Sequence record: OP557969.1
Length of the DNA: 64,000 bases
Reading direction: 5' to 3' (one strand)
Shown: positions 1 to 64,000 of the stretch, piece by piece
Position numbering within the stretch: the first letter of the stretch is position 1
Layout of the letters: the number at the start of each line of letters is the position of its first letter
The notes under the pieces: generated by a model
The model's input: only the letters and a program-made list of their open reading frames with translations
The model's database searches: none
Told to the model about the DNA's origin: nothing
Program-made: the position numbers and the translations under genes

Positions 1-676
1 CTTCAACACCAACAGATGTAATGTCAGGGTTAACCACTTCAAATGTCATTGATTCACCATTAACAGTTGCAACAAATGGTATACTTGGAGCACTCATAGG
101 AATAGTATTCATTCGATAAAGCTGACGTGACACCCCATTGACATCAATACGTTTAACTGGATTACCGAACTGATTAGTACTAACAAATGAACTATTCATA
201 ACAAGAATAAAGTTTTCATACCAATTCGCATCCATTGGGTCGTTCCAACGAATAATTTTATCTTTTAATGATTCATTAAAACTATTACGAACATCTTGGT
301 TTGTTTTAATTTCTGTTAATTTTGCTACTGCACGACCTGGATATGAGCGACGTGGTGTATACGAAATCATTTTGGCTAATTTTAGAACCGATGCACGGCG
401 TGTAGCAGTATCTAAGAAGTTTTCACGCGTGTTCAAATCCATACGAAATGCCAAGTTCTGACCCAGCATTGAAATGGTATCAAGAATAAAAATAAACTGA
501 TCGTTTTCAATCCAGTCATTAAATGAATCAGGATACGTTTGACGCAAATAATCAATCATACTCTGGCGAATAGTATCAAAGTCAAATGCCGTGAGATTGA
601 TTTTATAAAAACTTTCATATACTTGTGTCCAATCTTCACCACTATATAAATTTGATTGCCTTTTTTGTTGTGACAT
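1..676 (-). CDS. Baseplate wedge subunit, T4 gp6-like (N-terminal part; runs off the window start)
   Basis: Not in ORF track. Reading the reverse strand from ATG at 676 (RBS AAGGA upstream) gives MSQQKRQSNLYSGEDW...AFDFDTIRQSMIDYLRQTYPDSFNDWIENDQFIFILDTISMLGQNLAFRMDLNTRENFLDTATRRASVLKLAKMISYTP, the typical gp6 N-terminus. Confidence 0.85.
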   Translation of the reverse strand, partial: MSQQKRQSNLYSGEDWTQVYESFYKINLTAFDFDTIRQSMIDYLRQTYPDSFNDWIENDQFIFILDTISMLGQNLAFRMDLNTRENFLDTATRRASVLKLAKMISYTPRRSYPGRAVAKLTEIKTNQDVRNSFNESLKDKIIRWNDPMDANWYENFILVMNSSFVSTNQFGNPVKRIDVNGVSRQLYRMNTIPMSAPSIPFVATVNGESMTFEVVNPDITSVGVE

Positions 677-747
677 AATTTATTCCTTTAAATCAGTAAA
701 GTACTAGTTCAGTACTGGGAATTATATAGAAATATTTATTCAAAAAG

Positions 748-772
748 AAAAGCACCCCGAAGAGTGCTTTTT
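748..772 (-). terminator. Intrinsic terminator between gp25 and gp6
   Basis: AAAAGCAC-cccgaaga-GTGCTTTT stem-loop flanked by A/T runs. Confidence 0.6.
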
Positions 773-778
773 TAATAT

Positions 779-1174
779 CTACAAAGACGATACTGAATAT
801 GTTGCCATTCTATTATTACTTCTTGCATCAAATACAATAGAAAGTTCCTCTACAGTATTCAATACTACATAATGCAATACTATGTTCATTTGATATCCAT
901 ATTCTATCCTTGAAATTTGTATTTTTTTAAGATTCAAACGTGGATCTAAAGAAATAATCCTTCTGGCATCTGCTTCCAAAAGGTTCATAGTATTATAACC
1001 TTCCAATTCAAACAACAAATCCCATGCAATAAAACCATAGTCTGCATCAAATGCCCTTTCGCCTTTTTTTGTATTGAAATGGTTCATTAAATCCTGACGA
1101 ACCAGTTCAGTATCGTACAATGTTTCCGTTCTACCCACAACTGGTGTGGAGAAACCTTTAAAAACAACTGCCAT
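779..1174 (-). CDS. gp25: Baseplate wedge protein, gp25/GpW family
   Basis: 131 aa; DTELVRQDLMNHFNTKKGERAFDADYG...EADARRIISLDPRL matches the gp25 signature; baseplate context. Confidence 0.85.
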   Translation of the reverse strand: MAVVFKGFSTPVVGRTETLYDTELVRQDLMNHFNTKKGERAFDADYGFIAWDLLFELEGYNTMNLLEADARRIISLDPRLNLKKIQISRIEYGYQMNIVLHYVVLNTVEELSIVFDARSNNRMATYSVSSL

Positions 1175-1187
1175 TGTCTATTTCCTT

Positions 1188-1676
1188 TTATACGGATTCG
1201 ACGATTCGTGCCATCTTTTCCGCTCTAGAAGTGGTTTGTTTATACCAGGTACTATCACGCAATTCTTTACCAGCAGTTTTATAATCAGCATTACCCAATG
1301 CGGTCATTGCTTTTTTAAATTTCAAAACTTTGGCTTTGCCCATTTGGAACACCATCATCCACAAAACACGCTGTACTTGTACTGGTGCAGTCATGCCAAA
1401 TTGCTCATAAATTGATTTTGCGTCATTGTACGCGGCCTGAGCATCTTTAATAAGAAGTTGTTCAGCTTGTTCTTCAGTTAAGCCATTTTTGAAGTTTTCA
1501 CCAGGAAGAACTAAATGACCATAACCAATAGTATCAAGTCCCAAGCTATCTTTATATACCCAAAACTTATCATTTTTAAAATAACCAAGTTTTTTCTGAT
1601 AAGCAATAGTTCCTTCAAATTCTTTGATTTCATTAAAAAATTGCTCATCTGTATTTTTAATTTCCCATTTACTCAT
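1188..1676 (-). CDS. Stand-alone T4-type lysozyme (GH24), probable endolysin
   Basis: E...YKDSLGLDTIGYGHL carries the E-D-T triad; MVFQMG and STWYKQTTSRA motifs; exact TATAAATA late promoter upstream. Confidence 0.9.
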   Translation of the reverse strand: MSKWEIKNTDEQFFNEIKEFEGTIAYQKKLGYFKNDKFWVYKDSLGLDTIGYGHLVLPGENFKNGLTEEQAEQLLIKDAQAAYNDAKSIYEQFGMTAPVQVQRVLWMMVFQMGKAKVLKFKKAMTALGNADYKTAGKELRDSTWYKQTTSRAEKMARIVESV

Positions 1677-1692
1677 AAAGACATCCTTATAT

Positions 1693-1700
1693 TATTTATA
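1693..1700 (-). promoter_or_regulatory. T4-type late promoter TATAAATA
   Basis: Exact reverse-strand TATAAATA 17 nt upstream of the lysozyme start; window encodes gp55. Confidence 0.7.
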
Positions 1701-1712
1701 GTACTAAAATAT

Positions 1713-4376
1713 TTATTGACATGCCTCTAAACGACGAGCCATTAATTCAGCACGGCGTGTTGTTTGACGATACCAAGCCGAATTTCGTATTTGAGCAGCA
1801 GCTTGTTTATAGTTTCCTTTGGCTAATTCAGACAACATGGTCTTAAATTTAAGGACACCCCCTTTACCCATCTGGAATACCATTTGACATAGAACTTGTT
1901 GTGCCATGTAAGGAGTTTTCATGTTATATGATGCATAAATTGCCTTAGCATCATAAATTGCTTTACTACTGTCTCTAACAAGCATATCATTGGCTTCTTG
2001 TTCAGTTATACCTGACGAAAAGTTCTCACCGCTAACAATTAAGTGACCGTATCCAATAGTAGGGAATCCACGACTATCTAAGTAACGCCAGAATTTACCA
2101 TTACGGTAATATCCTTTTGCTTGTTGATATTGTATTGTACCCTCATATTCTTTTAATTCCGAAATAAACTGAGCATCACCTGGGACGATTTTCCAATCTA
2201 TTGCTGTTTTATCTACGTTACCAACATTATATGTAGGTTGTTCAACTGGCGTTGATGATACACTTCTACGTTGTGTTCTTCTTTTGCGTGGTACATGTCG
2301 TGAACCACGCTGAGAATAACCAGTCCCAATTGTTTTAATTTTAGTAGTTACTACTAATTCATCACTATCTACTGACGGTTGCACAACTGCTTGCGGTGAC
2401 GATTGATTAGTTGCTTTTCCAGCAATCAAAGTTTTATTAGCTGCATCTGCTCCAATTCCAGTTTGTGATGCATAGAACAATCCCGGATCAACTGAACCAC
2501 TAAACCCAAGTACATTTGCAGACGTTACACGTATTTCAAATTGAATAACACCTTTAGCTTTACCTATAACTTGTCCTTTTTGAACAACATCTTTATTCAA
2601 TAAATCAGTTTGAATATTATAAAATATAGATTTATATCCAGATTTGTGTTGTATTAAAATACCACCATTAGTGATTGCAACAACACCACCATCTGGTGCA
2701 ACAACATCACCTTTGCATTGTATTTCCCATCCAGAACGATCTGCTTTTCCACCGTTTTGTGTTGGAATACCTTTCCCCCAGTAACCATATTGGCGAATTG
2801 TCCCACTACATGGCATATACATATGTAAACCTTCATATGTGATACTATATCCAGTCATTCCAGCATCAGATACCATCAAATCTTGTGTTTGTACTTGTTC
2901 TGTTTCAGGTGTATAGTTAATAAACTGTATAGCTTCAGTTTCTTGAGCTTCTGGAATTTCTGGCGTAACATCATTAGCAGGTTGTGGCTGTACTGGTGAT
3001 TCACTTGAAATCTTCCCACCGCCTTGTCTCGGTGGTTCAACAGTGCTACCATGTTTTTCTGCATTAACCCAAGCAGAAATGTCATGAATGTGTTCATTTA
3101 GACCCGTAGATGGTGTTTTAAAGTTAGGAGCAGTAAATTCAGCAGTCCCGCTGTTTCCTCCACTGTTAACAGTCAATGTTTGACCACCACCGCTAATTAT
3201 TGCTGATGATGAACCAATTAAATTTGCGGAAGTAGAAGCAGATATAGATGCATTTGAACCTGCGGTAATATCAGTACTACTACCACTTTGCATACGCAAT
3301 GATGCAGCAGTAACTAATCGGAGATCTGCACCAGAATTAACAACAACCTGACCACCAACTTTTGCATCAAGTGCACCAATTAAATCCAACTTAGTATTTG
3401 CACCAACACGTGCATTGAAATCTTGACCAGATTCAATATTATATGAACGACCAGCAATCATATTAATATCCTGACCAGCACGAATATTGATATTCTTATC
3501 ACAATGCATATCAATATCACCTTCACCTGTAAATTTTATGCGTGCTGTTCCGTCACGGTTAATTAACAGAACGTCGCCTGTTGCTTCTGACAGTAATAGC
3601 TGTGCACCACTGCGAGTTTTTATAACAACTCCTTCATTTTTACGGGAACCAACACGTGTATCGTTTACTGGGTTATTAAATTGTGTATCCTGATAACCAT
3701 CTGGATCTTGATCCCATGTAGGTGCGGTTAATTCCTCTTCAGTATATCCATCATCGATAATAAAACTATTTCCACGTGGTGACGACATACCATATACAGT
3801 ACTGGTTGTCTGGCGGGTGCTACTGCGATTAGCAAGACCTGCTTCTTCATCATATAAAAGGTTTTGTTTTTTCAAACCAGCAATGATTGGAACGTTTGCA
3901 TACTTATCTTGCATGTCTGTTGTGATTGTGTTACGATCATAATCAGTAACAGGGATAGGCATATCCGTTCCGCTATAACTACTAACTTCAGTTGCCATGC
4001 CTGGAACCATAGTATTCATGCGATGGTCATATACACAACCAATCCAATATGCCTGAAATGTACGTGCCTGTGCGAAAATCACAATAACAGTGCACCCAAC
4101 ATCAGGCGGTACAGCCCAGAATCCATAGCCTTTGGGATATTGACCATATGCATCGGCACTTGGAATACCTGGTGTTTTGCCAGCAAATGGTGACATATAT
4201 GATGCTTCAATCCATGATTCTTTGGAATTTTTATCACTTTGTGAACCTTGTATCCAAACTTTCAATTTTCCTGATTTAGTTGGATCTCTATTATCCATAA
4301 CCGTTGCTAACTGTGGGTAAGATGGGTCAAAACGACCCAACTGTTGTTGTGCATACTTTTTACTTGTATCTGCCAT
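1713..4376 (-). CDS. Baseplate central spike/tail lysozyme, gp5-like (OB-fold, beta-helix, M23-like domain, C-terminal lysozyme)
   Basis: N-terminal DPTKSGKLKVWI...GYGFWAVPPDVG (gp5/VgrG OB-fold); Gly/Ser/Ala beta-helix repeats; HIH tip motif; C-terminal YLDSRGFPTIGYGHL lysozyme. Confidence 0.85.
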   Translation of the reverse strand: MADTSKKYAQQQLGRFDPSYPQLATVMDNRDPTKSGKLKVWIQGSQSDKNSKESWIEASYMSPFAGKTPGIPSADAYGQYPKGYGFWAVPPDVGCTVIVIFAQARTFQAYWIGCVYDHRMNTMVPGMATEVSSYSGTDMPIPVTDYDRNTITTDMQDKYANVPIIAGLKKQNLLYDEEAGLANRSSTRQTTSTVYGMSSPRGNSFIIDDGYTEEELTAPTWDQDPDGYQDTQFNNPVNDTRVGSRKNEGVVIKTRSGAQLLLSEATGDVLLINRDGTARIKFTGEGDIDMHCDKNINIRAGQDINMIAGRSYNIESGQDFNARVGANTKLDLIGALDAKVGGQVVVNSGADLRLVTAASLRMQSGSSTDITAGSNASISASTSANLIGSSSAIISGGGQTLTVNSGGNSGTAEFTAPNFKTPSTGLNEHIHDISAWVNAEKHGSTVEPPRQGGGKISSESPVQPQPANDVTPEIPEAQETEAIQFINYTPETEQVQTQDLMVSDAGMTGYSITYEGLHMYMPCSGTIRQYGYWGKGIPTQNGGKADRSGWEIQCKGDVVAPDGGVVAITNGGILIQHKSGYKSIFYNIQTDLLNKDVVQKGQVIGKAKGVIQFEIRVTSANVLGFSGSVDPGLFYASQTGIGADAANKTLIAGKATNQSSPQAVVQPSVDSDELVVTTKIKTIGTGYSQRGSRHVPRKRRTQRRSVSSTPVEQPTYNVGNVDKTAIDWKIVPGDAQFISELKEYEGTIQYQQAKGYYRNGKFWRYLDSRGFPTIGYGHLIVSGENFSSGITEQEANDMLVRDSSKAIYDAKAIYASYNMKTPYMAQQVLCQMVFQMGKGGVLKFKTMLSELAKGNYKQAAAQIRNSAWYRQTTRRAELMARRLEACQ

Positions 4377-4386
4377 ATTTTATTCC

Positions 4387-6636
4387 TTAATCAACTATAC
4401 TATCTTGACGTTTAAGTGCACGGATTACAATTGCAGCTTGAATTTGTTGTGTGAAAGAACCACCTGCCCCAAAGTCATGTACAATTTTATTAACACGATA
4501 AATGGTTTGATTAAACGTAGTTGGTGTATTAATATCCAATACACCCGTGTTATCATTAATTGATACTACTGGTTGTAATTTAAGTAAAAGGTATGCTTCC
4601 GATGTTATATAGTTTGCTACATGATAATCATCTGGATTAATTTCCATATCTTCCCCATTAATTACTTGCTCTAGATATTGTAAGTACGAATAATCACTCC
4701 ATCCAAGCCAATATGGGTCACCAACAACTCGCATATCAAGTTTACACAAAAAAGGTCTATTATAATAGTTGTCACGTATTTTACGTCTATCCATTTCATA
4801 TGTACTACTGTTATCGTTTAATGAAGCAGATAGTGTGGTTTCGTTGTTAGTTGCTTCAGTTGGCATAGTGAATATTTGACCATATCGATGACCAACGCCG
4901 TCAGTACCTTCATCAGTTTCTTCATATGTGGAGACATAATCTTCAATATATTGTGGTAATACATTTACTTGATAATTATTATAACGATCCTGCTCTTCTG
5001 CATTTCCAACCTGCATTTGGTTTTTAGCTAATGTGTCAATATCATTTAATAAATCTTGCTGATCTTTGGTTAGCATACCACCCATATCACGTGTAACACG
5101 CAAATCGCTTGTTTTCGCCCATGCATCTGGTATACTATTATATTGTACACCTTGTATATTCAATTCTTGTGAGTTATGTGTACCTGAATGGTTTGCTACG
5201 TCTTGTATTGGACCAGGGTTGCGAGTAGTAGCTACAAAAAATTGCTGGTCAAATTTCAAATCCAAATCAAGTATCTCACTATTAAGTCCACTAAACTGAT
5301 AATTATAAGTTTTCATGTTTATTTTAGGTTTTTGATCAATAGGATCTACGTATTTTTCTGCGTTCTCAAAAAAGTACTCAAATGTGAAATTTTCTGGTTT
5401 CAAGTCAGATTCATGTACAATGTCACCTATTTTAAATTTAACTATGTAAAAAATTACTTTATAAACAGATGTATTACGATAATTATCAAAACCTATATAT
5501 TGTTTTATTGGTATAATATTAACAAATTGTCTTACACTAGTACTCTCATCCGCTTGTACAGTACAAGTGTCGATAACATCATCAATAATTCTTGATATTG
5601 GTGTGCTTGGGTTCCATGAAAAGTTTTTAGAACCTTGTGTTCCACTTTTAGTCGTTCCTGCTTCTGCCATTTGTTTTGAATCATAGTTGATAAAAAGATC
5701 TTGTAAATCAGGAGCTACTTTAAATTCAAAAAATTTACCATCGGATAATTCACCAAATTTATATCTTAGATAGCCATATTGTTGATCTGCCATTTGATTT
5801 AATTTATCTTCTAAATCAAAACAGAAATCACCAAAGTTTTCAGCCGTACAGTTAAATGGTTCTTTTAATGTCCATTCCATGTTGTCAACTAATGCTGCTC
5901 TATTATGAACTAAACTCATAGTATATAGCATAGTACTACCACTTTGTGATGCACTTGCTGTAATACTATTAATTTTTACAGACCATCTTCTCGTGGTTTC
6001 TGGTATAATCTCAGGTATTCCATTCTTATTAAAACCAACAAACTTTAACTCTAAGATTAAAGGTAAGTCCATGAATTTATGAAATCTAAGTTTGTTACTT
6101 AAAGATACTAATTCGTCATATAGACTCATACTGTTATTCTCAGACATATTAAGAACTGCGGTATTAAAACAATAATTCGTTGTCATTCCTGGTGTGGATG
6201 GTCCTGCTTGTGTCATTTGAACACTTGTTATATTATATTTTCCACTAACGCCACTTTCTGATATAACATAGCGTTGTACCTCTGCATCAGGGTAAAGCCA
6301 AAAGTTTTTGAAATCATCTTTATCTAAAGCAAACAGACAAAAATGCCAAGTTGGGTTGTCATATTTTAATAACTTATTCTCATATGGTATTACAAACTGA
6401 CTTAAATCCAAATCTTCATAAACTTGGTCCATTCCGGCACTTTGTGATGGTAATGACTCAACATTACTAACGTTTGCTTTATAATTATTTTTCGTGATAG
6501 TTTTTACATCATTTTGTAATGTATTGGCGGTGGCTTTCAAATTATCAAGTGAATTATTTGCAGTTGTTTTTGTCTTACCAGTGATATTTGAAATATCATT
6601 TTGAAAATTATCAACTGTACTTCGTAAATCTGCCAT
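4387..6636 (-). CDS. Baseplate hub/virion structural protein (possibly gp27-like)
   Basis: 749 aa immediately upstream of gp5-like gene; C-terminal LDMRVVGDPYW...YRVNKIVHDFGAGGSFTQ resembles hub/late-control-D C-termini. Confidence 0.55.
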   Translation of the reverse strand: MADLRSTVDNFQNDISNITGKTKTTANNSLDNLKATANTLQNDVKTITKNNYKANVSNVESLPSQSAGMDQVYEDLDLSQFVIPYENKLLKYDNPTWHFCLFALDKDDFKNFWLYPDAEVQRYVISESGVSGKYNITSVQMTQAGPSTPGMTTNYCFNTAVLNMSENNSMSLYDELVSLSNKLRFHKFMDLPLILELKFVGFNKNGIPEIIPETTRRWSVKINSITASASQSGSTMLYTMSLVHNRAALVDNMEWTLKEPFNCTAENFGDFCFDLEDKLNQMADQQYGYLRYKFGELSDGKFFEFKVAPDLQDLFINYDSKQMAEAGTTKSGTQGSKNFSWNPSTPISRIIDDVIDTCTVQADESTSVRQFVNIIPIKQYIGFDNYRNTSVYKVIFYIVKFKIGDIVHESDLKPENFTFEYFFENAEKYVDPIDQKPKINMKTYNYQFSGLNSEILDLDLKFDQQFFVATTRNPGPIQDVANHSGTHNSQELNIQGVQYNSIPDAWAKTSDLRVTRDMGGMLTKDQQDLLNDIDTLAKNQMQVGNAEEQDRYNNYQVNVLPQYIEDYVSTYEETDEGTDGVGHRYGQIFTMPTEATNNETTLSASLNDNSSTYEMDRRKIRDNYYNRPFLCKLDMRVVGDPYWLGWSDYSYLQYLEQVINGEDMEINPDDYHVANYITSEAYLLLKLQPVVSINDNTGVLDINTPTTFNQTIYRVNKIVHDFGAGGSFTQQIQAAIVIRALKRQDSIVD

Positions 6637-6648
6637 GTGTTACTCCAT

Positions 6649-6963
6649 TTAGCCTATATTTCGAGTACCATTAAGATAGTTTTGTACTCTTTGATTTGCT
6701 GGTATTCTAATTGTTACCCCACTTTTAAAATTATATATTGGGTCTTCTCCTAATATGTCTGGATTTAATAATGCAAAGATATAATATAATCGTTCATTTC
6801 CGTACATTTCGTATGCCAAACGCCATGGTTGGTATTCATATTTCAATGGTATCTCATAAAAATCATCAGTATCAGCCGGAATGATATCACGTGGTAAATT
6901 ATACCCAAGATACCATGTTTGTTTCACCTTAGCATAAGGTGAGTATTGACTATAGTTGGACAT
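6649..6963 (-). CDS. Baseplate wedge protein, gp53-like (LysM-like)
   Basis: YEIPLKYEYQPWRLAYEMYGNERLYYIFALLN...GVTIRIP pattern typical of gp53 family. Confidence 0.75.
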   Translation of the reverse strand: MSNYSQYSPYAKVKQTWYLGYNLPRDIIPADTDDFYEIPLKYEYQPWRLAYEMYGNERLYYIFALLNPDILGEDPIYNFKSGVTIRIPANQRVQNYLNGTRNIG

Positions 6964-7709
6964 TAAATAAATCCTCCGTTGCGTAATAGTTCACCTCGCT
7001 TAAAAGCATTTAGGTTGAAAGTTTTAGTCATATAATCGGAAGTGGGTTGTTCTTCAAGCTGTATCATAACCGATATTTTTTGTGGAACCCAAACCTCATC
7101 TTGTGGGTTCATATACCCAGTACTTCTAAGTTGTTCGAAGAATTTCCTACTATCCATATCGGATAAGTTAAATGTACTGTCACTACTATTCAAAGGAACT
7201 TGAATATAAGAAACATCATTTGGATATGTAAAATTATAAGATTTTAAAATAACAGGAATATCATTATATGTATATCTCCCATACCCACTTAAAAGTAAGA
7301 TTGGTGGTGGAGCACCTGCAATTGCAAGTTCTGGGTTATTCGCTGCCGCAGCTTGTCTACCAAAATCCATCAATGAAACTGAACGTATAAAATGGATACA
7401 TGCTAATGTGTACATAGCTTCTGCTGCGGTGTTAGCATAAAACTCACCCTGAATGGTGAAAACAGTATTAGATGTGTTCTTATAGTTGTTATAGTTACTG
7501 TTGGTATGTATCGGTGACTGTGTTTCATACTGAATTGACCTTTGTTCAGTAATTATTGGTGTTACAGTCCATACCAACCCATTAGTTGGACGCAGAAACG
7601 AAAGTAGTGTGGGTTCAGAACTATCTCCGAAATCTCCATATACATAGTTAGCACCTGCGGCTTTAGGTCGTAATCGAATTCTACGATCAATCATTTTTTG
7701 ATTCTCCAT
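6963..7709 (-). CDS. Baseplate/tail tube initiator protein (gp48/gp54-like)
   Basis: 248 aa; GAPPPILLLSGYG...IPVILKSYNFTYPNDVSY tube-fold-like motif; first gene of the late baseplate operon. Confidence 0.55.
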   Translation of the reverse strand: MENQKMIDRRIRLRPKAAGANYVYGDFGDSSEPTLLSFLRPTNGLVWTVTPIITEQRSIQYETQSPIHTNSNYNNYKNTSNTVFTIQGEFYANTAAEAMYTLACIHFIRSVSLMDFGRQAAAANNPELAIAGAPPPILLLSGYGRYTYNDIPVILKSYNFTYPNDVSYIQVPLNSSDSTFNLSDMDSRKFFEQLRSTGYMNPQDEVWVPQKISVMIQLEEQPTSDYMTKTFNLNAFKRGELLRNGGFI

Positions 7710-7728
7710 AATAAGGGAACATTTGATG

Positions 7729-7735
7729 TATTTAT
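7729..7735 (-). promoter_or_regulatory. Late promoter (cATAAATA) for the baseplate operon
   Basis: Reverse-strand ATAAATA 20 nt upstream of the 7709 start, back-to-back with the plus-strand promoter. Confidence 0.55.
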
Positions 7736-7738
7736 GGG

Positions 7739-7767
7739 TGGGACAAACTGGTTCTTAGTGCTATAAT
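7739..7767 (+). promoter_or_regulatory. Early/middle promoter TGGGACA-N16-TATAAT with extended -10
   Basis: TGGGACA 7739-7745, 16-nt spacer ending TGC, TATAAT 7762-7767; upstream of gp55. Confidence 0.7.
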
Positions 7768-7824
7768 AACATTGATGGTACAAGGATTGTACCTATTGGA
7801 TTAGAACATGGAGAGTGTAACACA

Positions 7825-8664
7825 ATGACAAGTAGACCAAAGCGTAAAAAGTATCTCAACAATGCAGATTTACTTCGTGAAATACAAAAAAGTAAGATTT
7901 CATACTGCTGGTTATTAGATAAATCATATAGTATGTATGATTATATTGTCTTTCATGAATCTGAAATCACGGCTGAGTTACTTGAAAAAGCTAAAGCAGC
8001 ACGAATTAAAAGACTCAACAATGAAATGCTTGAAAGTATTCGTGCAAAGGAAAACATGAGTGCAAAAAAAGCAAAGGAATATGCAGAAGAGAATAATTTA
8101 GTTATTACTGACGTTCCAATTGATGAAGTTGTTATTCGTGTTATTACTGATGAACACATTCCACCAGATACTAGAGTTAACTTTGAACCATTCAAGCATT
8201 ATATTGTGGATAATGAAGGTATCCTTTATGAAGTTTGTCGTTCTCACTGGAAAGGTGACCTAGAAACAGGTGAATTCTGCACTATTCACGGTAAAATTAC
8301 TAATGAATTGGGTAAAATGTTCATTAAACTTGCAGAGGAAATCTCACACAAATCTAATTATAGAAACTATACTTACTTAGATGAAATGATGGGCGATGCA
8401 AGAATTCAATTAGTTAAAAATGCACTACTCTTTAAAGAGAGTATTCTTTATAAAAAAGATAAACCAGCCGTACAATTAAATCCTTTCTCTTACTATACAT
8501 CGTTTGTTAACAATAGCTTTCGTTCTATTTTGAATAGTGAGAAAAATGTTCGAAATATACGTGATGATTTACTCGAAATGCATGGTTTTACACCATCACA
8601 CACACGTCAAATTGAAATTGAATTGAACATGATTGAAAGGAAAAATGAAGATGGCTCTATTTGA
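7825..8664 (+). CDS. gp55: Late-transcription sigma factor, gp55-like
   Basis: KKYLNN at N-terminus, ELGKMFIKLAEEISHKSNYRNYTYLDEMMGDA and NPFSYYTSFVNNSF match gp55 conserved blocks; precedes gp47/gp46 as in T4. Confidence 0.85.
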   Translation: MTSRPKRKKYLNNADLLREIQKSKISYCWLLDKSYSMYDYIVFHESEITAELLEKAKAARIKRLNNEMLESIRAKENMSAKKAKEYAEENNLVITDVPIDEVVIRVITDEHIPPDTRVNFEPFKHYIVDNEGILYEVCRSHWKGDLETGEFCTIHGKITNELGKMFIKLAEEISHKSNYRNYTYLDEMMGDARIQLVKNALLFKESILYKKDKPAVQLNPFSYYTSFVNNSFRSILNSEKNVRNIRDDLLEMHGFTPSHTRQIEIELNMIERKNEDGSI

Positions 8665-9682
8665 TAAAGCAATTACATTCACTGATATTCACTTGGGATT
8701 AAAGAATAACAGTAAACAACACAATGAAGATTGTTTAAACTTCATTAAATTTATGATAGATGAAGCAAAAAAGAATAATATCAAAGTTTGTGTTTTTATG
8801 GGAGATTATTTTCATAATAGAAGTAATATCAACATTCAAACACTAAACTATGGTTTACAGATTCTTCAACTACTGAATGACAATTTTAAAAAAGTATATT
8901 TTCTTGTTGGGAATCATGATATGTACCATAAGAACAAACGTGATATCACAAGTATCAATATGGCTCAAGTATATGAAAATATCGAGTTCATCAATGAAAT
9001 CACAACATTTGACGATTGTACATTCATTCCATTTATGATTGAAGATGAATATAAACTATTACCTCAACTAAAAAGTAAGTATGTTTTCGGTCACTTAGAA
9101 TTACCAGGGTACTTACTTAATAAGATGGTAGAAATGCCAGACCATGGGAAAGAAACCGATGGTTCTTTTAGTGGTTGTGAATATGTTTTTAGTGGGCATT
9201 TTCATAAAAGGCAAGCAAAAACAACATCTAAAGGAACTCGTGTTGTTTATACTGGTAATTGCTTCCCACATAATTTTTCCGATACGTGGGATGATGCAAG
9301 AGGTGTAATGATTCTCGAACACGATAAAGAACCAATTTTTAAATCGTGGGATAGTGCACCAAAATATCGAACATTCACACTTTCCGAATTATTGACTGAC
9401 CCCAGTTATTATCTTCAAGATAATACAATTTCTAAAGTTCAAATTGATATATCAATAACAACGGATGAGATTAGTTTTATTCGTGATACTTTTACTAAAC
9501 TATACAACATTAGAGAGTTTAATGTTGTAACAAGTAAACAAAATGTATCAGAATTAATTGAAGATGGTGTCAATTTTGAAAGTACTGAATCAGTTGATGA
9601 GATTGTTTTACAACAAATCATGGAAATTGATTCACCAATGTTTGATAAAAATCTTCTAATCCAAATTTACAGATCATTATAA
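8651..9682 (+). CDS. gp47: Recombination endonuclease subunit, gp47/Mre11/SbcD
   Basis: Phosphoesterase motifs TDIHLG, GDYFH, VGNHD, GHLE, SGHFH; start set at MALFDK (8651). Confidence 0.92.
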   Translation: MALFDKAITFTDIHLGLKNNSKQHNEDCLNFIKFMIDEAKKNNIKVCVFMGDYFHNRSNINIQTLNYGLQILQLLNDNFKKVYFLVGNHDMYHKNKRDITSINMAQVYENIEFINEITTFDDCTFIPFMIEDEYKLLPQLKSKYVFGHLELPGYLLNKMVEMPDHGKETDGSFSGCEYVFSGHFHKRQAKTTSKGTRVVYTGNCFPHNFSDTWDDARGVMILEHDKEPIFKSWDSAPKYRTFTLSELLTDPSYYLQDNTISKVQIDISITTDEISFIRDTFTKLYNIREFNVVTSKQNVSELIEDGVNFESTESVDEIVLQQIMEIDSPMFDKNLLIQIYRSL

Positions 9683-9690
9683 GGGACTAT

Positions 9691-11838
9691 ATGCTAAACA
9701 TTACACGTATATCTATGCGAAACTTCTTTTCATTCGGTAATGCACCACAAATTATTGAATTGAATAGTTCTGACATTTCATTAGTACTGGGTCAAAATAA
9801 TGATGCAGTTATTGAAGGTGGTGACAGTTCTGGACGACGAAATGGTGTAGGAAAAAGTGCAATTATTCAAGGATTAGTTTTTGGATTATTTGGAAAAAGT
9901 ATTGGGAATGATATTAAAATCCCTAACTTAGTTAATAAAACTAATGGGAAAAATTGCGAAGTTGTGGTAGAGTTTGAAAAAGACGGTGTGCAATATATTG
10001 TTGAGCGTGGGAGAAGTCCCACGTATTTCAATCTTGTTACTTTAGGTAAAGATGACAAAATTGAAGATGAATCAAGGGGTGAAAAGAAAGACACTCAAGA
10101 AGATTTGAATGAAATTCTTGGAATATCTCAATTATTATTTGAACATATTGTAGTACTGAATGCAAACGTTGAACCTTTCTTGGCGTTATCCACACAAAAA
10201 CAACGTGATATGATAGAAGAACTTCTAGGTATAACACAGTTAACAGAAAAAGCCGAAATATTAAAGGAGATGTACAAGGATACTAAACGCTTAGCAGAGC
10301 AAGAAAAGTTTAAAAATGAAACAGTTGCTGCAAGTAACGAACGTATTCAAAAAAGTATTGAGGTTCTTCAAGAACAGGCAAACCAATTTGAGATCGATAA
10401 AAGTAATAGAGTAGCGAAGTTAAATGAAGAGTTGAATATTTATAAAACGTTCGACTTCAATGAACTCTATAAAGCTGCTGAAGAGAAAGAGAAAGCTCTT
10501 ATTCATAACACAAAGCGTAATGAAATAGAACGCCGTGTACAAGATTTAGCTTTAAAATTTGATGCATATGACCGTGAGATTGAATCATCCAAACGTGCAC
10601 TAAAACTAAGCATTGATAAACTAAAAACTATTGATATTAGTGCTGAGTTGGAAAATCATAATGAACTAGAGATATGGAAACAGTTAGAAGACATTCTTAA
10701 AGAGAATAATAACCAAAAACGTTTCAAAGAGCAAAAGCTAAACTCACTAAAAGTTGCATTAAAAGGGTATGAATGTTCAATTAATGCTGAAATTGACAAA
10801 TTATCAACCGTTGAAAATAGTAAATGTCCACTTTGTATGTCAGAATTGGAACATAATGAACATACTTCTTCAATTAAAGATAAAATTCAAAGTACTATTG
10901 ACGATCTTCAAGCCAAAATTGACAGTTCTTCTTCTGAAATTGAGATTTTACTTAAAGAAATTGAGAGTATTGAGATTTTTGATATGCCACCTAAGCCTGT
11001 GACATATTATAATACACTTTCAGAAGCACAAATGCATGAACATAAGCTTCAAGAATTGATCAAAAAGAGTGAAGAAGAGCCAATAAACATCTATGCAAAT
11101 GAACTTATGTCATCATATGATGAACTTAACTCATATGAACTAATGGAAGTTCCAGATACATTAAACAAATATGAAGTTAAAGAGTTGGAAATGACCGTAA
11201 ATTCATTATCACAGCAATTAGATCGTGAATTGAAGACTACTAACACATTTATTAGTCAAATTAATACCCTGAAGACTGATTCTTTAGTACCAATCGATTA
11301 TAGTGACTATAATAATCTTGATAAAATGTCAAATCACCAAGATTTCTTGGTTAAATTACTTTTAAACAAGGATTCTTATGTCCGTAAACGTATTATTGAG
11401 CAAAATATCTCATATTTGAATACACGACTTCAGTACTATATCGATATGTGCGGTTCTGAGCATAATGTTGTGTTTTTGAATGATTTGAGTGTTGAAATTG
11501 AGAAGAGTGGGCAGTACTTTGACTATAAACAGCTTAGTCGTGGCGAGCGTACAAGGGTAAACATTGCTTTATCATGTGCTTTCCGTGATACATACGAGTC
11601 ATTATATCAAAGTATCAATCTAATAGCACTAGATGAAGCTTGTGATGTTGGTCTTGATTCAAGTGGTGTAGTTAAAGTGTGGTCAATCTTCAATGACATG
11701 GCTGCTATCAGAAATAAAAATGTATATATCATCTCTCATAGAGAAGAACTAGTTTCTAAGACTGAACATATACTTAAAGTAACTAAAGAAGATGGTTTTA
11801 GTACTATAAGTTACTGTACAATTGATGATATCTATTAA
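9691..11838 (+). CDS. gp46: Recombination ATPase subunit, gp46/Rad50/SbcC
   Basis: Walker A NGVGKS, long coiled coil with CPLC zinc hook, signature LSRGE, Walker B ALDE, ISH motif. Confidence 0.93.
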   Translation: MLNITRISMRNFFSFGNAPQIIELNSSDISLVLGQNNDAVIEGGDSSGRRNGVGKSAIIQGLVFGLFGKSIGNDIKIPNLVNKTNGKNCEVVVEFEKDGVQYIVERGRSPTYFNLVTLGKDDKIEDESRGEKKDTQEDLNEILGISQLLFEHIVVLNANVEPFLALSTQKQRDMIEELLGITQLTEKAEILKEMYKDTKRLAEQEKFKNETVAASNERIQKSIEVLQEQANQFEIDKSNRVAKLNEELNIYKTFDFNELYKAAEEKEKALIHNTKRNEIERRVQDLALKFDAYDREIESSKRALKLSIDKLKTIDISAELENHNELEIWKQLEDILKENNNQKRFKEQKLNSLKVALKGYECSINAEIDKLSTVENSKCPLCMSELEHNEHTSSIKDKIQSTIDDLQAKIDSSSSEIEILLKEIESIEIFDMPPKPVTYYNTLSEAQMHEHKLQELIKKSEEEPINIYANELMSSYDELNSYELMEVPDTLNKYEVKELEMTVNSLSQQLDRELKTTNTFISQINTLKTDSLVPIDYSDYNNLDKMSNHQDFLVKLLLNKDSYVRKRIIEQNISYLNTRLQYYIDMCGSEHNVVFLNDLSVEIEKSGQYFDYKQLSRGERTRVNIALSCAFRDTYESLYQSINLIALDEACDVGLDSSGVVKVWSIFNDMAAIRNKNVYIISHREELVSKTEHILKVTKEDGFSTISYCTIDDIY

Positions 11839-11844
11839 TAACAG

Positions 11845-11870
11845 AAAAGGGGGCTTATGCTCCCTTTTTT
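11845..11870 (+). terminator. Intrinsic terminator after gp46 (likely bidirectional)
   Basis: AAAAGGGGGC-TTAT-GCTCCCTTTTTT between convergent genes. Confidence 0.7.
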
Positions 11871-11947
11871 ATTATCATTATATCTATTGTTTCCATACAT
11901 CCTACATTGAACTAGATTTTGTAAGATATAGGATTGGTAATGTGTTT

Positions 11948-12442
11948 TTATTTTGTATCTCTTTTTACATCAACCATGTTTAATTTACCGTCCTTAATTA
12001 GCTTTCTAGCTTGTTTTACACGAGCAGTAGTGTTGCTACCAGGGACGACACCTAACCCTTCCAGAATTGCGTTTTGCTGCGTTGCTGGAAGCCTTTTAAA
12101 CTTATTCACATCTACTGTTAGTGCTGTGTGATGTATCACTTGCTCTTCTAGTGGGATGTTGTTGTTCTTTTCAAGATAATCTGCCAGATTTCTTAGAACT
12201 TCATGTAAAGGCATATCAGTTAAATGCTTTCCATATCGGTTCCATGCGTTGGAAACTTTACCTTCAAATGCGTTTATTTCATTCTGTAGAACTTCACGAC
12301 AGTGTTGGTTACCATAGTGGTAGTGATCCAGTACTGGTTTAGTTATTGGTTCCTTAATTATAGGATCAATTCCTTTTTGCTTCTTTAGTAATTCATTACG
12401 ATAGTTTGCAGCTTCTTTACTATCTTTTAATCTTTTCTTCAT
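11948..12442 (-). CDS. gp49: Endonuclease VII-like Holliday junction resolvase (gp49)
   Basis: LDHYH...CREVL...INAFEGKV aligns with T4 gp49 LDHDH...VRGLL...CNAAEGQM, including catalytic D/H/N/E; LRNLADYL and IHH motifs also align. Confidence 0.75.
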   Translation of the reverse strand: MKKRLKDSKEAANYRNELLKKQKGIDPIIKEPITKPVLDHYHYGNQHCREVLQNEINAFEGKVSNAWNRYGKHLTDMPLHEVLRNLADYLEKNNNIPLEEQVIHHTALTVDVNKFKRLPATQQNAILEGLGVVPGSNTTARVKQARKLIKDGKLNMVDVKRDTK

Positions 12443-12535
12443 AAATCCCCACCAAACTAATTTTTATAAAAATATTTATGAGTTACATTAGAGAACAATA
12501 ATTATGTGTTTTTTGATAAATAAATTTAAATTATT

Positions 12536-12564
12536 TGAGACAACTTTGAAGTTTGTGCTATAAT
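12536..12564 (+). promoter_or_regulatory. Early/middle promoter TGAGACA-N16-TATAAT with extended -10
   Basis: TGAGACA 12536-12542, TGC then TATAAT 12559-12564; no credible protein gene downstream. Confidence 0.75.
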
Positions 12565-12570
12565 GTTTGA

Positions 12571-13040
12571 TGTAGTAATGACAATCCTGTTGAATGCAGA
12601 AATGCATATAAATTAGAACCTGATCCTATCGAAAATGTAGATGGCAGATGAGCAGTTCAACAGTGCGATGAGCAGAAGAAACCCGTCAGAAGTGGGCATA
12701 GTTTGAACCCCTCACGGCAATGCGGCTCAATAAAGAACTCCGATAAGCACACAGAGAGTTCCTAGATAGACATATAAGGAATCACACCTTACCAGATTTG
12801 CTAAGGGAGTTTATTAATTGATTTTAATAAACAGCCTGAAGTTTGATTGTATAGACTTTCAGGTGAGTGCTGGGATGAAAAGACCAGTGACCGTTGCATA
12901 TGACCGTGATAGGGAGAAACAGAGCAACCCGCTTCCGTTTGTGATTGATCATTTTTACAATATAGATCCGTCCAAAATTCACGATACAATAAATGCTGAA
13001 ACCATCAGCGTCAAGAAGAGACTTAATTGTCTCTTTTTTA
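12571..13040 (+). ncRNA. Candidate large structured non-coding RNA (~470 nt) or origin-associated transcript
   Basis: Lies between a consensus promoter and a terminator-like hairpin; visibly more GC-rich than flanks; several stem-loops (e.g. TGCA-GAAA-TGCA, GAACTC..GAGTTC, GTTTATTA..TAATAAAC, CCTGAA..TTCAGG, GCTGA..TCAGC); family not recognised; ends approximate. Confidence 0.5.
13013..13039 (+). terminator. Terminator-like hairpin closing the non-coding transcript
   Basis: AAGAGAC-TTAATT-GTCTCTT followed by a T run. Confidence 0.55.
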
Positions 13041-13251
13041 TTACTTTCATTCCCCTGTGGGGGGATGAAAATGTCCTCAACAAATCCCGTCAAGTTTTAA
13101 ATCTTTAAAAGTTCTTTCTAAATTAATTTAATGAAATGAATATGAGTTACGTAGTAACGAATATTCTTCAGGTAACGAATGAAATGAGTTAGCTGAATCC
13201 AATATATTAAAATTAATCTTTCATAATTCAATTCAAATAATTCTGTAGTTT

Positions 13252-13282
13252 AAAAACAAAAAACCAGCAACAATGTGCTGGT
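13252..13282 (-). terminator. Terminator of the gp26 operon
   Basis: ACCAGCA-ACAATG-TGCTGGT stem with a reverse-strand T tract. Confidence 0.6.
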
Positions 13283-13293
13283 AATTATGTGAT

Positions 13294-13503
13294 TTAGTGC
13301 TTCTCGTTTTGTTTTTTAATTTTCTTATTAAAAGACTTAACTAATAAGTCTCTATCTATTAAAGGCATATTAAGAAGTGTTCCATAGTCAATATTATCCA
13401 TATAAACAGAACACTCCATTAGTGCTTGTTTGATTTCTGACTTATTCAGTTCTATCTCCCTTATGACTTCTTGTATTTCTTCAGGAGTTGACTGGAGAAG
13501 CAT
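13294..13503 (-). CDS. Small hypothetical protein, probably baseplate-assembly associated
   Basis: 69 aa, start overlaps the gp26-like stop; LLNMPLIDRDLL resembles small genes that follow gp26/gp51 in T4-like phages. Confidence 0.6.
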   Translation of the reverse strand: MLLQSTPEEIQEVIREIELNKSEIKQALMECSVYMDNIDYGTLLNMPLIDRDLLVKSFNKKIKKQNEKH

Positions 13504-14339
13504 TACTCGAAAAAATGACTAGGATCATATTTTAGTCCATCAATTTCCCATTGATGATTACAGTTACTACATTCAACTTCCATAGTATGGGAGACACCAA
13601 TCTCAAGTACTTCATCCATTTTTTCACGAATTAGTTTAAGAACTCCCTTCGATTGTTGACCGAGCCATTCATTAATAAATTCCTTTTCAACTACTTCATC
13701 ACCGTCTGGTGTTATAATTTTTGCAATAACTCCACCAATCATATCAAAATTAAGTTGAGCCATACTTTCAAAAACTTCTGAAAATATTTTTACTTTTTCA
13801 TCATTGTCAATATCAGCAGTTTCAAGAAACTTGGTTTTTTGTTGTTCGTTGAACATGCGTTCTGCAAAAGATGAATATTCTTTCCATGTAAGTGGTTTAA
13901 ATTCCAAACGTAGACCGTTATCCAAATCAACAGAAGGAATTTCACTAAATGATTTCGCAGTTTCAAGTAGATATGATAGATTACGCTCAAAGCGTCCCTC
14001 TTTTTCACATTCAGGACATACTACGTTAATGTCATATGTTTCTTCTTTCGAAGCAACTTTAATTGCAATAAGAAGCATTTCAACGTCATTTACATATAGT
14101 TCATCTGCATCAATTACATTCGGAACACAGTTCTCAATCACACGTGATACTGCATCACCATTTAGTAGCATATCTGGTGTATTCAGTGTCATTTCATCAC
14201 GTGCACTACGTGCACAAACTCCGCACTTGACACCTTTTGGTCCTAGTACTCCATCTTTATAAGGAATAACGCCGTTTGTAACCAACTTAGTACTGATCTC
14301 TTCAATTTTAGTGTACTTAGCAAGTGGATTCATAGCCAT
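13503..14339 (-). CDS. Baseplate hub assembly protein, gp26/gp51-like
   Basis: Start reassigned to MAMNPL (14339); RDEMTL...DVEMLLIAIKVAS...CPEC and C-terminal CSNC motifs typical of the gp26 family. Confidence 0.75.
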   Translation of the reverse strand: MAMNPLAKYTKIEEISTKLVTNGVIPYKDGVLGPKGVKCGVCARSARDEMTLNTPDMLLNGDAVSRVIENCVPNVIDADELYVNDVEMLLIAIKVASKEETYDINVVCPECEKEGRFERNLSYLLETAKSFSEIPSVDLDNGLRLEFKPLTWKEYSSFAERMFNEQQKTKFLETADIDNDEKVKIFSEVFESMAQLNFDMIGGVIAKIITPDGDEVVEKEFINEWLGQQSKGVLKLIREKMDEVLEIGVSHTMEVECSNCNHQWEIDGLKYDPSHFFE

Positions 14340-14374
14340 TTTGTTAAATCTCCATGTAATAAATGTGTTTGTAG

Positions 14375-14382
14375 TATTTATA
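14375..14382 (-). promoter_or_regulatory. Late promoter TATAAATA (gp26 operon)
   Basis: Exact reverse-strand TATAAATA; divergent from cATAAATA at 14424-14430, which serves the tape-measure/portal operon. Confidence 0.65.
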
Positions 14383-14462
14383 ATACTAAAAACAAACAAT
14401 TTTTTTATATTATATATAGTTTCATAAATATTTCTATAATACATCTATTAAAAGGGAATGTT

Positions 14463-16664
14463 ATGGCTGGAAATACAAGTGATTACCTACTACAACAGTT
14501 GGTTAATCAAACTAAAGATAACAATGATAGCTTGAGTGCTATACGTGAGTTATTGGCTGAAAATATAAAAAATGACAGAAAGAAATCCGGTTCTAAAAGT
14601 AGAAAACATAACGAAAGAACTTCATCTGGTTCTGGGAATCGTGGTTCTAAAGCTAATAATGTAGGTGGTGGTAAAGAATTTGGTAAAATATTCAAATCAT
14701 TATCATCTGAAGTATCAAATGTTGGAAAAACAATGATGAGTACATCTGCTAACGTCAGCAACGTTGTCAATTCACTGGGAATGAGTGCATCTTCATTTGC
14801 TGGTTCACTGGCAATGATTCCTGGGCCAGTTGGTGCAGCCGCTACTGCTTTTAAAATGGTCGCTGACGTTGGTATGGCAGTATATAATGTATTAAACGCA
14901 CAACTTGAAGTTTATAATAGAATAAACAGTGCTGGTGTTGCCCTATCTGAAGGTTATGGTTCCATATTAAAAGGTGCAGGTGCATCAATGATGAGTGTTG
15001 ATGCATTTGGTGAAGCATTACAAACACATAGTTCCGTTGTTGCACAATTGGATGGAGCATATGGTGATGGTGTTTCCACCTTTGGTAAATTATTGGGTAC
15101 TGTACAACAGGCACAAAATCAATTGGGTTTATATGGAGTTTCACAAAAAACACTAACTGATTTAACTGCACGTAATATTAAATTCCAAAAGCAATTTGGT
15201 GGAAGAGAAATGTTACGTAGTATGGATCAAGCAAAAAGTACTGAACAGTTTATCATGAGCATGACTAAGTTCAGTAAAAGTATGGGTGAGTCGGTTGATG
15301 CACTATTAAATAAAACACAAAACTTAGATAAATCATTAGATACACGTTCAATGCAAATAGCATTACAGAACTATTCTGGGCTATCAGGTAAAGCAGCAGT
15401 CGAAACGTCAAAAGCATTTAACGAAGCTGCTGCGAGTATGGGTGATGCTGGTGCAGATTTCCTACGTTTAATTTCACATCGTTTAACCATTGGTGGTGTA
15501 CCAGATGATTTATTGACTCCAGTACTTAATCAATTTGCTGACTTAGGTGAGAACTTGGTACGTAGTGGTGTTACTGATTCGCAAGAAATTCGCCGCCAGC
15601 AGATAGAATTTGTTAAAAAGAACAAAGAATTAATAAAGCAAGATTTATTACATCAGATTAATTTAGGAAACACTACTGCTGCAATCTTCAACCAACAACT
15701 ACTCGATATGGAAGCTGCGATAAACGATCCTAAGAGTCAACCAGCAGATAAATTAACACAATTCACTGATAGATTCAACAGATGGATTAGTAAAGAGTTT
15801 ACTGGACCATTTAATAAAATGTATGCAGATACACAAAATTCTATTGCGGATTACCTTACTGATATTGCTGATAGTACTGATGGTGCATGGGAATTCATCG
15901 GAAAGTTAGCACTTGATGGTTTTGGTTTGGTTCCTATTGCGAAAGATGCCGTTGTGTATTTGGATAGGATCGGTGGTGAGTTTGAGCAGTGGTTAGAAGG
16001 GTTAGGTACTGAAATTTTTGGTAGTGGATATAATAAAGTTTCAGAAGCATTCAATAGTTTTATGAATAACTTAATGGATTTACCTGGAAAACTATGGGAT
16101 TCTGTAAAAGGTTGGTTTGGTGGTTCGAAAGATAAACCAAAAGTTGATAATAATTCAGTCACCGATGGAGTAGAAAAAGTTAATAGCTACTTCGAAGATA
16201 AAATGAATTCATTTGGGGATTATATTTCCAATTCATTTGACCATTTTTTGAAATGGAATTCAAGTAGGAACTTTAAACAACCTAAACCACTTGATGGTTC
16301 AGTTGCAGAAAAACTTATTGGTACTGGTATTGATAGTAAACCCACAACAACTACTAGAATCGAAAAATCTGAACACGTTGCTCCGTATGTTACCATTACA
16401 CCAAAAACTTTTGATAAGTCAGCATGGGGACCGAATGAACCGCCAGTTCAAGCTCAACCGGACGATAATGAGGCTATGAAAGCGATGATAAATAATGGTA
16501 GTAGTATGGCAAATATTAATAATAATGCCACAATATCAGAAGATATGAAAGAGTTACTTAAAAAACTTGCTGATGTTAACGAGCAATCACTATCTGCTGT
16601 ACAACAGACAAATAACTATCTAAGAACTATCTCTGAAAACACTCAAGGTGAGAGAAACAGTTAA
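14463..16664 (+). CDS. Probable tape measure protein
   Basis: 733 aa, Ala/Gly/Ser-rich helical sequence with aromatic periodicity in the C-terminal half; late promoter; adjacent to gp26-like and portal genes. Confidence 0.6.
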   Translation: MAGNTSDYLLQQLVNQTKDNNDSLSAIRELLAENIKNDRKKSGSKSRKHNERTSSGSGNRGSKANNVGGGKEFGKIFKSLSSEVSNVGKTMMSTSANVSNVVNSLGMSASSFAGSLAMIPGPVGAAATAFKMVADVGMAVYNVLNAQLEVYNRINSAGVALSEGYGSILKGAGASMMSVDAFGEALQTHSSVVAQLDGAYGDGVSTFGKLLGTVQQAQNQLGLYGVSQKTLTDLTARNIKFQKQFGGREMLRSMDQAKSTEQFIMSMTKFSKSMGESVDALLNKTQNLDKSLDTRSMQIALQNYSGLSGKAAVETSKAFNEAAASMGDAGADFLRLISHRLTIGGVPDDLLTPVLNQFADLGENLVRSGVTDSQEIRRQQIEFVKKNKELIKQDLLHQINLGNTTAAIFNQQLLDMEAAINDPKSQPADKLTQFTDRFNRWISKEFTGPFNKMYADTQNSIADYLTDIADSTDGAWEFIGKLALDGFGLVPIAKDAVVYLDRIGGEFEQWLEGLGTEIFGSGYNKVSEAFNSFMNNLMDLPGKLWDSVKGWFGGSKDKPKVDNNSVTDGVEKVNSYFEDKMNSFGDYISNSFDHFLKWNSSRNFKQPKPLDGSVAEKLIGTGIDSKPTTTTRIEKSEHVAPYVTITPKTFDKSAWGPNEPPVQAQPDDNEAMKAMINNGSSMANINNNATISEDMKELLKKLADVNEQSLSAVQQTNNYLRTISENTQGERNS

Positions 16665-16675
16665 GGACGAAAATA

Positions 16676-18415
16676 ATGAGTTGGAAACGACATATGACAA
16701 TGGGAAGGTCTAAATTATCGACCATCCCAAATCAGTCCAGTAATAGCAATAAATCAACGGGAACTAAAACAAATTTCGCTTCCTATCTACCAGTTGTATA
16801 TAATGGATTGGCAAATCGCACTGAACGTTATAGTCAGTACGAGCAAATGGACCAAGACCCTGAAATTAGAACTGCATTAAATATCATTGCTGACTTCTGT
16901 ACACAAAGTACTGAAGACTATGGTTTGCCATATAAAATTAAATACAAAGATGATATTGGTGATACAGAAGTAACTACAATTGAAGACCGTTTGGATGCTT
17001 GGACTGAACAAAATGATTTTAAAACACGAATGTATGAAATTGTACGTGGTCTTCTTAAATATGGCGACCAGTTTTTTATTCGTGACCCAGAAACATTTGA
17101 TTGGTATTGGGTGAGTCCAAAAAACGTTGAACAAGTGTTTGTTAACGAAGCTACTGGAAAAACACCAGTAATTTATTACATACGAGATGTGTCATTGAAC
17201 CTGAAAGATAAGGTTTTTAGTAACCTACAAGTAGGATTTGATAAAACAGCTTATCCTGGTGCGATCCCTACAACAATGGGTGGGGGTGGTTCAGTAGCTG
17301 CGGGTGGTGCGTCTGGATTTACCAGCCAAGGAAATACTGCTGACCCATTCAGTACTAATGGACAATTGGACGTTATTCCTGTTGGTGCAGAACACGTAAT
17401 TCATCTAACACTAAATACAGGACAAGATGGGGTATGGCCTTTTGGAACAAGTATACTTGAGGACGTATTTAAAGTCTATAAGCAAAAAGAACTTCTGGAA
17501 GATAGTATTATAATTTATCGTGTACAACGTGCACCGGAACGTCGTGTGTTTAAAATTGATGTTGGTGATATGCAAGCACACCAAGCAATGGCTTATGTGG
17601 AAAGATTTAAAAATGAAATCCACCAGCGTAGAATACCTTCGAACAAAGGTGGAAGCACTTCATTGATGGATGCTGCATATAATCCATTAAGCATTTTAGA
17701 AGATTACTTTTTTCCACAAACTTCCGAAGGTCGTGGTTCTGATGTCCAAACACTACCTGGTGGTGATAACTTGGGACAAATTGATGACTTACGTTATTTT
17801 AATAATAAATTGATTCGTGGTCTTCAAATACCAGCTTCATATCTACCACAAGGTCCAGATGATGGCGGTGTTTCGCTATTTGGTGATGGTGCTACACAAG
17901 CTATGGCAAGTGAATTGCGATTCAATAATCAATGTATGCGTTATCAGCGTTTGGTTGCAAAACACTTTGATGCTGAGTTTAAAAGATTTATGGTTAAAAA
18001 TGGTTATAATATTAGTACTTCATCTTTTGAGGTTATAATGAATCCACCTATTAACTTGGCTTCTTATCGTAAAGCAGAGTTGGATGCTAAATTGATTAAC
18101 ACCTATCTTCCTCTTAATGACTTGCCTTATATGGCTAAACAAACAATTCTTGAAAAAATGGGATTTTCTAAATCTGATATTGTCAAGAATGAACAATTGT
18201 GGTTACAAGAAAATCCACAAGATGGTTCCCAACCTACTGGTGATGAAGAAGAATCCGCAGGTTTGCAGTCTGTTGGTATTGACGCACCAAATGACCCTGG
18301 TATGGATCTTGGTATTGATGGCGATGGTAATTTGGAAAGTGCTGATGCAGAATATCAAGAACAACAAAGTGGAAGTGACGGTTTTGACCCGAATAATTTA
18401 GGCAATTCTTTTTAA
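16676..18415 (+). CDS. gp20: Portal protein, gp20-like
   Basis: LLEDSIIIYRVQRAPERRVFKIDVG, EDYFFP...GRGSDVQTLPGGDNLGQIDDLRYF. Confidence 0.95.
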   Translation: MSWKRHMTMGRSKLSTIPNQSSNSNKSTGTKTNFASYLPVVYNGLANRTERYSQYEQMDQDPEIRTALNIIADFCTQSTEDYGLPYKIKYKDDIGDTEVTTIEDRLDAWTEQNDFKTRMYEIVRGLLKYGDQFFIRDPETFDWYWVSPKNVEQVFVNEATGKTPVIYYIRDVSLNLKDKVFSNLQVGFDKTAYPGAIPTTMGGGGSVAAGGASGFTSQGNTADPFSTNGQLDVIPVGAEHVIHLTLNTGQDGVWPFGTSILEDVFKVYKQKELLEDSIIIYRVQRAPERRVFKIDVGDMQAHQAMAYVERFKNEIHQRRIPSNKGGSTSLMDAAYNPLSILEDYFFPQTSEGRGSDVQTLPGGDNLGQIDDLRYFNNKLIRGLQIPASYLPQGPDDGGVSLFGDGATQAMASELRFNNQCMRYQRLVAKHFDAEFKRFMVKNGYNISTSSFEVIMNPPINLASYRKAELDAKLINTYLPLNDLPYMAKQTILEKMGFSKSDIVKNEQLWLQENPQDGSQPTGDEEESAGLQSVGIDAPNDPGMDLGIDGDGNLESADAEYQEQQSGSDGFDPNNLGNSF

Positions 18416-18488
18416 ACATAAATAATATTGTATAAAAGTGAGGGTGAAATTAAACCCTCATTTATAATGCATATTTCAAGGAGATTGA

Positions 18489-18716
18489 ATGTTAAAGGAC
18501 ATCTTTGAATCTAGCAGTGATTCAATGTACGACCCTGAAGATGATCAGAACGTATATAAAATTACTGATTCCAGAAAACCGAAACTGACATTACAAGTAC
18601 TAAACAATTTAAGAAAGTATCGTGAATTTAAAGCACATGAAGAACAACGCCGCAAAAATGTGGTTGCAGTTGTTTATGCCGCTGCACCATCTGGTGACGG
18701 TTCTGGACTAATGTAA
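18489..18716 (+). CDS. Small conserved head-module protein
   Basis: 75 aa, RBS GGAG, late promoter at 18418; DSRKPKLTL motif; lies between portal and core genes. Confidence 0.7.
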   Translation: MLKDIFESSSDSMYDPEDDQNVYKITDSRKPKLTLQVLNNLRKYREFKAHEEQRRKNVVAVVYAAAPSGDGSGLM

Positions 18717-18805
18717 GTTAAAAATCGCACTTTTTGAAGCTTTTAAAAAAGGCGATTTTATTCAGTACTAAATAATATCATACTTTATACGAATATAATA
18801 TATCT

Positions 18806-19654
18806 ATGGAGGATATAATGGCGAATTTAAAACTACTACAAGAAGCAATTGCGGCGTTTGCAAATGGCGAGCAAGATATTGCTGATAAAAAAATGCGTAA
18901 GTATTTTGTTGAACAAGCACAAGAAATTAACAAAAAGCTAGAAGAAAGCATGGAAGACGAAGAAAGCATTGAAGATGAAGACGTCGAAGATGAAGAAAAG
19001 CTTGATGAAGATTTTGACGTACAACCAGATGCAGGTCTTAATGCAGAAATCCAATACACCCTTGGTGAAGAAGATGAAAGTGCAGAAGACGAAGTTGAGA
19101 TTTCTGCTGATGCAGATGCCGATGGTGAAGATGATGTTGATGTTGATGTAAAAGCAGATGCTGAAGTTCCTTCTGAAGATCAATGGGAATCAATTCAAGA
19201 TGCTTTCCGTGGTCTACAGCAAATGTTTGATGAAATTGGTGATGGTGAAGTTGACCTAGACTCCGATGAAGAAGTCGAAGATAGTGAAGAAGAAGTTGGT
19301 GTTGATGGTGATGATGAATTCGCTGATATTGAATTTGGTGATGAAAAAATCGGTGAATCATTCAAACTAGAAAAAGTTGCACCAGTTGATAAGAAAGAAA
19401 AAGCAGGAACTCATACTAAATCACCAGTTGCACCAGAAGCTAAATCACCAGTAGATGGTGTAGAACCAGTTAAATTCGCTAAGAAAACTGATCAAGCACC
19501 ACTAGTTGATCTTGATGATAAATCTGTTCTACCAAAAGATAATCTAGATCTTGGTAAAAACGCTCGTGGTGAAATGAAAGATGTCAAAGAACCAAAAACT
19601 ACTGCATCTAAGTCCAAATCACCACTAAGCAAAGCACAACCTAAACTAAAATAA
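18806..19654 (+). CDS. Acidic prohead core/internal protein (gp67-like position)
   Basis: 282 aa, very Asp/Glu-rich, with LEES and IGES putative cleavage motifs; directly upstream of the protease. Confidence 0.65.
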   Translation: MEDIMANLKLLQEAIAAFANGEQDIADKKMRKYFVEQAQEINKKLEESMEDEESIEDEDVEDEEKLDEDFDVQPDAGLNAEIQYTLGEEDESAEDEVEISADADADGEDDVDVDVKADAEVPSEDQWESIQDAFRGLQQMFDEIGDGEVDLDSDEEVEDSEEEVGVDGDDEFADIEFGDEKIGESFKLEKVAPVDKKEKAGTHTKSPVAPEAKSPVDGVEPVKFAKKTDQAPLVDLDDKSVLPKDNLDLGKNARGEMKDVKEPKTTASKSKSPLSKAQPKLK

Positions 19655-19674
19655 ATATCTGAAAGGAGATCATT

Positions 19675-20298
19675 ATGAGTAGTATGATTCGTGAATGGTC
19701 TTCATTCAATGATTCTAAAGTTGTTTTGGAACATCGTGATAATGGATTTGGTGGGCGTGATTGCTATCTTCGTGGCATTGCTATTCAAGCTGACCAACGA
19801 AATTTGAACGAGAGAATTTACCCTTTATCTGAAATTACAAGGGCAGTAAATAACATGAACCAGCGTTTAGCTAAAGGTGAAAGCATTCTTGTTGAATGTG
19901 ACCATCCAGAAACATTAACTATTAATCTGGACCGAGTAGCAGCAATGATTACTAAGGTTTGGATGGAAGGTGCTAATGGTATGGCAGAAATCAAATTACT
20001 TGATACTGCACATGGTCAAAATATCCGTAAAATGCTAGAGGCTGGTGTGAAACTTGGTGTAAGTTCTCGCGGTTCCGGTAACGTTGATTATAATGGAATA
20101 GTTTCTGATTTTGAAATTATCACTATTGATATTGTTGCTCAACCTAGTGCTCCAGAAGCATACCCAACAGCGGTATTTGAATCTCTGATGAGTAAGTACG
20201 GATCACCTTGTAAAAGTTCTAAAAAAATCACTGAATCTAAAAAGGTAAATAACTTAGATTCCGAAATATACGATTTTTTCAAGAAATTAAAAGGTTAA
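19675..20298 (+). CDS. gp21: Prohead maturation protease, gp21-like
   Basis: RNLNERIYP, ECDHP, LGVSSRGSG, DIVAQPSAPEA motifs. Confidence 0.93.
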   Translation: MSSMIREWSSFNDSKVVLEHRDNGFGGRDCYLRGIAIQADQRNLNERIYPLSEITRAVNNMNQRLAKGESILVECDHPETLTINLDRVAAMITKVWMEGANGMAEIKLLDTAHGQNIRKMLEAGVKLGVSSRGSGNVDYNGIVSDFEIITIDIVAQPSAPEAYPTAVFESLMSKYGSPCKSSKKITESKKVNNLDSEIYDFFKKLKG

Positions 20299-20309
20299 CA
20301 TTTTAAAAA

Positions 20310-20317
20310 TATAAATA
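20310..20317 (+). promoter_or_regulatory. Late promoter TATAAATA (scaffold gene)
   Basis: Exact match in the intergenic gap. Confidence 0.7.
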
Positions 20318-20364
20318 TCTGTATATTGAAGTACAGATATTTCAGTACTTAAAGGAGAGAACGA

Positions 20365-21480
20365 ATGTCTAAATTAGAAAAGCTTCTAAAAGAATCATCT
20401 CTTTCTGATGAGGCAAAACAGCTAATTCAGGAAGCATGGAATGAAGAAAAGAATACACTAGCCGCAGAGATGCGTGAAGAAATGAAAGGTCGTTACCAGC
20501 AGGATTTGGCTGAACTAACTGAAGGTTTGAACACTATGGTTACTCAAGTCATTGCTGAAGAAATGGGTGCTGTATATGAAGAGAAAAAACGTCTTGTTGA
20601 AGATCGTGTAACTCTACGTAAAACACTAAGCAATTTCTCTGCGTTTTCGAACTCTGTATTGGCAGAAGAAGTTAAACAAATGCGTAAAGAACGTAAGCAT
20701 CTTCATGAATGTATGGGTAAATTTGTTAATTTTTCTAACGGTATCCTAGCAGAAGAGCTAAAAGAATTCCACAATGAAAAACGTCAACTAGTTGAAACAC
20801 GTGTAAAACTACTTGCTGAAGGTTCACGTCAAATTGCTGAAGCTCGTAATAACTTCATCAAACGTACATCTGAAAGTGCTGCTAAATATATTGCAGAGAC
20901 AACTCAGAAGAATCTATATGCGTTGAAACAAGATCTAGTGGAAGCGAAACAAAATATGTTTGGTCGTAAAATCTTTGAAGCATTTGCTCAAGAATTTAAT
21001 GTCAAACAATTCAATGAAAATTCATTGCTACGTTCACTAACTGAAACAATTAAATCTAAAGAAGATGAAATTGATCAAGTTAAGCAAGAACTACATGAAA
21101 CTGTTAATGCGGTCAAAGCTGCTAAAACTAAACTACGTATTATGGAAGATGCACAAGCCCGTAATGCGATTATGTCTGAACTAGTAAAACCACTAACAGC
21201 ACAGCAAAAACAAATTATGGAATCCCTTCTAGCAACTTCACCTACTGAAAAGCTTAAAGAAGATTTCAATAAGTACCATAAGTCAGTACTTAACGGTACT
21301 AAAGTAAATGAATCTGCTACCACTCGTCAAGCAGTTCAGTCTTCCGCTAAGAAAACTCTTGCAGAAGGTAAAGTGATCACTGGCAACCGTCAGGCTATTG
21401 TTGAAAGCGAAGAAATGACCGCTGACGATATGGCATTCCTAAAAGAACTTGATGTTCTTTCTGGTATCAATAAAAAATAA
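20365..21480 (+). CDS. gp22: Prohead scaffold protein, gp22-like
   Basis: 371-aa Glu/Lys coiled coil between protease and MCP, with several xxES motifs. Confidence 0.8.
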   Translation: MSKLEKLLKESSLSDEAKQLIQEAWNEEKNTLAAEMREEMKGRYQQDLAELTEGLNTMVTQVIAEEMGAVYEEKKRLVEDRVTLRKTLSNFSAFSNSVLAEEVKQMRKERKHLHECMGKFVNFSNGILAEELKEFHNEKRQLVETRVKLLAEGSRQIAEARNNFIKRTSESAAKYIAETTQKNLYALKQDLVEAKQNMFGRKIFEAFAQEFNVKQFNENSLLRSLTETIKSKEDEIDQVKQELHETVNAVKAAKTKLRIMEDAQARNAIMSELVKPLTAQQKQIMESLLATSPTEKLKEDFNKYHKSVLNGTKVNESATTRQAVQSSAKKTLAEGKVITGNRQAIVESEEMTADDMAFLKELDVLSGINKK

Positions 21481-21518
21481 ATATTTTAAAGCATTTTAAT
21501 AATCAAATTTTTCAGTTC

Positions 21519-21526
21519 TATAAATA
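21519..21526 (+). promoter_or_regulatory. Late promoter TATAAATA (major capsid gene)
   Basis: Exact match 45 nt upstream of the MCP start; RBS AAGGAG. Confidence 0.75.
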
Positions 21527-21571
21527 ATAACATACTGAAAAACGAATATAACATCTTTAAGGAGATATATA

Positions 21572-22747
21572 ATGTCACAACTACTAAATGAATCCAAATG
21601 GGTAGCAGTAAAAGAGAAACTAGTTGAAGGTCTACAGGGTACTCGTAAGTCTGTAATGGAAACTGTTCTTGATAACCATCGTAAAGTTATGCTAACTGAA
21701 TCTGCAACTTCTGGTGCAACTACTGCTGGTAACATCGCTACTCTAAACAAAGTGATTCTACCAATTATGCGTCGTGTAATGCCAACTGTTATTGCGAACG
21801 AAATTATCGGTGTTCAACCAATGACTGGTCCAGTTGGTCAGATTCACACCCTACGTGTGCAATATGCTGATAATGCACCTGGTGTTATTGCTGGTGAAGA
21901 AATGCTTTCTCCATACAAAATTGCAAAATCCTACTCTGGTGAACTAAATTCTGATAATAGCAACCCACAAGCTGCTCCTACTAGTCAACTAGAAGGTACT
22001 ATGGGTCGTCGCGTAAATATCCGTATCCTACGTGAAACTGTTGAAGCGAAATCACGTCGTCTATCTGCACGTTGGACTGTTGAATCTGCACAAGATGCAC
22101 AATCTCAACATGGTGTTGATGTTGAAGCTGAACTAATGGCAGCAATTGCACAAGAAGTTACTGTAGAAATCGACCAAGAACTACTAAGCCGTCTACGTGC
22201 ACTACCAGGTGCTGCTGCTGTAACTTATGACCAATCTAAAGTTACCGGTGTTGCAACTTTCGTAGGTGATGAACACGCTGCTCTAGCTACCCTAATCAAC
22301 CGTCAAGCTAACGAAGTTGCTCGTCGTACCAAGCGTGGTGCAGCAAACTGGGCCGTTGTTTCCCCAACTGCTCTAACCATTCTACAGTCTGCAACTACTT
22401 CTAGCTTTGCACGTACCACTGAAGGTACTTTTGAAGCACCAACTAACGTTAAGTTTGTAGGTACTCTAAACAGCACCATGCGTATCTTTGTTGATACCTA
22501 TGCAAGTGATTCTGAAGATATCCTAATTGGTTATAAAGGTAATGCTGAAACTGATGCTGGTGTATTCTATTGCCCATACATCCCACTAATGGCATCCGGT
22601 ACTGTTATGGACCCTAACACTGGTGAATTGGTTACAACTTTCCTAACTCGTTATGGTTACGTACAATTGACCGACAGCACTTCCTCTCTTGGTAACGCTG
22701 CTGACTACTATAGCAAAATCGCTATCAAAAACGTTACTTTCATGTAA
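21572..22747 (+). CDS. gp23: Major capsid protein, gp23-like
   Basis: RRVMPTVIANEIIGVQPMTGPVGQI, VEAKSRRLSARWT, ESAQD, EIDQE, YCPYIP, TRYG. Confidence 0.97.
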   Translation: MSQLLNESKWVAVKEKLVEGLQGTRKSVMETVLDNHRKVMLTESATSGATTAGNIATLNKVILPIMRRVMPTVIANEIIGVQPMTGPVGQIHTLRVQYADNAPGVIAGEEMLSPYKIAKSYSGELNSDNSNPQAAPTSQLEGTMGRRVNIRILRETVEAKSRRLSARWTVESAQDAQSQHGVDVEAELMAAIAQEVTVEIDQELLSRLRALPGAAAVTYDQSKVTGVATFVGDEHAALATLINRQANEVARRTKRGAANWAVVSPTALTILQSATTSSFARTTEGTFEAPTNVKFVGTLNSTMRIFVDTYASDSEDILIGYKGNAETDAGVFYCPYIPLMASGTVMDPNTGELVTTFLTRYGYVQLTDSTSSLGNAADYYSKIAIKNVTFM

Positions 22748-22786
22748 TTATAATCGATTTAAAAAAATAATCAAGAAATTAAAAAC

Positions 22787-22817
22787 AAAAAGGGACTCTG
22801 ATGAGTCCCTTTTCTTT
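22787..22817 (+). terminator. Intrinsic terminator after MCP
   Basis: AAAAGGGACTC-TGAT-GAGTCCCTTTT. Confidence 0.85.
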
Positions 22818-22827
22818 TATCTAAATA

Positions 22828-22857
22828 TTGACAAACAGTACTGAAACATGTTATGCT
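22828..22857 (+). promoter_or_regulatory. Canonical sigma70-type promoter for the Hef-like gene
   Basis: TTGACA 22828-22833, 18-nt spacer ending TGt, TATGCT 22852-22857; TAAATA also follows at 22862. Confidence 0.55.
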
Positions 22858-22889
22858 TATGTAAATATAGTAACTATAGAGGAATTTAA

Positions 22890-24488
22890 ATGCTTGGTGA
22901 AATCAAACAGTTTTTGAAGACGAAAAAGTTAAGAGGTGTAAAATCTGCACTTCAAGCAAAACCATTATATGTTGATTACTTAAAAGAAATTTATGGTGAT
23001 ATCGAACTGAATGTTATCATTTACATGGTATTGAATGATATTAAAGAAATTCCAAAAGCAAAATGTGGTAACGATGTAAAGTTTGTTAATTTAATTGAGG
23101 GATTCAGTGACAGATGTAATCTACCGTTTCAGGGAAAAAATAAATGTAAAGTTTGTTCTGTAATGATTTCTGAAAAAAGAAAAAGTACATACAAGAATAA
23201 AACTGGGTATGATAATCCCGGACAGAATCCAGACGTTCGTGACAAGATGTCAAGAACTAATATTAATCGTTACGGAACTACTGTTCCCCAGCAGACCGAT
23301 GTTGTCAAAAAACGTTCAATTGAGACAAATCTTCTTAAGTACGGAGTTGAACATCCCTCAATGTTGGAAGAAAACAAAGAGAAACGCCAAAAAACTGTTT
23401 TTGAAAAGTATGGTGTAGATAATGTACTTAAAACTACACATAAACGCCTTGAAGAACGTTATATGAATTTCAAGAAAAAATATGAATATTCTGGAAAATA
23501 TACATTACTTAGTTCAATTGAAGAGTATGATTCTTCTGTTAATGGTGTTAAAAGTATTCTTTTATGGAAATGTAATACTTGCAACAATACTTTCAATAAA
23601 GTTGCACCGTGTTTAAGATGTCCTAAATGTGAACCATACTCTTCCAGTACTGAAGAAGTTGAATTATATGAATATATTTCATCAATCTATGACGGTGTAA
23701 TTATCCAGAATAGTAGGAATATTATCACAGGTAATGAGATTGATATTTTCATTCCAGAACTGAAACTTGGTATTGAGTTCAATGGTGAGTACTGGCACAG
23801 AGACGAAGTGCGTGGTAATAATTATCATCAGAGCAAATATATTCGTATGAAGGAAAATGGCAACAAACTTATTACTATATATAGTAATGAATGGCGTAAT
23901 AAAACTGACATCGTTAAGCGTAGATTAAAAAGCATTTTAAATACTGATAATAGAGTGTACGCTCGTAAGTGTACTATCGGTTTAGTTCAGAATGATGTAT
24001 GTGATGAGTTTTTGAATACATATCATATACAGGGTAAGTGTAGTTCTTCGATTCGCGTAGGTCTGTATTTGGAAACAGAACTTGTTGCAGTAATGACATT
24101 CGGTAAACCAAGATTTAACAAAGAATATGAATATGAACTACTCCGTTATTGTTCCAAAGATACAGTGGTTGGTGGTGCTTCAAAACTGTTAAAATATTTC
24201 GAAATTACACATGTTCCAAAATCTTTGATATCTTATGCTGATATGAATTGGAGTTCTGGTAATCTATATGAAGCAATTGGATTTCAATTTGTTGAAATGA
24301 CGAAACCTGGATATTTCTATTATGATAAAAAAACAGAAACCACATATTCCAGATACCAATGTCAAAAGCAAAAACTAATATCAAAGTTTGGATTTCCTAA
24401 CACAATGACAGAGAATGAAATGACACGATCACTTGGTTATTACAAAATATATGATTGTGGTAATTTAGTATATAAAAAAGAATACTAA
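22890..24488 (+). mobile_element. Free-standing Hef-like homing endonuclease gene, copy 1 (23-aa repeats + PD-(D/E)xK/Vsr-like nuclease + GNAT/Mom-like C-terminal domain)
   Basis: YG repeats, CxxC-CxxC, EIDIFIPELKLGIEFNGEYWH nuclease motif, C-terminal YARKC...YELLRYCS...GGASKLL...ISYAD...GNLYEAIGF; inserted directly after the MCP terminator. Confidence 0.7.
23202..23426 (+). repeat. Four 23-aa (69-nt) tandem protein repeats in Hef-like copy 1
   Basis: TGYDN / YGTTV / YGVEH / YGVDN start at exact 69-nt spacing (23202 to 23409). Confidence 0.8.
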
Positions 24489-24516
24489 AATACATTATTG
24501 AAACAAGGAGGTTTCG

Positions 24517-24867
24517 GTGTTAACTGTATATATTTTTAAGAAAGAAGAGTACTTAAAGAGTCAGTACTCTAAAATTGAGATTAACGTTCCCTATGGAACA
24601 TTGGTTGGTTATGACGAATCTAGCGAAACCTTGTTTTATAATGATGATAAACTTGACTATAGCATTGATTCATTTATTGAAGATATACTTGATAGTAATA
24701 CAGAAGATATGTTGTATGAAGAATACTTAGATGCGTACAGAGAACGTATGTCAAAGTTACATGCTGATGCTCCAGTACTAAACATTACGCAAAAACCTTC
24801 TGAATTTGAACCACATAATCCGTTTCAACGTTTAATTGATATTGGTTTAAAATTCACTATTAATTGA
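24517..24867 (+). CDS. Hypothetical protein
   Basis: 116 aa, GTG start with a strong GGAGG RBS. Confidence 0.7.
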   Translation: MLTVYIFKKEEYLKSQYSKIEINVPYGTLVGYDESSETLFYNDDKLDYSIDSFIEDILDSNTEDMLYEEYLDAYRERMSKLHADAPVLNITQKPSEFEPHNPFQRLIDIGLKFTIN

Positions 24868-24888
24868 TAGATAAATATCTCCATATTA

Positions 24889-25215
24889 ATGATGGAGATT
24901 GAATCTATGTCACAAATATGTTATGTTATCATAAATTCTGCGTGGCCTGATTATGTTAAGATTGGGTTCACATCAAAATCCGAAATGACTGAGCGTTTGA
25001 GAACATATCAGACAGCTACACCTTTCAGAGATTTTGAGGTATACCATGAGGTGTATTTTGATGATGCACGTTTGGCTGAAAAAGAAATTCATAAAAGACT
25101 AAAGCAAATGAATGCAATTAGACAACCGAACACTGAGTGGTTTAAAATGTCTAAAAAGATCGCCGCAAACATTATTGACTCCATAAGGGATGATATGGAT
25201 AATGATATGTTATAG
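24889..25215 (+). CDS. T5orf172/MUG113-type GIY-YIG domain protein
   Basis: CYVI...YVKIGFT...ERLRTYQTATP...AEKEIHKRL...EWF. Confidence 0.8.
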   Translation: MMEIESMSQICYVIINSAWPDYVKIGFTSKSEMTERLRTYQTATPFRDFEVYHEVYFDDARLAEKEIHKRLKQMNAIRQPNTEWFKMSKKIAANIIDSIRDDMDNDML

Positions 25216-25255
25216 GAATAAATATAGTATATATTAATCATAAAGGGATTTATAC

Positions 25256-26869
25256 ATGAGCATAAGTTTTAATAACCCACTGGATACAATGACCAGTACT
25301 GGTGCTAATGGTTCTTTGGAACTAATAGTGCTTGGTGGTACACCAACTAACCCAAGACCTATTCGTTTTAATTCATCATCAGTTATTATGCCAGTAAAAA
25401 CATTACCGACTGGTGAACAAGGTGCAATGGTTTTTGATAGAAACGAATTAGTGTTAAAGTATCATAATGGTACTAGTTGGATTGCAATATACGACAATGA
25501 TACTATTTTAGAACCAATTAGGGTTTCGTTGGATGAAGTAAACAGAAAATTAAACTTAAAGGTTGAAAGTGTAACATACAGTAGTAGTTCTGTTCCAAGT
25601 GCAAGTATCAGTGGAACAAACTTAAACATCGTATTCCCTACTGTTTCTAGTGGTGGTGGTTCAGGGCCAACTGGCCTTTATACTTCACTTAAACCTGGTG
25701 TTATCACACAGTACGCATTGACTTCTGGTCAAAACGTTGCTAGTATACGTGAACAAATGTCTGGACAAACCAATGGTCAAAATGGACGAAATGGTTCGCA
25801 AGCTGCTCCATGGAAAACATCAGATGGATGGTGCTTTGCTGATGGTATGTGGTGGCAATGGGAAGGTGAAAATGGCACAGTTACTAAACAAGTACCAAAT
25901 CTTAACAGAAACGCGTATTTAAAAGGGATATCCACATCAGGGGTAACCAAAACGGATAGTGTTATTGGGAGCAGTGGTAACATTAGCGGAACTGTTTTGA
26001 GTGTAGCACAATTGCCTTCACATTCATTTAGTTTTAGCGGAAGAACTGATGCTGCTGGTCGCCACAGCCATAGTCAAGCACTAAAAGGTATGGACCGAAG
26101 TGGTCTAAATGCGTTAACATCAAGTAATGATAACGGTATACCAACAGTAATTAGTAACATTAATGAAGCACCAGACCATGTTCACTCATTTAGTGGAAAC
26201 ACAAACACACTTGGTGGGAATCAGCCACATTATCATGGTATCAGTAATGTTGATGTTGAGCACTTTAACGTGGCATATTTATATAACATTGCAGAATCAA
26301 ACGTAGCACTGAGTGAAAAAGTAGCAAATACGCGTTATGTACTGAAATCAGGTGATACAATGACTGGTTCTTTAACTATTGCCAACAGTGCATCTATTAA
26401 GTCTAATGATACATCATTAGTTCTATATTTCCGTAACGCAAGCGGCGGTGAACGTGCGGCTGTTTACCATAATTCATCAAACAACACGTTGCGATTACGT
26501 TCCGGTGGTGCTGAAGTAGCAGTAAACTCTTCAGGTAACTTGTCTGCTCCTTCATTAACTGTTTCTAATAATTCAGCTACTGTTGGTGGTAAAAATATTG
26601 TTCGCACTATCAATGGTACAGCGGCTGATGGTAATGGTAATGTTTCATTGCAAATTAATTCGAATAACGTACAAAGTATTCGTTTGAGTGCAAGAATTGA
26701 AACAAGTAAAATTCCAGATTCTTCATGGACATACGCACCTGAAGGTGCACTCATGGATGGTGTATGGATTTCAGTGAACGGTAGTTCAGGAACTCATTTG
26801 GAACGTATTAGCTATCGTTATATTCAAATGCAGGTAAATGGCAATTGGGAAACGGTACGACAACAATAA
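25256..26869 (+). CDS. Tail fibre protein
   Basis: Collar-like PNLNRNAYLKG, repeated HxH motifs (HSHS, HVHS, HYH), GDTMTGSL, and C-terminal YRYIQMQVNGNWETV as in P2/Mu-type fibre tips; late promoter at 25218. Confidence 0.85.
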   Translation: MSISFNNPLDTMTSTGANGSLELIVLGGTPTNPRPIRFNSSSVIMPVKTLPTGEQGAMVFDRNELVLKYHNGTSWIAIYDNDTILEPIRVSLDEVNRKLNLKVESVTYSSSSVPSASISGTNLNIVFPTVSSGGGSGPTGLYTSLKPGVITQYALTSGQNVASIREQMSGQTNGQNGRNGSQAAPWKTSDGWCFADGMWWQWEGENGTVTKQVPNLNRNAYLKGISTSGVTKTDSVIGSSGNISGTVLSVAQLPSHSFSFSGRTDAAGRHSHSQALKGMDRSGLNALTSSNDNGIPTVISNINEAPDHVHSFSGNTNTLGGNQPHYHGISNVDVEHFNVAYLYNIAESNVALSEKVANTRYVLKSGDTMTGSLTIANSASIKSNDTSLVLYFRNASGGERAAVYHNSSNNTLRLRSGGAEVAVNSSGNLSAPSLTVSNNSATVGGKNIVRTINGTAADGNGNVSLQINSNNVQSIRLSARIETSKIPDSSWTYAPEGALMDGVWISVNGSSGTHLERISYRYIQMQVNGNWETVRQQ

Positions 26870-26875
26870 GGAAAT

Positions 26876-27391
26876 GTGCAAATGCAACTAACTAATTTTA
26901 AGATGTACGATAAAGAAGATGGAAATCCAAATTCTTTGTATATGATGTCCGATGAAGGCATGGATTGGTATGAATCTCGTGGTCTGTTTGACATTAACAA
27001 AGCCAAATTTATGTATGATGCCAATGGATTGATAGTTTCTGCATCATATGACATTTATGATCTAGTACCTTTGGGGTTTAGTGTTTCTGAAATTGAGTAC
27101 GATGGTGACGTTAACAAACTTTATGGTATGATTTATGATGGTAAAACTATCAAGGAGTATGTAGAAACCAAAGAAGAAAAGATTGAACGTCTTAAGATTG
27201 AATTGGAAAAATTAAAATACTCTGCAATTCAACAGCTTGGGCATTTGAAAACAGCTATGGATCTTGAGTTAGCATCAGATGAAGAAGCTGTATTGTTTGC
27301 AAAATTAAAAGAGTATGTAACACAATTGTCGTCAATTAAACCAGTAGATATGGTCAAAAAAACATTTTCATTTCCAGTCAAACCTGAATAA
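26876..27391 (+). CDS. Tail fibre assembly chaperone (Tfa-like)
   Basis: EGMDWYESR...SVSE and C-terminal LKTAMDLELASDEE...LKEY...FPVKPE typical of Tfa proteins; follows the fibre gene. Confidence 0.8.
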   Translation: MQMQLTNFKMYDKEDGNPNSLYMMSDEGMDWYESRGLFDINKAKFMYDANGLIVSASYDIYDLVPLGFSVSEIEYDGDVNKLYGMIYDGKTIKEYVETKEEKIERLKIELEKLKYSAIQQLGHLKTAMDLELASDEEAVLFAKLKEYVTQLSSIKPVDMVKKTFSFPVKPE

Positions 27392-27395
27392 AAAT

Positions 27396-27424
27396 TGAGA
27401 CAGCACTGAAATGTATGATACAAT
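27396..27424 (+). promoter_or_regulatory. Early/middle promoter TGAGACA-N16-TACAAT with extended -10
   Basis: TGAGACA 27396-27402, TGA then TACAAT 27419-27424; precedes dsbA and the polymerase. Confidence 0.65.
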
Positions 27425-27489
27425 TTAGTCATCTCACCAGCGGTGGTGAGGTGACATTTTTTTTCAAAACAAACATGGAGAAATACAAA

Positions 27490-27792
27490 ATGGCTAAATC
27501 CAAAAAAGAAGTTAAAGTTGAAATTCGTGATCTAAACGATGAACAGCGTAAACGTCTCGGTGATGCACTTAACAACATCGTAGTCCAACTAACTTTTATC
27601 GATGATACTAAAGCATCTTTATCTGATTTTGTTTCTAGTGTTTCAGACGAACTTGGTATTGATGCATCCGATATCAAACAAGCGGCACAACGTATGTACA
27701 AAGGTGATTACTTTGACAAACAAAGTAAACTAGATAATATTGAAACTATTCTAAGTGTTACCAACAATCTTCCACAAGCAGACGATTACTAA
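27490..27792 (+). CDS. dsbA: Double-stranded DNA-binding protein, T4 DsbA-like
   Basis: Start at MAKSKK (RBS GGAG); SDELGIDASDIKQAAQRMYK aligns with T4 DsbA KDELGVDGKMFNRLLALYHK. Confidence 0.65.
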   Translation: MAKSKKEVKVEIRDLNDEQRKRLGDALNNIVVQLTFIDDTKASLSDFVSSVSDELGIDASDIKQAAQRMYKGDYFDKQSKLDNIETILSVTNNLPQADDY

Positions 27793-27815
27793 TTTGTAAT
27801 AAAATATATTAAATT

Positions 27816-27841
27816 GCCTCCATGGACGGAGGCATTATTTT
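27816..27841 (+). terminator. Hairpin/terminator after dsbA
   Basis: GCCTCC-ATGGAC-GGAGGC followed by ATTATTTTT. Confidence 0.6.
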
Positions 27842-27871
27842 TAACTTAATAAACGTAAGGGAATACTAACG

Positions 27872-30800
27872 ATGTATATCGATGCTTATATGGAACGTAA
27901 ACGTACTGGTGATATTCTTCATGTTGTTGAACGTAAAAATGGTAAACGTATTCTACGTGAATTAGATCCAGTATATGAATATTACGTTGAATCTCCCCAA
28001 GGTACACACAAAACTGTGTATGGTACAATGGCTAAACATTTTGAGTTTCAAACACAAGCTCAAATGAATAAAAGTGTAGAGCAGCACAAAAGTGAAGGTC
28101 TACGTATTTTTGAAAGTGATTGTAACATTACATTTAAAACACTAGCAAAAGAATATATGGGGAAAGGCTCACCGGACTTGAATATTGTTTTCTTCGATAT
28201 CGAGACTGATTTCCATAAGAAATTTGGCTATGCCCCGCCATCAGACCCATTCAACCGTGTAACAGCCATTTCCCTATATCAATCATGGACCGGAAAAGAT
28301 TATGTACTTACTTTACCACCTGATGATATGGAAATTTATGAAGCACAGGACATTGTTCGCAAACTAAATGAAGAAACAAACGATCCTAACAGTACTGTAA
28401 TTCTATATACAGACGAAAAGGAAATGTTTATGGAATTCTTTAGTTTAATTGATGATTCTGATATTATTTCAGGATGGAATAGTGAATTCTTTGATATTCC
28501 ATATATGATCAATAGAACTAAAAAAATCTTCAATGAAGCAACAACTGCACGTTGGTGTTTGTGGAATAAAAAACCAACTTCGCGTGAAGCCGATAACTTT
28601 GGAAAAATAGTTCAAACTTATGATCTGATTGGTCGTGTTCATCTTGACTACTTGGCATTGTATAAAAAACATGCTGGTCAGGTTGAACAATCTTATAAAC
28701 TGGATTATATTGCAGAAAAAGTAACTAAAGAAAATAAAGTATCATATGAAGGTTCACTAGATAAACTTTACAGAGAAGATTATATTACTTTCTTACGATA
28801 TTCCAAACAAGATAGCATTCTACTTAAAAAGATTGATGCAAAGTGTGACTACATCAACCTGCACAATCGCCTGGCACATAAAGAATGCGTTCTTATTAGT
28901 ACAACAATGGGTTCTGTTGCACTTATTGACACAGCTATTATTAACTTAGCACATGCACGTGGTGAAGTTGTTTTTAACAAAGCACCCAAAGATGATGTTG
29001 AGTTTGATCCTGAAATGGAATATTATGGTGAAGATGGAATTGATGGAGAAGAGAAAATCAGTGCAAAAGCAGCAGGGGCATGGGTACAAGATCCAGTACT
29101 AGGACTTGTGAGTGACCTTGGGTGTACTGACTTTAACTCACTTTATCCTACTGTCCTACGTACTTTAGGTATGAGTACTGAATGTATTCTTGGACAACTA
29201 CGACAAGATTACACAGATGCGTATCTTGCAGATAAAATCCAGGAACAGAAGAGCAAATCTAAATCAAAATCATTTGAACCTGATTGGACTGCTGCATGGC
29301 ATGGTTTGTTTGCCGCAGTAGAGTTTACAATGGTCCATGAAAAGTCAGAAGAAACATTGATTGTGGACTTAGAAGATGGTAGTTCCTTCAAAGCAACTGG
29401 TAAGGAACTATATGATATTATTTTTGCAGAAGATAGCACGATTGTTCTTAGTGCAAACGGAACATTGTTTGATAAATCTAAATCAGGTGTAATTCCAGAT
29501 ATTCTTACACAATGGTATTCTGAACGTAAAGCCCAGCAAAAAATGGTTATTGATTACAAACATATGTGTACGGATGGCTGGGAGTTTAATGGTCATGAAA
29601 AAGTTGAACCATTGCTATCCAACTATACACATGGAACTATGTTTAGAACCAATATCCATGATAACGATCCAGTATACTTACTTCGTAAAGAAATTGGTAA
29701 AGGACAATGGGATGAAGTTGCTAAGTTGATTGTTGAAAACGGCTTAATCCTAAAAGAAGGTCGCATTTTTTGTCCAAACGAAGAAAAAGAGTACTTTAAA
29801 CAGCGTAGTGCTTTCTGGAAACAGAACCAACAGATTCGTAAAATTCTTCTAAACAGTCTATATGGTGCACTATTGAACAAAGGTTCTCGTTTCTTTGATA
29901 AACGTTTAGGTCAATCTGTTACATTAACTGGTCGTTCAATGACTAAGCACATGGCAAGTCGTATCAATGAAATCACAACTGGTGAATATATCCACCACGG
30001 TGGTTCTGTAATTTACGGTGATACTGACTCCGTTTACTTTAGTGTGACACATTATCTGAAAGAACAAGGCATCCCATATAATTTATCAAAAGAAGAAATT
30101 GTTGATATGTATATTAAAATTGGTGAAGAAGTTGGTGAATCTTTCCCAACATTTATGCATGAAATGTTCAACACTGGTATTGAAAAAGGTAAGATTGTCG
30201 GTGCAGACCTTGAGATGGTTGGTTCCCGTGGATTATTCTTGAAGAAAAAACGTTATGCAATCTTGAAGTACTGGGAAGATGGCTTCCGTAAAGATATTGA
30301 TGGTAAACCCGGTGAAATCAAAGCAATGGGTCTTGAGATTAAACGTTCAGATACACCAAAATACATCCAGAACTTCCTAGAAGAGACACTAATTGCACTA
30401 CTGGTAGGTGAGAGTGAACAGCAATTAAAACAGCGTGTACGTGCTTTTAAAGATGTATTTAAGGACATGCCAGTATACGAAAAAGGATCACCAAAAACCG
30501 TAAAAAATTACACTAATTTAGAGGCAGAATATCAACTAACTGGTAAGTGTAAGGTTGGTCATGTTCTTGCTGGTATTCAATGGAATCGTCTTCGTGAAAT
30601 TTATGATGATAAAACAGTACCAGAAGTAACTGATGGAACAAAAGTGATTGTCTGTAACTTAAAAGATAACCCTATGGGAATTAAAGCTGTTGGTTATCCA
30701 ATTGACTGTGTTGAGTATCTTCCAGAATGGTTCTTGGAATTACCATTTGATACTGAAAAAATGGAAGAGATTGTCCTGACTAAAAAATTAGAGAATATTT

Positions 30801-30877
30801 TTGGTATTTTAGATATGGATATTGGTATTCATGAAAAAAGTACTGCATCAGTAAACAATGGATTCTTCACTTGGTAA
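27872..30877 (+). CDS. gp43: Family B DNA polymerase, gp43-like
   Basis: Exonuclease motifs DIETD, WNSEFFDIPY, YSKQD; polymerase motifs DFNSLYP, KILLNSLYG, YGDTDS, KKRY. Confidence 0.97.
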   Translation: MYIDAYMERKRTGDILHVVERKNGKRILRELDPVYEYYVESPQGTHKTVYGTMAKHFEFQTQAQMNKSVEQHKSEGLRIFESDCNITFKTLAKEYMGKGSPDLNIVFFDIETDFHKKFGYAPPSDPFNRVTAISLYQSWTGKDYVLTLPPDDMEIYEAQDIVRKLNEETNDPNSTVILYTDEKEMFMEFFSLIDDSDIISGWNSEFFDIPYMINRTKKIFNEATTARWCLWNKKPTSREADNFGKIVQTYDLIGRVHLDYLALYKKHAGQVEQSYKLDYIAEKVTKENKVSYEGSLDKLYREDYITFLRYSKQDSILLKKIDAKCDYINLHNRLAHKECVLISTTMGSVALIDTAIINLAHARGEVVFNKAPKDDVEFDPEMEYYGEDGIDGEEKISAKAAGAWVQDPVLGLVSDLGCTDFNSLYPTVLRTLGMSTECILGQLRQDYTDAYLADKIQEQKSKSKSKSFEPDWTAAWHGLFAAVEFTMVHEKSEETLIVDLEDGSSFKATGKELYDIIFAEDSTIVLSANGTLFDKSKSGVIPDILTQWYSERKAQQKMVIDYKHMCTDGWEFNGHEKVEPLLSNYTHGTMFRTNIHDNDPVYLLRKEIGKGQWDEVAKLIVENGLILKEGRIFCPNEEKEYFKQRSAFWKQNQQIRKILLNSLYGALLNKGSRFFDKRLGQSVTLTGRSMTKHMASRINEITTGEYIHHGGSVIYGDTDSVYFSVTHYLKEQGIPYNLSKEEIVDMYIKIGEEVGESFPTFMHEMFNTGIEKGKIVGADLEMVGSRGLFLKKKRYAILKYWEDGFRKDIDGKPGEIKAMGLEIKRSDTPKYIQNFLEETLIALLVGESEQQLKQRVRAFKDVFKDMPVYEKGSPKTVKNYTNLEAEYQLTGKCKVGHVLAGIQWNRLREIYDDKTVPEVTDGTKVIVCNLKDNPMGIKAVGYPIDCVEYLPEWFLELPFDTEKMEEIVLTKKLENIFGILDMDIGIHEKSTASVNNGFFTW

Positions 30878-30888
30878 GGAGTAATATT

Positions 30889-31038
30889 ATGGTTATTGTA
30901 AATGAAATTGAGCTAAACTATGACGAAGTAAATGATACTTTCACTAATGCAATGTTGAATATTACTGAAGAAAGTGTAAATGAGGCATGGGAAAAATATG
31001 TAGAATGGACTTCATTACAAGGTAAAAATGATGAGTAA
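30889..31038 (+). CDS. Small acidic hypothetical protein (49 aa; absent from ORF track)
   Basis: AAGGAG RBS then ATG GTT ATT...GAT GAG TAA; MVIVNEIELNYDEVNDTFTNAMLNITEESVNEAWEKYVEWTSLQGKNDE; fills the gap exactly. Confidence 0.7.
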   Translation: MVIVNEIELNYDEVNDTFTNAMLNITEESVNEAWEKYVEWTSLQGKNDE

Positions 31039-31327
31039 TATATATAAGCGTATTGGTGAAGTACTAGAAGGCAATGGTATCATCAATTCTGTACTAGCAT
31101 ACGATAATGATGAAGAAGTAGTTCTAATTGGTGCGGGTTTTACCCGTACTGGTTCTGTTGAAGTTGATGGCGAGATTGTTGATGTTTATACTCTTGTGAA
31201 AAAGCGTAAAGTTGTTTTTGTAGACGATGTGCATACATTAAAAGACTTAGAAAAATTACGCAATAAAATTGGCATGAGTTCTACAATTGATAAGCCTTAT
31301 CTTAAACGTTGGAACACAAAATTCTGA
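31028..31327 (+). CDS. Hypothetical protein
   Basis: 99 aa, overlaps the upstream stop; phage-typical codon use. Confidence 0.7.
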   Translation: MMSNIYKRIGEVLEGNGIINSVLAYDNDEEVVLIGAGFTRTGSVEVDGEIVDVYTLVKKRKVVFVDDVHTLKDLEKLRNKIGMSSTIDKPYLKRWNTKF

Positions 31328-31333
31328 TAAAAA

Positions 31334-31362
31334 TGAGACAAGCACCATTTTTGAGATATAAT
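31334..31362 (+). promoter_or_regulatory. Early/middle promoter TGAGACA-N16-TATAAT overlapped by an inverted repeat
   Basis: TGAGACA 31334-31340, TATAAT 31357-31362; ACAAGCACCATT...AATGGTGCTTGT arms at 31338-31371. Confidence 0.65.
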
Positions 31363-31425
31363 GGTGCTTGTAGTAATCTGACATAAACACATTTTTGATT
31401 AACAAATAAAACGGAGAATTATATA

Positions 31426-32157
31426 ATGGATCTACGCAACGTACTACGTGACCTAGTTAACACCACCAGCAGCATCGATTTTTCTTGTATCGCAGTGAGT
31501 AGTGAAGACCGTGGTGAAGGACAACGTGTATATATGGAAGCGTATACAGATGACCGAACTCTTGTTATGCGTGCATATACAAAAGAAGATGTTCCTGAAG
31601 TTCAGGGTCGTTTTGGTCTAGGAAACCTAGGTCTTCTTCAGGGTCTAATGTCCCTTAAAACGTACAGTACTGAAGGAACTACCATTACATCTAATGTTAA
31701 AGATGGTTCAGTTAAAAGTTTAGGATTTAAATCAGAAGATGCAAGTACTACATTTATGGTACAAGCAGAAAAACTTATTCCAGTTCAACCACGTTTCCAT
31801 GAACAACCATATGACGTACAGGTTATTCCTAGTGCTGCTAAAGTTCAAGAACTAAAAAGTTTTTCTGGTGTATTCAAATCATTTAGTTCTCTCGTAACAC
31901 CATACACTGAAGGAGACACTCTATACTTTCATGTTGGTGAGAAAAACAAAAGCAATCACGTTGGGTCATTAGCTTTTTCTAAAACTGAAGGTGAATTGGG
32001 TCTTGGATTTGGATACAATATTGATCGTGTACTTCAAGCACTGTCCCGTGTATCTAATGCTGAATCTGTATCACTCGGAATTACCAAAACTGGTATGCTA
32101 AATGTAACGCTTGATACTGGTATTGCAGTATACAAATTTTACGTAACAGGTTGCTAA
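31426..32157 (+). CDS. gp45: Sliding clamp, gp45-like
   Basis: 243 aa, beta-rich; FGLGNLGLLQGLMSL matches the gp45 F/ALYDLxxFLxILSL block; near the polymerase. Confidence 0.65.
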   Translation: MDLRNVLRDLVNTTSSIDFSCIAVSSEDRGEGQRVYMEAYTDDRTLVMRAYTKEDVPEVQGRFGLGNLGLLQGLMSLKTYSTEGTTITSNVKDGSVKSLGFKSEDASTTFMVQAEKLIPVQPRFHEQPYDVQVIPSAAKVQELKSFSGVFKSFSSLVTPYTEGDTLYFHVGEKNKSNHVGSLAFSKTEGELGLGFGYNIDRVLQALSRVSNAESVSLGITKTGMLNVTLDTGIAVYKFYVTGC

Positions 32158-32224
32158 TATATATAACGGGGAATGTAATATTCCCCACTACTTAGTTTTA
32201 TTTAAAAGTAAAGGAATACAAAAA

Positions 32225-32431
32225 ATGCCATTATATACATATCGTTGTGAAAAAGAAGAATGCAAGCATAGCATTGAAAAAATTGTTAAAATTGCAAATC
32301 GTGATGAACCTCATGATTGTCCTAAATGTAATGGTGAAAAAACTATGAAGTTGGAAGTGTTCACTCCAGGTGATAAAGGTGCTAATCTTTATTTTCGTGG
32401 AAAATGGTTTGCAAATACTGGGGGCTACTAA
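32225..32431 (+). CDS. FmdB-family zinc-ribbon protein
   Basis: MPLYTYRC....C...CPKC...FRGKWF. Confidence 0.85.
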   Translation: MPLYTYRCEKEECKHSIEKIVKIANRDEPHDCPKCNGEKTMKLEVFTPGDKGANLYFRGKWFANTGGY

Positions 32432-32432
32432 T

Positions 32433-32732
32433 ATGAAAATTAAAATGATTAATGATTATGTACTTGTTCGCCAAATTGAAGCACAGAATAAAAGTTCTGG
32501 TGGTATTATTCTTGGTAATGTTGAACCACCTTGCATTGGTATGGTAATTTCAGTTGGGCCTGGTAAAATCTTACCTAATGGACAATTAGCAGAGCACAAT
32601 ATTAAAGAAGGTGATATGGTTGTATTTGGACGCTCTTCATTGAACACCCCACTCACTGAAGATCTTGGTGGTGGTGAAGATACATATTATGTAATGAAAA
32701 TTGAAGAGATTTTTGGTAAGAAAAATGGCTAA
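32433..32732 (+). CDS. groES: GroES-like co-chaperonin
   Basis: Start at MKIKMINDYVLV; SSGGIIL mobile loop, VISVGPG, IKEGDMVVF. Confidence 0.9.
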   Translation: MKIKMINDYVLVRQIEAQNKSSGGIILGNVEPPCIGMVISVGPGKILPNGQLAEHNIKEGDMVVFGRSSLNTPLTEDLGGGEDTYYVMKIEEIFGKKNG

Positions 32733-33450
32733 AAAGAAATTCATACCATTTTGGCTTGTCCCTGCACATTGGGGACTTTCTGGAAAAGCAAAAGAGATTG
32801 CCAAAGCATACTACTACAATGATGATTATGAAGCTGATATGAAAGTTGCAGAATTGACATATTTAACTCCATATGAAGTAGAAGTAGCACATTTAGATAT
32901 TAAAAAGAAATATAATGTAATTGGAGAACTTGAATATCTAATCGCAGTACTTGATGTGGACCTTAAATATTCTAAAATTACACGTGAACAGTATGACGTT
33001 AAAGTTCTTGATGCAAAATTAAGTACTGGAACTATTACTGAAAAAGAATATGACATGGAAATTATCGAGTTAATGCCAGACGGTGATGAAAAAAGGCTGA
33101 AGGCAATTGAATATGCATATCGATATGATGAAATCACACAAAGTGAATATTCTAAGGAAATATACACACTTCGTAAAGAGCCGTGGATTGATTTAGACGT
33201 GGTTCTTGACCCTGATACGAATGAAGTTGAGTTTGTGTTTGATTATAATGAGTATTTCTGGAAAAAGTTGAAGGCTGAAGGCCATCCAGGTAATGACGAA
33301 GAAGAGATTATTGATAATTTTGTTAGAGACTTAGGTCGTAAACTTGCCACGGATGATTTCAGTGATGATTATGACACAAAGTTGGTGAGTGCGAACGAAG
33401 GATTAGACAAGCTACCTGGTTTGCCTGAAGGTTTTCGTTCATATAGATGA
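32725..33450 (+). CDS. Hypothetical protein
   Basis: Start MAKKKFIPFW overlaps the groES end; 241 aa. Confidence 0.75.
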   Translation: MAKKKFIPFWLVPAHWGLSGKAKEIAKAYYYNDDYEADMKVAELTYLTPYEVEVAHLDIKKKYNVIGELEYLIAVLDVDLKYSKITREQYDVKVLDAKLSTGTITEKEYDMEIIELMPDGDEKRLKAIEYAYRYDEITQSEYSKEIYTLRKEPWIDLDVVLDPDTNEVEFVFDYNEYFWKKLKAEGHPGNDEEEIIDNFVRDLGRKLATDDFSDDYDTKLVSANEGLDKLPGLPEGFRSYR

Positions 33451-33456
33451 AATATA

Positions 33457-33482
33457 AAAAGGAGAGCATATGCTCTCCTTTT
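33457..33482. terminator. Bidirectional terminator (perfect palindrome)
   Basis: AAAAGGAGAGCAT/ATGCTCTCCTTTT between convergent genes. Confidence 0.8.
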
Positions 33483-33493
33483 CTTTTGATATA

Positions 33494-34183
33494 TTAAACC
33501 AATGCTGGGAGGTATTTGAATAGTTTAATACCGAAATCACCTGCTGCATCAGCGGCCTGTGAACGAAGATACACTTCAGTGACACCATCTTTTGCCAATA
33601 GCGGAACACCAGTTAGGTCATCGATTAGTAGGCGACCTTCTTCATATTCAGTACTTGGAACACCTTGTGGTGATTTGAGATCTTTATTAAAGACACTAGC
33701 ACGTTCAACAAGGAATGTGATAACAGAAGCATCATCAATGCTAACGCTACCAGCACTCATAACACCATCAGGTGCGTTGGAGAAACCAGTAACCGGAAAC
33801 GCTTCAGCACCACTTCCTGCAATGTTGGATGTGGCAATAACAACTGCACGCTGTTGCACAACGTCTACGATGCGTTTGACGTTGGTTTGTGCTGCATAGG
33901 ATGCATTGTAATCTGATTCTAGTGATTCTAGAACGAAAGCAGAACCATCAACACGCTTGATACCTTTATCATTTAGGTATGCTAGAATTTCTTCTGGGAT
34001 ATCAGTGTTTAGAAAACGTTGTAAACCTACATAAGAGGAAACTGCTCCTGTTACAAGAACGTTCACGTCACCAAGTTTACTAATAGCAATAGATGCTAGG
34101 GCGTTAGTACCACAAAAGTAACCTAGAATACGCTCAAATGAATACCCATTGATACGTTCAAAAGAAGTATTAGTATTTGACAT
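33494..34183 (-). CDS. Late virion structural protein (paralogue A)
   Basis: 229 aa; shares QQRAV and TFxxERxxVFNK motifs with its neighbour; late-promoter driven. Confidence 0.7.
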   Translation of the reverse strand: MSNTNTSFERINGYSFERILGYFCGTNALASIAISKLGDVNVLVTGAVSSYVGLQRFLNTDIPEEILAYLNDKGIKRVDGSAFVLESLESDYNASYAAQTNVKRIVDVVQQRAVVIATSNIAGSGAEAFPVTGFSNAPDGVMSAGSVSIDDASVITFLVERASVFNKDLKSPQGVPSTEYEEGRLLIDDLTGVPLLAKDGVTEVYLRSQAADAAGDFGIKLFKYLPALV

Positions 34184-34198
34184 AATATTACCTCTCTA

Positions 34199-34798
34199 TT
34201 ATAGTTGAACTGGAAGAGCAGCACGTACTTTAATAGCTACAGCAGTAGATGCACCTGCATCACCAACACCATCAGTTCCTTGACTTACGAAAGTTTTAGT
34301 ACGAAAAACTTTAGCTTGTGCAATAGATTTAGCTAGGTCAACAGTTGGATCAACTGGAGCAGGACATGCAGAACCTGGACGAACTTCTTGTTTATTAAAT
34401 ACGTCTTGACGTTCACAGATGAAAGTCAATGCAACAGAGTTAGCACCACCTTTAACATCAGTACCGCTAGTACCAAATGCAACTACGTTTGGGTTAGCAT
34501 TTTTAAAATCTTCAGGAATAACAACTTCTGCATCAAGAGCAAGTAGTGAAGTCGTTACAAGAACAGCACGTTGCTGTAGTAGTTGAGTAACCATGAATAG
34601 GTTATATTGTGCATTGCTTAGTGCAGTTTGATATGCATCAGCTTGAGCATCAGAACCATCGGACACAACTTTAGTAGTACCGATTTCAACATCGGCTGGT
34701 AGATCGATTACGATGGTTACAAAACCGTTGTTACCACCCCACCATTCGCGTGCAACACCAGACATACCATAGTTACGGTTAAAAGAATTAAGACTCAT
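34199..34798 (-). CDS. Late virion structural protein (paralogue B)
   Basis: 199 aa; RBS AAGGAG; reverse-strand ATAAATA at 34845-34851 and 34909-34915. Confidence 0.7.
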   Translation of the reverse strand: MSLNSFNRNYGMSGVAREWWGGNNGFVTIVIDLPADVEIGTTKVVSDGSDAQADAYQTALSNAQYNLFMVTQLLQQRAVLVTTSLLALDAEVVIPEDFKNANPNVVAFGTSGTDVKGGANSVALTFICERQDVFNKQEVRPGSACPAPVDPTVDLAKSIAQAKVFRTKTFVSQGTDGVGDAGASTAVAIKVRAALPVQL

Positions 34799-34921
34799 GA
34801 AAATCTCCTTGTCAAATTTTGTGCAGGAACATCCTGCTTAAAGTTATTTATCAAAAAATATCATCAGCATTTAAATTTACTGAAATAATTAATGAATTTC
34901 TATGATATTATTTATCAAAAT

Positions 34922-34950
34922 TGGGAAAGTGCTTAATGATGTGCTATAAT
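34922..34950 (+). promoter_or_regulatory. Early/middle promoter TGGGAAA-N16-TATAAT with extended -10
   Basis: TGGGAAA 34922-34928, TGC then TATAAT 34945-34950; upstream of RNase H. Confidence 0.6.
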
Positions 34951-34959
34951 TTTCAATGA

Positions 34960-41278
<6,319 letters not shown>

Positions 41279-41366
41279 GTAAACCGTCAAAGGAACAATG
41301 AAGTTTCTAAGACAATTGAAGCCAATTAACAAATAACAAAGAAACCCAAAATCAAGGAAGAAATAT

Positions 41367-42425
41367 ATGAAATCTCTAGCTGAAATTCGTGCACACCTAA
41401 AAGCAGAACAAGAAAAAGCAGAAGCACAAAAGAATGGTACATTCACTGGTGAGCGTAAAGCTGATTCGTTTCTAGCTTTCTGGAACGTACCTTACAATGA
41501 ACCACTAAATCTACGTTTTCTACCAGATGCTGATGAGTCCAACCCATTCTTCTGGCGTGAACGTGACATGATTAACCTAACATTCAATGGTGTAGTCGGT
41601 ATGCACACTGATAAAGTAACCGTACAAGTACCTTGTAATGAAATGTGGGTTCCTAAATCTTGTCCGGTACTGAAAGAAGTACGTCAATGGTTCCAAAGTG
41701 CGAATGAAACAGGGAATGAAGAACTAAAAGCAATGGCAGGTCGTTACTGGAAGAAAAAAACCTATCTAATGCAATGCTTTATTGCACCAGATAGTGTTGC
41801 AGTAAAAGACGACATTGCACCAGAAAATCCAATTCGCCGTATTCTAGCTAACAAAGATATCTTTGATAAAGTTAAATCTATCCTACTAAACCCAGGTATC
41901 AAAGAATCCCCAACTCACTACGTTCAAGGTCGTGATTTTGGTATTGTTAAAACTAAGAACGGTGGTGGATATAATAGCTACGACATGTCACAATTCTCCA
42001 TGTCAGAACGTCCACTAAACGAAGAAGAACTAGCAGCAATCGAAAAATATGGTCTATTCAATCTAAATGATTTTATGCCAAAACAACCAACTCCAGAAGA
42101 GTTGAAAGCAATCGAAGAAATGTTCGAAGCATCAGTAAATGGTGAAGCATATGATCCAGCACGTTGGGCATTTGCATATCGTCCAGCGGGTGTACCAAAG
42201 CCTAACACTGGAACTACCACTGTCACTGAATCAAAACCAACTCCTGCTCCAGTACAACAAGAGTCAACACCTGCACCAGTAGCACCTACTGCTCCAGTTA
42301 CACCAGCACCACAAGCTGCTCCTGTAACCCCAGTAGCTACACCAGCAGCATCTACGACTGAAGCACCAAAAGAACAACTATCTGCATCTGCACTAGTTGC
42401 TCGTTTGAAACAACAAGGTAAGTAA
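41367..42425 (+). CDS. gp32: Single-stranded DNA-binding protein, gp32-like
   Basis: LRFLP...PFFW, VPC...CPV, GRDFGIVK...GYNSYD.S.F typical of gp32; precedes uvsX. Confidence 0.88.
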   Translation: MKSLAEIRAHLKAEQEKAEAQKNGTFTGERKADSFLAFWNVPYNEPLNLRFLPDADESNPFFWRERDMINLTFNGVVGMHTDKVTVQVPCNEMWVPKSCPVLKEVRQWFQSANETGNEELKAMAGRYWKKKTYLMQCFIAPDSVAVKDDIAPENPIRRILANKDIFDKVKSILLNPGIKESPTHYVQGRDFGIVKTKNGGGYNSYDMSQFSMSERPLNEEELAAIEKYGLFNLNDFMPKQPTPEELKAIEEMFEASVNGEAYDPARWAFAYRPAGVPKPNTGTTTVTESKPTPAPVQQESTPAPVAPTAPVTPAPQAAPVTPVATPAASTTEAPKEQLSASALVARLKQQGK

Positions 42426-42444
42426 TAGTTTTTTGAAAAGTTAA

Positions 42445-42469
42445 GGGGCAACGGAGTTTGCCCCGTTTT
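42445..42469 (+). terminator. Terminator after SSB
   Basis: GGGGCAA-CGGAGT-TTGCCCC then GTTTT. Confidence 0.65.
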
Positions 42470-42495
42470 ATTTCATAAAATTCAAGGAGAGAATT

Positions 42496-43614
42496 ATGAA
42501 AATGACAAGTGGTTTTGCAAACATTCTTAAAAACAGTACTGGTAGTGTTAAAAAGAATACTGGTGTTAGTGTTGGATTTCATGATCCAGATACATGGGTT
42601 AGTACTGGTAACTATGCACTAAATTACCGTATTAGTGGTTATTTTGACCGTGGTATCCCACTGGGTAAAGTAACTATGTTTGCTGGTGAATCAGGTAGTG
42701 GTAAATCTTTTATTGTATCCGGTAACATCGCACGTGAAGCTCAACAACAAGGTATTTTTGTTGTAATGATTGACACAGAGAATGCTTTGGATTCAGATTG
42801 GCTACAAGCTCTTGGTGTTGACACTTCTGAAGAAAAACTTCTTAAAGTTAATATGGGTATGATTGGTGATGTAGCCAAATTCACTTATGAATTTATTGAA
42901 GGATATCGCAAAGAGTACGAAAATACACCTAAAGATGAACGCCAAAAAGTATTGTTCATTATCGATTCGATTGGTATGCTTAATACTGAAGTATCTAATG
43001 ATCAAATGAAAGCTGGTAATCTTAAAGGTGATATGGGTCATAAACCTAAGCAGCTAAAAGCATATATTACTAACTGTGTGAATTCTATTGGTTCACTAAA
43101 TATCGGAATGGTTTGTGTGAACCATTCGTATGAATCACAGGATATGTTTAATCCAGATCCTAAAGTGTCTGGTGGTAGTGGTTTGATTTATGCATCATCA
43201 ATGGTGATTGCAATGGGTAAACTAAAACTAAAAGAAGATGAGGATGGTAATAAAACATCCGATGTGAGTGGTATTCGCTCCAAATGTAAAGTTATGAAAA
43301 CTCGTTATAATAAACCATTCGAGGAAGTTGAGATTAAGATTCCTTGGGATAAAGGTATGGACCCACGTAGTGGTCTACTAGATATGTTTGAAAAATACGG
43401 TCTAATCACTAAATCAGGTAACCGTCTATTGTATGTTGATATTGTAACTGGCGAACAGATTCTAAAATATCGCAAAGAGTGGATGCGTAATGAAGATTCA
43501 TGTCTTGATTTGGTAATGCATCAATTTAAAAATCATCCTTTGATTGAAGAAGTTAAAGAAGAAGAAAAAGGTGATGAAACTTTTGGTACTGATGTTGATA
43601 TTAGTGAGGAATAA
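42496..43614 (+). CDS. uvsX: RecA-like recombinase UvsX
   Basis: STGNYALN, AGESGSGKS, IDTENALD, IIDSIG, GDMG, SGGSG. Confidence 0.95.
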   Translation: MKMTSGFANILKNSTGSVKKNTGVSVGFHDPDTWVSTGNYALNYRISGYFDRGIPLGKVTMFAGESGSGKSFIVSGNIAREAQQQGIFVVMIDTENALDSDWLQALGVDTSEEKLLKVNMGMIGDVAKFTYEFIEGYRKEYENTPKDERQKVLFIIDSIGMLNTEVSNDQMKAGNLKGDMGHKPKQLKAYITNCVNSIGSLNIGMVCVNHSYESQDMFNPDPKVSGGSGLIYASSMVIAMGKLKLKEDEDGNKTSDVSGIRSKCKVMKTRYNKPFEEVEIKIPWDKGMDPRSGLLDMFEKYGLITKSGNRLLYVDIVTGEQILKYRKEWMRNEDSCLDLVMHQFKNHPLIEEVKEEEKGDETFGTDVDISEE

Positions 43615-44075
43615 TGAAACCTTGGCATTGGATTATCAAAGATGATAAATCTAAAATTATTGAAATGATTGAGTTCTTTAACAAAGAAATTGAAGAGGCT
43701 CGTCGTGAAGTAAAGAAGATTGGCATCATTGAAAAAATTGCTCAAGAGATTCCTGGCTGGCATGAGACGCGTCTAAGCCAGCTTCAAGAACTTGAAGCAG
43801 TATTGGAAATGTTAGAAATTGAAATGCGTCAGATACAAGCCGAGAAGTTCAAATACTTTCTCGAAGGATACCGCCGTGCACTATCTTCATCTGACTGTAA
43901 AAAGTATGTTGAAGGTGATAAAGATGTTTGTGAGTTAGCAGAACTTATAAACGAGGTATCTTATATAAGAAATACATATTCCAGTATTGTTAAATCCTTA
44001 GAGATGAAAGCTTTTCAGTTAAACAATATTGTGAGACTACGTGCCGCTGGTATCGAGGATGCACGTTTAGAATAA
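43614..44075 (+). CDS. uvsY: Recombination mediator, UvsY-like
   Basis: 153-aa helical protein after uvsX; KKYVEGD...LEMKAFQLNNIVRLRAAG resembles UvsY C-terminus. Confidence 0.7.
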   Translation: MKPWHWIIKDDKSKIIEMIEFFNKEIEEARREVKKIGIIEKIAQEIPGWHETRLSQLQELEAVLEMLEIEMRQIQAEKFKYFLEGYRRALSSSDCKKYVEGDKDVCELAELINEVSYIRNTYSSIVKSLEMKAFQLNNIVRLRAAGIEDARLE

Positions 44076-44125
44076 TTATCATTAAGGACGCATATCGCGT
44101 CCTTTTTCTATGTGAGATTAAAAAA

Positions 44126-44944
44126 ATGACAAAATTAAATGAATTCTTATCAAATATAGCAGTTCTTGATACTGAAACCACTGGCGTTGAAAGTGATGAT
44201 GATATTATTGAATTTAGTATCTCATATCCATATACTTCACATGAAAACATTGATACTATTGATAACTATACATTGCGATATAAACCACTGAAAGATATTC
44301 CACCAGAAGCATCGGCTGTTCACTTTATCAGTACTGAGGATGTAGCTAATTGTGTTGGGTATAAAGATGATTTAGATAACATAGATGCACTTATGGGATG
44401 CCGTAAGTATTTTGTTGGTCATAATGTACAATTTGACCGTAGAATGATGGTAGATAATGAATATAAATATCGTAACTCAGTTTCACAGTACTTACTCGAT
44501 GAAGATAAATGGATTTGTACTCTTCGTTTGGCTAAGAAAATGTTTGCAGAAGATACCGAATATAAAAACTTAACTCTAAGTTATTTGTGGTATAAGTTTG
44601 GATGCCATCGAGATGTTCACAGACCTATTAATGCTCACGCGGCAAAAGATGATGTATTCATGTGTTATCAGGTTCTAATCAAATTGGTTGAAATTGCCAT
44701 CGAACGTGGTCATATTGATTCCAATGGGGATATTGGTGAACAAATAGTAGCTTTTTGTAACACCCCAATGCGTTATCAATTCATGCCATTTGGTAAACAT
44801 AAAGGTGAGCCAATGAATACAGTACCATTGAATTACATTGAATGGATGATCACTAATAGTGACATTTTAGATGCAAGTAACCCTAACTGTGATAAAGATT
44901 TAGTATATACATTTGAGTACGAATATAATACTCGAACTAATTAA
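44126..44944 (+). CDS. DEDDh 3'-5' exonuclease (DnaQ/ExoX-like)
   Basis: LDTETTG, GHNVQFD, AHAAKDD; C-terminal MPFGKHKG module. Confidence 0.9.
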   Translation: MTKLNEFLSNIAVLDTETTGVESDDDIIEFSISYPYTSHENIDTIDNYTLRYKPLKDIPPEASAVHFISTEDVANCVGYKDDLDNIDALMGCRKYFVGHNVQFDRRMMVDNEYKYRNSVSQYLLDEDKWICTLRLAKKMFAEDTEYKNLTLSYLWYKFGCHRDVHRPINAHAAKDDVFMCYQVLIKLVEIAIERGHIDSNGDIGEQIVAFCNTPMRYQFMPFGKHKGEPMNTVPLNYIEWMITNSDILDASNPNCDKDLVYTFEYEYNTRTN

Positions 44945-44959
44945 CAAAGGTAATCATGG

Positions 44960-47539
44960 ATGAAAATTTGTAAGTTAACTTTATTGGATGAGGTGAATTG
45001 TAAATTTGAGGGACTAGATCCCTCAATTCGACAAAAGATGATTCGTGCAACTGAATATGTGCTACCATATGCAAAGTTTACACCAGCAGGTCGTATTGGG
45101 CGTTGGGATGGTAAAGTACAATTCATGAACTTAGGTGGAAGCACATACTTTCATATGCTTGATAAACTTTTACCTATTCTTGACGAAGCTAATATTGATA
45201 TTGAATTAGAAGATCATAGACTAAATTACGGTTTCGAATTTGAACCAATTGATGAAAATATTTTTAGCGATGTTGTTTTTGGTCCTGGACACCACATGGA
45301 AGGTAAAAGTATTATCCTACGTGAACATCAGGTAAATGCAGTAAATTCGTGTTTAGCTAACCCACATGGGTTGGTTCTGGCAGCAACTGGTGCAGGAAAA
45401 GCCCAGCCACTTGATGAACCAGTTCTTACCATTAATGGATGGAAACGAATGGGTGACATAAAAGTTGGCGATATAGTAAAATGTCCTGATGGAACAAATG
45501 CTCCCGTCCTTGGTGTATATCCACAGGGAATTAAACCAACAGTACGAATGACATTCTCGGATGGACGAAGTGTCGAATGTTGTGATGAACATTTATGGAA
45601 TATATATAGTATTGCTGGTGAAAAAAACCCTGAAAAACGATGGAGAAACCTTTCTGTTAAAGAAATCATTGAATTACAAAATAAACAAAAACGTCCAGTA
45701 TATATTAAAACAATCACTGGTGATATTTTTGAAGAAAAAGAATTACCAATACATCCATATATTTTAGGTGTATTACTCGGTGATGGATGTTTAAGAAATG
45801 GTAATATAATGTTATCAAGTTCAGATGAATTTGTTATTGATAAGGTATCTTCATTATTACCTGATGGTTATATTATCAAGAAAAAACAATCATCAAAATA
45901 TGATTATAGTATTGTCATGGATGATACAAAAAAGAAAGAATATTTATGTAAAAATAATAAAGAAAGATATAACGAACTTAGGGTTATTTTGGAAGAACTT
46001 GGAATTTATAATAAGTATTCATATGAAAAGTTTATCCCTGAAATTTACAAAATGTCATCAATTGAACAACGTCTGCAACTCATTCAAGGATTAATTGACA
46101 CGGATGGTTATGTTGATAAAAGATTAAAAAACGGAAAGTCCCGAAATGTGGTGGAATTTTGTAGTACATCAGAAAAATTGGTTGATGATTTGAAAGATAT
46201 AATGAATAGTTTAGGTGGTTACGGTATTAAAAAATCTAAACAAACTTATTATACCTATGCAGGGGTAAAACAAAAAGGTCGCCCAAGTTTTAAAATGAGA
46301 ATTGATTATAATAATCTTAATGCCTTGGCTAGTTTACCTCGCAAAAAAGACTTTTTATATTCAGAAAGAAATCGTGTTGAAAATAAACTAAAAATTGAAA
46401 AAATTGAATATATTGAAGATAAAGAATGTCAATGTATCTATATTGATCATCCAGAACATCTATATATTACCAGAGATTATATCGTAACACACAATACAAT
46501 TATTTGTGCTGCTTTGGCGAAATCGGTACAAAAATATGGACGTTCTGTTATCATTGTCCCCAGCACTGACCTAGTACAACAAACATATGATGATTACATT
46601 ATGTGTGGATTAGATGCTGGTATGTTCTATGGTGCACAGAAAGATTTTGGTCATCAACATACTATTACTACTTGGCAATCATTTAACTCTCTATGGAAGA
46701 AAACCAAAAAAGGTGAAATTGAATTAACAGAACAAGACGTAAATGATTTTATTGATGGGGTAGTTTGTGTTATAGTTGATGAGTGTCAAGGTGCTGGTGG
46801 TGATGCATTAGTTCAAGTACTATCTAAAGTTATGAACAACGTACCATTGCGTTGGGGTCTTACTGGTACAATTCCGAAAGATCCGGTTGTTGCAGCGAAA
46901 ATCAAATGTAATGTTGGTGATGTTATATATAAAATCACTGCAAAGGAATTACAAGATAAAAAGATACTAAGTACATGTAATGTGAATTGCATTAAACTAA
47001 AAAGTAGTATGAAGTTTGCATCATATGCTGAAGAGTTGAAATACTTAGTAACTGACAGAGATAGAATGGCATATGTAGCGTCATTGATATCTGCGTTATC
47101 TGAATCAGGAAACACTTTAGTTTTAGTAGATAGACTTGAAGCAGGTGAGTTGCTATGTGAATTTTTAGGCATTCCCAAATCAGAATTCGTTCGTGGAGAA
47201 ACTAAAAAGAAAGATCGAGAATCATCTTATGGTGAAATTCGTTGGGCTGATAATAAAATACTTATTGCGACATACGGCGTTGCCAGTACTGGTATCAGTA
47301 TTTCAAGGCTATACAATGTAGTATTGATTGAACCTGGAAAAAGTTTCGTAAGAACTATACAATCAATCGGACGTGGATTACGCCGTGCTGAAGACAAAGA
47401 CCATGTTGAAATATATGACATTAGTGGTTCTAATAAGTATAGTGCAAAGCATTTACGTGAGCGTCTCGCTTACTATAAGGAAGCACAATATCCTCATACA
47501 GTAATAGACGTTAAAGATTGGGAAAACACAGCGGGATAA
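44960..47539 (+). CDS. uvsW: Superfamily 2 helicase UvsW with intein
   Basis: LREHQ, ATGAGK|intein|T, VDECQ, GLTGT, QSIGRGLR. Confidence 0.93.
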   Translation: MKICKLTLLDEVNCKFEGLDPSIRQKMIRATEYVLPYAKFTPAGRIGRWDGKVQFMNLGGSTYFHMLDKLLPILDEANIDIELEDHRLNYGFEFEPIDENIFSDVVFGPGHHMEGKSIILREHQVNAVNSCLANPHGLVLAATGAGKAQPLDEPVLTINGWKRMGDIKVGDIVKCPDGTNAPVLGVYPQGIKPTVRMTFSDGRSVECCDEHLWNIYSIAGEKNPEKRWRNLSVKEIIELQNKQKRPVYIKTITGDIFEEKELPIHPYILGVLLGDGCLRNGNIMLSSSDEFVIDKVSSLLPDGYIIKKKQSSKYDYSIVMDDTKKKEYLCKNNKERYNELRVILEELGIYNKYSYEKFIPEIYKMSSIEQRLQLIQGLIDTDGYVDKRLKNGKSRNVVEFCSTSEKLVDDLKDIMNSLGGYGIKKSKQTYYTYAGVKQKGRPSFKMRIDYNNLNALASLPRKKDFLYSERNRVENKLKIEKIEYIEDKECQCIYIDHPEHLYITRDYIVTHNTIICAALAKSVQKYGRSVIIVPSTDLVQQTYDDYIMCGLDAGMFYGAQKDFGHQHTITTWQSFNSLWKKTKKGEIELTEQDVNDFIDGVVCVIVDECQGAGGDALVQVLSKVMNNVPLRWGLTGTIPKDPVVAAKIKCNVGDVIYKITAKELQDKKILSTCNVNCIKLKSSMKFASYAEELKYLVTDRDRMAYVASLISALSESGNTLVLVDRLEAGELLCEFLGIPKSEFVRGETKKKDRESSYGEIRWADNKILIATYGVASTGISISRLYNVVLIEPGKSFVRTIQSIGRGLRRAEDKDHVEIYDISGSNKYSAKHLRERLAYYKEAQYPHTVIDVKDWENTAG
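45401..46495 (+). mobile_element. Intein (365 aa) with LAGLIDADG endonuclease in the UvsW Walker A motif
   Basis: Starts AQPLDEPVLT, block B CCDEHLW, ILGVLLGDG and LIQGLIDTDG, ends CQCIYI...VTHN before T(+1). Confidence 0.93.
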
Positions 47540-47560
47540 TCCCGCTGTTTATGATATAAT
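47532..47560 (+). promoter_or_regulatory. Promoter CGGGATA-N16-TATAAT overlapping the uvsW terminator hairpin
   Basis: TGA-TATAAT at 47552-47560; hairpin CAGCGGGA-TAA-TCCCGCTG at 47529-47547. Confidence 0.5.
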
Positions 47561-47567
47561 ATGACAT

Positions 47568-48020
47568 ATGACAACAACAAGGATGTATAATAAAATGGAA
47601 TTAAGATCTAGTATTGCTTTTATCTGTGACCAAGAAACGTTAGATGTTATTGATGTATTGTTGAATGATGATGGTATCATGGATGATATGGTGTCTTCTC
47701 TTGACTATATCCCTGAACTAGAAACTGATGATACTAATGTATGGAGGTGTAACATTGATAGTGATTCTTGGATTAATATCTATGAATTGCAATCACGAAT
47801 TGATTCTAAAGTCGAATCATTAAAATATGATATAATCTATGCCAGTACTGACACGAAAACTTTCATCGATGTTGTAAGTCTAAGTGGTAATTTTGATTCA
47901 TATCTGGATACTGATGTTGATAAAATTCAAGAGATGTGTGAAACTTATGGACTTGAATTTTATGGACAAGAAGAACTGGATGATGAAGATTATTATGATG
48001 ATGAAGATTCGCAGTATTAA
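47568..48020 (+). CDS. Acidic hypothetical protein
   Basis: Up to 150 aa; true start may be a downstream ATG after AAGGA. Confidence 0.7.
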   Translation: MTTTRMYNKMELRSSIAFICDQETLDVIDVLLNDDGIMDDMVSSLDYIPELETDDTNVWRCNIDSDSWINIYELQSRIDSKVESLKYDIIYASTDTKTFIDVVSLSGNFDSYLDTDVDKIQEMCETYGLEFYGQEELDDEDYYDDEDSQY

Positions 48021-48029
48021 GGAGATAAC

Positions 48030-48527
48030 ATGAACGTACTAACACCCGAAAATGTTTCGTTTGATATGGATTTAGTGACAGAACATATCCCCGAAGAAAT
48101 GTATTGTGTTTTGGACCTAAGTCCCAATGGTGAATCTGATTTTTATTTTAGACATATTTTAAACACGGTGTCATTTAATAGTATCAGTGCTGACCTCCAG
48201 ATTGGTGAAAAAGTTATTCAAGTCCCGTTAGGTTGGCAAATTATGTTAGGTGATGAAGATACTGGTATGGTTGAGATGTGTACAATTGAAAACATTCTTA
48301 ACATGAAAGAACCAAAAGCTTTTGTTTACAATCCTATCCGTTCAATGTATCCTAAGTTTGAACCAGTAAAAGTTCTACGTGTATTTGCATTAACTACAAA
48401 GTGGCAAATTCCAATGTTACCTAAGAAGAATTTATTATGTGTACCATTGAATGGTGGTGAAAATCCACCATGTGTGTACTTTGCTGATGAAAATGAAAAA
48501 ATTCAAGATTTATATCTAGGAGTATAA
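48030..48527 (+). CDS. Hypothetical protein
   Basis: 165 aa, AAGGAG RBS; function not recognised. Confidence 0.75.
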   Translation: MNVLTPENVSFDMDLVTEHIPEEMYCVLDLSPNGESDFYFRHILNTVSFNSISADLQIGEKVIQVPLGWQIMLGDEDTGMVEMCTIENILNMKEPKAFVYNPIRSMYPKFEPVKVLRVFALTTKWQIPMLPKKNLLCVPLNGGENPPCVYFADENEKIQDLYLGV

Positions 48528-48531
48528 AATA

Positions 48532-49377
48532 GTGTTTGATTTCAGTGATATTAAAAATAAGTCAGTCGATGATGATAATAAACCAACCCAGCATTCTTTT
48601 TCTATTGCTGAATTTCTAAAACACATTGACCGTGCAGATTATAAGTTCTATAATGAACTGACGGAAAAAGAACAAAAAGAGTTTACGCCATATACTGTAT
48701 TACGTTGGGTAAGCTCTTTGGATGATTCACTACAAGTCACATATCCCAGTAGTAAAGTTGAAAGTGTATTTGGTAAATGGAAAGCTGGTGGTAAAGAAGC
48801 ACTAACTGAACTAGTAACTGAATTAAAGGCTTCTGGGACTAAGGTTTCATCAGTGACGAAGTACTGTCATGGTGATTATGATTGGCGTATTAAATTTGCA
48901 GTCCAATCAAAAGATGATGCACATAAATTAATATCATCAATGATGGAATTTGGTGTCTCTGGTTCTGAAATTATTTCATTAGTAGATACTGAAGTAGTGA
49001 AATACCAACTTATTATGCTAAATGATATGGTTAATGATGGTTTCTGGGATATGAAAGAACATCCAGAATTAGTATATCAGCTTATGTGTTCTGTACATGA
49101 TATGATTGGTGCACAAGAAATGCCACGTAATTGGTTGAATTTTTCTAAAAATTTCAAAAAGGCAAATAATGAATTATTTGATTTGATTAAAAATTCACAG
49201 CCTGATACTATCGCTACTCAAATGAATGAAGATGAGTACAAGATTGTTTTATTACAGTATGATAAAAAAACATTTGAAACATTTCTTGACAATAATGGTT
49301 TTCAAGATAATGAAAAGAAATCTATGATGAAATTATTTAAAGAAGAATGTAAAAAATATGGCAAAGAAATCAAATAA
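48532..49377 (+). CDS. Possible clamp-loader small subunit (gp62-like) with an internal insertion
   Basis: FLKHID...FTPYTVLRWVSS...LNDMVN...HPEL pattern resembles gp62-like proteins. Confidence 0.4.
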   Translation: MFDFSDIKNKSVDDDNKPTQHSFSIAEFLKHIDRADYKFYNELTEKEQKEFTPYTVLRWVSSLDDSLQVTYPSSKVESVFGKWKAGGKEALTELVTELKASGTKVSSVTKYCHGDYDWRIKFAVQSKDDAHKLISSMMEFGVSGSEIISLVDTEVVKYQLIMLNDMVNDGFWDMKEHPELVYQLMCSVHDMIGAQEMPRNWLNFSKNFKKANNELFDLIKNSQPDTIATQMNEDEYKIVLLQYDKKTFETFLDNNGFQDNEKKSMMKLFKEECKKYGKEIK

Positions 49378-50068
49378 ACAAGTATATACGTGTAAATTTT
49401 GTGATCGTGAATTTAAGCGAGAAGAAACAGTACAGACACATAAATGCATAAAACGTGACAGATACGAAAATAGACAAAGCCGCCAGATGATGGAGGCGTT
49501 TCGTATCTATATGCAATTTATGGAATTGAACAAATTTACATTTAAAAAAGGCGTAGAGCCTTTTATTGCTTTTATAAAGTCAAAGTACTTTAACGATTTT
49601 TATAGTTTTGCTGAATACTATTTGAATAATAGAGATATTATTAATGTTGACGAGTTTGTAAAGTACTTAATTATTAATAACAGACCAATTACAGAATGGA
49701 GTACTTACAAAGCAAAAGATGAATGGATATTAAAAACGATTCGTTCTGAGCATCCAAAAGAAGCGATTGCAAGAAGTGTGATATCGTTGGTTGAATGGGC
49801 TGAAAAATTGAATGTACAATGGAATACTTTCTTTGAAAATGTGAGTTCTGCCCGTGCAATTGCATGGATTGAGAGTGGGAAAATATCACCATGGATCATT
49901 TGGTTATCTCCAAAACAAAGTACTAATACATTTTTTAAAAAGCTATCAAACTCAGAAATTGAATACATACTTAAATACATTGATCCAAGTTATTTTGAAA
50001 TTAAAACGATCAAATATAAAACGGATTGCGATGAAATTAAGAGTATGCTACGTGAGGCAGGATTATGA
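49358..50068 (+). CDS. Hypothetical protein with an N-terminal C2H-type zinc finger
   Basis: YTCKFCDREFKREETVQTHKC. Confidence 0.65.
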   Translation: MAKKSNKQVYTCKFCDREFKREETVQTHKCIKRDRYENRQSRQMMEAFRIYMQFMELNKFTFKKGVEPFIAFIKSKYFNDFYSFAEYYLNNRDIINVDEFVKYLIINNRPITEWSTYKAKDEWILKTIRSEHPKEAIARSVISLVEWAEKLNVQWNTFFENVSSARAIAWIESGKISPWIIWLSPKQSTNTFFKKLSNSEIEYILKYIDPSYFEIKTIKYKTDCDEIKSMLREAGL

Positions 50069-50394
50069 ATGGAAAAAGTATATATAATAAAATACCAGAA
50101 GGGTATGTACCTGTACCAAAAGAACAAAAAACAAAACAAATATCTCTTCTTAGACAAGGATCTATTACTGAAATAACTTTGGATGGTAAAACATTTCAAG
50201 TTCATGATCCCGCTCGTGTTGAAAAAATAATTTCTTTAGTAGAACGACATGAAGAACGTTTTTTTAGTTTAAGTCAGGAGTTAGCAAAGACGAAACAAAA
50301 TTATAAAATATTAGAGAATCAAATAACCACCTTGACTAATACCGTTAAACAGTTACAGGAGCAAGTAAAAAATGCAGGATTCGACAGATTCTAA
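50065..50394 (+). CDS. Hypothetical coiled-coil protein
   Basis: 109 aa with a C-terminal heptad pattern; overlaps both neighbours. Confidence 0.7.
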   Translation: MNGKSIYNKIPEGYVPVPKEQKTKQISLLRQGSITEITLDGKTFQVHDPARVEKIISLVERHEERFFSLSQELAKTKQNYKILENQITTLTNTVKQLQEQVKNAGFDRF

Positions 50395-51010
50395 ACATTA
50401 CAGAAAAGCCAGAACTGATATTGATATTGACTTCAAGGATAGTAAAAGCGTCATCGCTAAACTTCCATGCGTGCGAAGTACTGAGAAAATTACTGAGGAT
50501 GGTTTAATCCCACACAATAGTGGTGTTCATTTTGATAATATACCAATTGACCCAATCACTGGATTGGCGAGTATACAATATAAAGAAGCTGAAAGGTTAG
50601 GGTATCAAAAAGTTGATATTCTTTCACAGTCAGCTTACATGTATGTTCGCGATAGAGAGCATTTAAAAGAACTAATGAATCAGGAACCGAATTGGGATCT
50701 TTTACTAGAACCCGAAATTGTAGAGCATCTTTCGCAAATTAAAAAACACGTAACTTTATTAAATGTATGGAAGCCTAAATCAATTGACGAACTTGCAATG
50801 TTTATTGCTATGATTCGACCAGGAAAAAGGCAGTGCCAAAGTATGAACACATGGGACGAAGTAAAAGCCACCATATGGGATTATAGTACTATTGGCACTG
50901 ACCAATCAGGAAATAAATTGCGATATTTCAAAAAGCCACATGCTTATGCATATAGCTTAATGATTGTAGTCCAACTAAATGCTTTAGTTGAACACCTTAC
51001 TTCTTCTTAA
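50372..51010 (+). CDS. Minimal DNA polymerase III alpha (DnaE/family C)-like catalytic core
   Basis: TDIDIDF, HNSGVHF, GYQKVDIL, KPKSIDELAMFIAMIRPG, YFKKPHAYAY correspond in order to DnaE PDIDIDF, HAGGVVI, GLLKFDFL, P..F.DL.A..AL.RPG, Y.FNKSHA.AY. Confidence 0.8.
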   Translation: MQDSTDSKHYRKARTDIDIDFKDSKSVIAKLPCVRSTEKITEDGLIPHNSGVHFDNIPIDPITGLASIQYKEAERLGYQKVDILSQSAYMYVRDREHLKELMNQEPNWDLLLEPEIVEHLSQIKKHVTLLNVWKPKSIDELAMFIAMIRPGKRQCQSMNTWDEVKATIWDYSTIGTDQSGNKLRYFKKPHAYAYSLMIVVQLNALVEHLTSS

Positions 51011-51350
51011 GTGCCACATTACGACGCTTGATGCGTTTCTGTGGTAAATTGCTTAAAGAAACTTCTGGACCACATACGAAATTCACCGATGGTGTATCAA
51101 ATCTATGTGTATACGGTTCAAATTTCTCCATCTCTTCTTGAAAGAATAGACACACTGGAATGGTTCTATTGCTTTGCCACCACCAATCGTGTGCTATACC
51201 TAACAATTCGTCTTGCATTGACTCATTCATGTCATCGAAACAGTACATAGTAGTATACTGTTTACTTTTGATTTTGATGATACCAATGAACGTTTTACCA
51301 TCATACTGGATTACAGTAATAAATGGTGGAATAGTGTTATATTGATTCAT
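50997..51350 (-). CDS. Hypothetical late protein
   Basis: 117 aa; reverse-strand ATAAATA at 51388-51394; divergent from the next gene. Confidence 0.65.
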   Translation of the reverse strand: MNQYNTIPPFITVIQYDGKTFIGIIKIKSKQYTTMYCFDDMNESMQDELLGIAHDWWWQSNRTIPVCLFFQEEMEKFEPYTHRFDTPSVNFVCGPEVSLSNLPQKRIKRRNVALKKK

Positions 51351-51407
51351 ATTAGTTCCATAAATATTAGTATAAATTTATACCTATTATTTATGGAAGG
51401 AAAAACT

Positions 51408-52385
51408 ATGGCTCATCACGGCGTGTTTATGTACCCTTATAATCAGGAAGTATCATTGGGCAATTTTAATATGCCATATAGCAATGAAAAACTAACTATA
51501 TATAAAGGGGCAAATAATAATTTATCTTTTACTGTTCACAACGCTGATGGAAAGTATACTTTATTGAAAGAAAATGAATATCTTACATTTATGATTTTTG
51601 ATGTACGAAATAATACTAAACTATTTGATGTTGTTTTGGAAAAACAAGAACCAAGTTGGCTATCCGAAAGCGGTCAGGCCCGACAAACATTGGGAAATAA
51701 AAAGAAAGTATATTATGGATGTATTGTTCCAGCAGGTGTTATCCAAGATACCAGTCCTGGTTCCAAATATAGATGGAGTATCACTAAAGTAACAATGGAC
51801 GGTTCACTTGTAGAACCAACGCAATATCTATATACAGGTATGAACTATGAAGCATCAGCAGAGTTAATTATTTCAGACCAAGCTGTACCTGTATTTGTCC
51901 CTAGTACTGAAATATCTGTCAACCAAAATTCTGCATGGACGACTATTAAGCGTTTATATCATGAGCCTATTGGTAATGGTATGATTGGGGAATATGATAT
52001 TCTTGCATCAACACCCCTCCCTGCACAAATGCAGTTTGGATTGGTTGATGGATTGAGTAGTATAGCAATCTATTTTGATAAATTTATTGGTAGGATACAG
52101 CTTCAAGGGTGTTTGTGTAATGACGTACCAAATGATAATGAAAACTATAAATGGTTTATTATTAAATTAGATGGAAAGGATTATATTGAAAATGGGGTGG
52201 ATGTGGAAGGATTTCCAGAAGAACTCGATGGAATTGAAGCATTTAATTTTAAAGGAAATTATATGTGGTTAAGAATTGTAGTAGCTATTCATCCTAAAAC
52301 TGTTCCAGTACCATATGACTATGCTGCTGTGAGAAAAGTGTATGACCCTTTCTTAACTGTACCTAAAATTTTGATTCGCAGGTGA
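51408..52385 (+). CDS. Late hypothetical protein, probable virion component
   Basis: Start MAHHGV (RBS GGAAGG); ATAAATA at 51360; beta-rich sequence. Confidence 0.65.
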   Translation: MAHHGVFMYPYNQEVSLGNFNMPYSNEKLTIYKGANNNLSFTVHNADGKYTLLKENEYLTFMIFDVRNNTKLFDVVLEKQEPSWLSESGQARQTLGNKKKVYYGCIVPAGVIQDTSPGSKYRWSITKVTMDGSLVEPTQYLYTGMNYEASAELIISDQAVPVFVPSTEISVNQNSAWTTIKRLYHEPIGNGMIGEYDILASTPLPAQMQFGLVDGLSSIAIYFDKFIGRIQLQGCLCNDVPNDNENYKWFIIKLDGKDYIENGVDVEGFPEELDGIEAFNFKGNYMWLRIVVAIHPKTVPVPYDYAAVRKVYDPFLTVPKILIRR

Positions 52386-52411
52386 GACAAAACCCGAAGT
52401 TGTGCTATAAT
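52383..52411 (+). promoter_or_regulatory. Early/middle promoter TGAGACA-N16-TATAAT with extended -10
   Basis: TGAGACA 52383-52389, TGC then TATAAT 52406-52411; upstream of primase and helicase. Confidence 0.75.
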
Positions 52412-52440
52412 CATTTGTAAGAAAAGACAAGGATTAACTT

Positions 52441-53496
52441 ATGAACGCTGTACAAAACATAATGGCACAAATAATGAATGACCCAGTACCTGCAATTGGC
52501 ACATGGACACATCACAACTGTCCCGCGTGTGTGTTCAGAGGACATTCGAGGCCGGACATAAAGAACCGTGGTAATCATATGTTCAATGCCGATGGTTCCG
52601 TTTCATATAACTGCTTTAACTGTAGTTTGAAAACTGGCTGGCAACCAGGAAAATATATGAGCAAAGATATGGAGTCTTTGCTCATTTCTTTTGGTGCACA
52701 AGATAAAGAAATTGAATTAGTTAAGTTTTATATTAAAGAAATGGTTGATAGTGGTGAATATGCTACACAAGAAACCGTTGTAACAAAACTATATGACCGA
52801 ATAACGGTACGTGATTTACCATCAAATGCTAAAACATTTTGGGATTGGGCTTCACTACCAGAAGATAAAATTCCGCAAGAATTTTTGAGTGTTTTACATC
52901 ATGTAAATGAAAGAAATCCATATTTGTTGGATTTGGAATTATATTGGTCACCTAATAAAGAACATAAAATGTATGATAGATTTATGATTCCTTATTACAT
53001 GAATGGTAAAATAATTGGTTATGCTGCTAGACATAAATTAAAAGATCCGGGAAGCACATACAGATTTATAAATCAGGTAAGTACTAATATATTGTATAAT
53101 TATGATTTATTGAAAGATGACAGAATAAAAACGATTTTAGTATGTGAAGGGCCGTTGGATGCAGCATTGATGGGCGGTGTATCTGCTAATAACTTTAAAT
53201 TATCAAACTTGCAGATTGACGTATTAAAAGATGCCCAGAAAAAAGGGAAAAGGATAGTTATTGTTCCAGATAGAGACAAAGATGGATTAATAACAATAGA
53301 CCAAGCACTTGAAAATGGATTCAGTGTGTCTTTCCCTGATTTTGGTACAGTAAGAGAAGGTAGTACGATACGTCATATCAAAGATTTTGAAGAGGCGTGT
53401 TCGCGATTTGGTAGGTTATTTTGCTTACAATTAATACATGATAGTATAGTAGATGAGCCATTTTATATTAAAGCTCAAACTGATAAATGGATGTAA
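52441..53496 (+). CDS. gp61: DNA primase, gp61/DnaG-like
   Basis: Zinc ribbon CPAC...YNCFNC; TOPRIM CEGPLDA and PDRDKDG. Confidence 0.88.
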   Translation: MNAVQNIMAQIMNDPVPAIGTWTHHNCPACVFRGHSRPDIKNRGNHMFNADGSVSYNCFNCSLKTGWQPGKYMSKDMESLLISFGAQDKEIELVKFYIKEMVDSGEYATQETVVTKLYDRITVRDLPSNAKTFWDWASLPEDKIPQEFLSVLHHVNERNPYLLDLELYWSPNKEHKMYDRFMIPYYMNGKIIGYAARHKLKDPGSTYRFINQVSTNILYNYDLLKDDRIKTILVCEGPLDAALMGGVSANNFKLSNLQIDVLKDAQKKGKRIVIVPDRDKDGLITIDQALENGFSVSFPDFGTVREGSTIRHIKDFEEACSRFGRLFCLQLIHDSIVDEPFYIKAQTDKWM

Positions 53497-53518
53497 TACA
53501 TATAATGAGGGAACATAG

Positions 53519-55039
53519 ATGATTCAAAGCACAGTGGATGTGAAACAATATGGGATTAATGCACAACAATACTTATTATCTCAGATTTTCAGTAATCCTG
53601 ATTTGTATGTACGTTGTAAAAATATCCTTAAACCTGAATATTTTGATAAAACATTTCATGAAAGTATTCAATTCGTACATGATTACGCCGCAAAATATAG
53701 TTCTTCTCCAACGTTGAAAGATATTGAAGTTAAAGGTGGTTATCAATACGATCATTATGAAGTACAAGAATTACATAAACAATCAGTACTTGATACCTGT
53801 GGTGAGTTTTGTCGCCATAAAGCATTAGCATTGGCAGTTGAAAAAGGAATGGAACTTGTTCATCAGAAAAAATATGGTGGAATCGAAGAGCTAATCCGAG
53901 AAGCGATGTTGGTAACTGTACAGAATGAGTTAGGTTTGGACATTTTTGAAAATCCAGAAGATACCATTCGCTCACTAAGTTCAATGCAAGGGTCATTTAA
54001 AAGTGGATGGGAAACTCTTGATTATAAACTTTTCGGTGGTTTTGGGCGTAGAGAGTTAGAGATCTTTGCTGCTGCATCAGGTGGTGGTAAATCAGTAGTG
54101 TTGCAAAATTTAGCAGTAAACTTTGCTAAAGCTGGTATGAATGGTGCATACATCTCACTAGAACTAGCTGAAGAGTTGGTTGCAGTTCGTATCTATGGTA
54201 TGATGACAGAATCGAAGCTCAGTAATGTAAAAAATGAAGCTGAAAAGATTGGATTTGCCGTTAAGGTAGAAGGTAAAAATAGTGGCATCTTGCGTATTAA
54301 ACGTTTACCTGAATCTGTAACAACAACAGATGATATTGAAAGCTATTTGCGTGAATTACAAATTAAGTTGGAAATAAAACTTGATTATGTATGCGTGGAC
54401 TATTTGGATCTATTAACTTCTAATCGTCTTGGTCCAAATGATAAATCCAACACATTTACAAAAGACAAATTTGTATCAGAAGAATTACGTGCTCTTGCGT
54501 CCAAAATGGATCTAACAGTTTTCACTGCATCACAGTTTAACCGTAGTGGGATGGATGAAGATAAGAAAAGTCAAAGTCAGATTGCTGGTGGTATTTCTAA
54601 AATTTATACTGCGGATAACGTAATTTATATTGAAGCAAAAAAAGACACTGGTGAATTATGGTTTGATTTTCAAAAAACACGTAACAGTAGTGCTGTTGGT
54701 TCACGTTTGCGTATGTCATATGATATTGATTCATTGCGTGTTCTTGATCATGCAACTACAGTACAACAAATGGAAACTGAAGGTAATGGTTTTCGACACA
54801 GTGGACTCTCTAAGATTGGTGGGGGTAATATGGTGTTACCACCTAGTACAATGCAAACATTGCGTCATACGCTCTCTGGTGCTGCCAAAACACCATCTAC
54901 ACAACCAAACAATCAGATAACACTAAATACTGATAGTGCTCCTAACACCGCAACACAAAATGACTCACAGTCACCGCCACAACACGCGGCTTCTGACCGT
55001 GTTCATGCGATGAAGCAATGGTTAAATCAAAGGAAATGA
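53519..55039 (+). CDS. gp41: Replicative DNA helicase, gp41/DnaB-like
   Basis: AASGGGKS, YISLEL, VDYLDL, TASQFNR, KTRN. Confidence 0.93.
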   Translation: MIQSTVDVKQYGINAQQYLLSQIFSNPDLYVRCKNILKPEYFDKTFHESIQFVHDYAAKYSSSPTLKDIEVKGGYQYDHYEVQELHKQSVLDTCGEFCRHKALALAVEKGMELVHQKKYGGIEELIREAMLVTVQNELGLDIFENPEDTIRSLSSMQGSFKSGWETLDYKLFGGFGRRELEIFAAASGGGKSVVLQNLAVNFAKAGMNGAYISLELAEELVAVRIYGMMTESKLSNVKNEAEKIGFAVKVEGKNSGILRIKRLPESVTTTDDIESYLRELQIKLEIKLDYVCVDYLDLLTSNRLGPNDKSNTFTKDKFVSEELRALASKMDLTVFTASQFNRSGMDEDKKSQSQIAGGISKIYTADNVIYIEAKKDTGELWFDFQKTRNSSAVGSRLRMSYDIDSLRVLDHATTVQQMETEGNGFRHSGLSKIGGGNMVLPPSTMQTLRHTLSGAAKTPSTQPNNQITLNTDSAPNTATQNDSQSPPQHAASDRVHAMKQWLNQRK

Positions 55040-55042
55040 TAA

Positions 55043-55315
55043 ATGTCTAGTAAATCCAATAAAAAGAATCTACTTGATAGTATAGTTGACTATACACCAG
55101 AGAAAGACACACTACAAAGTTTTAGTAATCGTGCAGACCACGCGATAAACTCTGTGATTCATTTATTGGAGAGCATTGAAGATGAGTTTAACCAAACTGA
55201 TGCCGAAGATTTAAAAAAACGTTTATTTCTAAGTATAAAAAACCGAGATTATAAAAAGTTTCAAAAAGGGTTAGAAAACATAGCACTTGATGAAAAACGT
55301 AATAAGGGAAATTGA
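55043..55315 (+). CDS. Hypothetical protein
   Basis: 90 aa coupled to the helicase; begins with KKNLLDSI. Confidence 0.7.
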   Translation: MSSKSNKKNLLDSIVDYTPEKDTLQSFSNRADHAINSVIHLLESIEDEFNQTDAEDLKKRLFLSIKNRDYKKFQKGLENIALDEKRNKGN

Positions 55316-55316
55316 T

Positions 55317-55481
55317 ATGAAGAAAAAGAATATTAAAGAGAATGCATCATCCGGTGCTACTTCAGCAGGTGCTATTGCATCAGTCAGTACTGGTTTGCAT
55401 TATCCATTACATCGTCGATTGCCTCCAACAGACTTCTTTGGATATAAAGTAGTAGAGACAAAAGATAAGGACACAGAATGA
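55317..55481 (+). CDS. Small protein with an MCP-N-terminus-like motif
   Basis: 54 aa from MKKKNIKE; ENASSGATSAGAIA resembles MCP ESATSGATTAGNIA. Confidence 0.6.
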   Translation: MKKKNIKENASSGATSAGAIASVSTGLHYPLHRRLPPTDFFGYKVVETKDKDTE

Positions 55482-55870
55482 AACCATATACTTTCTACAC
55501 TATACATACTGTAGTAGATATCGGTGATGGTAAAACTCCAACAATAATAGATTCAAAGTTTACTGGTGCAATGAATTTATCTAGATTGTTGGAGGCAATT
55601 ATGGTATATGATTATCCTATGATGGTAAGTGTTGTTAAAAATGAAGTTGATTTATATAAAGATAATAATTCATCTTTTTATAATATACCAATTTCATGGG
55701 GTAAATGTACAATAAGCACATTTAAATTTGCACTACCAATGGATGTTGAACTTAGATTGAATGGTATTCCATTAGTTCTACCAACTGAATTAAATGGTAA
55801 ACGAATAACTAAATTTATCACATCTGGTGATGATATCAACATTAGCATCAGTAAACAGACCTTTTCTTAA
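55478..55870 (+). CDS. Hypothetical protein
   Basis: 130 aa; ATGA overlap with the upstream gene. Confidence 0.7.
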   Translation: MKPYTFYTIHTVVDIGDGKTPTIIDSKFTGAMNLSRLLEAIMVYDYPMMVSVVKNEVDLYKDNNSSFYNIPISWGKCTISTFKFALPMDVELRLNGIPLVLPTELNGKRITKFITSGDDINISISKQTFS

Positions 55871-55926
55871 TTGTGATAAATATCATAAAGTGAGACAAAG
55901 GTCTTTTTTATTTTTATGGAGAAAAT

Positions 55927-56871
55927 ATGGATATAAACCAAACAGCAACCGAGCTTCAAAAGTTCGCAGATGCACATAATTTAAATGTTGATGTTTCTGT
56001 AATTCTTGATAATATGGATGCAGGTGATTTCATCACCTTAAATTCTGCGATTGATAATTCTGACAATCGTGAAATATTCCAAATTTTACAAAAATACAAA
56101 GCACAGATGAGTGAATGTTATGAATACTTCAGTACTAAAAATGTTAGTAAACATATAAACGAAAGTACTGAACTTTATAGTATTATTGATGCAATGTCAC
56201 TAAAACAATTAGAAGAAATGTATAATAAAAAATATACTTATTCTGATACAACAAAATTAACCACACAGGAATTAAAAGCGATTGTATTTGAGGATTTTCA
56301 AAATCAAACAACACAAATGCAAGCTAAACAAATTGCTAAAATGAATGTTTCTCAAGACCAACAGCAAGTTAATCCACAAACACAAGCTAAAATGAAACAA
56401 GCTGAGCTACAAAGAAATGCTAATAATATAAAGGTTAGTGTTCCTGGTACACAAGACGGTACTGATGCAGTTGAGCCAGTTGTGGGTATTGATCCAGGTC
56501 AAACACCAGAACAATCACTAGTAGTGACAAAGAGTGGTACTAAACCGAATGAATTGAATGTTTTCCCATTAAATGATGTCAATCCTATAGACAATCAAAA
56601 CACGCCAATCCGTGAGGAAAAATCCCCACAAGAAATCAATAGTGAACTAATGGGTAATTCAAGTTTAGAGTCTGATAGTAACCCTGATACACAATCACCA
56701 CTATCACATCACGCCCCTGGTATGGGTGAAATGATTCATGCTATTTCTGATATCGAAAAAGAAGATGATATTTATGGTGATGAAAGTGTAATGGCAAACC
56801 AGTCCCAATCTGAGAATGATGACATGGTGGATCAAATTATTGATTATTGTCATCGTATGCGAGGTCGTTGA
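55927..56871 (+). CDS. Late protein, probable internal head protein
   Basis: ATAAATA at 55876; Gln/Asn-rich linkers; INES motif. Confidence 0.65.
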   Translation: MDINQTATELQKFADAHNLNVDVSVILDNMDAGDFITLNSAIDNSDNREIFQILQKYKAQMSECYEYFSTKNVSKHINESTELYSIIDAMSLKQLEEMYNKKYTYSDTTKLTTQELKAIVFEDFQNQTTQMQAKQIAKMNVSQDQQQVNPQTQAKMKQAELQRNANNIKVSVPGTQDGTDAVEPVVGIDPGQTPEQSLVVTKSGTKPNELNVFPLNDVNPIDNQNTPIREEKSPQEINSELMGNSSLESDSNPDTQSPLSHHAPGMGEMIHAISDIEKEDDIYGDESVMANQSQSENDDMVDQIIDYCHRMRGR

Positions 56872-57089
56872 TGAGAACAGTACTGAATGTGCATGGTCAC
56901 AATACGATAGTTTCCAATGAAGAATATAAACTGTTACAAAAGATAAAAGCACGCGGTACTGTTCCAGTTGAAAAAGTAAATGAATATTATCAGGAACTAG
57001 CTAATAAAATGGTATCGCGTGGTGTTCTACATAAAATAGAAAATGATGATGGTACTGAATCATACCAAACTGTTAGGAGTAGTAAATGA
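56871..57089 (+). CDS. Small hypothetical protein (possible winged helix)
   Basis: Start at MRTVLN (TGA/ATG overlap); LANKMVSRGVLHKI helix-wing-like end. Confidence 0.6.
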   Translation: MRTVLNVHGHNTIVSNEEYKLLQKIKARGTVPVEKVNEYYQELANKMVSRGVLHKIENDDGTESYQTVRSSK

Positions 57090-57760
57090 ATTACGAATAT
57101 GATCAACAATCCGTTAATCAGATGGCAGATTTATTAAGTGGTCTTAATGATATTGAAGCTGGTGAAACACATAATGCCGCAGGTGTTCCATATAAAGCAA
57201 GTGGTGATATTGGTGCAATGACTGCAATTTTAACTTCATTAAATGAAGCTGGAATGGATTACGGTACTGATCCAGAGAAGATTCATCCGAACGTTGTGCC
57301 ATACAATGCACCATTCAATGAACACATGAATGGACAACAATCTACCATTCAGCCATATAGTCAACCATCTAAGCCGAAAACTAATTGGAGCTTAGTAGAA
57401 GAAAAAGTTCAAGGAACTAAATCTACCAAAGTGTATAGTATCAAGTGTAATCATAGTTCACAGATTATTATGAATAATATTATGATGTATGAAGCTGCAC
57501 TTACATTAGTTAATCTTTTGAATGAAGGACGAATGTTGACAGATGCAAAACTCCTTGGTATAATTAGTTCTGGATTACAATACACAAATGTAATCAGTGA
57601 GGCATTAAAAGCTGCTCAAAGGCGACAACGTGTTCTTAATGAATCAAAGTATGATGAAGCAAAAGAATTAGATATAATTATTGCAGAAAAGAAAGCAGAA
57701 GCTTATAAATTGAAAGAGCGTGTATTGAACTTTCTTAAAAATGAAGGGTATATTACCTGA
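57086..57760 (+). CDS. Hypothetical late protein
   Basis: 224 aa, coupled ATGA start; LNES motif. Confidence 0.7.
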   Translation: MNYEYDQQSVNQMADLLSGLNDIEAGETHNAAGVPYKASGDIGAMTAILTSLNEAGMDYGTDPEKIHPNVVPYNAPFNEHMNGQQSTIQPYSQPSKPKTNWSLVEEKVQGTKSTKVYSIKCNHSSQIIMNNIMMYEAALTLVNLLNEGRMLTDAKLLGIISSGLQYTNVISEALKAAQRRQRVLNESKYDEAKELDIIIAEKKAEAYKLKERVLNFLKNEGYIT

Positions 57761-59508
57761 TGTTAGATGAATTGAAGAAATTCTTAAAAAGCAAAAACAA
57801 AAAAACATGGGTTAAGTTGGTAAACAATAATGAATTATATTTTAAATATGTTCGTGAATTGTTCCCAACTAAACCAATGAATGAAGCATTGTATCTTATC
57901 ATGAATGACATGGTGCGTGCACCATCTGCCCCATGTGGTTCTGAATGTAAATTTATTAATGGTTCATATGATAAGTATTGTTCTAAGCCTACAAAACCAA
58001 ACAAAAATCGTGATAATGGGTTTTGTGTAGTATGTAATGAGCATTGGAAGCAAAACAAACTCAAAAATACTAAACAAAAATGTCTTGATGTTTATGGTGT
58101 CGAACATCATTGGCAAAGAAATGATGTAAAAGATAAAATAAAAAGTACTAATATGAAACGATATGGTGTTGAACACAATTCACACGTCGAACATGTACTT
58201 GAAAAAAGAAAGGAAACTTTCATTGAAAGATATGGTGTTGAATCACCGTTATCATCTGTTGAAATTCGTGATAAGATAAAAGCAACAAACATTGCAAAAT
58301 ATGGTGTTGAAAATTATGGAAGTACATGTGAATGTATCGAAAAACGAAATAAAACAATGCAAGAATTATATGGTTTTAGTAATGCACAACATGTAAAGAA
58401 GTTTTCAAATGAATCAAAGATTACTAAATCTAAAATAAGATATGATAAAATTTTATCTATTATTAACCCTTCATATAAAGAACTGTTTGAATATGATGAC
58501 TTGATAGATTCAACCAATGAAAGTAAACTTCCGTACTATTGTGAAATACACAAAGGACTGTTTTATAGTAATTATAAATATGGTATAGTTTGTGATGTTT
58601 GCAACCCACCTGTATATAGTTCAATACAAAATGAAATAAAAAACTTTGTATCAACATTGACTGAATGTAACATTATCATGAATGATAGAAGTAATGGGTA
58701 TGAGTATGATATATACATCCCTGAACTTCAGATAGCAATAGAAGTCAATGGAATGTATTGGCATAAAAGTGATATGGTTGATAAGTATTACCATAGAACA
58801 AAAACAATAAATTCGATAGAACGTGGGATTAGATTGATACATATCTTTGAAGATGAATGGTACTGTAAACAGGAAATTATTAAAAATAGATTAATGAATG
58901 TTTTTCAGTGTTCTAGAAAGATTTATGCCAGAAAATGTATTGTTAAAAAAATTAACACTAATATTTGTTATGATTTCTTAAACACTAATCATATACAAGG
59001 ATATACTAAATCTGGAATAAACTATGGTTTGTTTTATAATCAAGAATTGATTGCAGTAATGACGTTCGGAAAAAGTCGATATGATAAAAAATTTGAATAT
59101 GAACTAATACGATACTGCTCACGTGGAACTGTTGTTGGTGGTGCTAGTAAATTATTGTCTGCATTTGAGCGTGAATACAAACCATTGTCGTTGATGAGTT
59201 ACGCTGACTTGAATTGGGGGTCAGGACAGTTATACATATCTCTTAACTTTGAAAATTTAGGATACACAGAACCCAAATATTTTTATTATGATCCAAAAAC
59301 AAAACAGCGTTTTTCTAGACATAAATTTAGAAAACATAAATTAATTGAAATGGGCTACGACTCATCTAAAACTGAAGAAGATATATGCTTAGGTGAAATT
59401 GGATTGTATAAAATATACGATTCTGGTAATTGCAAATTTGCTAAATATTATTACAACACAAACATTACAGGAGATATTGAAAAATGTCCAAATCGTACAA
59501 AAAACTAA
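57760..59508 (+). mobile_element. Free-standing Hef-like homing endonuclease gene, copy 2
   Basis: Same architecture as 22890-24488: YGVE repeats, EYDIYIPELQIAIEVNGMYWH, YARKC...YELIRYCS...GGASKLL...MSYAD; overlaps both flanking genes. Confidence 0.7.
58093..58380 (+). repeat. Five YG motifs at 23-aa (69-nt) period in Hef-like copy 2
   Basis: YGVEH, YGVEH, YGVES, YGVEN, YGFSN begin 58093 to 58369 = 4 x 69 nt. Confidence 0.85.
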
Positions 59509-60119
59509 TGGAAACTGCTTCTCGTGCTGAAGCAATGAAATTTATTAAATTGAATGAATCTAATATTGAAAAGGCAGAAATCGTCCTTTCAGTTAAAGGT
59601 GAAATTGTTGATAAATTACAACGTCAATCAGAGGTTATTAATAACATGGGTGTTGACGTACTAGGCCCACTACTGGATCGTATTAAAGCTGAACAGGGTT
59701 TGGATGCCGCACAAAATTTTAGTGATAATGTTCGTCATCTTCTACAACATGCTGTAGCTACTTTAATGGACGTGAAAGACAAAATCAGTACTGAAACACT
59801 AAAACTAACTGGTGATATTACTGATGGTCCTGATGTTTCTGATATTGGTAGTGAAGATGTTGATATTGACATTGCCAGTGACACCCCAACTTTTGATATG
59901 GATGCTGATGCAGATTTTGAAGATGATATTATTTCTGAGCCTGTTCCAACTGAGCGTGAGATGAAAGAATCGGTTAAGCCACGTAAAGTTGGTGTAAAAA
60001 TGGAAAGTATTCGCGGTACTGTAGGAACTAAATATTTTAGTTCAAAAGACGAAATGAAAACATGGCTATCTGAGAATGAAAAGAAAGTTAAACGAGTTCT
60101 AGGGTATGTTAAAAAATAA
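59484..60119 (+). CDS. Hypothetical late protein, probable head component
   Basis: 211 aa; acidic linker; LMET, LNES and MKES motifs. Confidence 0.7.
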   Translation: MSKSYKKLMETASRAEAMKFIKLNESNIEKAEIVLSVKGEIVDKLQRQSEVINNMGVDVLGPLLDRIKAEQGLDAAQNFSDNVRHLLQHAVATLMDVKDKISTETLKLTGDITDGPDVSDIGSEDVDIDIASDTPTFDMDADADFEDDIISEPVPTEREMKESVKPRKVGVKMESIRGTVGTKYFSSKDEMKTWLSENEKKVKRVLGYVKK

Positions 60120-60135
60120 TAAAGGGTGAATCTAC

Positions 60136-60471
60136 ATGAGGTTTAGTGATCTTACTGAAGAGGCTCCTGGAAAAGATATACGCAATATGATCACGACTAT
60201 TGCGTTGTCTTTAATGTCCACTGGTAGAGAAGATGTGAATGTTCAATCTTTAATTTCTGAAATTAAAAAGAGAACCAACATCGATGTTCCATACAATGTG
60301 ATGATGGATATTTTGAATTCCCTACCTTTTGTACAGGATGCTAATTCAGATATTGTAACTTTTGTTGGTAATTCAGCAGAAGGTTCAGGTGAATCTGAAC
60401 AAAATTCGGAAGAGCAAGTTGAAGATTGGGCAACAAAAGCTGCTGTGTCAGCAAATAAACAAAAAAACTGA
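60136..60471 (+). CDS. Hypothetical protein
   Basis: 111 aa; MRFSDLTEE start resembles processed head proteins. Confidence 0.7.
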   Translation: MRFSDLTEEAPGKDIRNMITTIALSLMSTGREDVNVQSLISEIKKRTNIDVPYNVMMDILNSLPFVQDANSDIVTFVGNSAEGSGESEQNSEEQVEDWATKAAVSANKQKN

Positions 60472-60497
60472 AACAAATAAAAATATAATGCTATAAT
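60469..60497 (+). promoter_or_regulatory. Early/middle promoter TGAAACA-N16-TATAAT with extended -10
   Basis: TGAAACA 60469-60475, TGC then TATAAT 60492-60497; upstream of the exonuclease. Confidence 0.65.
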
Positions 60498-60510
60498 TAG
60501 GAGTACACGG

Positions 60511-61230
60511 ATGTACACACCACCAATTGTTAGCAGATATACATACGTTGGTTATAATAGAATTGAAGGCGGCCCAGAAGGTCGCCTTTATTCAACTCCA
60601 ACAGGTAATCTGCCATCAGTAACAACAATTCTTAGTGCGACCTCAAATGATGAGGGTTTAAAGAAGTGGAGAGAATTCGTTGGTGAAGAAAAAGCTAATG
60701 AAATCACATTAGAAGCATGTACAATTGGTACTTTTATGCATGAGAACTTAGAATTTAGATTAGAAGGCAAACCAGACCATGAAGGTGGTATGCCAGTTAG
60801 AGTTCTAGCACGAAGGATGGCTGATAAGATTCAGGAAGAAGCATGGCCTCGAATCAATGAAGTGTGGGGACAGGAAGTCCCCTTGTATTATGAAGGTTTG
60901 TGGGCAGGTACAACAGACTTAGTAGGTGTTCATGATGGAATTCCAACCATTATGGATTATAAAAATTCTCGTAAGGTTAAGAAGTGGTCACAAATTGAAA
61001 ATTATCGTATGCAAATCGCTGCGTATGCATTAGCTCACAATCAAATGTTTGGTACTAATATAGAACGTGGTGTTATTTTCATCTGTGTAAGAAAAGACCC
61101 TAATAATCTACAATATCAAGAGTTTATTATTGAAGGACAAGACTTCAAAGATGCTGTTAATATGTGGATTGAACGTGTAGAACAATACTATATTTTACGT
61201 GGAGAAATTGAATCAAATGGAGCAGCATAA
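60511..61230 (+). CDS. PD-(D/E)xK exonuclease (RecB/Cas4/lambda-exonuclease-like)
   Basis: LPSVTTIL, GTFMH, QEVPLY, AGTTDLVG, IMDYK, QIAAYALA. Confidence 0.88.
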   Translation: MYTPPIVSRYTYVGYNRIEGGPEGRLYSTPTGNLPSVTTILSATSNDEGLKKWREFVGEEKANEITLEACTIGTFMHENLEFRLEGKPDHEGGMPVRVLARRMADKIQEEAWPRINEVWGQEVPLYYEGLWAGTTDLVGVHDGIPTIMDYKNSRKVKKWSQIENYRMQIAAYALAHNQMFGTNIERGVIFICVRKDPNNLQYQEFIIEGQDFKDAVNMWIERVEQYYILRGEIESNGAA

Positions 61231-61771
61231 AAAAATGAAACAAGATCTATATACAATTCGTGCTTTAGAAAGTAAAGGGTATGATTTAGAAGAAGTTATC
61301 AAACTAAGTGATGAAGAAATTGACAATCTTGATTTATCACATAAACTGATTCTAAATATTAAAGATTATAAACAGCGTGGTGCTAAACCTGTAGAAGTAA
61401 TTAAAGAACAAATTGCACAAGATATTAGTATCGATGAGGTATCACGTAATGTGCCACCAGAAGTAATCCAAGAGTATGCTGTCAATAGTGAAGAACAGGT
61501 AAAAGTTTCTAAAGAAGTCGAAAGTATGGCAGAAGAACTAGTTCCTGAAGTCAAAGAAGATGAAATTGTTATTGAGCGAGTGGTTTCTTCTAAAGAAGAT
61601 TTGGATATTATCAAAGAAGCACTACAAACTAAAGAGCTTAAAAGTGTATCTAGTTATGTAAAACATTTAAAATCTATCGTCCCAGAACAGATTCTATCTT
61701 CTGTCGATAGTTCAGTAGTATCTCAGTTGATCAATGAGCGTATTACTGAAGTTAAAGAAAAAGCTAAATAA
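61217..61771 (+). CDS. Hypothetical protein with N-terminal HhH/alpha-CTD-like segment and acidic tail
   Basis: Start at MEQHKK after GGAG; TIRALESKGY...LSDEEI...LILNIKDYKQRG pattern. Confidence 0.6.
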   Translation: MEQHKKMKQDLYTIRALESKGYDLEEVIKLSDEEIDNLDLSHKLILNIKDYKQRGAKPVEVIKEQIAQDISIDEVSRNVPPEVIQEYAVNSEEQVKVSKEVESMAEELVPEVKEDEIVIERVVSSKEDLDIIKEALQTKELKSVSSYVKHLKSIVPEQILSSVDSSVVSQLINERITEVKEKAK

Positions 61772-61798
61772 TCCTATGATACTATAGGAGATAGTTTT

Positions 61799-62380
61799 AT
61801 GGCACAACAACAAATTGCATTACAACAAGTACGAACTGGTAAACAACGAGATTTACCAGATGCATTAGAAAAAGGTCAGATAGGATTTAGTACTGATGTG
61901 GGTCGTGTATTCATTGGTCTACCATCATCATCTGACCCAGCTAGTCTAGTTGCAGGAAGAACATGGACAACTGATCCAAATTCAGGAAAAGAAAACGTAG
62001 AAATAATTACAGAATTTTCACCGTGGAGAACGGTTTCCAAAATAGTCAATAGGCCATTTAAAGTGGATCTCCCACAAAATCAAGATAAAATTGAAGTTAT
62101 TCTTGATAGTGAGAGTCGAGTCTTTATTGATTATATTGCATATGATGATACTGAAGAGGTTTTAGAATCTGGAACAGTCCAAATTGTGGCGATTGGCTCA
62201 AAGGCGATGTTTGCACAGTCTAATAACACAAATCGAAATGATGCGATTATATCTATTACATTTGAAGATCCTGCATATGATCCAACAACTGGAAATATGC
62301 AATTCAATATAGTTAACTCGGATTATTTAAATGCAGGATATCATATAGAATTTGTATATCGTGGGTGGGACAAACCTTAA
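61799..62380 (+). CDS. Structural protein with Mtd-N/hyaluronidase-N-like fibre motif
   Basis: QQVRTG...LEKGQIGFSTDVGRVFIG matches the L..GE.G...DT....IG motif of fibre/baseplate N-termini. Confidence 0.55.
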   Translation: MAQQQIALQQVRTGKQRDLPDALEKGQIGFSTDVGRVFIGLPSSSDPASLVAGRTWTTDPNSGKENVEIITEFSPWRTVSKIVNRPFKVDLPQNQDKIEVILDSESRVFIDYIAYDDTEEVLESGTVQIVAIGSKAMFAQSNNTNRNDAIISITFEDPAYDPTTGNMQFNIVNSDYLNAGYHIEFVYRGWDKP

Positions 62381-62398
62381 AAGGCGTCCCGCCTTTTT
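62379..62398 (+). terminator. Terminator before nrdA
   Basis: AAAGGCG-TCC-CGCCTTT followed by TTC. Confidence 0.55.
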
Positions 62399-62443
62399 CT
62401 TCCACTAAAAAAGTAATTTACATCAAAAAAACAAGGATGACAT

Positions 62444-64000
62444 ATGATTAACGTAACCAAGCGTAATGGAATGAAAGAACCGTTATCATTGGATAAGATC
62501 CATCAGATTTTATTTTTCGCTGCTGAAGGTCTAAGTGGTATTTCAGTTTCTGAAATTGAACTTCGTGCACAACTTCAGTTTTATGAAGGTATTGAAACCA
62601 GTACTATTCATGATATTCTGATTAAAGCAGCCGCAGAACTTATTTCAGAAGATACACCAAATTACCAATATGTTGCTGGTAGATTATTAAACTATAGTAT
62701 TCGTAAGCAAGTATATGGGCAGTATGACCCGATTAAATATGCTGCTCATCTTCAAGAAATGGTTGATATCAAAATATATGATCCTGAAATTCTTGAAAAA
62801 TATACTCTTCAAGAAATAGAAGAGCTTGGGCGTTATATCAAACATAAACGTGACGATAAATTTACTTATGTTGCAATGCGACAATGGGAAGGAAAATACC
62901 TTTACAAAAACCGCGTTACTAAGAAAATTTATGAAACTCCACAAATGGCATATATGACTATTGCCGCAATCATTTTTATGGAGTATGATCGTTCCGTTCG
63001 TATGTCATATGTTAAAAAGTTTTATGATGCAGTAAGTAACTTTGACATTAGTCTTCCTACACCTATTATGGCTGGTCTACGTACAAACACACGTCAGTTT
63101 AGCTCTTGTGTAGTTCTAAATGTTGGTGACAGCTTGGATAGTATTGGTTCATCTAACCACGCCATTCTACGTTATATTTCACGTAAAGCTGGTCTTGGTA
63201 TTAATATGGGCCGCATTCGTGCCCTAGACTCCGAGATTCGTTCAGGTGATGCAGTACATACTGGATTGATTCCGTTCATTGCAGCTACTGCTAAAACTGT
63301 TAAAAGCTGTTCACAAGGTGGTGTTCGTGGTGGAGCAGCAACTGTTCACTTCCCATTGTGGCATTTGGAATTTGATAACTTGGTAGTTCTTAAAAACAAC
63401 AAAGGAACTGAGTTTAACCGTGTACGTCAACTGGACTATTGTTTCCAAGTAAACAAAACTTTGTATCAACGTTTGGTTGATGGAAAGAATATCACGTTCT
63501 TTAGTCCTAATGAAGTTCCTGGGTTATATGATGCATTTTGCTCTGATCAAAAAGAATTTGAAAAGCTATATAAAAAATACGAATCTGACCAAAGCATCCG
63601 TAAAAAATCCGTACCTGCTGTTGAAGTATTCAGTACTCTAATGACTGAGCGTGCAGAAACTGGTCGCATTTATATTCAAAATATTGACCATGCAAACACA
63701 CACTCAACCTTTATTGAATCAATTGCACCAATTGAACAATCCAACTTGTGCCAAGAAATTGCACTACCATCTGTACCATTTGATGATATTAATACAGGTG
63801 AAGGTTTGATTAGTCTATGTACTTTGAGTGCAATCAACTGGGGTAACTTTGATCGCCCAGAAGATATGGAAACTGCATGTGATCTTTCTGTACGTGCACT
63901 TGATTCTCTATTGGACTATCAAGACTATCCAGTGGTTCATGCGGATCGTGCAACAAAAATGTACCGCCCGTTGGGTGTTGGTATCATTAACTTTGCATAC
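62444..64000 (+). CDS. nrdA: Class Ia ribonucleotide reductase alpha subunit (5' part; runs off the window end)
   Basis: Not in ORF track. ATG at 62444 after AAGGA gives MINVTKRNG...LDKIH ATP cone, YQYVAGRL, YETPQ, PTPIMAG, QFSSC, SQGGVRGG, QSNLCQEI, LCTLSAINWG. Confidence 0.97.
   Translation, partial: MINVTKRNGMKEPLSLDKIHQILFFAAEGLSGISVSEIELRAQLQFYEGIETSTIHDILIKAAAELISEDTPNYQYVAGRLLNYSIRKQVYGQYDPIKYAAHLQEMVDIKIYDPEILEKYTLQEIEELGRYIKHKRDDKFTYVAMRQWEGKYLYKNRVTKKIYETPQMAYMTIAAIIFMEYDRSVRMSYVKKFYDAVSNFDISLPTPIMAGLRTNTRQFSSCVVLNVGDSLDSIGSSNHAILRYISRKAGLGINMGRIRALDSEIRSGDAVHTGLIPFIAATAKTVKSCSQGGVRGGAATVHFPLWHLEFDNLVVLKNNKGTEFNRVRQLDYCFQVNKTLYQRLVDGKNITFFSPNEVPGLYDAFCSDQKEFEKLYKKYESDQSIRKKSVPAVEVFSTLMTERAETGRIYIQNIDHANTHSTFIESIAPIEQSNLCQEIALPSVPFDDINTGEGLISLCTLSAINWGNFDRPEDMETACDLSVRALDSLLDYQDYPVVHADRATKMYRPLGVGIINFAY

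Follow-up and report, generated by a model that had tools for sequence, protein, structure and literature searches.

A promoter-driven unit in a gene-free gap

What does a phage genome carry where it appears to hold no protein gene? The question is raised by a stretch of 64,000 nucleotides (hereafter the window) that forms part of the genome of Escherichia phage ph0011 (Asteriusvirus; OP557969.1). An earlier note on this DNA had pointed to a gap without genes, and indeed no ORF on either strand fills positions 12443-13293. Two readings of the gap were offered at that time, namely an unrecognised class of structured non-coding RNA and a transcript that primes an origin of replication. Within the gap lies a promoter-driven unit that spans 12537-13097 and carries no conserved ORF, and whose downstream limit probably reaches ~13200. 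Its GC content is 39-47%, compared with 22-28% in the flanking spacer, in agreement with the GC-richer segment described previously. The main parts of the unit are as follows.

12537-12564, + strand: sigma-70-type promoter matching 10-11 of 12 consensus positions, with TG present
12537-12542, + strand: -35-like GAGACA, followed by a 16-nt spacer
12556-64, + strand: extended -10 element TGCTATAAT (TG-n-TATAAT), ending at 12564
12571-13097, + strand: conserved RNA body, ~527 nt here, with 17 helices and 3 pseudoknots

The promoter is of a strong extended -10, sigma-70 type that host RNA polymerase should recognise, and its position implies that transcription would start at ~12570-12572. A strict form of the pattern (GRGACA-N12-14-TGnTATAAT) has only 13 matches in the 348-kb genome, all on the + strand. 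Because these sites include some that precede operons for replication and recombination, specifically a gp47/gp46-like operon (window position 7740), a UvsX/UvsY/helicase operon (41174), and a primase/helicase operon (52384), the claim that the unit shares its promoter with replication genes was correct. One of the 13 sites also drives a tRNA cluster.

Conservation and covariation of the fold

The conserved body is defined by two alignments, A2 and A4, of which A4 comprises 25 sequences, and an nhmmer match covers positions 12581-13095. RNAalifold predicts 77 pairs, 40 with double changes. The model with 17 helices and three pseudoknots has 93 pairs that are 91.9% paired, versus 37-45% in slid controls, and its covariation score is 0.432 versus 0.04-0.11 when slid. 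Relatives of the locus exhibit both conservation and covariation, with double compensatory changes in 52 of the 93 model pairs, and none of 500 shuffles reaches the model. The pairs with the highest mutual information are almost all Watson-Crick. Furthermore, the helices are kept in 16 independent sequences that lay outside model building, where new compensations are present. The MFE is -147 kcal/mol (z = -4.7). Approximately 120 of the 538 positions in A4 (about a quarter) are invariant, and many of these are located in loops and junctions.

Judging by the orientation of the promoter and by the many G.U pairs, which on the opposite strand would turn into A.C mismatches, the RNA appears to be transcribed in the + direction. 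Covariation on this scale shows a sequence constrained to keep approximately 17 predicted helices and three long-range pseudoknots, and the locus almost certainly belongs to a family of structured RNAs.

Architecture from the 5′ side to the center

12587-94 with 12656-63, + strand: pseudoknot PK1, CUGUUGAA with UUCAACAG, detected by covariation
12594-98/12603-07, + strand: H1, with a GAAA loop, within the PK1 span
12626-30/12640-44, + strand: H2, with loop GAAAAUGUA, within the PK1 span
12652-54/12664-66, + strand: H3, whose loop is the 3′ partner of PK1
12669-12791, + strand: central domain, containing H4, H5, PKx, H6, and H7
12669-73/12725-29, + strand: H4, which encloses H5; three of five pairs compensatory
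12683-86/12714-17, + strand: H5, which has a variable arm
12720-22 with 12771-73, + strand: PKx, a tertiary pairing of AUG with CAU
12735-40/12756-61, + strand: H6, GAACTC/GAGTTC
12775-79/12787-91, + strand: H7, TAAGG/CCTTA
12800-12809, + strand: single-stranded GCUAAGGGAG, nearly invariant and Shine-Dalgarno-like

The two strands of PK1 differ between lineages yet stay complementary, with the variants CUGAUUGA/UCAAUCAG, ACAACGG/CCGUUGU, CUGAAAGG/CCUUUCAG, and, in RaK2, AUGUUGG/CCAACAU. Tandem G.A/A.G pairs (12650-51/12667-68) flank H3. A hairpin of the form TGCA-GAAA-TGCA had been noticed at 12595-12606 and is present there, in a stretch that is variable and poorly aligned. The repeat of GATGAGCAG at 12647 and 12667 is likewise as described. 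A pairing between GAUG (12647) and a 3′ CGUC in the RNAalifold output was rejected because GAUG is invariant and the change of CGUC to CUUC in RaK2 is uncompensated.

In the central domain, PKx exhibits double changes from G-C to A-U and from U-A to C-G. Compensatory support for the stems that had been seen by eye varies in degree. H6 is where it had been placed, and all six of its pairs covary. The CCTTA strand (12787-91) had been paired with a downstream TAAGG, which was wrong, as its partner is the TAAGG located upstream (12775-79); in relatives, TGAG in place of TAAG is accompanied by CTCA in place of CTTA. The stem formed by GTTTATTA and TAATAAAC exists at 12809-16/12825-32 as proposed and has only one clearly covarying pair. 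UAAGGGA is invariant in all 25 of the A4 sequences, with no conserved ORF downstream.

Architecture of the 3′ side and the end of the RNA

12834-12990, + strand: 3′ domain, containing H9-H13 and PK2
12834-41/12857-64, + strand: H9, whose loop AUUGUAU (12846-52) enters PK2
12846-52 with 12984-90, + strand: pseudoknot PK2, AUUGUAU with AUACAAU
12868-72/12885-89, + strand: H10
12905-09/12979-83, + strand: H11
12912-16/12932-36, + strand: H12, with the invariant 15-nt loop AAACAGAGCAACCCG (12917-31)
12938-42/12972-76, + strand: H13, which bears an optional UACAAUAUAG...CCGUCC module
13013-13040, + strand: H15 (AGAGAC/GUCUCU) and U6, intrinsic-terminator-like in a terminator scan
13046-69, + strand: H16, UUCAUUCCCC-UGUG-GGGGGAUGAA, a C4/G6 3′ hairpin
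to 13097, + strand: conserved tail ...CAACAAAUCCCGUCAAG, which follows H16
13130-13200, + strand: downstream module, in which the hairpins covary and ACGAA(G/U) motifs recur
13146-58, + strand: hairpin GUUAC-GUA-GUAAC of the downstream module
13172-92, + strand: hairpin (G)UAAC-GAAUGAAAUGA-GUUA(G) of the downstream module

PK2 is 98.9% paired, and four of its seven pairs are compensatory. All seven are formed in 15 of the 16 independent sequences, which include the new variants UUCAUGU/ACAUGAA, UUCAUAC/GUAUGAA, CUCAUAU/AUAUGAG, and UUCGUGU/ACACGAA. Two further stems noticed by eye, CCTGAA/TTCAGG (12835-40/12858-63) and CTGG/CCAG (12870-73/12884-87), are confirmed with compensatory support. GACCGUUGC is also invariant in the 3′ domain, and variants of H12 are seen across metagenomes. 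The GCTGA/TCAGC stem that had been listed at 12995-13009 is present and is specific to the lineage of ph0011.

The unit had been thought to be ~470 nt long and to close at 13040 with a terminator-like hairpin. This hairpin exists (13013-13038), but it is not the end of the unit, and the proposed length is too short, because conservation continues through 13046-13097 in nearly all copies, including those without H15. Where H15 is present, four of its six pairs are compensatory; it is missing in copy 4, in 12 of the 16 independent members, and in most metagenomic lineages. H15 and U6 are a lineage-specific insert, perhaps one that serves as a partial terminator. The CGUCA(A/G) motifs located in 13046-13097 and at 13010-13015 vary in step from lineage to lineage: the A/G change affects alignment columns 573 and 662 together, and RaK2 has CUUCAAG at both sites.

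The downstream module is found behind nearly all copies, also where they have no + strand gene after them. Its stems covary (CAUUC/GAAUG, CAAUC/GAUUG, CAUAC/GUAUG, CUAAC/GUUAG), and the module either extends the RNA at its 3′ end or is a repeat element at the DNA level.

Comparison with known RNA families

At the gathering threshold, none of the 4227 covariance models of Rfam 15 matches anywhere in the window, as the cmscan search suggested earlier has now established. Over 12300-13400, relaxing the threshold to E values up to 10 yields only terminator-like and snoRNA noise far below threshold, and four divergent members of the family (L144, L115, L092, and L068) also match no Rfam 15 family. 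ARAGORN reports 0 tRNA or tmRNA genes in the window, where RNase P models have no match either. Group I and group II intron models are without a match, and the copies are intergenic behind their own promoter rather than inserted within a gene. The statement that hallmarks of tmRNA, RNase P, and group I/II introns are absent agrees with both the Rfam models and ARAGORN. A CR-V-like ACAGAGCAACCCGCUU was considered for P4 of RNase P and rejected, as covariation identifies it as the loop and 3′ strand of the local hairpin H12.

A local resemblance to the hammerhead ribozyme is found at 12646-12669, where CAGAUGAG-[hairpin]-CGAA has G.A and A.G flanking the hairpin (G.A in 23 of 25 sequences, A.G in 25 of 25). 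However, an A stands in place of the conserved U of CUGANGA in CAGAUGAG. The assignment was rejected: H2 forms a closed hairpin, the strand that follows GA is paired with 12725-29, and the helix connectivity given by covariation is unlike the hammerhead three-way junction. Hammerhead covariance models also gave no match. Literature searches found no earlier description of the RNA family. The suggestion of an unrecognised structured RNA class has been upheld by an RNA that is multi-copy and covarying, with three pseudoknots, no Rfam, tRNA, or tmRNA match, and no conserved ORF, and whose promoter class also serves tRNA and replication/recombination operons.

Copies in phages and islands

The ph0011 genome holds four diverged copies, each inside a gap free of CDSs, all on the + strand, and scattered at 61, 116, 198, and 314 kb of the 348 kb. 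No further paralogues were found within the window, and the other three copies all lie outside it. The family occurs in RaK2-like jumbo phages and, beyond them, in a few bacterial anti-phage islands. Across 73 related jumbo-phage records it occupies 302 places, with 3-5 copies per genome, and copy 2 sits after a sigma-factor gene in Asteriusvirus and RaK2 alike. The same GRGACA-N-TGnTATAAT box is located upstream of all four ph0011 copies, and TGnTATAAT precedes 33 of 41 family members, island copies among them.

Intact copies with their promoter also occur in islands of E. coli (LR-29-1 among them), Citrobacter, and metagenomic origin, and these copies are nested inside the phage clade. The enterobacterial islands are integrative and also hold defense genes. 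No replication or structural genes were found in the islands, which are small (~10 kb) and chromosomal. Other than an unrelated DUF4326 domain, no consistent homologues of the island proteins were found in ph0011. A deep-branching relative is present in bacterial-looking DNA beside MFS transporter and BNR-repeat genes, and a search of a plasmid collection gave no match. Scans with 16-nt and 18-nt patterns gave many chance matches, and two of the three genome matches from such scans were discarded as chance. Likewise, 14 of 34 IMG/VR matches and 85 of 120 metagenome matches were set aside as unrelated GC-rich coding DNA.

Possible functions of the RNA

The best reading of the interval is that it is a self-contained gene for a folded non-coding RNA of ~530 nt, or possibly ~630 nt with the 3′ module. 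With the RNA in the window, ph0011 has four diverged paralogues. From the comparative evidence, we put the probability at approximately 0.6 that the family represents a new class of large, stable RNA that acts in trans and not as a cis replication element. The folded RNA might serve a conserved factor of host or phage as scaffold or partner; alternatively, it might be a machine made of RNA only, comparable to GOLLD and ROOL or to a ribozyme. Candidate contact surfaces would be the invariant loops AAACMGRGCAACCCG, GACCGUUGC, UAAGGGA, and GAAAAYGUA, together with the paired CGUCA(A/G) motifs. Several copies per genome could provide dosage or sub-specialised variants. The unit of promoter plus RNA might be portable like a moron, which would explain its movement from phages into islands that carry defense genes.

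A rather doubtful extension of this proposal is that an RNA machine, either a ribozyme or a self-assembling RNA like ROOL and GOLLD, serves as a currency of phage-host conflict, that jumbo phages keep 4-5 specialised paralogues of it, and that integrative defense islands have captured a phage copy. Perhaps island RNA made from the same promoter would be a decoy or interferer that titrates the partner of the RNA during infection by a jumbo phage. No partner protein was found to accompany the RNA in every context, and this counts against action in trans.

Foremost among the alternatives is that each copy is a replication origin. In ColE1, a folded RNA of ~550 nt (RNA II) is the precursor of the primer, and in T4, origins start from R-loops made from promoters. 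By analogy with ColE1 RNA II and T4 oriF/oriG, the folded RNA would read through the G-rich hairpin into AT-rich repeat DNA and form a persistent R-loop, whose RNA would be processed by phage RNase H and prime leading-strand synthesis; the islands would carry the unit for replication by an infecting phage. Such systems resemble the present one in having a promoter-driven transcript of ~0.5 kb (predicted here) that is co-regulated with replication, and conserved sequence and AT-rich DNA past an apparent terminator. The replication and recombination genes of ph0011 are T4-like, an RNase H is annotated in its genome, and the promoter is common to gp46/47-like, UvsX/UvsY, and primase/helicase operons. 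The four copies are spread over the 348-kb genome in a single orientation, and past the U-run come the conserved C4/G6 hairpin, the tail, repeated ACGAAG-type motifs, and a spacer beyond the unit with 26% GC. Dispersed copies, co-regulation with replication, and AT-rich downstream DNA with repeated motifs would also fit replication origins. Conserved sequence that runs past a canonical U-run terminator is a further observation that counts against a role in trans.

However, the fold is far more complex, pseudoknotted, and loop-conserved than those of ColE1 RNA II or the T4 origins, and its three covarying pseudoknots and invariant loops exceed what R-loop priming is known to need. The downstream 'repeats' lie in hairpins with compensatory stems and are thus RNA-like rather than iteron-like. 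Cumulative GC skew is featureless at the loci beyond gene orientation. Copies are also found in ~10-kb islands in which replication genes were not found, and in bacterial-looking DNA. Of the two readings first offered, a non-coding RNA class is therefore strongly supported, and the origin primer is weakened by the elaborate fold, the island copies, and the deep relative; we consider it unlikely.

It is decidedly improbable that the RNA belongs to a longer transcript and acts there in cis, for example as a processive antiterminator or as a leader for downstream + strand genes. Genes on the + strand do follow copies 2-4, and conserved sequence continues after the internal terminator-like hairpin as if read-through were intended. 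However, the gene next to the window copy, and to its syntenic orthologues, is convergent, and these copies stop at its terminator, which leaves the window copy nothing to regulate; neither this copy nor the orthologues lie upstream of a same-strand gene, as a riboswitch or leader would. Downstream genes vary between copies, and the island copies converge on a repressor gene.

Only a slim chance can be given to a mobile or selfish element, in which an intron-like, ribozyme-based, or recombinase-guiding RNA would spread in phages and islands. An element of this kind could explain why a genome holds multiple copies and how they moved horizontally into islands, and it could also explain the position of the RNA immediately after a large serine recombinase gene in several islands and the short direct repeats (AUC-NN-CGUCAAG) that flank the H15-H16 segment. 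The copies are nevertheless old, with 60-76% identity after divergence, keep their synteny from genus to genus, and are not recent insertions. No gene for a recombinase, reverse transcriptase, or endonuclease is a regular neighbor of the copies in phages, intron and ribozyme models find no match, and no gene is interrupted.

Lastly, comparison effectively refutes a protein product, whether from the 96-aa ORF (12818-13108) or from some other small ORF: although the 96-aa ORF is annotated as hypothetical in ph0011 and has a Shine-Dalgarno-like AAGGGAG 9 nt upstream of its TTG start, it is missing from the 93%-identical UE-S1 copy, 121Q, and most other copies, family members share no ORF at the same position or in the same frame, indels are not multiples of three, and stem substitutions are compensatory.

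Relation to other large RNAs

To our knowledge, large bacterial and phage RNAs whose structural complexity is of ribozyme grade are rare, the known examples being OLE, GOLLD, ROOL, HEARO, and raiA. Each of these opened new biology or structure. The family that includes the ph0011 RNAs is previously undescribed and would be an addition to Rfam. In the annotation of more than 70 deposited jumbo-phage genomes, it accounts for four of the largest gaps or for spurious 'hypothetical proteins', and its counterparts in defense-carrying islands are a hint that the RNA takes part in phage-host conflict. The RNA is also tractable: the coliphages Sharanji and slurp01, which carry it, plate on E. coli K-12, and a clear promoter, a natural series of paralogues, and three covariation-defined pseudoknots are available for mutate-and-rescue experiments.

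ORF-free loci are also present in a distantly related jumbo phage, Pseudomonas phage PA5oct, where RNA-seq defined ncRNA001-004 of 236-619 nt (PMC7318152). Two of the four, ncRNA001 and ncRNA002, are highly transcribed (PMC7318152). Our comparison covered ncRNA001, 002, and 004; the three were rejected as homologues, as nhmmer --max gave no match and the signature motifs are absent.

GOLLD and ROOL are large 'ornate' non-coding RNAs associated with phages and prophages that form RNA-only cages (PMC12286853). Like them, the jumbo-phage RNA is at least 500 nt long with many helices, pseudoknots, and highly conserved loops, and is encoded by stand-alone genes of phages and mobile elements with a sporadic distribution. 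It differs in having no sequence or covariance-model similarity to either, even at E values up to 10, and in occurring in Enterobacteria and jumbo myoviruses with 4-5 diverged paralogues per genome. GOLLD and ROOL are often located beside tRNA genes, whereas the jumbo-phage RNA is not regularly so: in ph0011 a distance of at least 10 kb separates every copy from the tRNA cluster, and only one member (L068) lies near tRNAs, at a distance of ~3 kb.

A structured RNA family in RaK2-like jumbo phages

The DNA at window 12537-13097 of Escherichia phage ph0011 is a copy of a portable RNA gene that carries its own promoter and whose product is strongly selected for an elaborate tertiary fold. The window matches ph0011 (OP557969.1) at 100% identity, with record positions 186000 higher than window positions; the phage is an Asteriusvirus in the 121Q/PBECO4/RaK2 group of jumbo myoviruses. 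A blastn comparison of the interval with 50,697 phage records yielded matches in 73 records, all of them from RaK2-like jumbo phages, with 302 RNA places in total and 3-5 per complete genome. The hosts of these phages are Escherichia, Salmonella, Klebsiella, Erwinia, Serratia, Yersinia, Cronobacter, Pectobacterium, and Xanthomonas. Three further copies are present in the rest of the ph0011 genome, and all four reside on the + strand in 0.7-kb CDS-free gaps with the same promoter box ahead of each.

Copies in ph0011 (record positions; identity to the window copy)
198.5 kb, +: window copy (reference), between the endonuclease VII and baseplate-hub genes
314.8 kb, +: copy 2, 94%, directly 3′ of a sigma-factor gene
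116.3 kb, +: copy 3, 76%, CDS-free gap
61.2 kb, +: copy 4, about 80%, CDS-free gap

A diverged copy in RaK2, which belongs to a different genus, likewise follows the sigma-factor gene, and the window's copy is syntenic in phage 7t3. Therefore, the paralogues are old.

Covariation supports a complex tertiary fold

When 23-25 distinct copies (60-95% identity) are aligned, invariant blocks alternate with stems whose two strands change together. RNAalifold proposes 77 pairs from this alignment, 40 of which exhibit double compensatory changes. The top ranks of a mutual-information scan are occupied almost exclusively by Watson-Crick pairs, and the scan also revealed three long-range pairings.

Long-range pairings from mutual information (window positions, + strand)
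12587-94 (5′ strand) with the loop of hairpin 12652-66: PK1
12720-22 with 12771-73: PKx
Loop of hairpin 12834-64 with 12984-90: PK2, which stacks on helix 12905-09/12979-83

A structure model of 93 pairs in 17 helices was derived from the same alignment and scored by pair counting, with the 3′ partner slid by 1-3 columns or with 500 shuffles as controls.

Scores of the model and slid controls
Cells paired: model 91.9%; slid 37-45%
Pairs changed on both sides: model 52; slid 13-22
Covariation score: model 0.432; slid 0.04-0.11
Shuffles at or above the model's score: 0 of 500

Because the model came from the alignment on which it was scored, we also ran a held-out test with 16 later-obtained sequences from metagenomes and chromosomal islands. 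In 15 of these, every PK2 pair forms (the other has 6 of 7 pairs, at an alignment gap), and PK2 appears in four variants not seen before. Fourteen members retain H3, H4, H5, and PKx, the exceptions being the deep-branching relatives L144 and L115, in which the 5′ domain is unalignable and the 3′ domain (PK2, H10-H13) is retained. H11 and H12 are kept in nearly all 16 sequences, and new compensations occur in H4 and H11. Covariation among relatives, which the earlier note had proposed as a check, is evident both in the held-out helices and in the 52 of 93 pairs that change on both sides. Frequent G.U pairs would become A.C mismatches on the other strand, which points to + as the functional strand. 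Folded as a single sequence, the window copy gives z = -4.7.

All the stems previously picked out by eye exist at their proposed positions and most have comparative support, but two need correction. CCUUA (12787-91) had been matched with a downstream UAAGG, but its actual partner is the upstream UAAGG (12775-79); GCUGA/UCAGC (12995-13009) is present but is confined to this lineage.

A near-invariant tandem G.A/A.G flanks a hairpin in the string CAGAUGAG-hairpin-CGAU (window 12646-12669), and the loop of this hairpin is the PK1 partner. This arrangement is reminiscent of a hammerhead core or a sheared-GA motif. Neither the hammerhead resemblance of CAGAUGAG...CGAA nor the RNase P resemblance of ACAGAGCAACCCGCUU holds up against the connectivity defined by covariation.

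An optional module of ~35 nt (...UACAAUAUAG-stem-CCGUCCAAAAUU) is located within H13 at window 12943-12971, and its alternative site in other copies is the H8 arm (12809-12832). The module is found in either arm, in both (copy 3), or in neither (121Q copy 1), and judging from these sequences it seems to behave like a transposable peripheral RNA module.

Promoter and gene-free surroundings

The 850-nt stretch at window 12443-13293 contains no credible gene and is bounded by strong intrinsic terminators.

Surroundings of the window copy (window positions)
11843-11870, +: intrinsic terminator (12-bp hairpin and U-run), 3′ of the gp46-like gene
11948-12442, minus: endonuclease VII gene, one flank of the gap
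13263-13282, minus: intrinsic terminator (ACCAGCA...UGCUGGU and U-run) serving the small ORF and baseplate-hub genes
13294-14444, minus: small ORF and baseplate-hub gene, other flank

The promoter, which is of sigma-70 type, and the GC-richer segment described earlier are both borne out: GAGACA is followed by a 16-nt spacer and a TG-n-TATAAT that ends at 12564, and the body has 39-47% G+C, compared with 22-28% in the flanks. The strict form GRGACA-N12-14-TGnTATAAT, which may define one temporal promoter class in Asteriusvirus, has just 13 matches in the genome of 348 kb, every one of them on the + strand. Four of these drive the RNA copies, one drives a tRNA cluster, and three head replication and recombination operons, in keeping with the claimed sharing of this promoter with replication genes.

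Strict promoter sites at other genes (all +)
Window 7740 (record 193740): gp47/gp46-like operon
Window 41174 (record 227174): UvsX/UvsY/helicase operon
Window 52384 (record 238384): primase/helicase operon
Record 299598: tRNA-Ser/Arg cluster

Neither the UE-S1 copy, although 93% identical, nor 121Q has the 96-aa ORF that had been considered as a possible translated product, and across the RNA family no ORF has a conserved position or frame. This ORF, annotated in ph0011 as the "hypothetical protein" WAE77185.1 (window 12818-13108), is almost certainly a false gene call over the RNA. The same holds for several small ORFs that have been annotated at the corresponding place in 7t3, JP4, E9.1, and others.

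The 3′ end and downstream sequence

The terminator-like hairpin and U-run at which the unit had been thought to end (13013-13040) are present, but this hairpin is missing from copy 4 and from 12 of the 16 later sequences. Conserved sequence continues 3′ of it, so the functional unit is longer than the earlier note proposed. Beyond it come a C4/G6 hairpin (13046-69) and the tail ...CAAAUCYCGUCA(A/G), which reaches 13097; both persist in nearly all copies, with a variant tail in L144 and L115. The H15-H16 segment lies between two CGUCA(A/G) motifs (window 13010-13015 and 13090-13095) that evolve jointly from lineage to lineage: A is replaced by G at both sites, and RaK2 has CUUCAAG at both. This pattern suggests two equivalent recognition sites, or perhaps a duplication upon insertion of the terminator hairpin.

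Another 70-120 nt are conserved 3′ of the tail (window 13130-13200) and recur at the same position after most copies (e.g., at L010:740-800 and L003:2010-2080). This module has repeated ACGAA(G/U) motifs and two hairpins with covarying stems (CAUUC/GAAUG, CAAUC/GAUUG, CAUAC/GUAUG, CUAAC/GUUAG), and it occurs even at copies with no + strand gene 3′ of them. It could be either a 3′ extension of the RNA or a DNA repeat element.

Relatives in chromosomal islands and bacterial DNA

Among 5,426 complete E. coli genomes, two have a single intact copy each, promoter included. The ~10-kb E. coli island lies next to ffs; it encodes an integrase and the candidate defence system PDC-M45 (DuOB, DUF488, mSLOG-DUF4326) and also contains IS3. 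In strain LR-29-1, it carries a split tyrosine integrase, IS3, the RNA, a 318-aa protein with repeated CxxCxGxG zinc fingers, PDC-M45, and a resolvase-type recombinase. A second island family, which is integrated beside ppdD/hofB, carries a copy in Citrobacter amalonaticus P55 and in several enterobacterial contigs from metagenomes. Its conserved gene order starts with a large serine recombinase and continues with the RNA, an S24 repressor of CI type on the opposite strand, a Ner-like HTH protein (HTH_35), and a 286-aa protein; the cargo is variable, such as Kiwa KwaB (L075) or an LprI-like protein. This family and the E. coli island have a 118-aa secreted protein in common.

Loci with relatives
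L047:7958-18300 (NZ_AP027515.1), next to ffs: E. coli LR-29-1 island, ~10 kb
L075:3733-14625, L143:8767-13745, L050:1845-6991, beside ppdD/hofB: second island family
L144:940-1620, minus; L115:8020-8700, minus: deep-branching relatives

The RNA-carrying islands of both types showed no genes for replication or virions. Island copies nest within a phage clade, with Serratia phage BF-type copies, and this placement in the tree indicates that the islands captured the RNA from phages.

When metagenomes were scanned with an anchored 18-base pattern, 35 of the 120 matches proved to be true loci; the rest are chance matches within GC-rich coding DNA. L144 and L115 keep the promoter, TGTTATAAT, the G-rich hairpin, and a 3′ domain that includes PK2, and their 5′ domain is very different. 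L144 is located between genes for an MFS transporter and for large BNR/sortilin-repeat proteins; these neighbors look bacterial and suggest a bacterial branch of the family.

Relation to known RNAs and possible functions

The family appears to be new. The Rfam search proposed earlier (Rfam 15, gathering thresholds and E up to 10) matched no known family for the window copy or the most divergent relatives, and no published description was found in the literature searched. ARAGORN reports no tRNA or tmRNA, in agreement with the claimed absence of tmRNA. Four ncRNAs have been defined by RNA-seq in the distant relative PA5oct, and there is no homology to its ncRNA001, 002, or 004 (PMC7318152). In kind, the family belongs with GOLLD, ROOL, and OLE among the few orphan RNAs of phages and bacteria that are large and ornate, but it differs from them in host range, its paralogue series, and its link to defence islands.

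Most likely, host RNA polymerase makes the RNA early and abundantly, like the phage's tRNAs, and the RNA acts in trans as a folded, stable molecule. Perhaps its invariant loops bind a conserved partner, or it might operate as an RNA-only machine. The main rival is that the transcript primes an origin of replication, as co-regulation with replication genes, the dispersal of copies in the genome, and the conserved sequence and AT-rich DNA 3′ of the terminator would suggest. However, such a complex structure, the RNA-like covariation in the downstream module, and the copies in islands and bacterial DNA argue against priming. Cumulative GC skew tracks gene orientation and speaks neither for nor against it. 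A cis-regulatory role was rejected for the window copy, which is faced by a convergent gene.

Follow-up and report, generated by a model that had tools for sequence, protein, structure and literature searches.

The stretch of DNA analysed here (the window, 64,000 nt, to which coordinates refer unless the full record is named) shows 100% identity with Escherichia phage ph0011 (OP557969), a phage with a 348-kb genome that belongs to the genus Asteriusvirus (121Q/PBECO4 group) among the Rak2-like jumbo myophages. Positions 50372..51010 of the forward strand hold a gene with an ATG start for a protein of 212 aa, exactly the reading frame delimited in a preliminary description of the sequence, where it was presented as a stand-alone miniature DnaE core. 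The product is almost certainly the C-terminal half (C-half) of a split minimal polymerase resembling the Pol III alpha subunit (mini Pol III). Its orthologue in phage 121Q, gp16, carries the RefSeq name 'DNA polymerase', the 212-aa protein matches PHROG 11778 ('DNA polymerase') with an E-value of 2e-108, and several recent GenBank records label one or both halves of the polymerase Pol III alpha or DnaE-like; the preliminary description had suspected that related jumbo phages were already annotated in this way.

Upstream of the C-half gene lie the genes for a 281-aa protein with no annotated similarity (48532..49377), a 236-aa C2HC zinc-finger protein in which C12, C15, H28 and C30 are invariant (49358..50068, forward strand) and a 109-aa coiled-coil protein annotated in relatives as virion structural (50065..50394, forward strand), the last of which overlaps the C-half gene by 23 nt. 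At its 3' end, the C-half gene is overlapped over 14 nt by a small convergent gene on the reverse strand (50997..51350). Further downstream on the forward strand is a primase gene (52441..53496), matched by no Pfam family and named from the DNA primase annotation of relatives, and directly past it a gene for a DnaB-type helicase (53519..55039). The zinc-finger, coiled-coil, primase and helicase neighbours had all been recognized in the preliminary description and were confirmed, as was the presence in the same phage of a full-length family B DNA polymerase (PolB; 27872..30877, forward strand), which possesses both exonuclease and polymerase domains and is presumed to be the main replicase. The 281-aa protein had been proposed as a possible clamp-loader subunit; this assignment was withdrawn, as Pfam, PHROGs, NCBIfam and the ESM Atlas returned nothing for it. 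The window also holds gp32-like SSB, RecA/UvsX-like, UvsY and UvsW-like genes and a gene for a stand-alone DnaQ/ExoX-like 3'-5' exonuclease (44126..44944, forward strand), a putative proofreader in trans. This exonuclease was considered as a specific partner and set aside, given that it is also found in many small phages that lack mini Pol III and its co-occurrence is therefore uninformative.

The gene order around the C-half is kept in Asteriusvirus, the PA5oct-like Pseudomonas phages, Agrobacterium phage Atu_ph07 and Sinorhizobium phage Phosso. It consists of the zinc-finger protein with other small proteins (coiled-coil in some lineages), the C-half, the small convergent gene, a protein of ~240-340 aa mostly annotated as virion structural, the primase and the DnaB helicase. 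In every lineage examined, the primase and DnaB genes lie downstream of the C-half with two genes between, and the C2HC zinc-finger gene, a member of a phage-only family, is located 0-2 genes upstream in four distant phage lineages. The convergent arrangement is kept in distant relatives and also beside the fused genes described below. Synteny alone is no proof of functional coupling here because these arrays form the conserved backbone of the clade. A promoter and terminator scan found sites to be no commoner than in shuffled sequence. As to expression, 5-15% of the sampled words of the sequence turned up in wastewater metatranscriptomes only, apart from some runs of unknown kind, and RNA and phage DNA are indistinguishable there; the PA5oct transcriptome paper makes no mention of the C-half gene.

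Homology of the C-half to bacterial DnaE

The C-half carries four collinear motifs of DnaE, TDIDIDF (residues 15-21, nt 50414-50434), QKVDIL (79-84), IRPGK (148-152) and FKKPHAYAY (186-194), all on the forward strand. The first, at the extreme start of the protein, contains the metal-binding strand D16-I-D18-I-D20 (50417..50431), which corresponds to D401, D403 and D405 of E. coli DnaE, and more distant homologues open directly with M-D-I-D-I-D-F. The second contains K80-V-D82 (50609..50617), equivalent to K553 and D555, the latter being the third catalytic carboxylate. Between these, H48-N-S-G51 (50513..50524) is equivalent to H511-A-G-G514 of E. coli and, judged from the motif and the structural model, is probably the second of the two strands in the basal hairpin of the thumb, which in Pol III contacts the primer. 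The two finger motifs are R149-P150-G-K152 (50816..50827), the 'RPG' motif R639-P640-G641 of E. coli, and K187-K-P-H190-A-Y-A-Y194 (50930..50953), the finger helix 'NKSHSAAY' of DnaE in which K188, H190 and Y194 align with K758, H760 and Y764. Both are collinear with E. coli 639-640 and 757-764, the steric-gate histidine included. In the E. coli DnaE literature, D401, D403 and D555 form the catalytic triad, the primer is contacted by H511 and K553, and H760 acts as the steric gate against ribonucleotides.

Across 25 aligned homologues with identities down to 40%, the residues D16, D18, D20, H48, G51, K80, D82, R149, P150, K152, K187, H190 and Y194 are invariant. The ordered DnaE motifs with their catalytic acidic residues, as read in the preliminary description, were therefore upheld, and the loss of the aspartates among homologues that would have spoken against them was looked for and not seen. 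The description had, however, taken the three catalytic aspartates from DIDID and KVD together; all of these are conserved, but the catalytic set is D16, D18 and D82, aligned to D401, D403 and D555, while D20 corresponds to D405 (PDFDVDF of E. coli being D401-D403-D405). The family is large, with 785 homologues in a word-index protein search and, at 50% identity, 512 clusters. For the pair ph0011 and 121Q, the dN/dS of the C-half is 0.010, compared with 0.056-0.088 for its neighbours, the primase and the helicase at similar dS, and the C-half is under strong purifying selection.

Sequence searches with the C-half alone returned weak matches. The Pfam DNA_pol3_finger family was matched with an E-value of 0.045, a single-sequence search of the PDB gave no significant DnaE match, and the NCBIfam DnaE equivalogs (e.g. 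PRK05673, TIGR00594) gave none. A profile of the C-half family had Mycobacterium tuberculosis DnaE1 as its sole PDB match (E 1.2, in four collinear pieces), and hhalign placed residues 69-149 on E. coli DnaE 545-642 (E 0.04).

An AlphaFold2 model of the C-half (pLDDT 88) had Pol III alpha chains as all 11 of its best PDB matches, and the named matches in a viral structure library were phage DnaE-type polymerases. Using VIA-align, residues 8-212 were superposed on Taq 456-841 (Z 9.2) and E. coli 394-784 (Z 8.3-8.5), such that ~390 residues of DnaE are squeezed into 205. Of the thumb only the basal hairpin is retained, and in the model its helical body (E. coli ~439-502) appears to be replaced by a two-residue turn between the hairpin strands; the YQEQ motif of the index finger does not appear to be recognizable. 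The match stops at E. coli residue 784, with nothing present beyond ~784. Neither Pfam nor NCBIfam gave a match for the PHP domain, thumb body, clamp-binding motif, HhH, OB or C-terminal domains, and the structural alignment covers only E. coli 394-784 for the C-half and 270-773 for the fused form, in agreement with the preliminary description, which had noted the lack of PHP, clamp-binding, HhH and OB regions.

At the other end, only a few residues of the C-half precede the DxD strand, its start corresponding to E. coli ~394-399. The palm's N-terminal portion, with the GS (GRGSG) loop that binds the triphosphate, is absent from the 212-aa chain and is found in a separate 172-aa protein. The product of 50372..51010 is thus part of a palm only and is not a complete stand-alone core. 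The comparison to the DnaE palm suggested in the preliminary description gave matches only to C-family polymerases, as expected, but with only part of the palm on the chain, and the notion of a miniature DnaE core acting by itself was abandoned as the N-terminal palm with its GRGSS loop lies elsewhere.

The N-terminal partner and natural single-chain forms

The missing part of the palm was located by a Pfam PF07733 search of the 121Q genome, in which it appeared as a small ORF. In ph0011 this N-terminal half (N-half) is WAE77267, a protein of 172 aa at 269040..269558 of the record, annotated 'DNA-pol3-alpha domain-containing protein'. Its gene lies 32.7 kb downstream of the C-half (record position 236372) and ~19 kb past the end of the window. 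The N-half scores above the PF07733 cut-off (E 7e-10) and hhalign aligns its residues 99-172 to E. coli DnaE 321-397 (E 5e-6). Against the NCBIfam DnaE models it covers positions ~280-390 with 17-34 bits, below the cut-offs of 434-1806. The motif WG-x-GRGSSV-x-SY is invariant. Aligned N-halves terminate at EFLK or within a few residues of it, exactly where the C-half starts, and the split point is conserved, with N-halves running to ~EFLK and C-halves from DIDIDF. Downstream of the N-half gene there is invariably a small gene, then GroES and, a few genes later, a clamp-loader AAA+ ATPase; the annotated clamp-loader large subunit is thus beside the N-half and not in the neighbourhood of the C-half where the preliminary description had sought one. 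A 172-aa 'truncated' Pol III alpha was already remarked on in the CBB phage paper (2017).

Among 50,697 phage records, 96 contain the C-half and 94 the N-half, with nearly identical genus tallies, and nearly all of these records are jumbo phages of 286-490 kb. Since the co-occurrence is confined to one phage clade, it is not independent evidence. In the other phages, the two genes are 14-224 kb apart and never adjacent. This is unusual for obligate partners and counts against the main explanation offered below.

Natural proteins were found in which both halves are joined in one chain. Three of these (P0181, P0390 and P0391; 375-376 aa) belong to three clusters and come from separate contigs, and a fourth (P0257) is 336 aa in length. 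By BLASTP, residues 5-171 of the ph0011 N-half align to 10-180 of the fused chain and residues 1-202 of the C-half to 179-375. In P0181, a Pfam DnaE match spans the junction (97-207, E 5e-16), and a profile built from fused and split members retrieves DnaE chains only from the PDB (E 2e-9), its alignment to E. coli 320-421 crossing the junction and running through PDFDVDF. Against the NCBIfam DnaE models the fused form scores 54 bits, below the cut-off of 434. Genes of the P0181 type occupy the locus of the C-half and are followed by homologues of the small reverse-strand gene, to which L016 adds a homologue of the virion protein. P0257 is situated differently, on an 8-kb contig where its gene shows translational coupling to that of a 552-aa protein with PF03090 'Replicase' and HTH regions. 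The PF03090 family is, we assume, related to the archaeo-eukaryotic (AEP) primases, in which case P0257 would be linked to priming independently. In a tree of C-half domains, where proteins were labelled split by their length alone and the position of the root was not set, the fusions fall into two separate, well-supported clades among proteins of split length, corresponding to two state changes. Repeated fusion is the more economical reading of this tree, short of proof.

The AlphaFold2 model of the fused P0181 (pLDDT 86.7) matched 16 PDB chains at E <= 1e-3, all of them DnaE or PolC. It superposes on M. tuberculosis DnaE1 302-800 (Z 22.6, rmsd 2.9 Å over 289 residues); E. coli 270-773 and PolC 817-1288 are matched as well, the next unrelated structure being Pol beta at Z 3.2. 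From these superpositions, the composite begins exactly where the PHP domain ends and reproduces the palm and inner fingers. For the split form, a complex was predicted from the C-half of the window and P0270, a protein 95% identical to the ph0011 N-half, folded without alignments. The predicted heterodimer had an ipSAE of 0.89 over three runs, compared with 0.00 for the best control. Out of 78 solved complexes, 51 attained such a mark, as did 2 out of 108 mismatched pairs. The predicted interface involves residues 11-22, 76-84 and 187-200 of the C-half, which meet the GRGSS loop (134-145) and the C-terminus of the N-half, with the loop lying against the DxD strand. Part of this score may derive from single-chain DnaE structures already familiar to the prediction model.

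In cyanobacteria, DnaE is likewise encoded by two distant genes, the products of which are joined by a split intein. The phage proteins are split at a site between the GS-loop region and the DxD strand and contain no intein. Trans-splicing of the cyanobacterial type was ruled out as no spare residues are present at the junction, and the association of the two halves must therefore be non-covalent.

Proposed mechanism and competing explanations

The reading favoured here, with a probability of roughly 0.6 as a whole explanation, is that the C-half and the 172-aa N-half pair non-covalently as a heterodimer, a minimal DNA polymerase of the C-family (Pol III alpha-like) to whose active site both subunits contribute. 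What the analysis demonstrates is homology, the split, the co-occurrence, the fusions and strong purifying selection, whereas the assembly, catalysis and biological role are inferred. The two chains would rebuild a Pol-beta-like palm and shortened fingers, placing the active site across the subunit interface. In this arrangement, inferred from the aligned motifs and the predicted models, the GRGSS loop of the N-half would hold the triphosphate of the dNTP and D16, D18 and D82 of the C-half would hold two metal ions, while H48 and K80 would contact the primer and H190 would exclude ribonucleotides, selecting for deoxyribose. As the PHP domain, helical thumb, YQEQ motif, clamp-binding motif, HhH and OB are absent, mini Pol III should be distributive and non-proofreading, and a distributive enzyme would be suited to short-patch synthesis. 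It may synthesize short DNA patches beside PolB, its likeliest task being to extend primers made by the primase or to fill gaps before handing over to clamp-bound PolB, by analogy to the way in which DnaE of B. subtilis serves PolC. That the enzyme acts as a templated DNA polymerase is somewhat better than an even proposition, but this specific role at the fork is a guess, and a rather doubtful one. With the YQEQ motif and thumb body missing, template-directed and accurate synthesis is not assured. To our knowledge, T4-type replisomes work without a comparable enzyme.

The preliminary description had favoured a stand-alone nucleotidyltransferase, acting by itself or completed by its immediate neighbours (the 281-aa, zinc-finger and coiled-coil proteins). 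All three acidic residues and the finger motifs do reside on the C-half chain, its gene overlaps the upstream run, and the zinc-finger gene is kept beside it in four lineages. However, with the DxD strand at its very start, the chain is missing the half of a Pol-beta-like palm that bears the GS loop, and that half exists as a separate, co-occurring gene whose product is fused to the C-half in natural proteins. No polymerase or clamp-loader similarity was detected in the upstream neighbours and none of them supplies the missing half, which leaves this explanation very improbable. The part of it that survives is a presumed completion in trans, although by a second protein encoded 32.7 kb away and not by the neighbours. 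We attach equally slight weight to a catalytically dead remnant that serves as a structural or regulatory component of the replisome, a possibility raised by the extreme reduction of the protein and by scores far below the cut-offs of full-length DnaE models; every catalytic residue expected is invariant in the 25 homologues with identities down to 40%, and a family spanning 512 clusters at 50% identity, like the dN/dS of 0.010 of the C-half, is difficult to reconcile with loss of function.

Two further explanations accept the two-subunit enzyme and differ in what it does, and both are considered unlikely, if less so than the preceding pair. The enzyme could be active and yet not a template-directed DNA polymerase, functioning instead as a terminal transferase, in primer synthesis, in the use of ribonucleotides, or in producing a nucleotide signal or DNA modification. 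The Pol-beta-fold superfamily includes many non-templated transferases, the thumb body, YQEQ, HhH and OB have been lost, and the phage already possesses a complete PolB, all of which count in its favour. It is opposed by the invariance of the steric gate H190, of H48 and K80 as contacts to the primer, and of the finger motifs RPG and KxHxxxY, and by the location of both half genes in replication gene arrays and of one fused form directly after a PF03090 'Replicase' gene. A polymerase for repair or damage tolerance in the manner of DnaE2/ImuC, engaged in gap filling, recombination-dependent synthesis or lesion bypass away from the fork, would be consistent with the absence of a proofreading domain and with a gene block that includes RecA/UvsX-like, UvsY, UvsW and gp32-like genes, and repair is one option named by Iyer et al. 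2021. Nothing separates this role from a fork-associated one; very strong purifying selection and universal presence in the clade fit a core function, and no damage-inducible context is visible.

Relation to known polymerases and meaning

A split minimal Pol III was described in group 2.2 jumbo phages by Iyer, Anantharaman, Krishnan, Burroughs and Aravind (2021, Viruses 13:63; PMC7824862) as a computational prediction. Their phage-specific module accompanies a family B polymerase and consists of an N-terminal NTP-binding protein and a C-terminal Mg- and DNA-binding protein encoded by distant genes, and the authors proposed that it works with PolB, either to synthesize one of the strands or for repair. 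The split mini Pol III of ph0011 is real and belongs to this already described family, from which it differs in nothing essential. The window ORF is the C-terminal protein of the pair; two stand-alone proteins are encoded by distant genes, and the phage, a jumbo myophage, has a classic PolB alongside genes for replication and recombination of the T4 type. No experimental work on the family was found in the literature searched. What is added here is the residue map to E. coli DnaE, the natural fusions with the loci they occupy, the form coupled to a Replicase gene, the heterodimer prediction with its controls and the selection figures.

In common with DnaE and PolC, mini Pol III has the Pol-beta-like palm, the D401/D403/D555 triad, the GS loop (on the partner), the H511 contact, the RPG motif and the helix bearing H760. 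It differs in comprising ~384 aa in two chains compared to ~1160 in one, and in lacking the PHP domain, helical thumb, YQEQ motif, outer fingers, clamp-binding motif, HhH, OB and tau-binding domain. In B. subtilis, DnaE extends primers for PolC, and in eukaryotes Pol alpha precedes Pol delta and epsilon. The phage system may be analogous in having a second, less processive polymerase, with genes close to those of the primase and helicase, but here the main replicase is of family B and the helper would be a two-chain minimal member of the C-family.

The immediate consequence is a corrected annotation, in which 50372..51010 is one half of a published split enzyme whose partner lies outside the window. 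If active, the two small proteins would mark the smallest unit of the bacterial replicase family that suffices for catalysis, and would offer a tractable system for studying how palm and fingers of Pol III work with no PHP, thumb, clamp-binding or OB regions. A 384-residue polymerase in two chains, its activity tied to their association, could also serve as an engineering scaffold if active, and the family is easy to test at the bench. We put forward tentatively, at odds somewhat short of even, that the ~384-aa two-gene enzyme is active, is the smallest C-family polymerase known and is a primer-extension or gap-filling partner of PolB. The fork would then be a hybrid, with a bacterial-type helper and a main polymerase of archaeo-eukaryotic type, and the rare unsplit forms would be self-sufficient minimal replicases of small elements. 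If true, a fork that pairs a C-family helper with a family B replicase would bear on the debate over the independent origins of the bacterial and archaeo-eukaryotic replicases.

Genes flanking the two halves of the mini Pol III

The gene for the 212-aa metal- and DNA-binding half of the split, DnaE-like mini Pol III (C-half; 50372..51010, + strand) meets at its 3' end a convergent gene for a 117-aa protein with no assigned function (50997..51350, − strand), which overlaps its final 14 nt. This arrangement is shared by the PA5oct-like Pseudomonas phage PAC2, by Atu_ph07 of Agrobacterium and by Phosso of Sinorhizobium, and recurs beside the fused genes, which encode both halves in one chain, on the metagenome contigs L013 and L016. 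On the 5' side lies the gene for a 236-aa zinc-finger protein (49358..50068, + strand), with an invariant C-x2-C...H-x-C finger and a conserved helical body. Four distant lineages of jumbo phages carry a member of this phage-only family at a distance of zero to two genes upstream from the C-half.

The N-half, the 172-aa partner carrying the GRGSS loop, is encoded outside the window, at the head of a gene array spanning ph0011 record 269040..271606. Downstream of it come a small uncharacterized gene and then the genes for a GroES-like co-chaperonin and for the large subunit of the clamp loader, an order shared with PAC2 and Phosso.

Within the same replication block as the C-half, a stand-alone DnaQ/ExoX-like exonuclease of the RNase_T family is encoded (44126..44944, + strand). 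This enzyme could in principle act as proofreader for the mini Pol III, itself devoid of an exonuclease; it is also present in many small phages without a mini polymerase.

An insertion in the UvsW-like helicase gene and a probable one in the terminase gene

The UvsW-like helicase (44960..47539, + strand) comprises 859 aa in ph0011 compared with 494 aa in 121Q. The extra ~364 aa (aa 149–512) include a LAGLIDADG domain and interrupt the Walker A motif (GAGK|T), ending in HN with T as the following residue. The insertion looks like an intein with Ala as first residue. The 794-aa terminase large subunit (37470..39854, + strand) matches LAGLIDADG_3 and Hom_end at about aa 192–272, a stretch that is probably a second intein or a homing-endonuclease insertion.

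Unsplit mini Pol III forms and a possible further reduced DnaE type

Split forms alone were described in the publication on minimal Pol III (Iyer et al. 2021, PMC7824862). Unsplit genes of 375–376 aa, P0181 and P0391 (L013:1066-2193 and L016:519-1649), occupy on their metagenome contigs the locus at which cultured jumbo phages carry the C-half alone. Weak relatives of the fused proteins, P0403 and P0404 (540–551 aa, PHP and PF07733 domains), could represent another reduced DnaE type, or else fragments.

A further unsplit form, P0257 (336 aa), is encoded on a JGI metagenome contig of 7992 bp. Its gene overlaps by 4 nt the 3' end of the gene for a 552-aa protein that combines an HTH with a PF03090 'Replicase' domain, PF03090 being a primase-like family; the gene pair lies at L014:1516-4181. 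The two genes may together provide a small element with a primase and a polymerase as its replication module.
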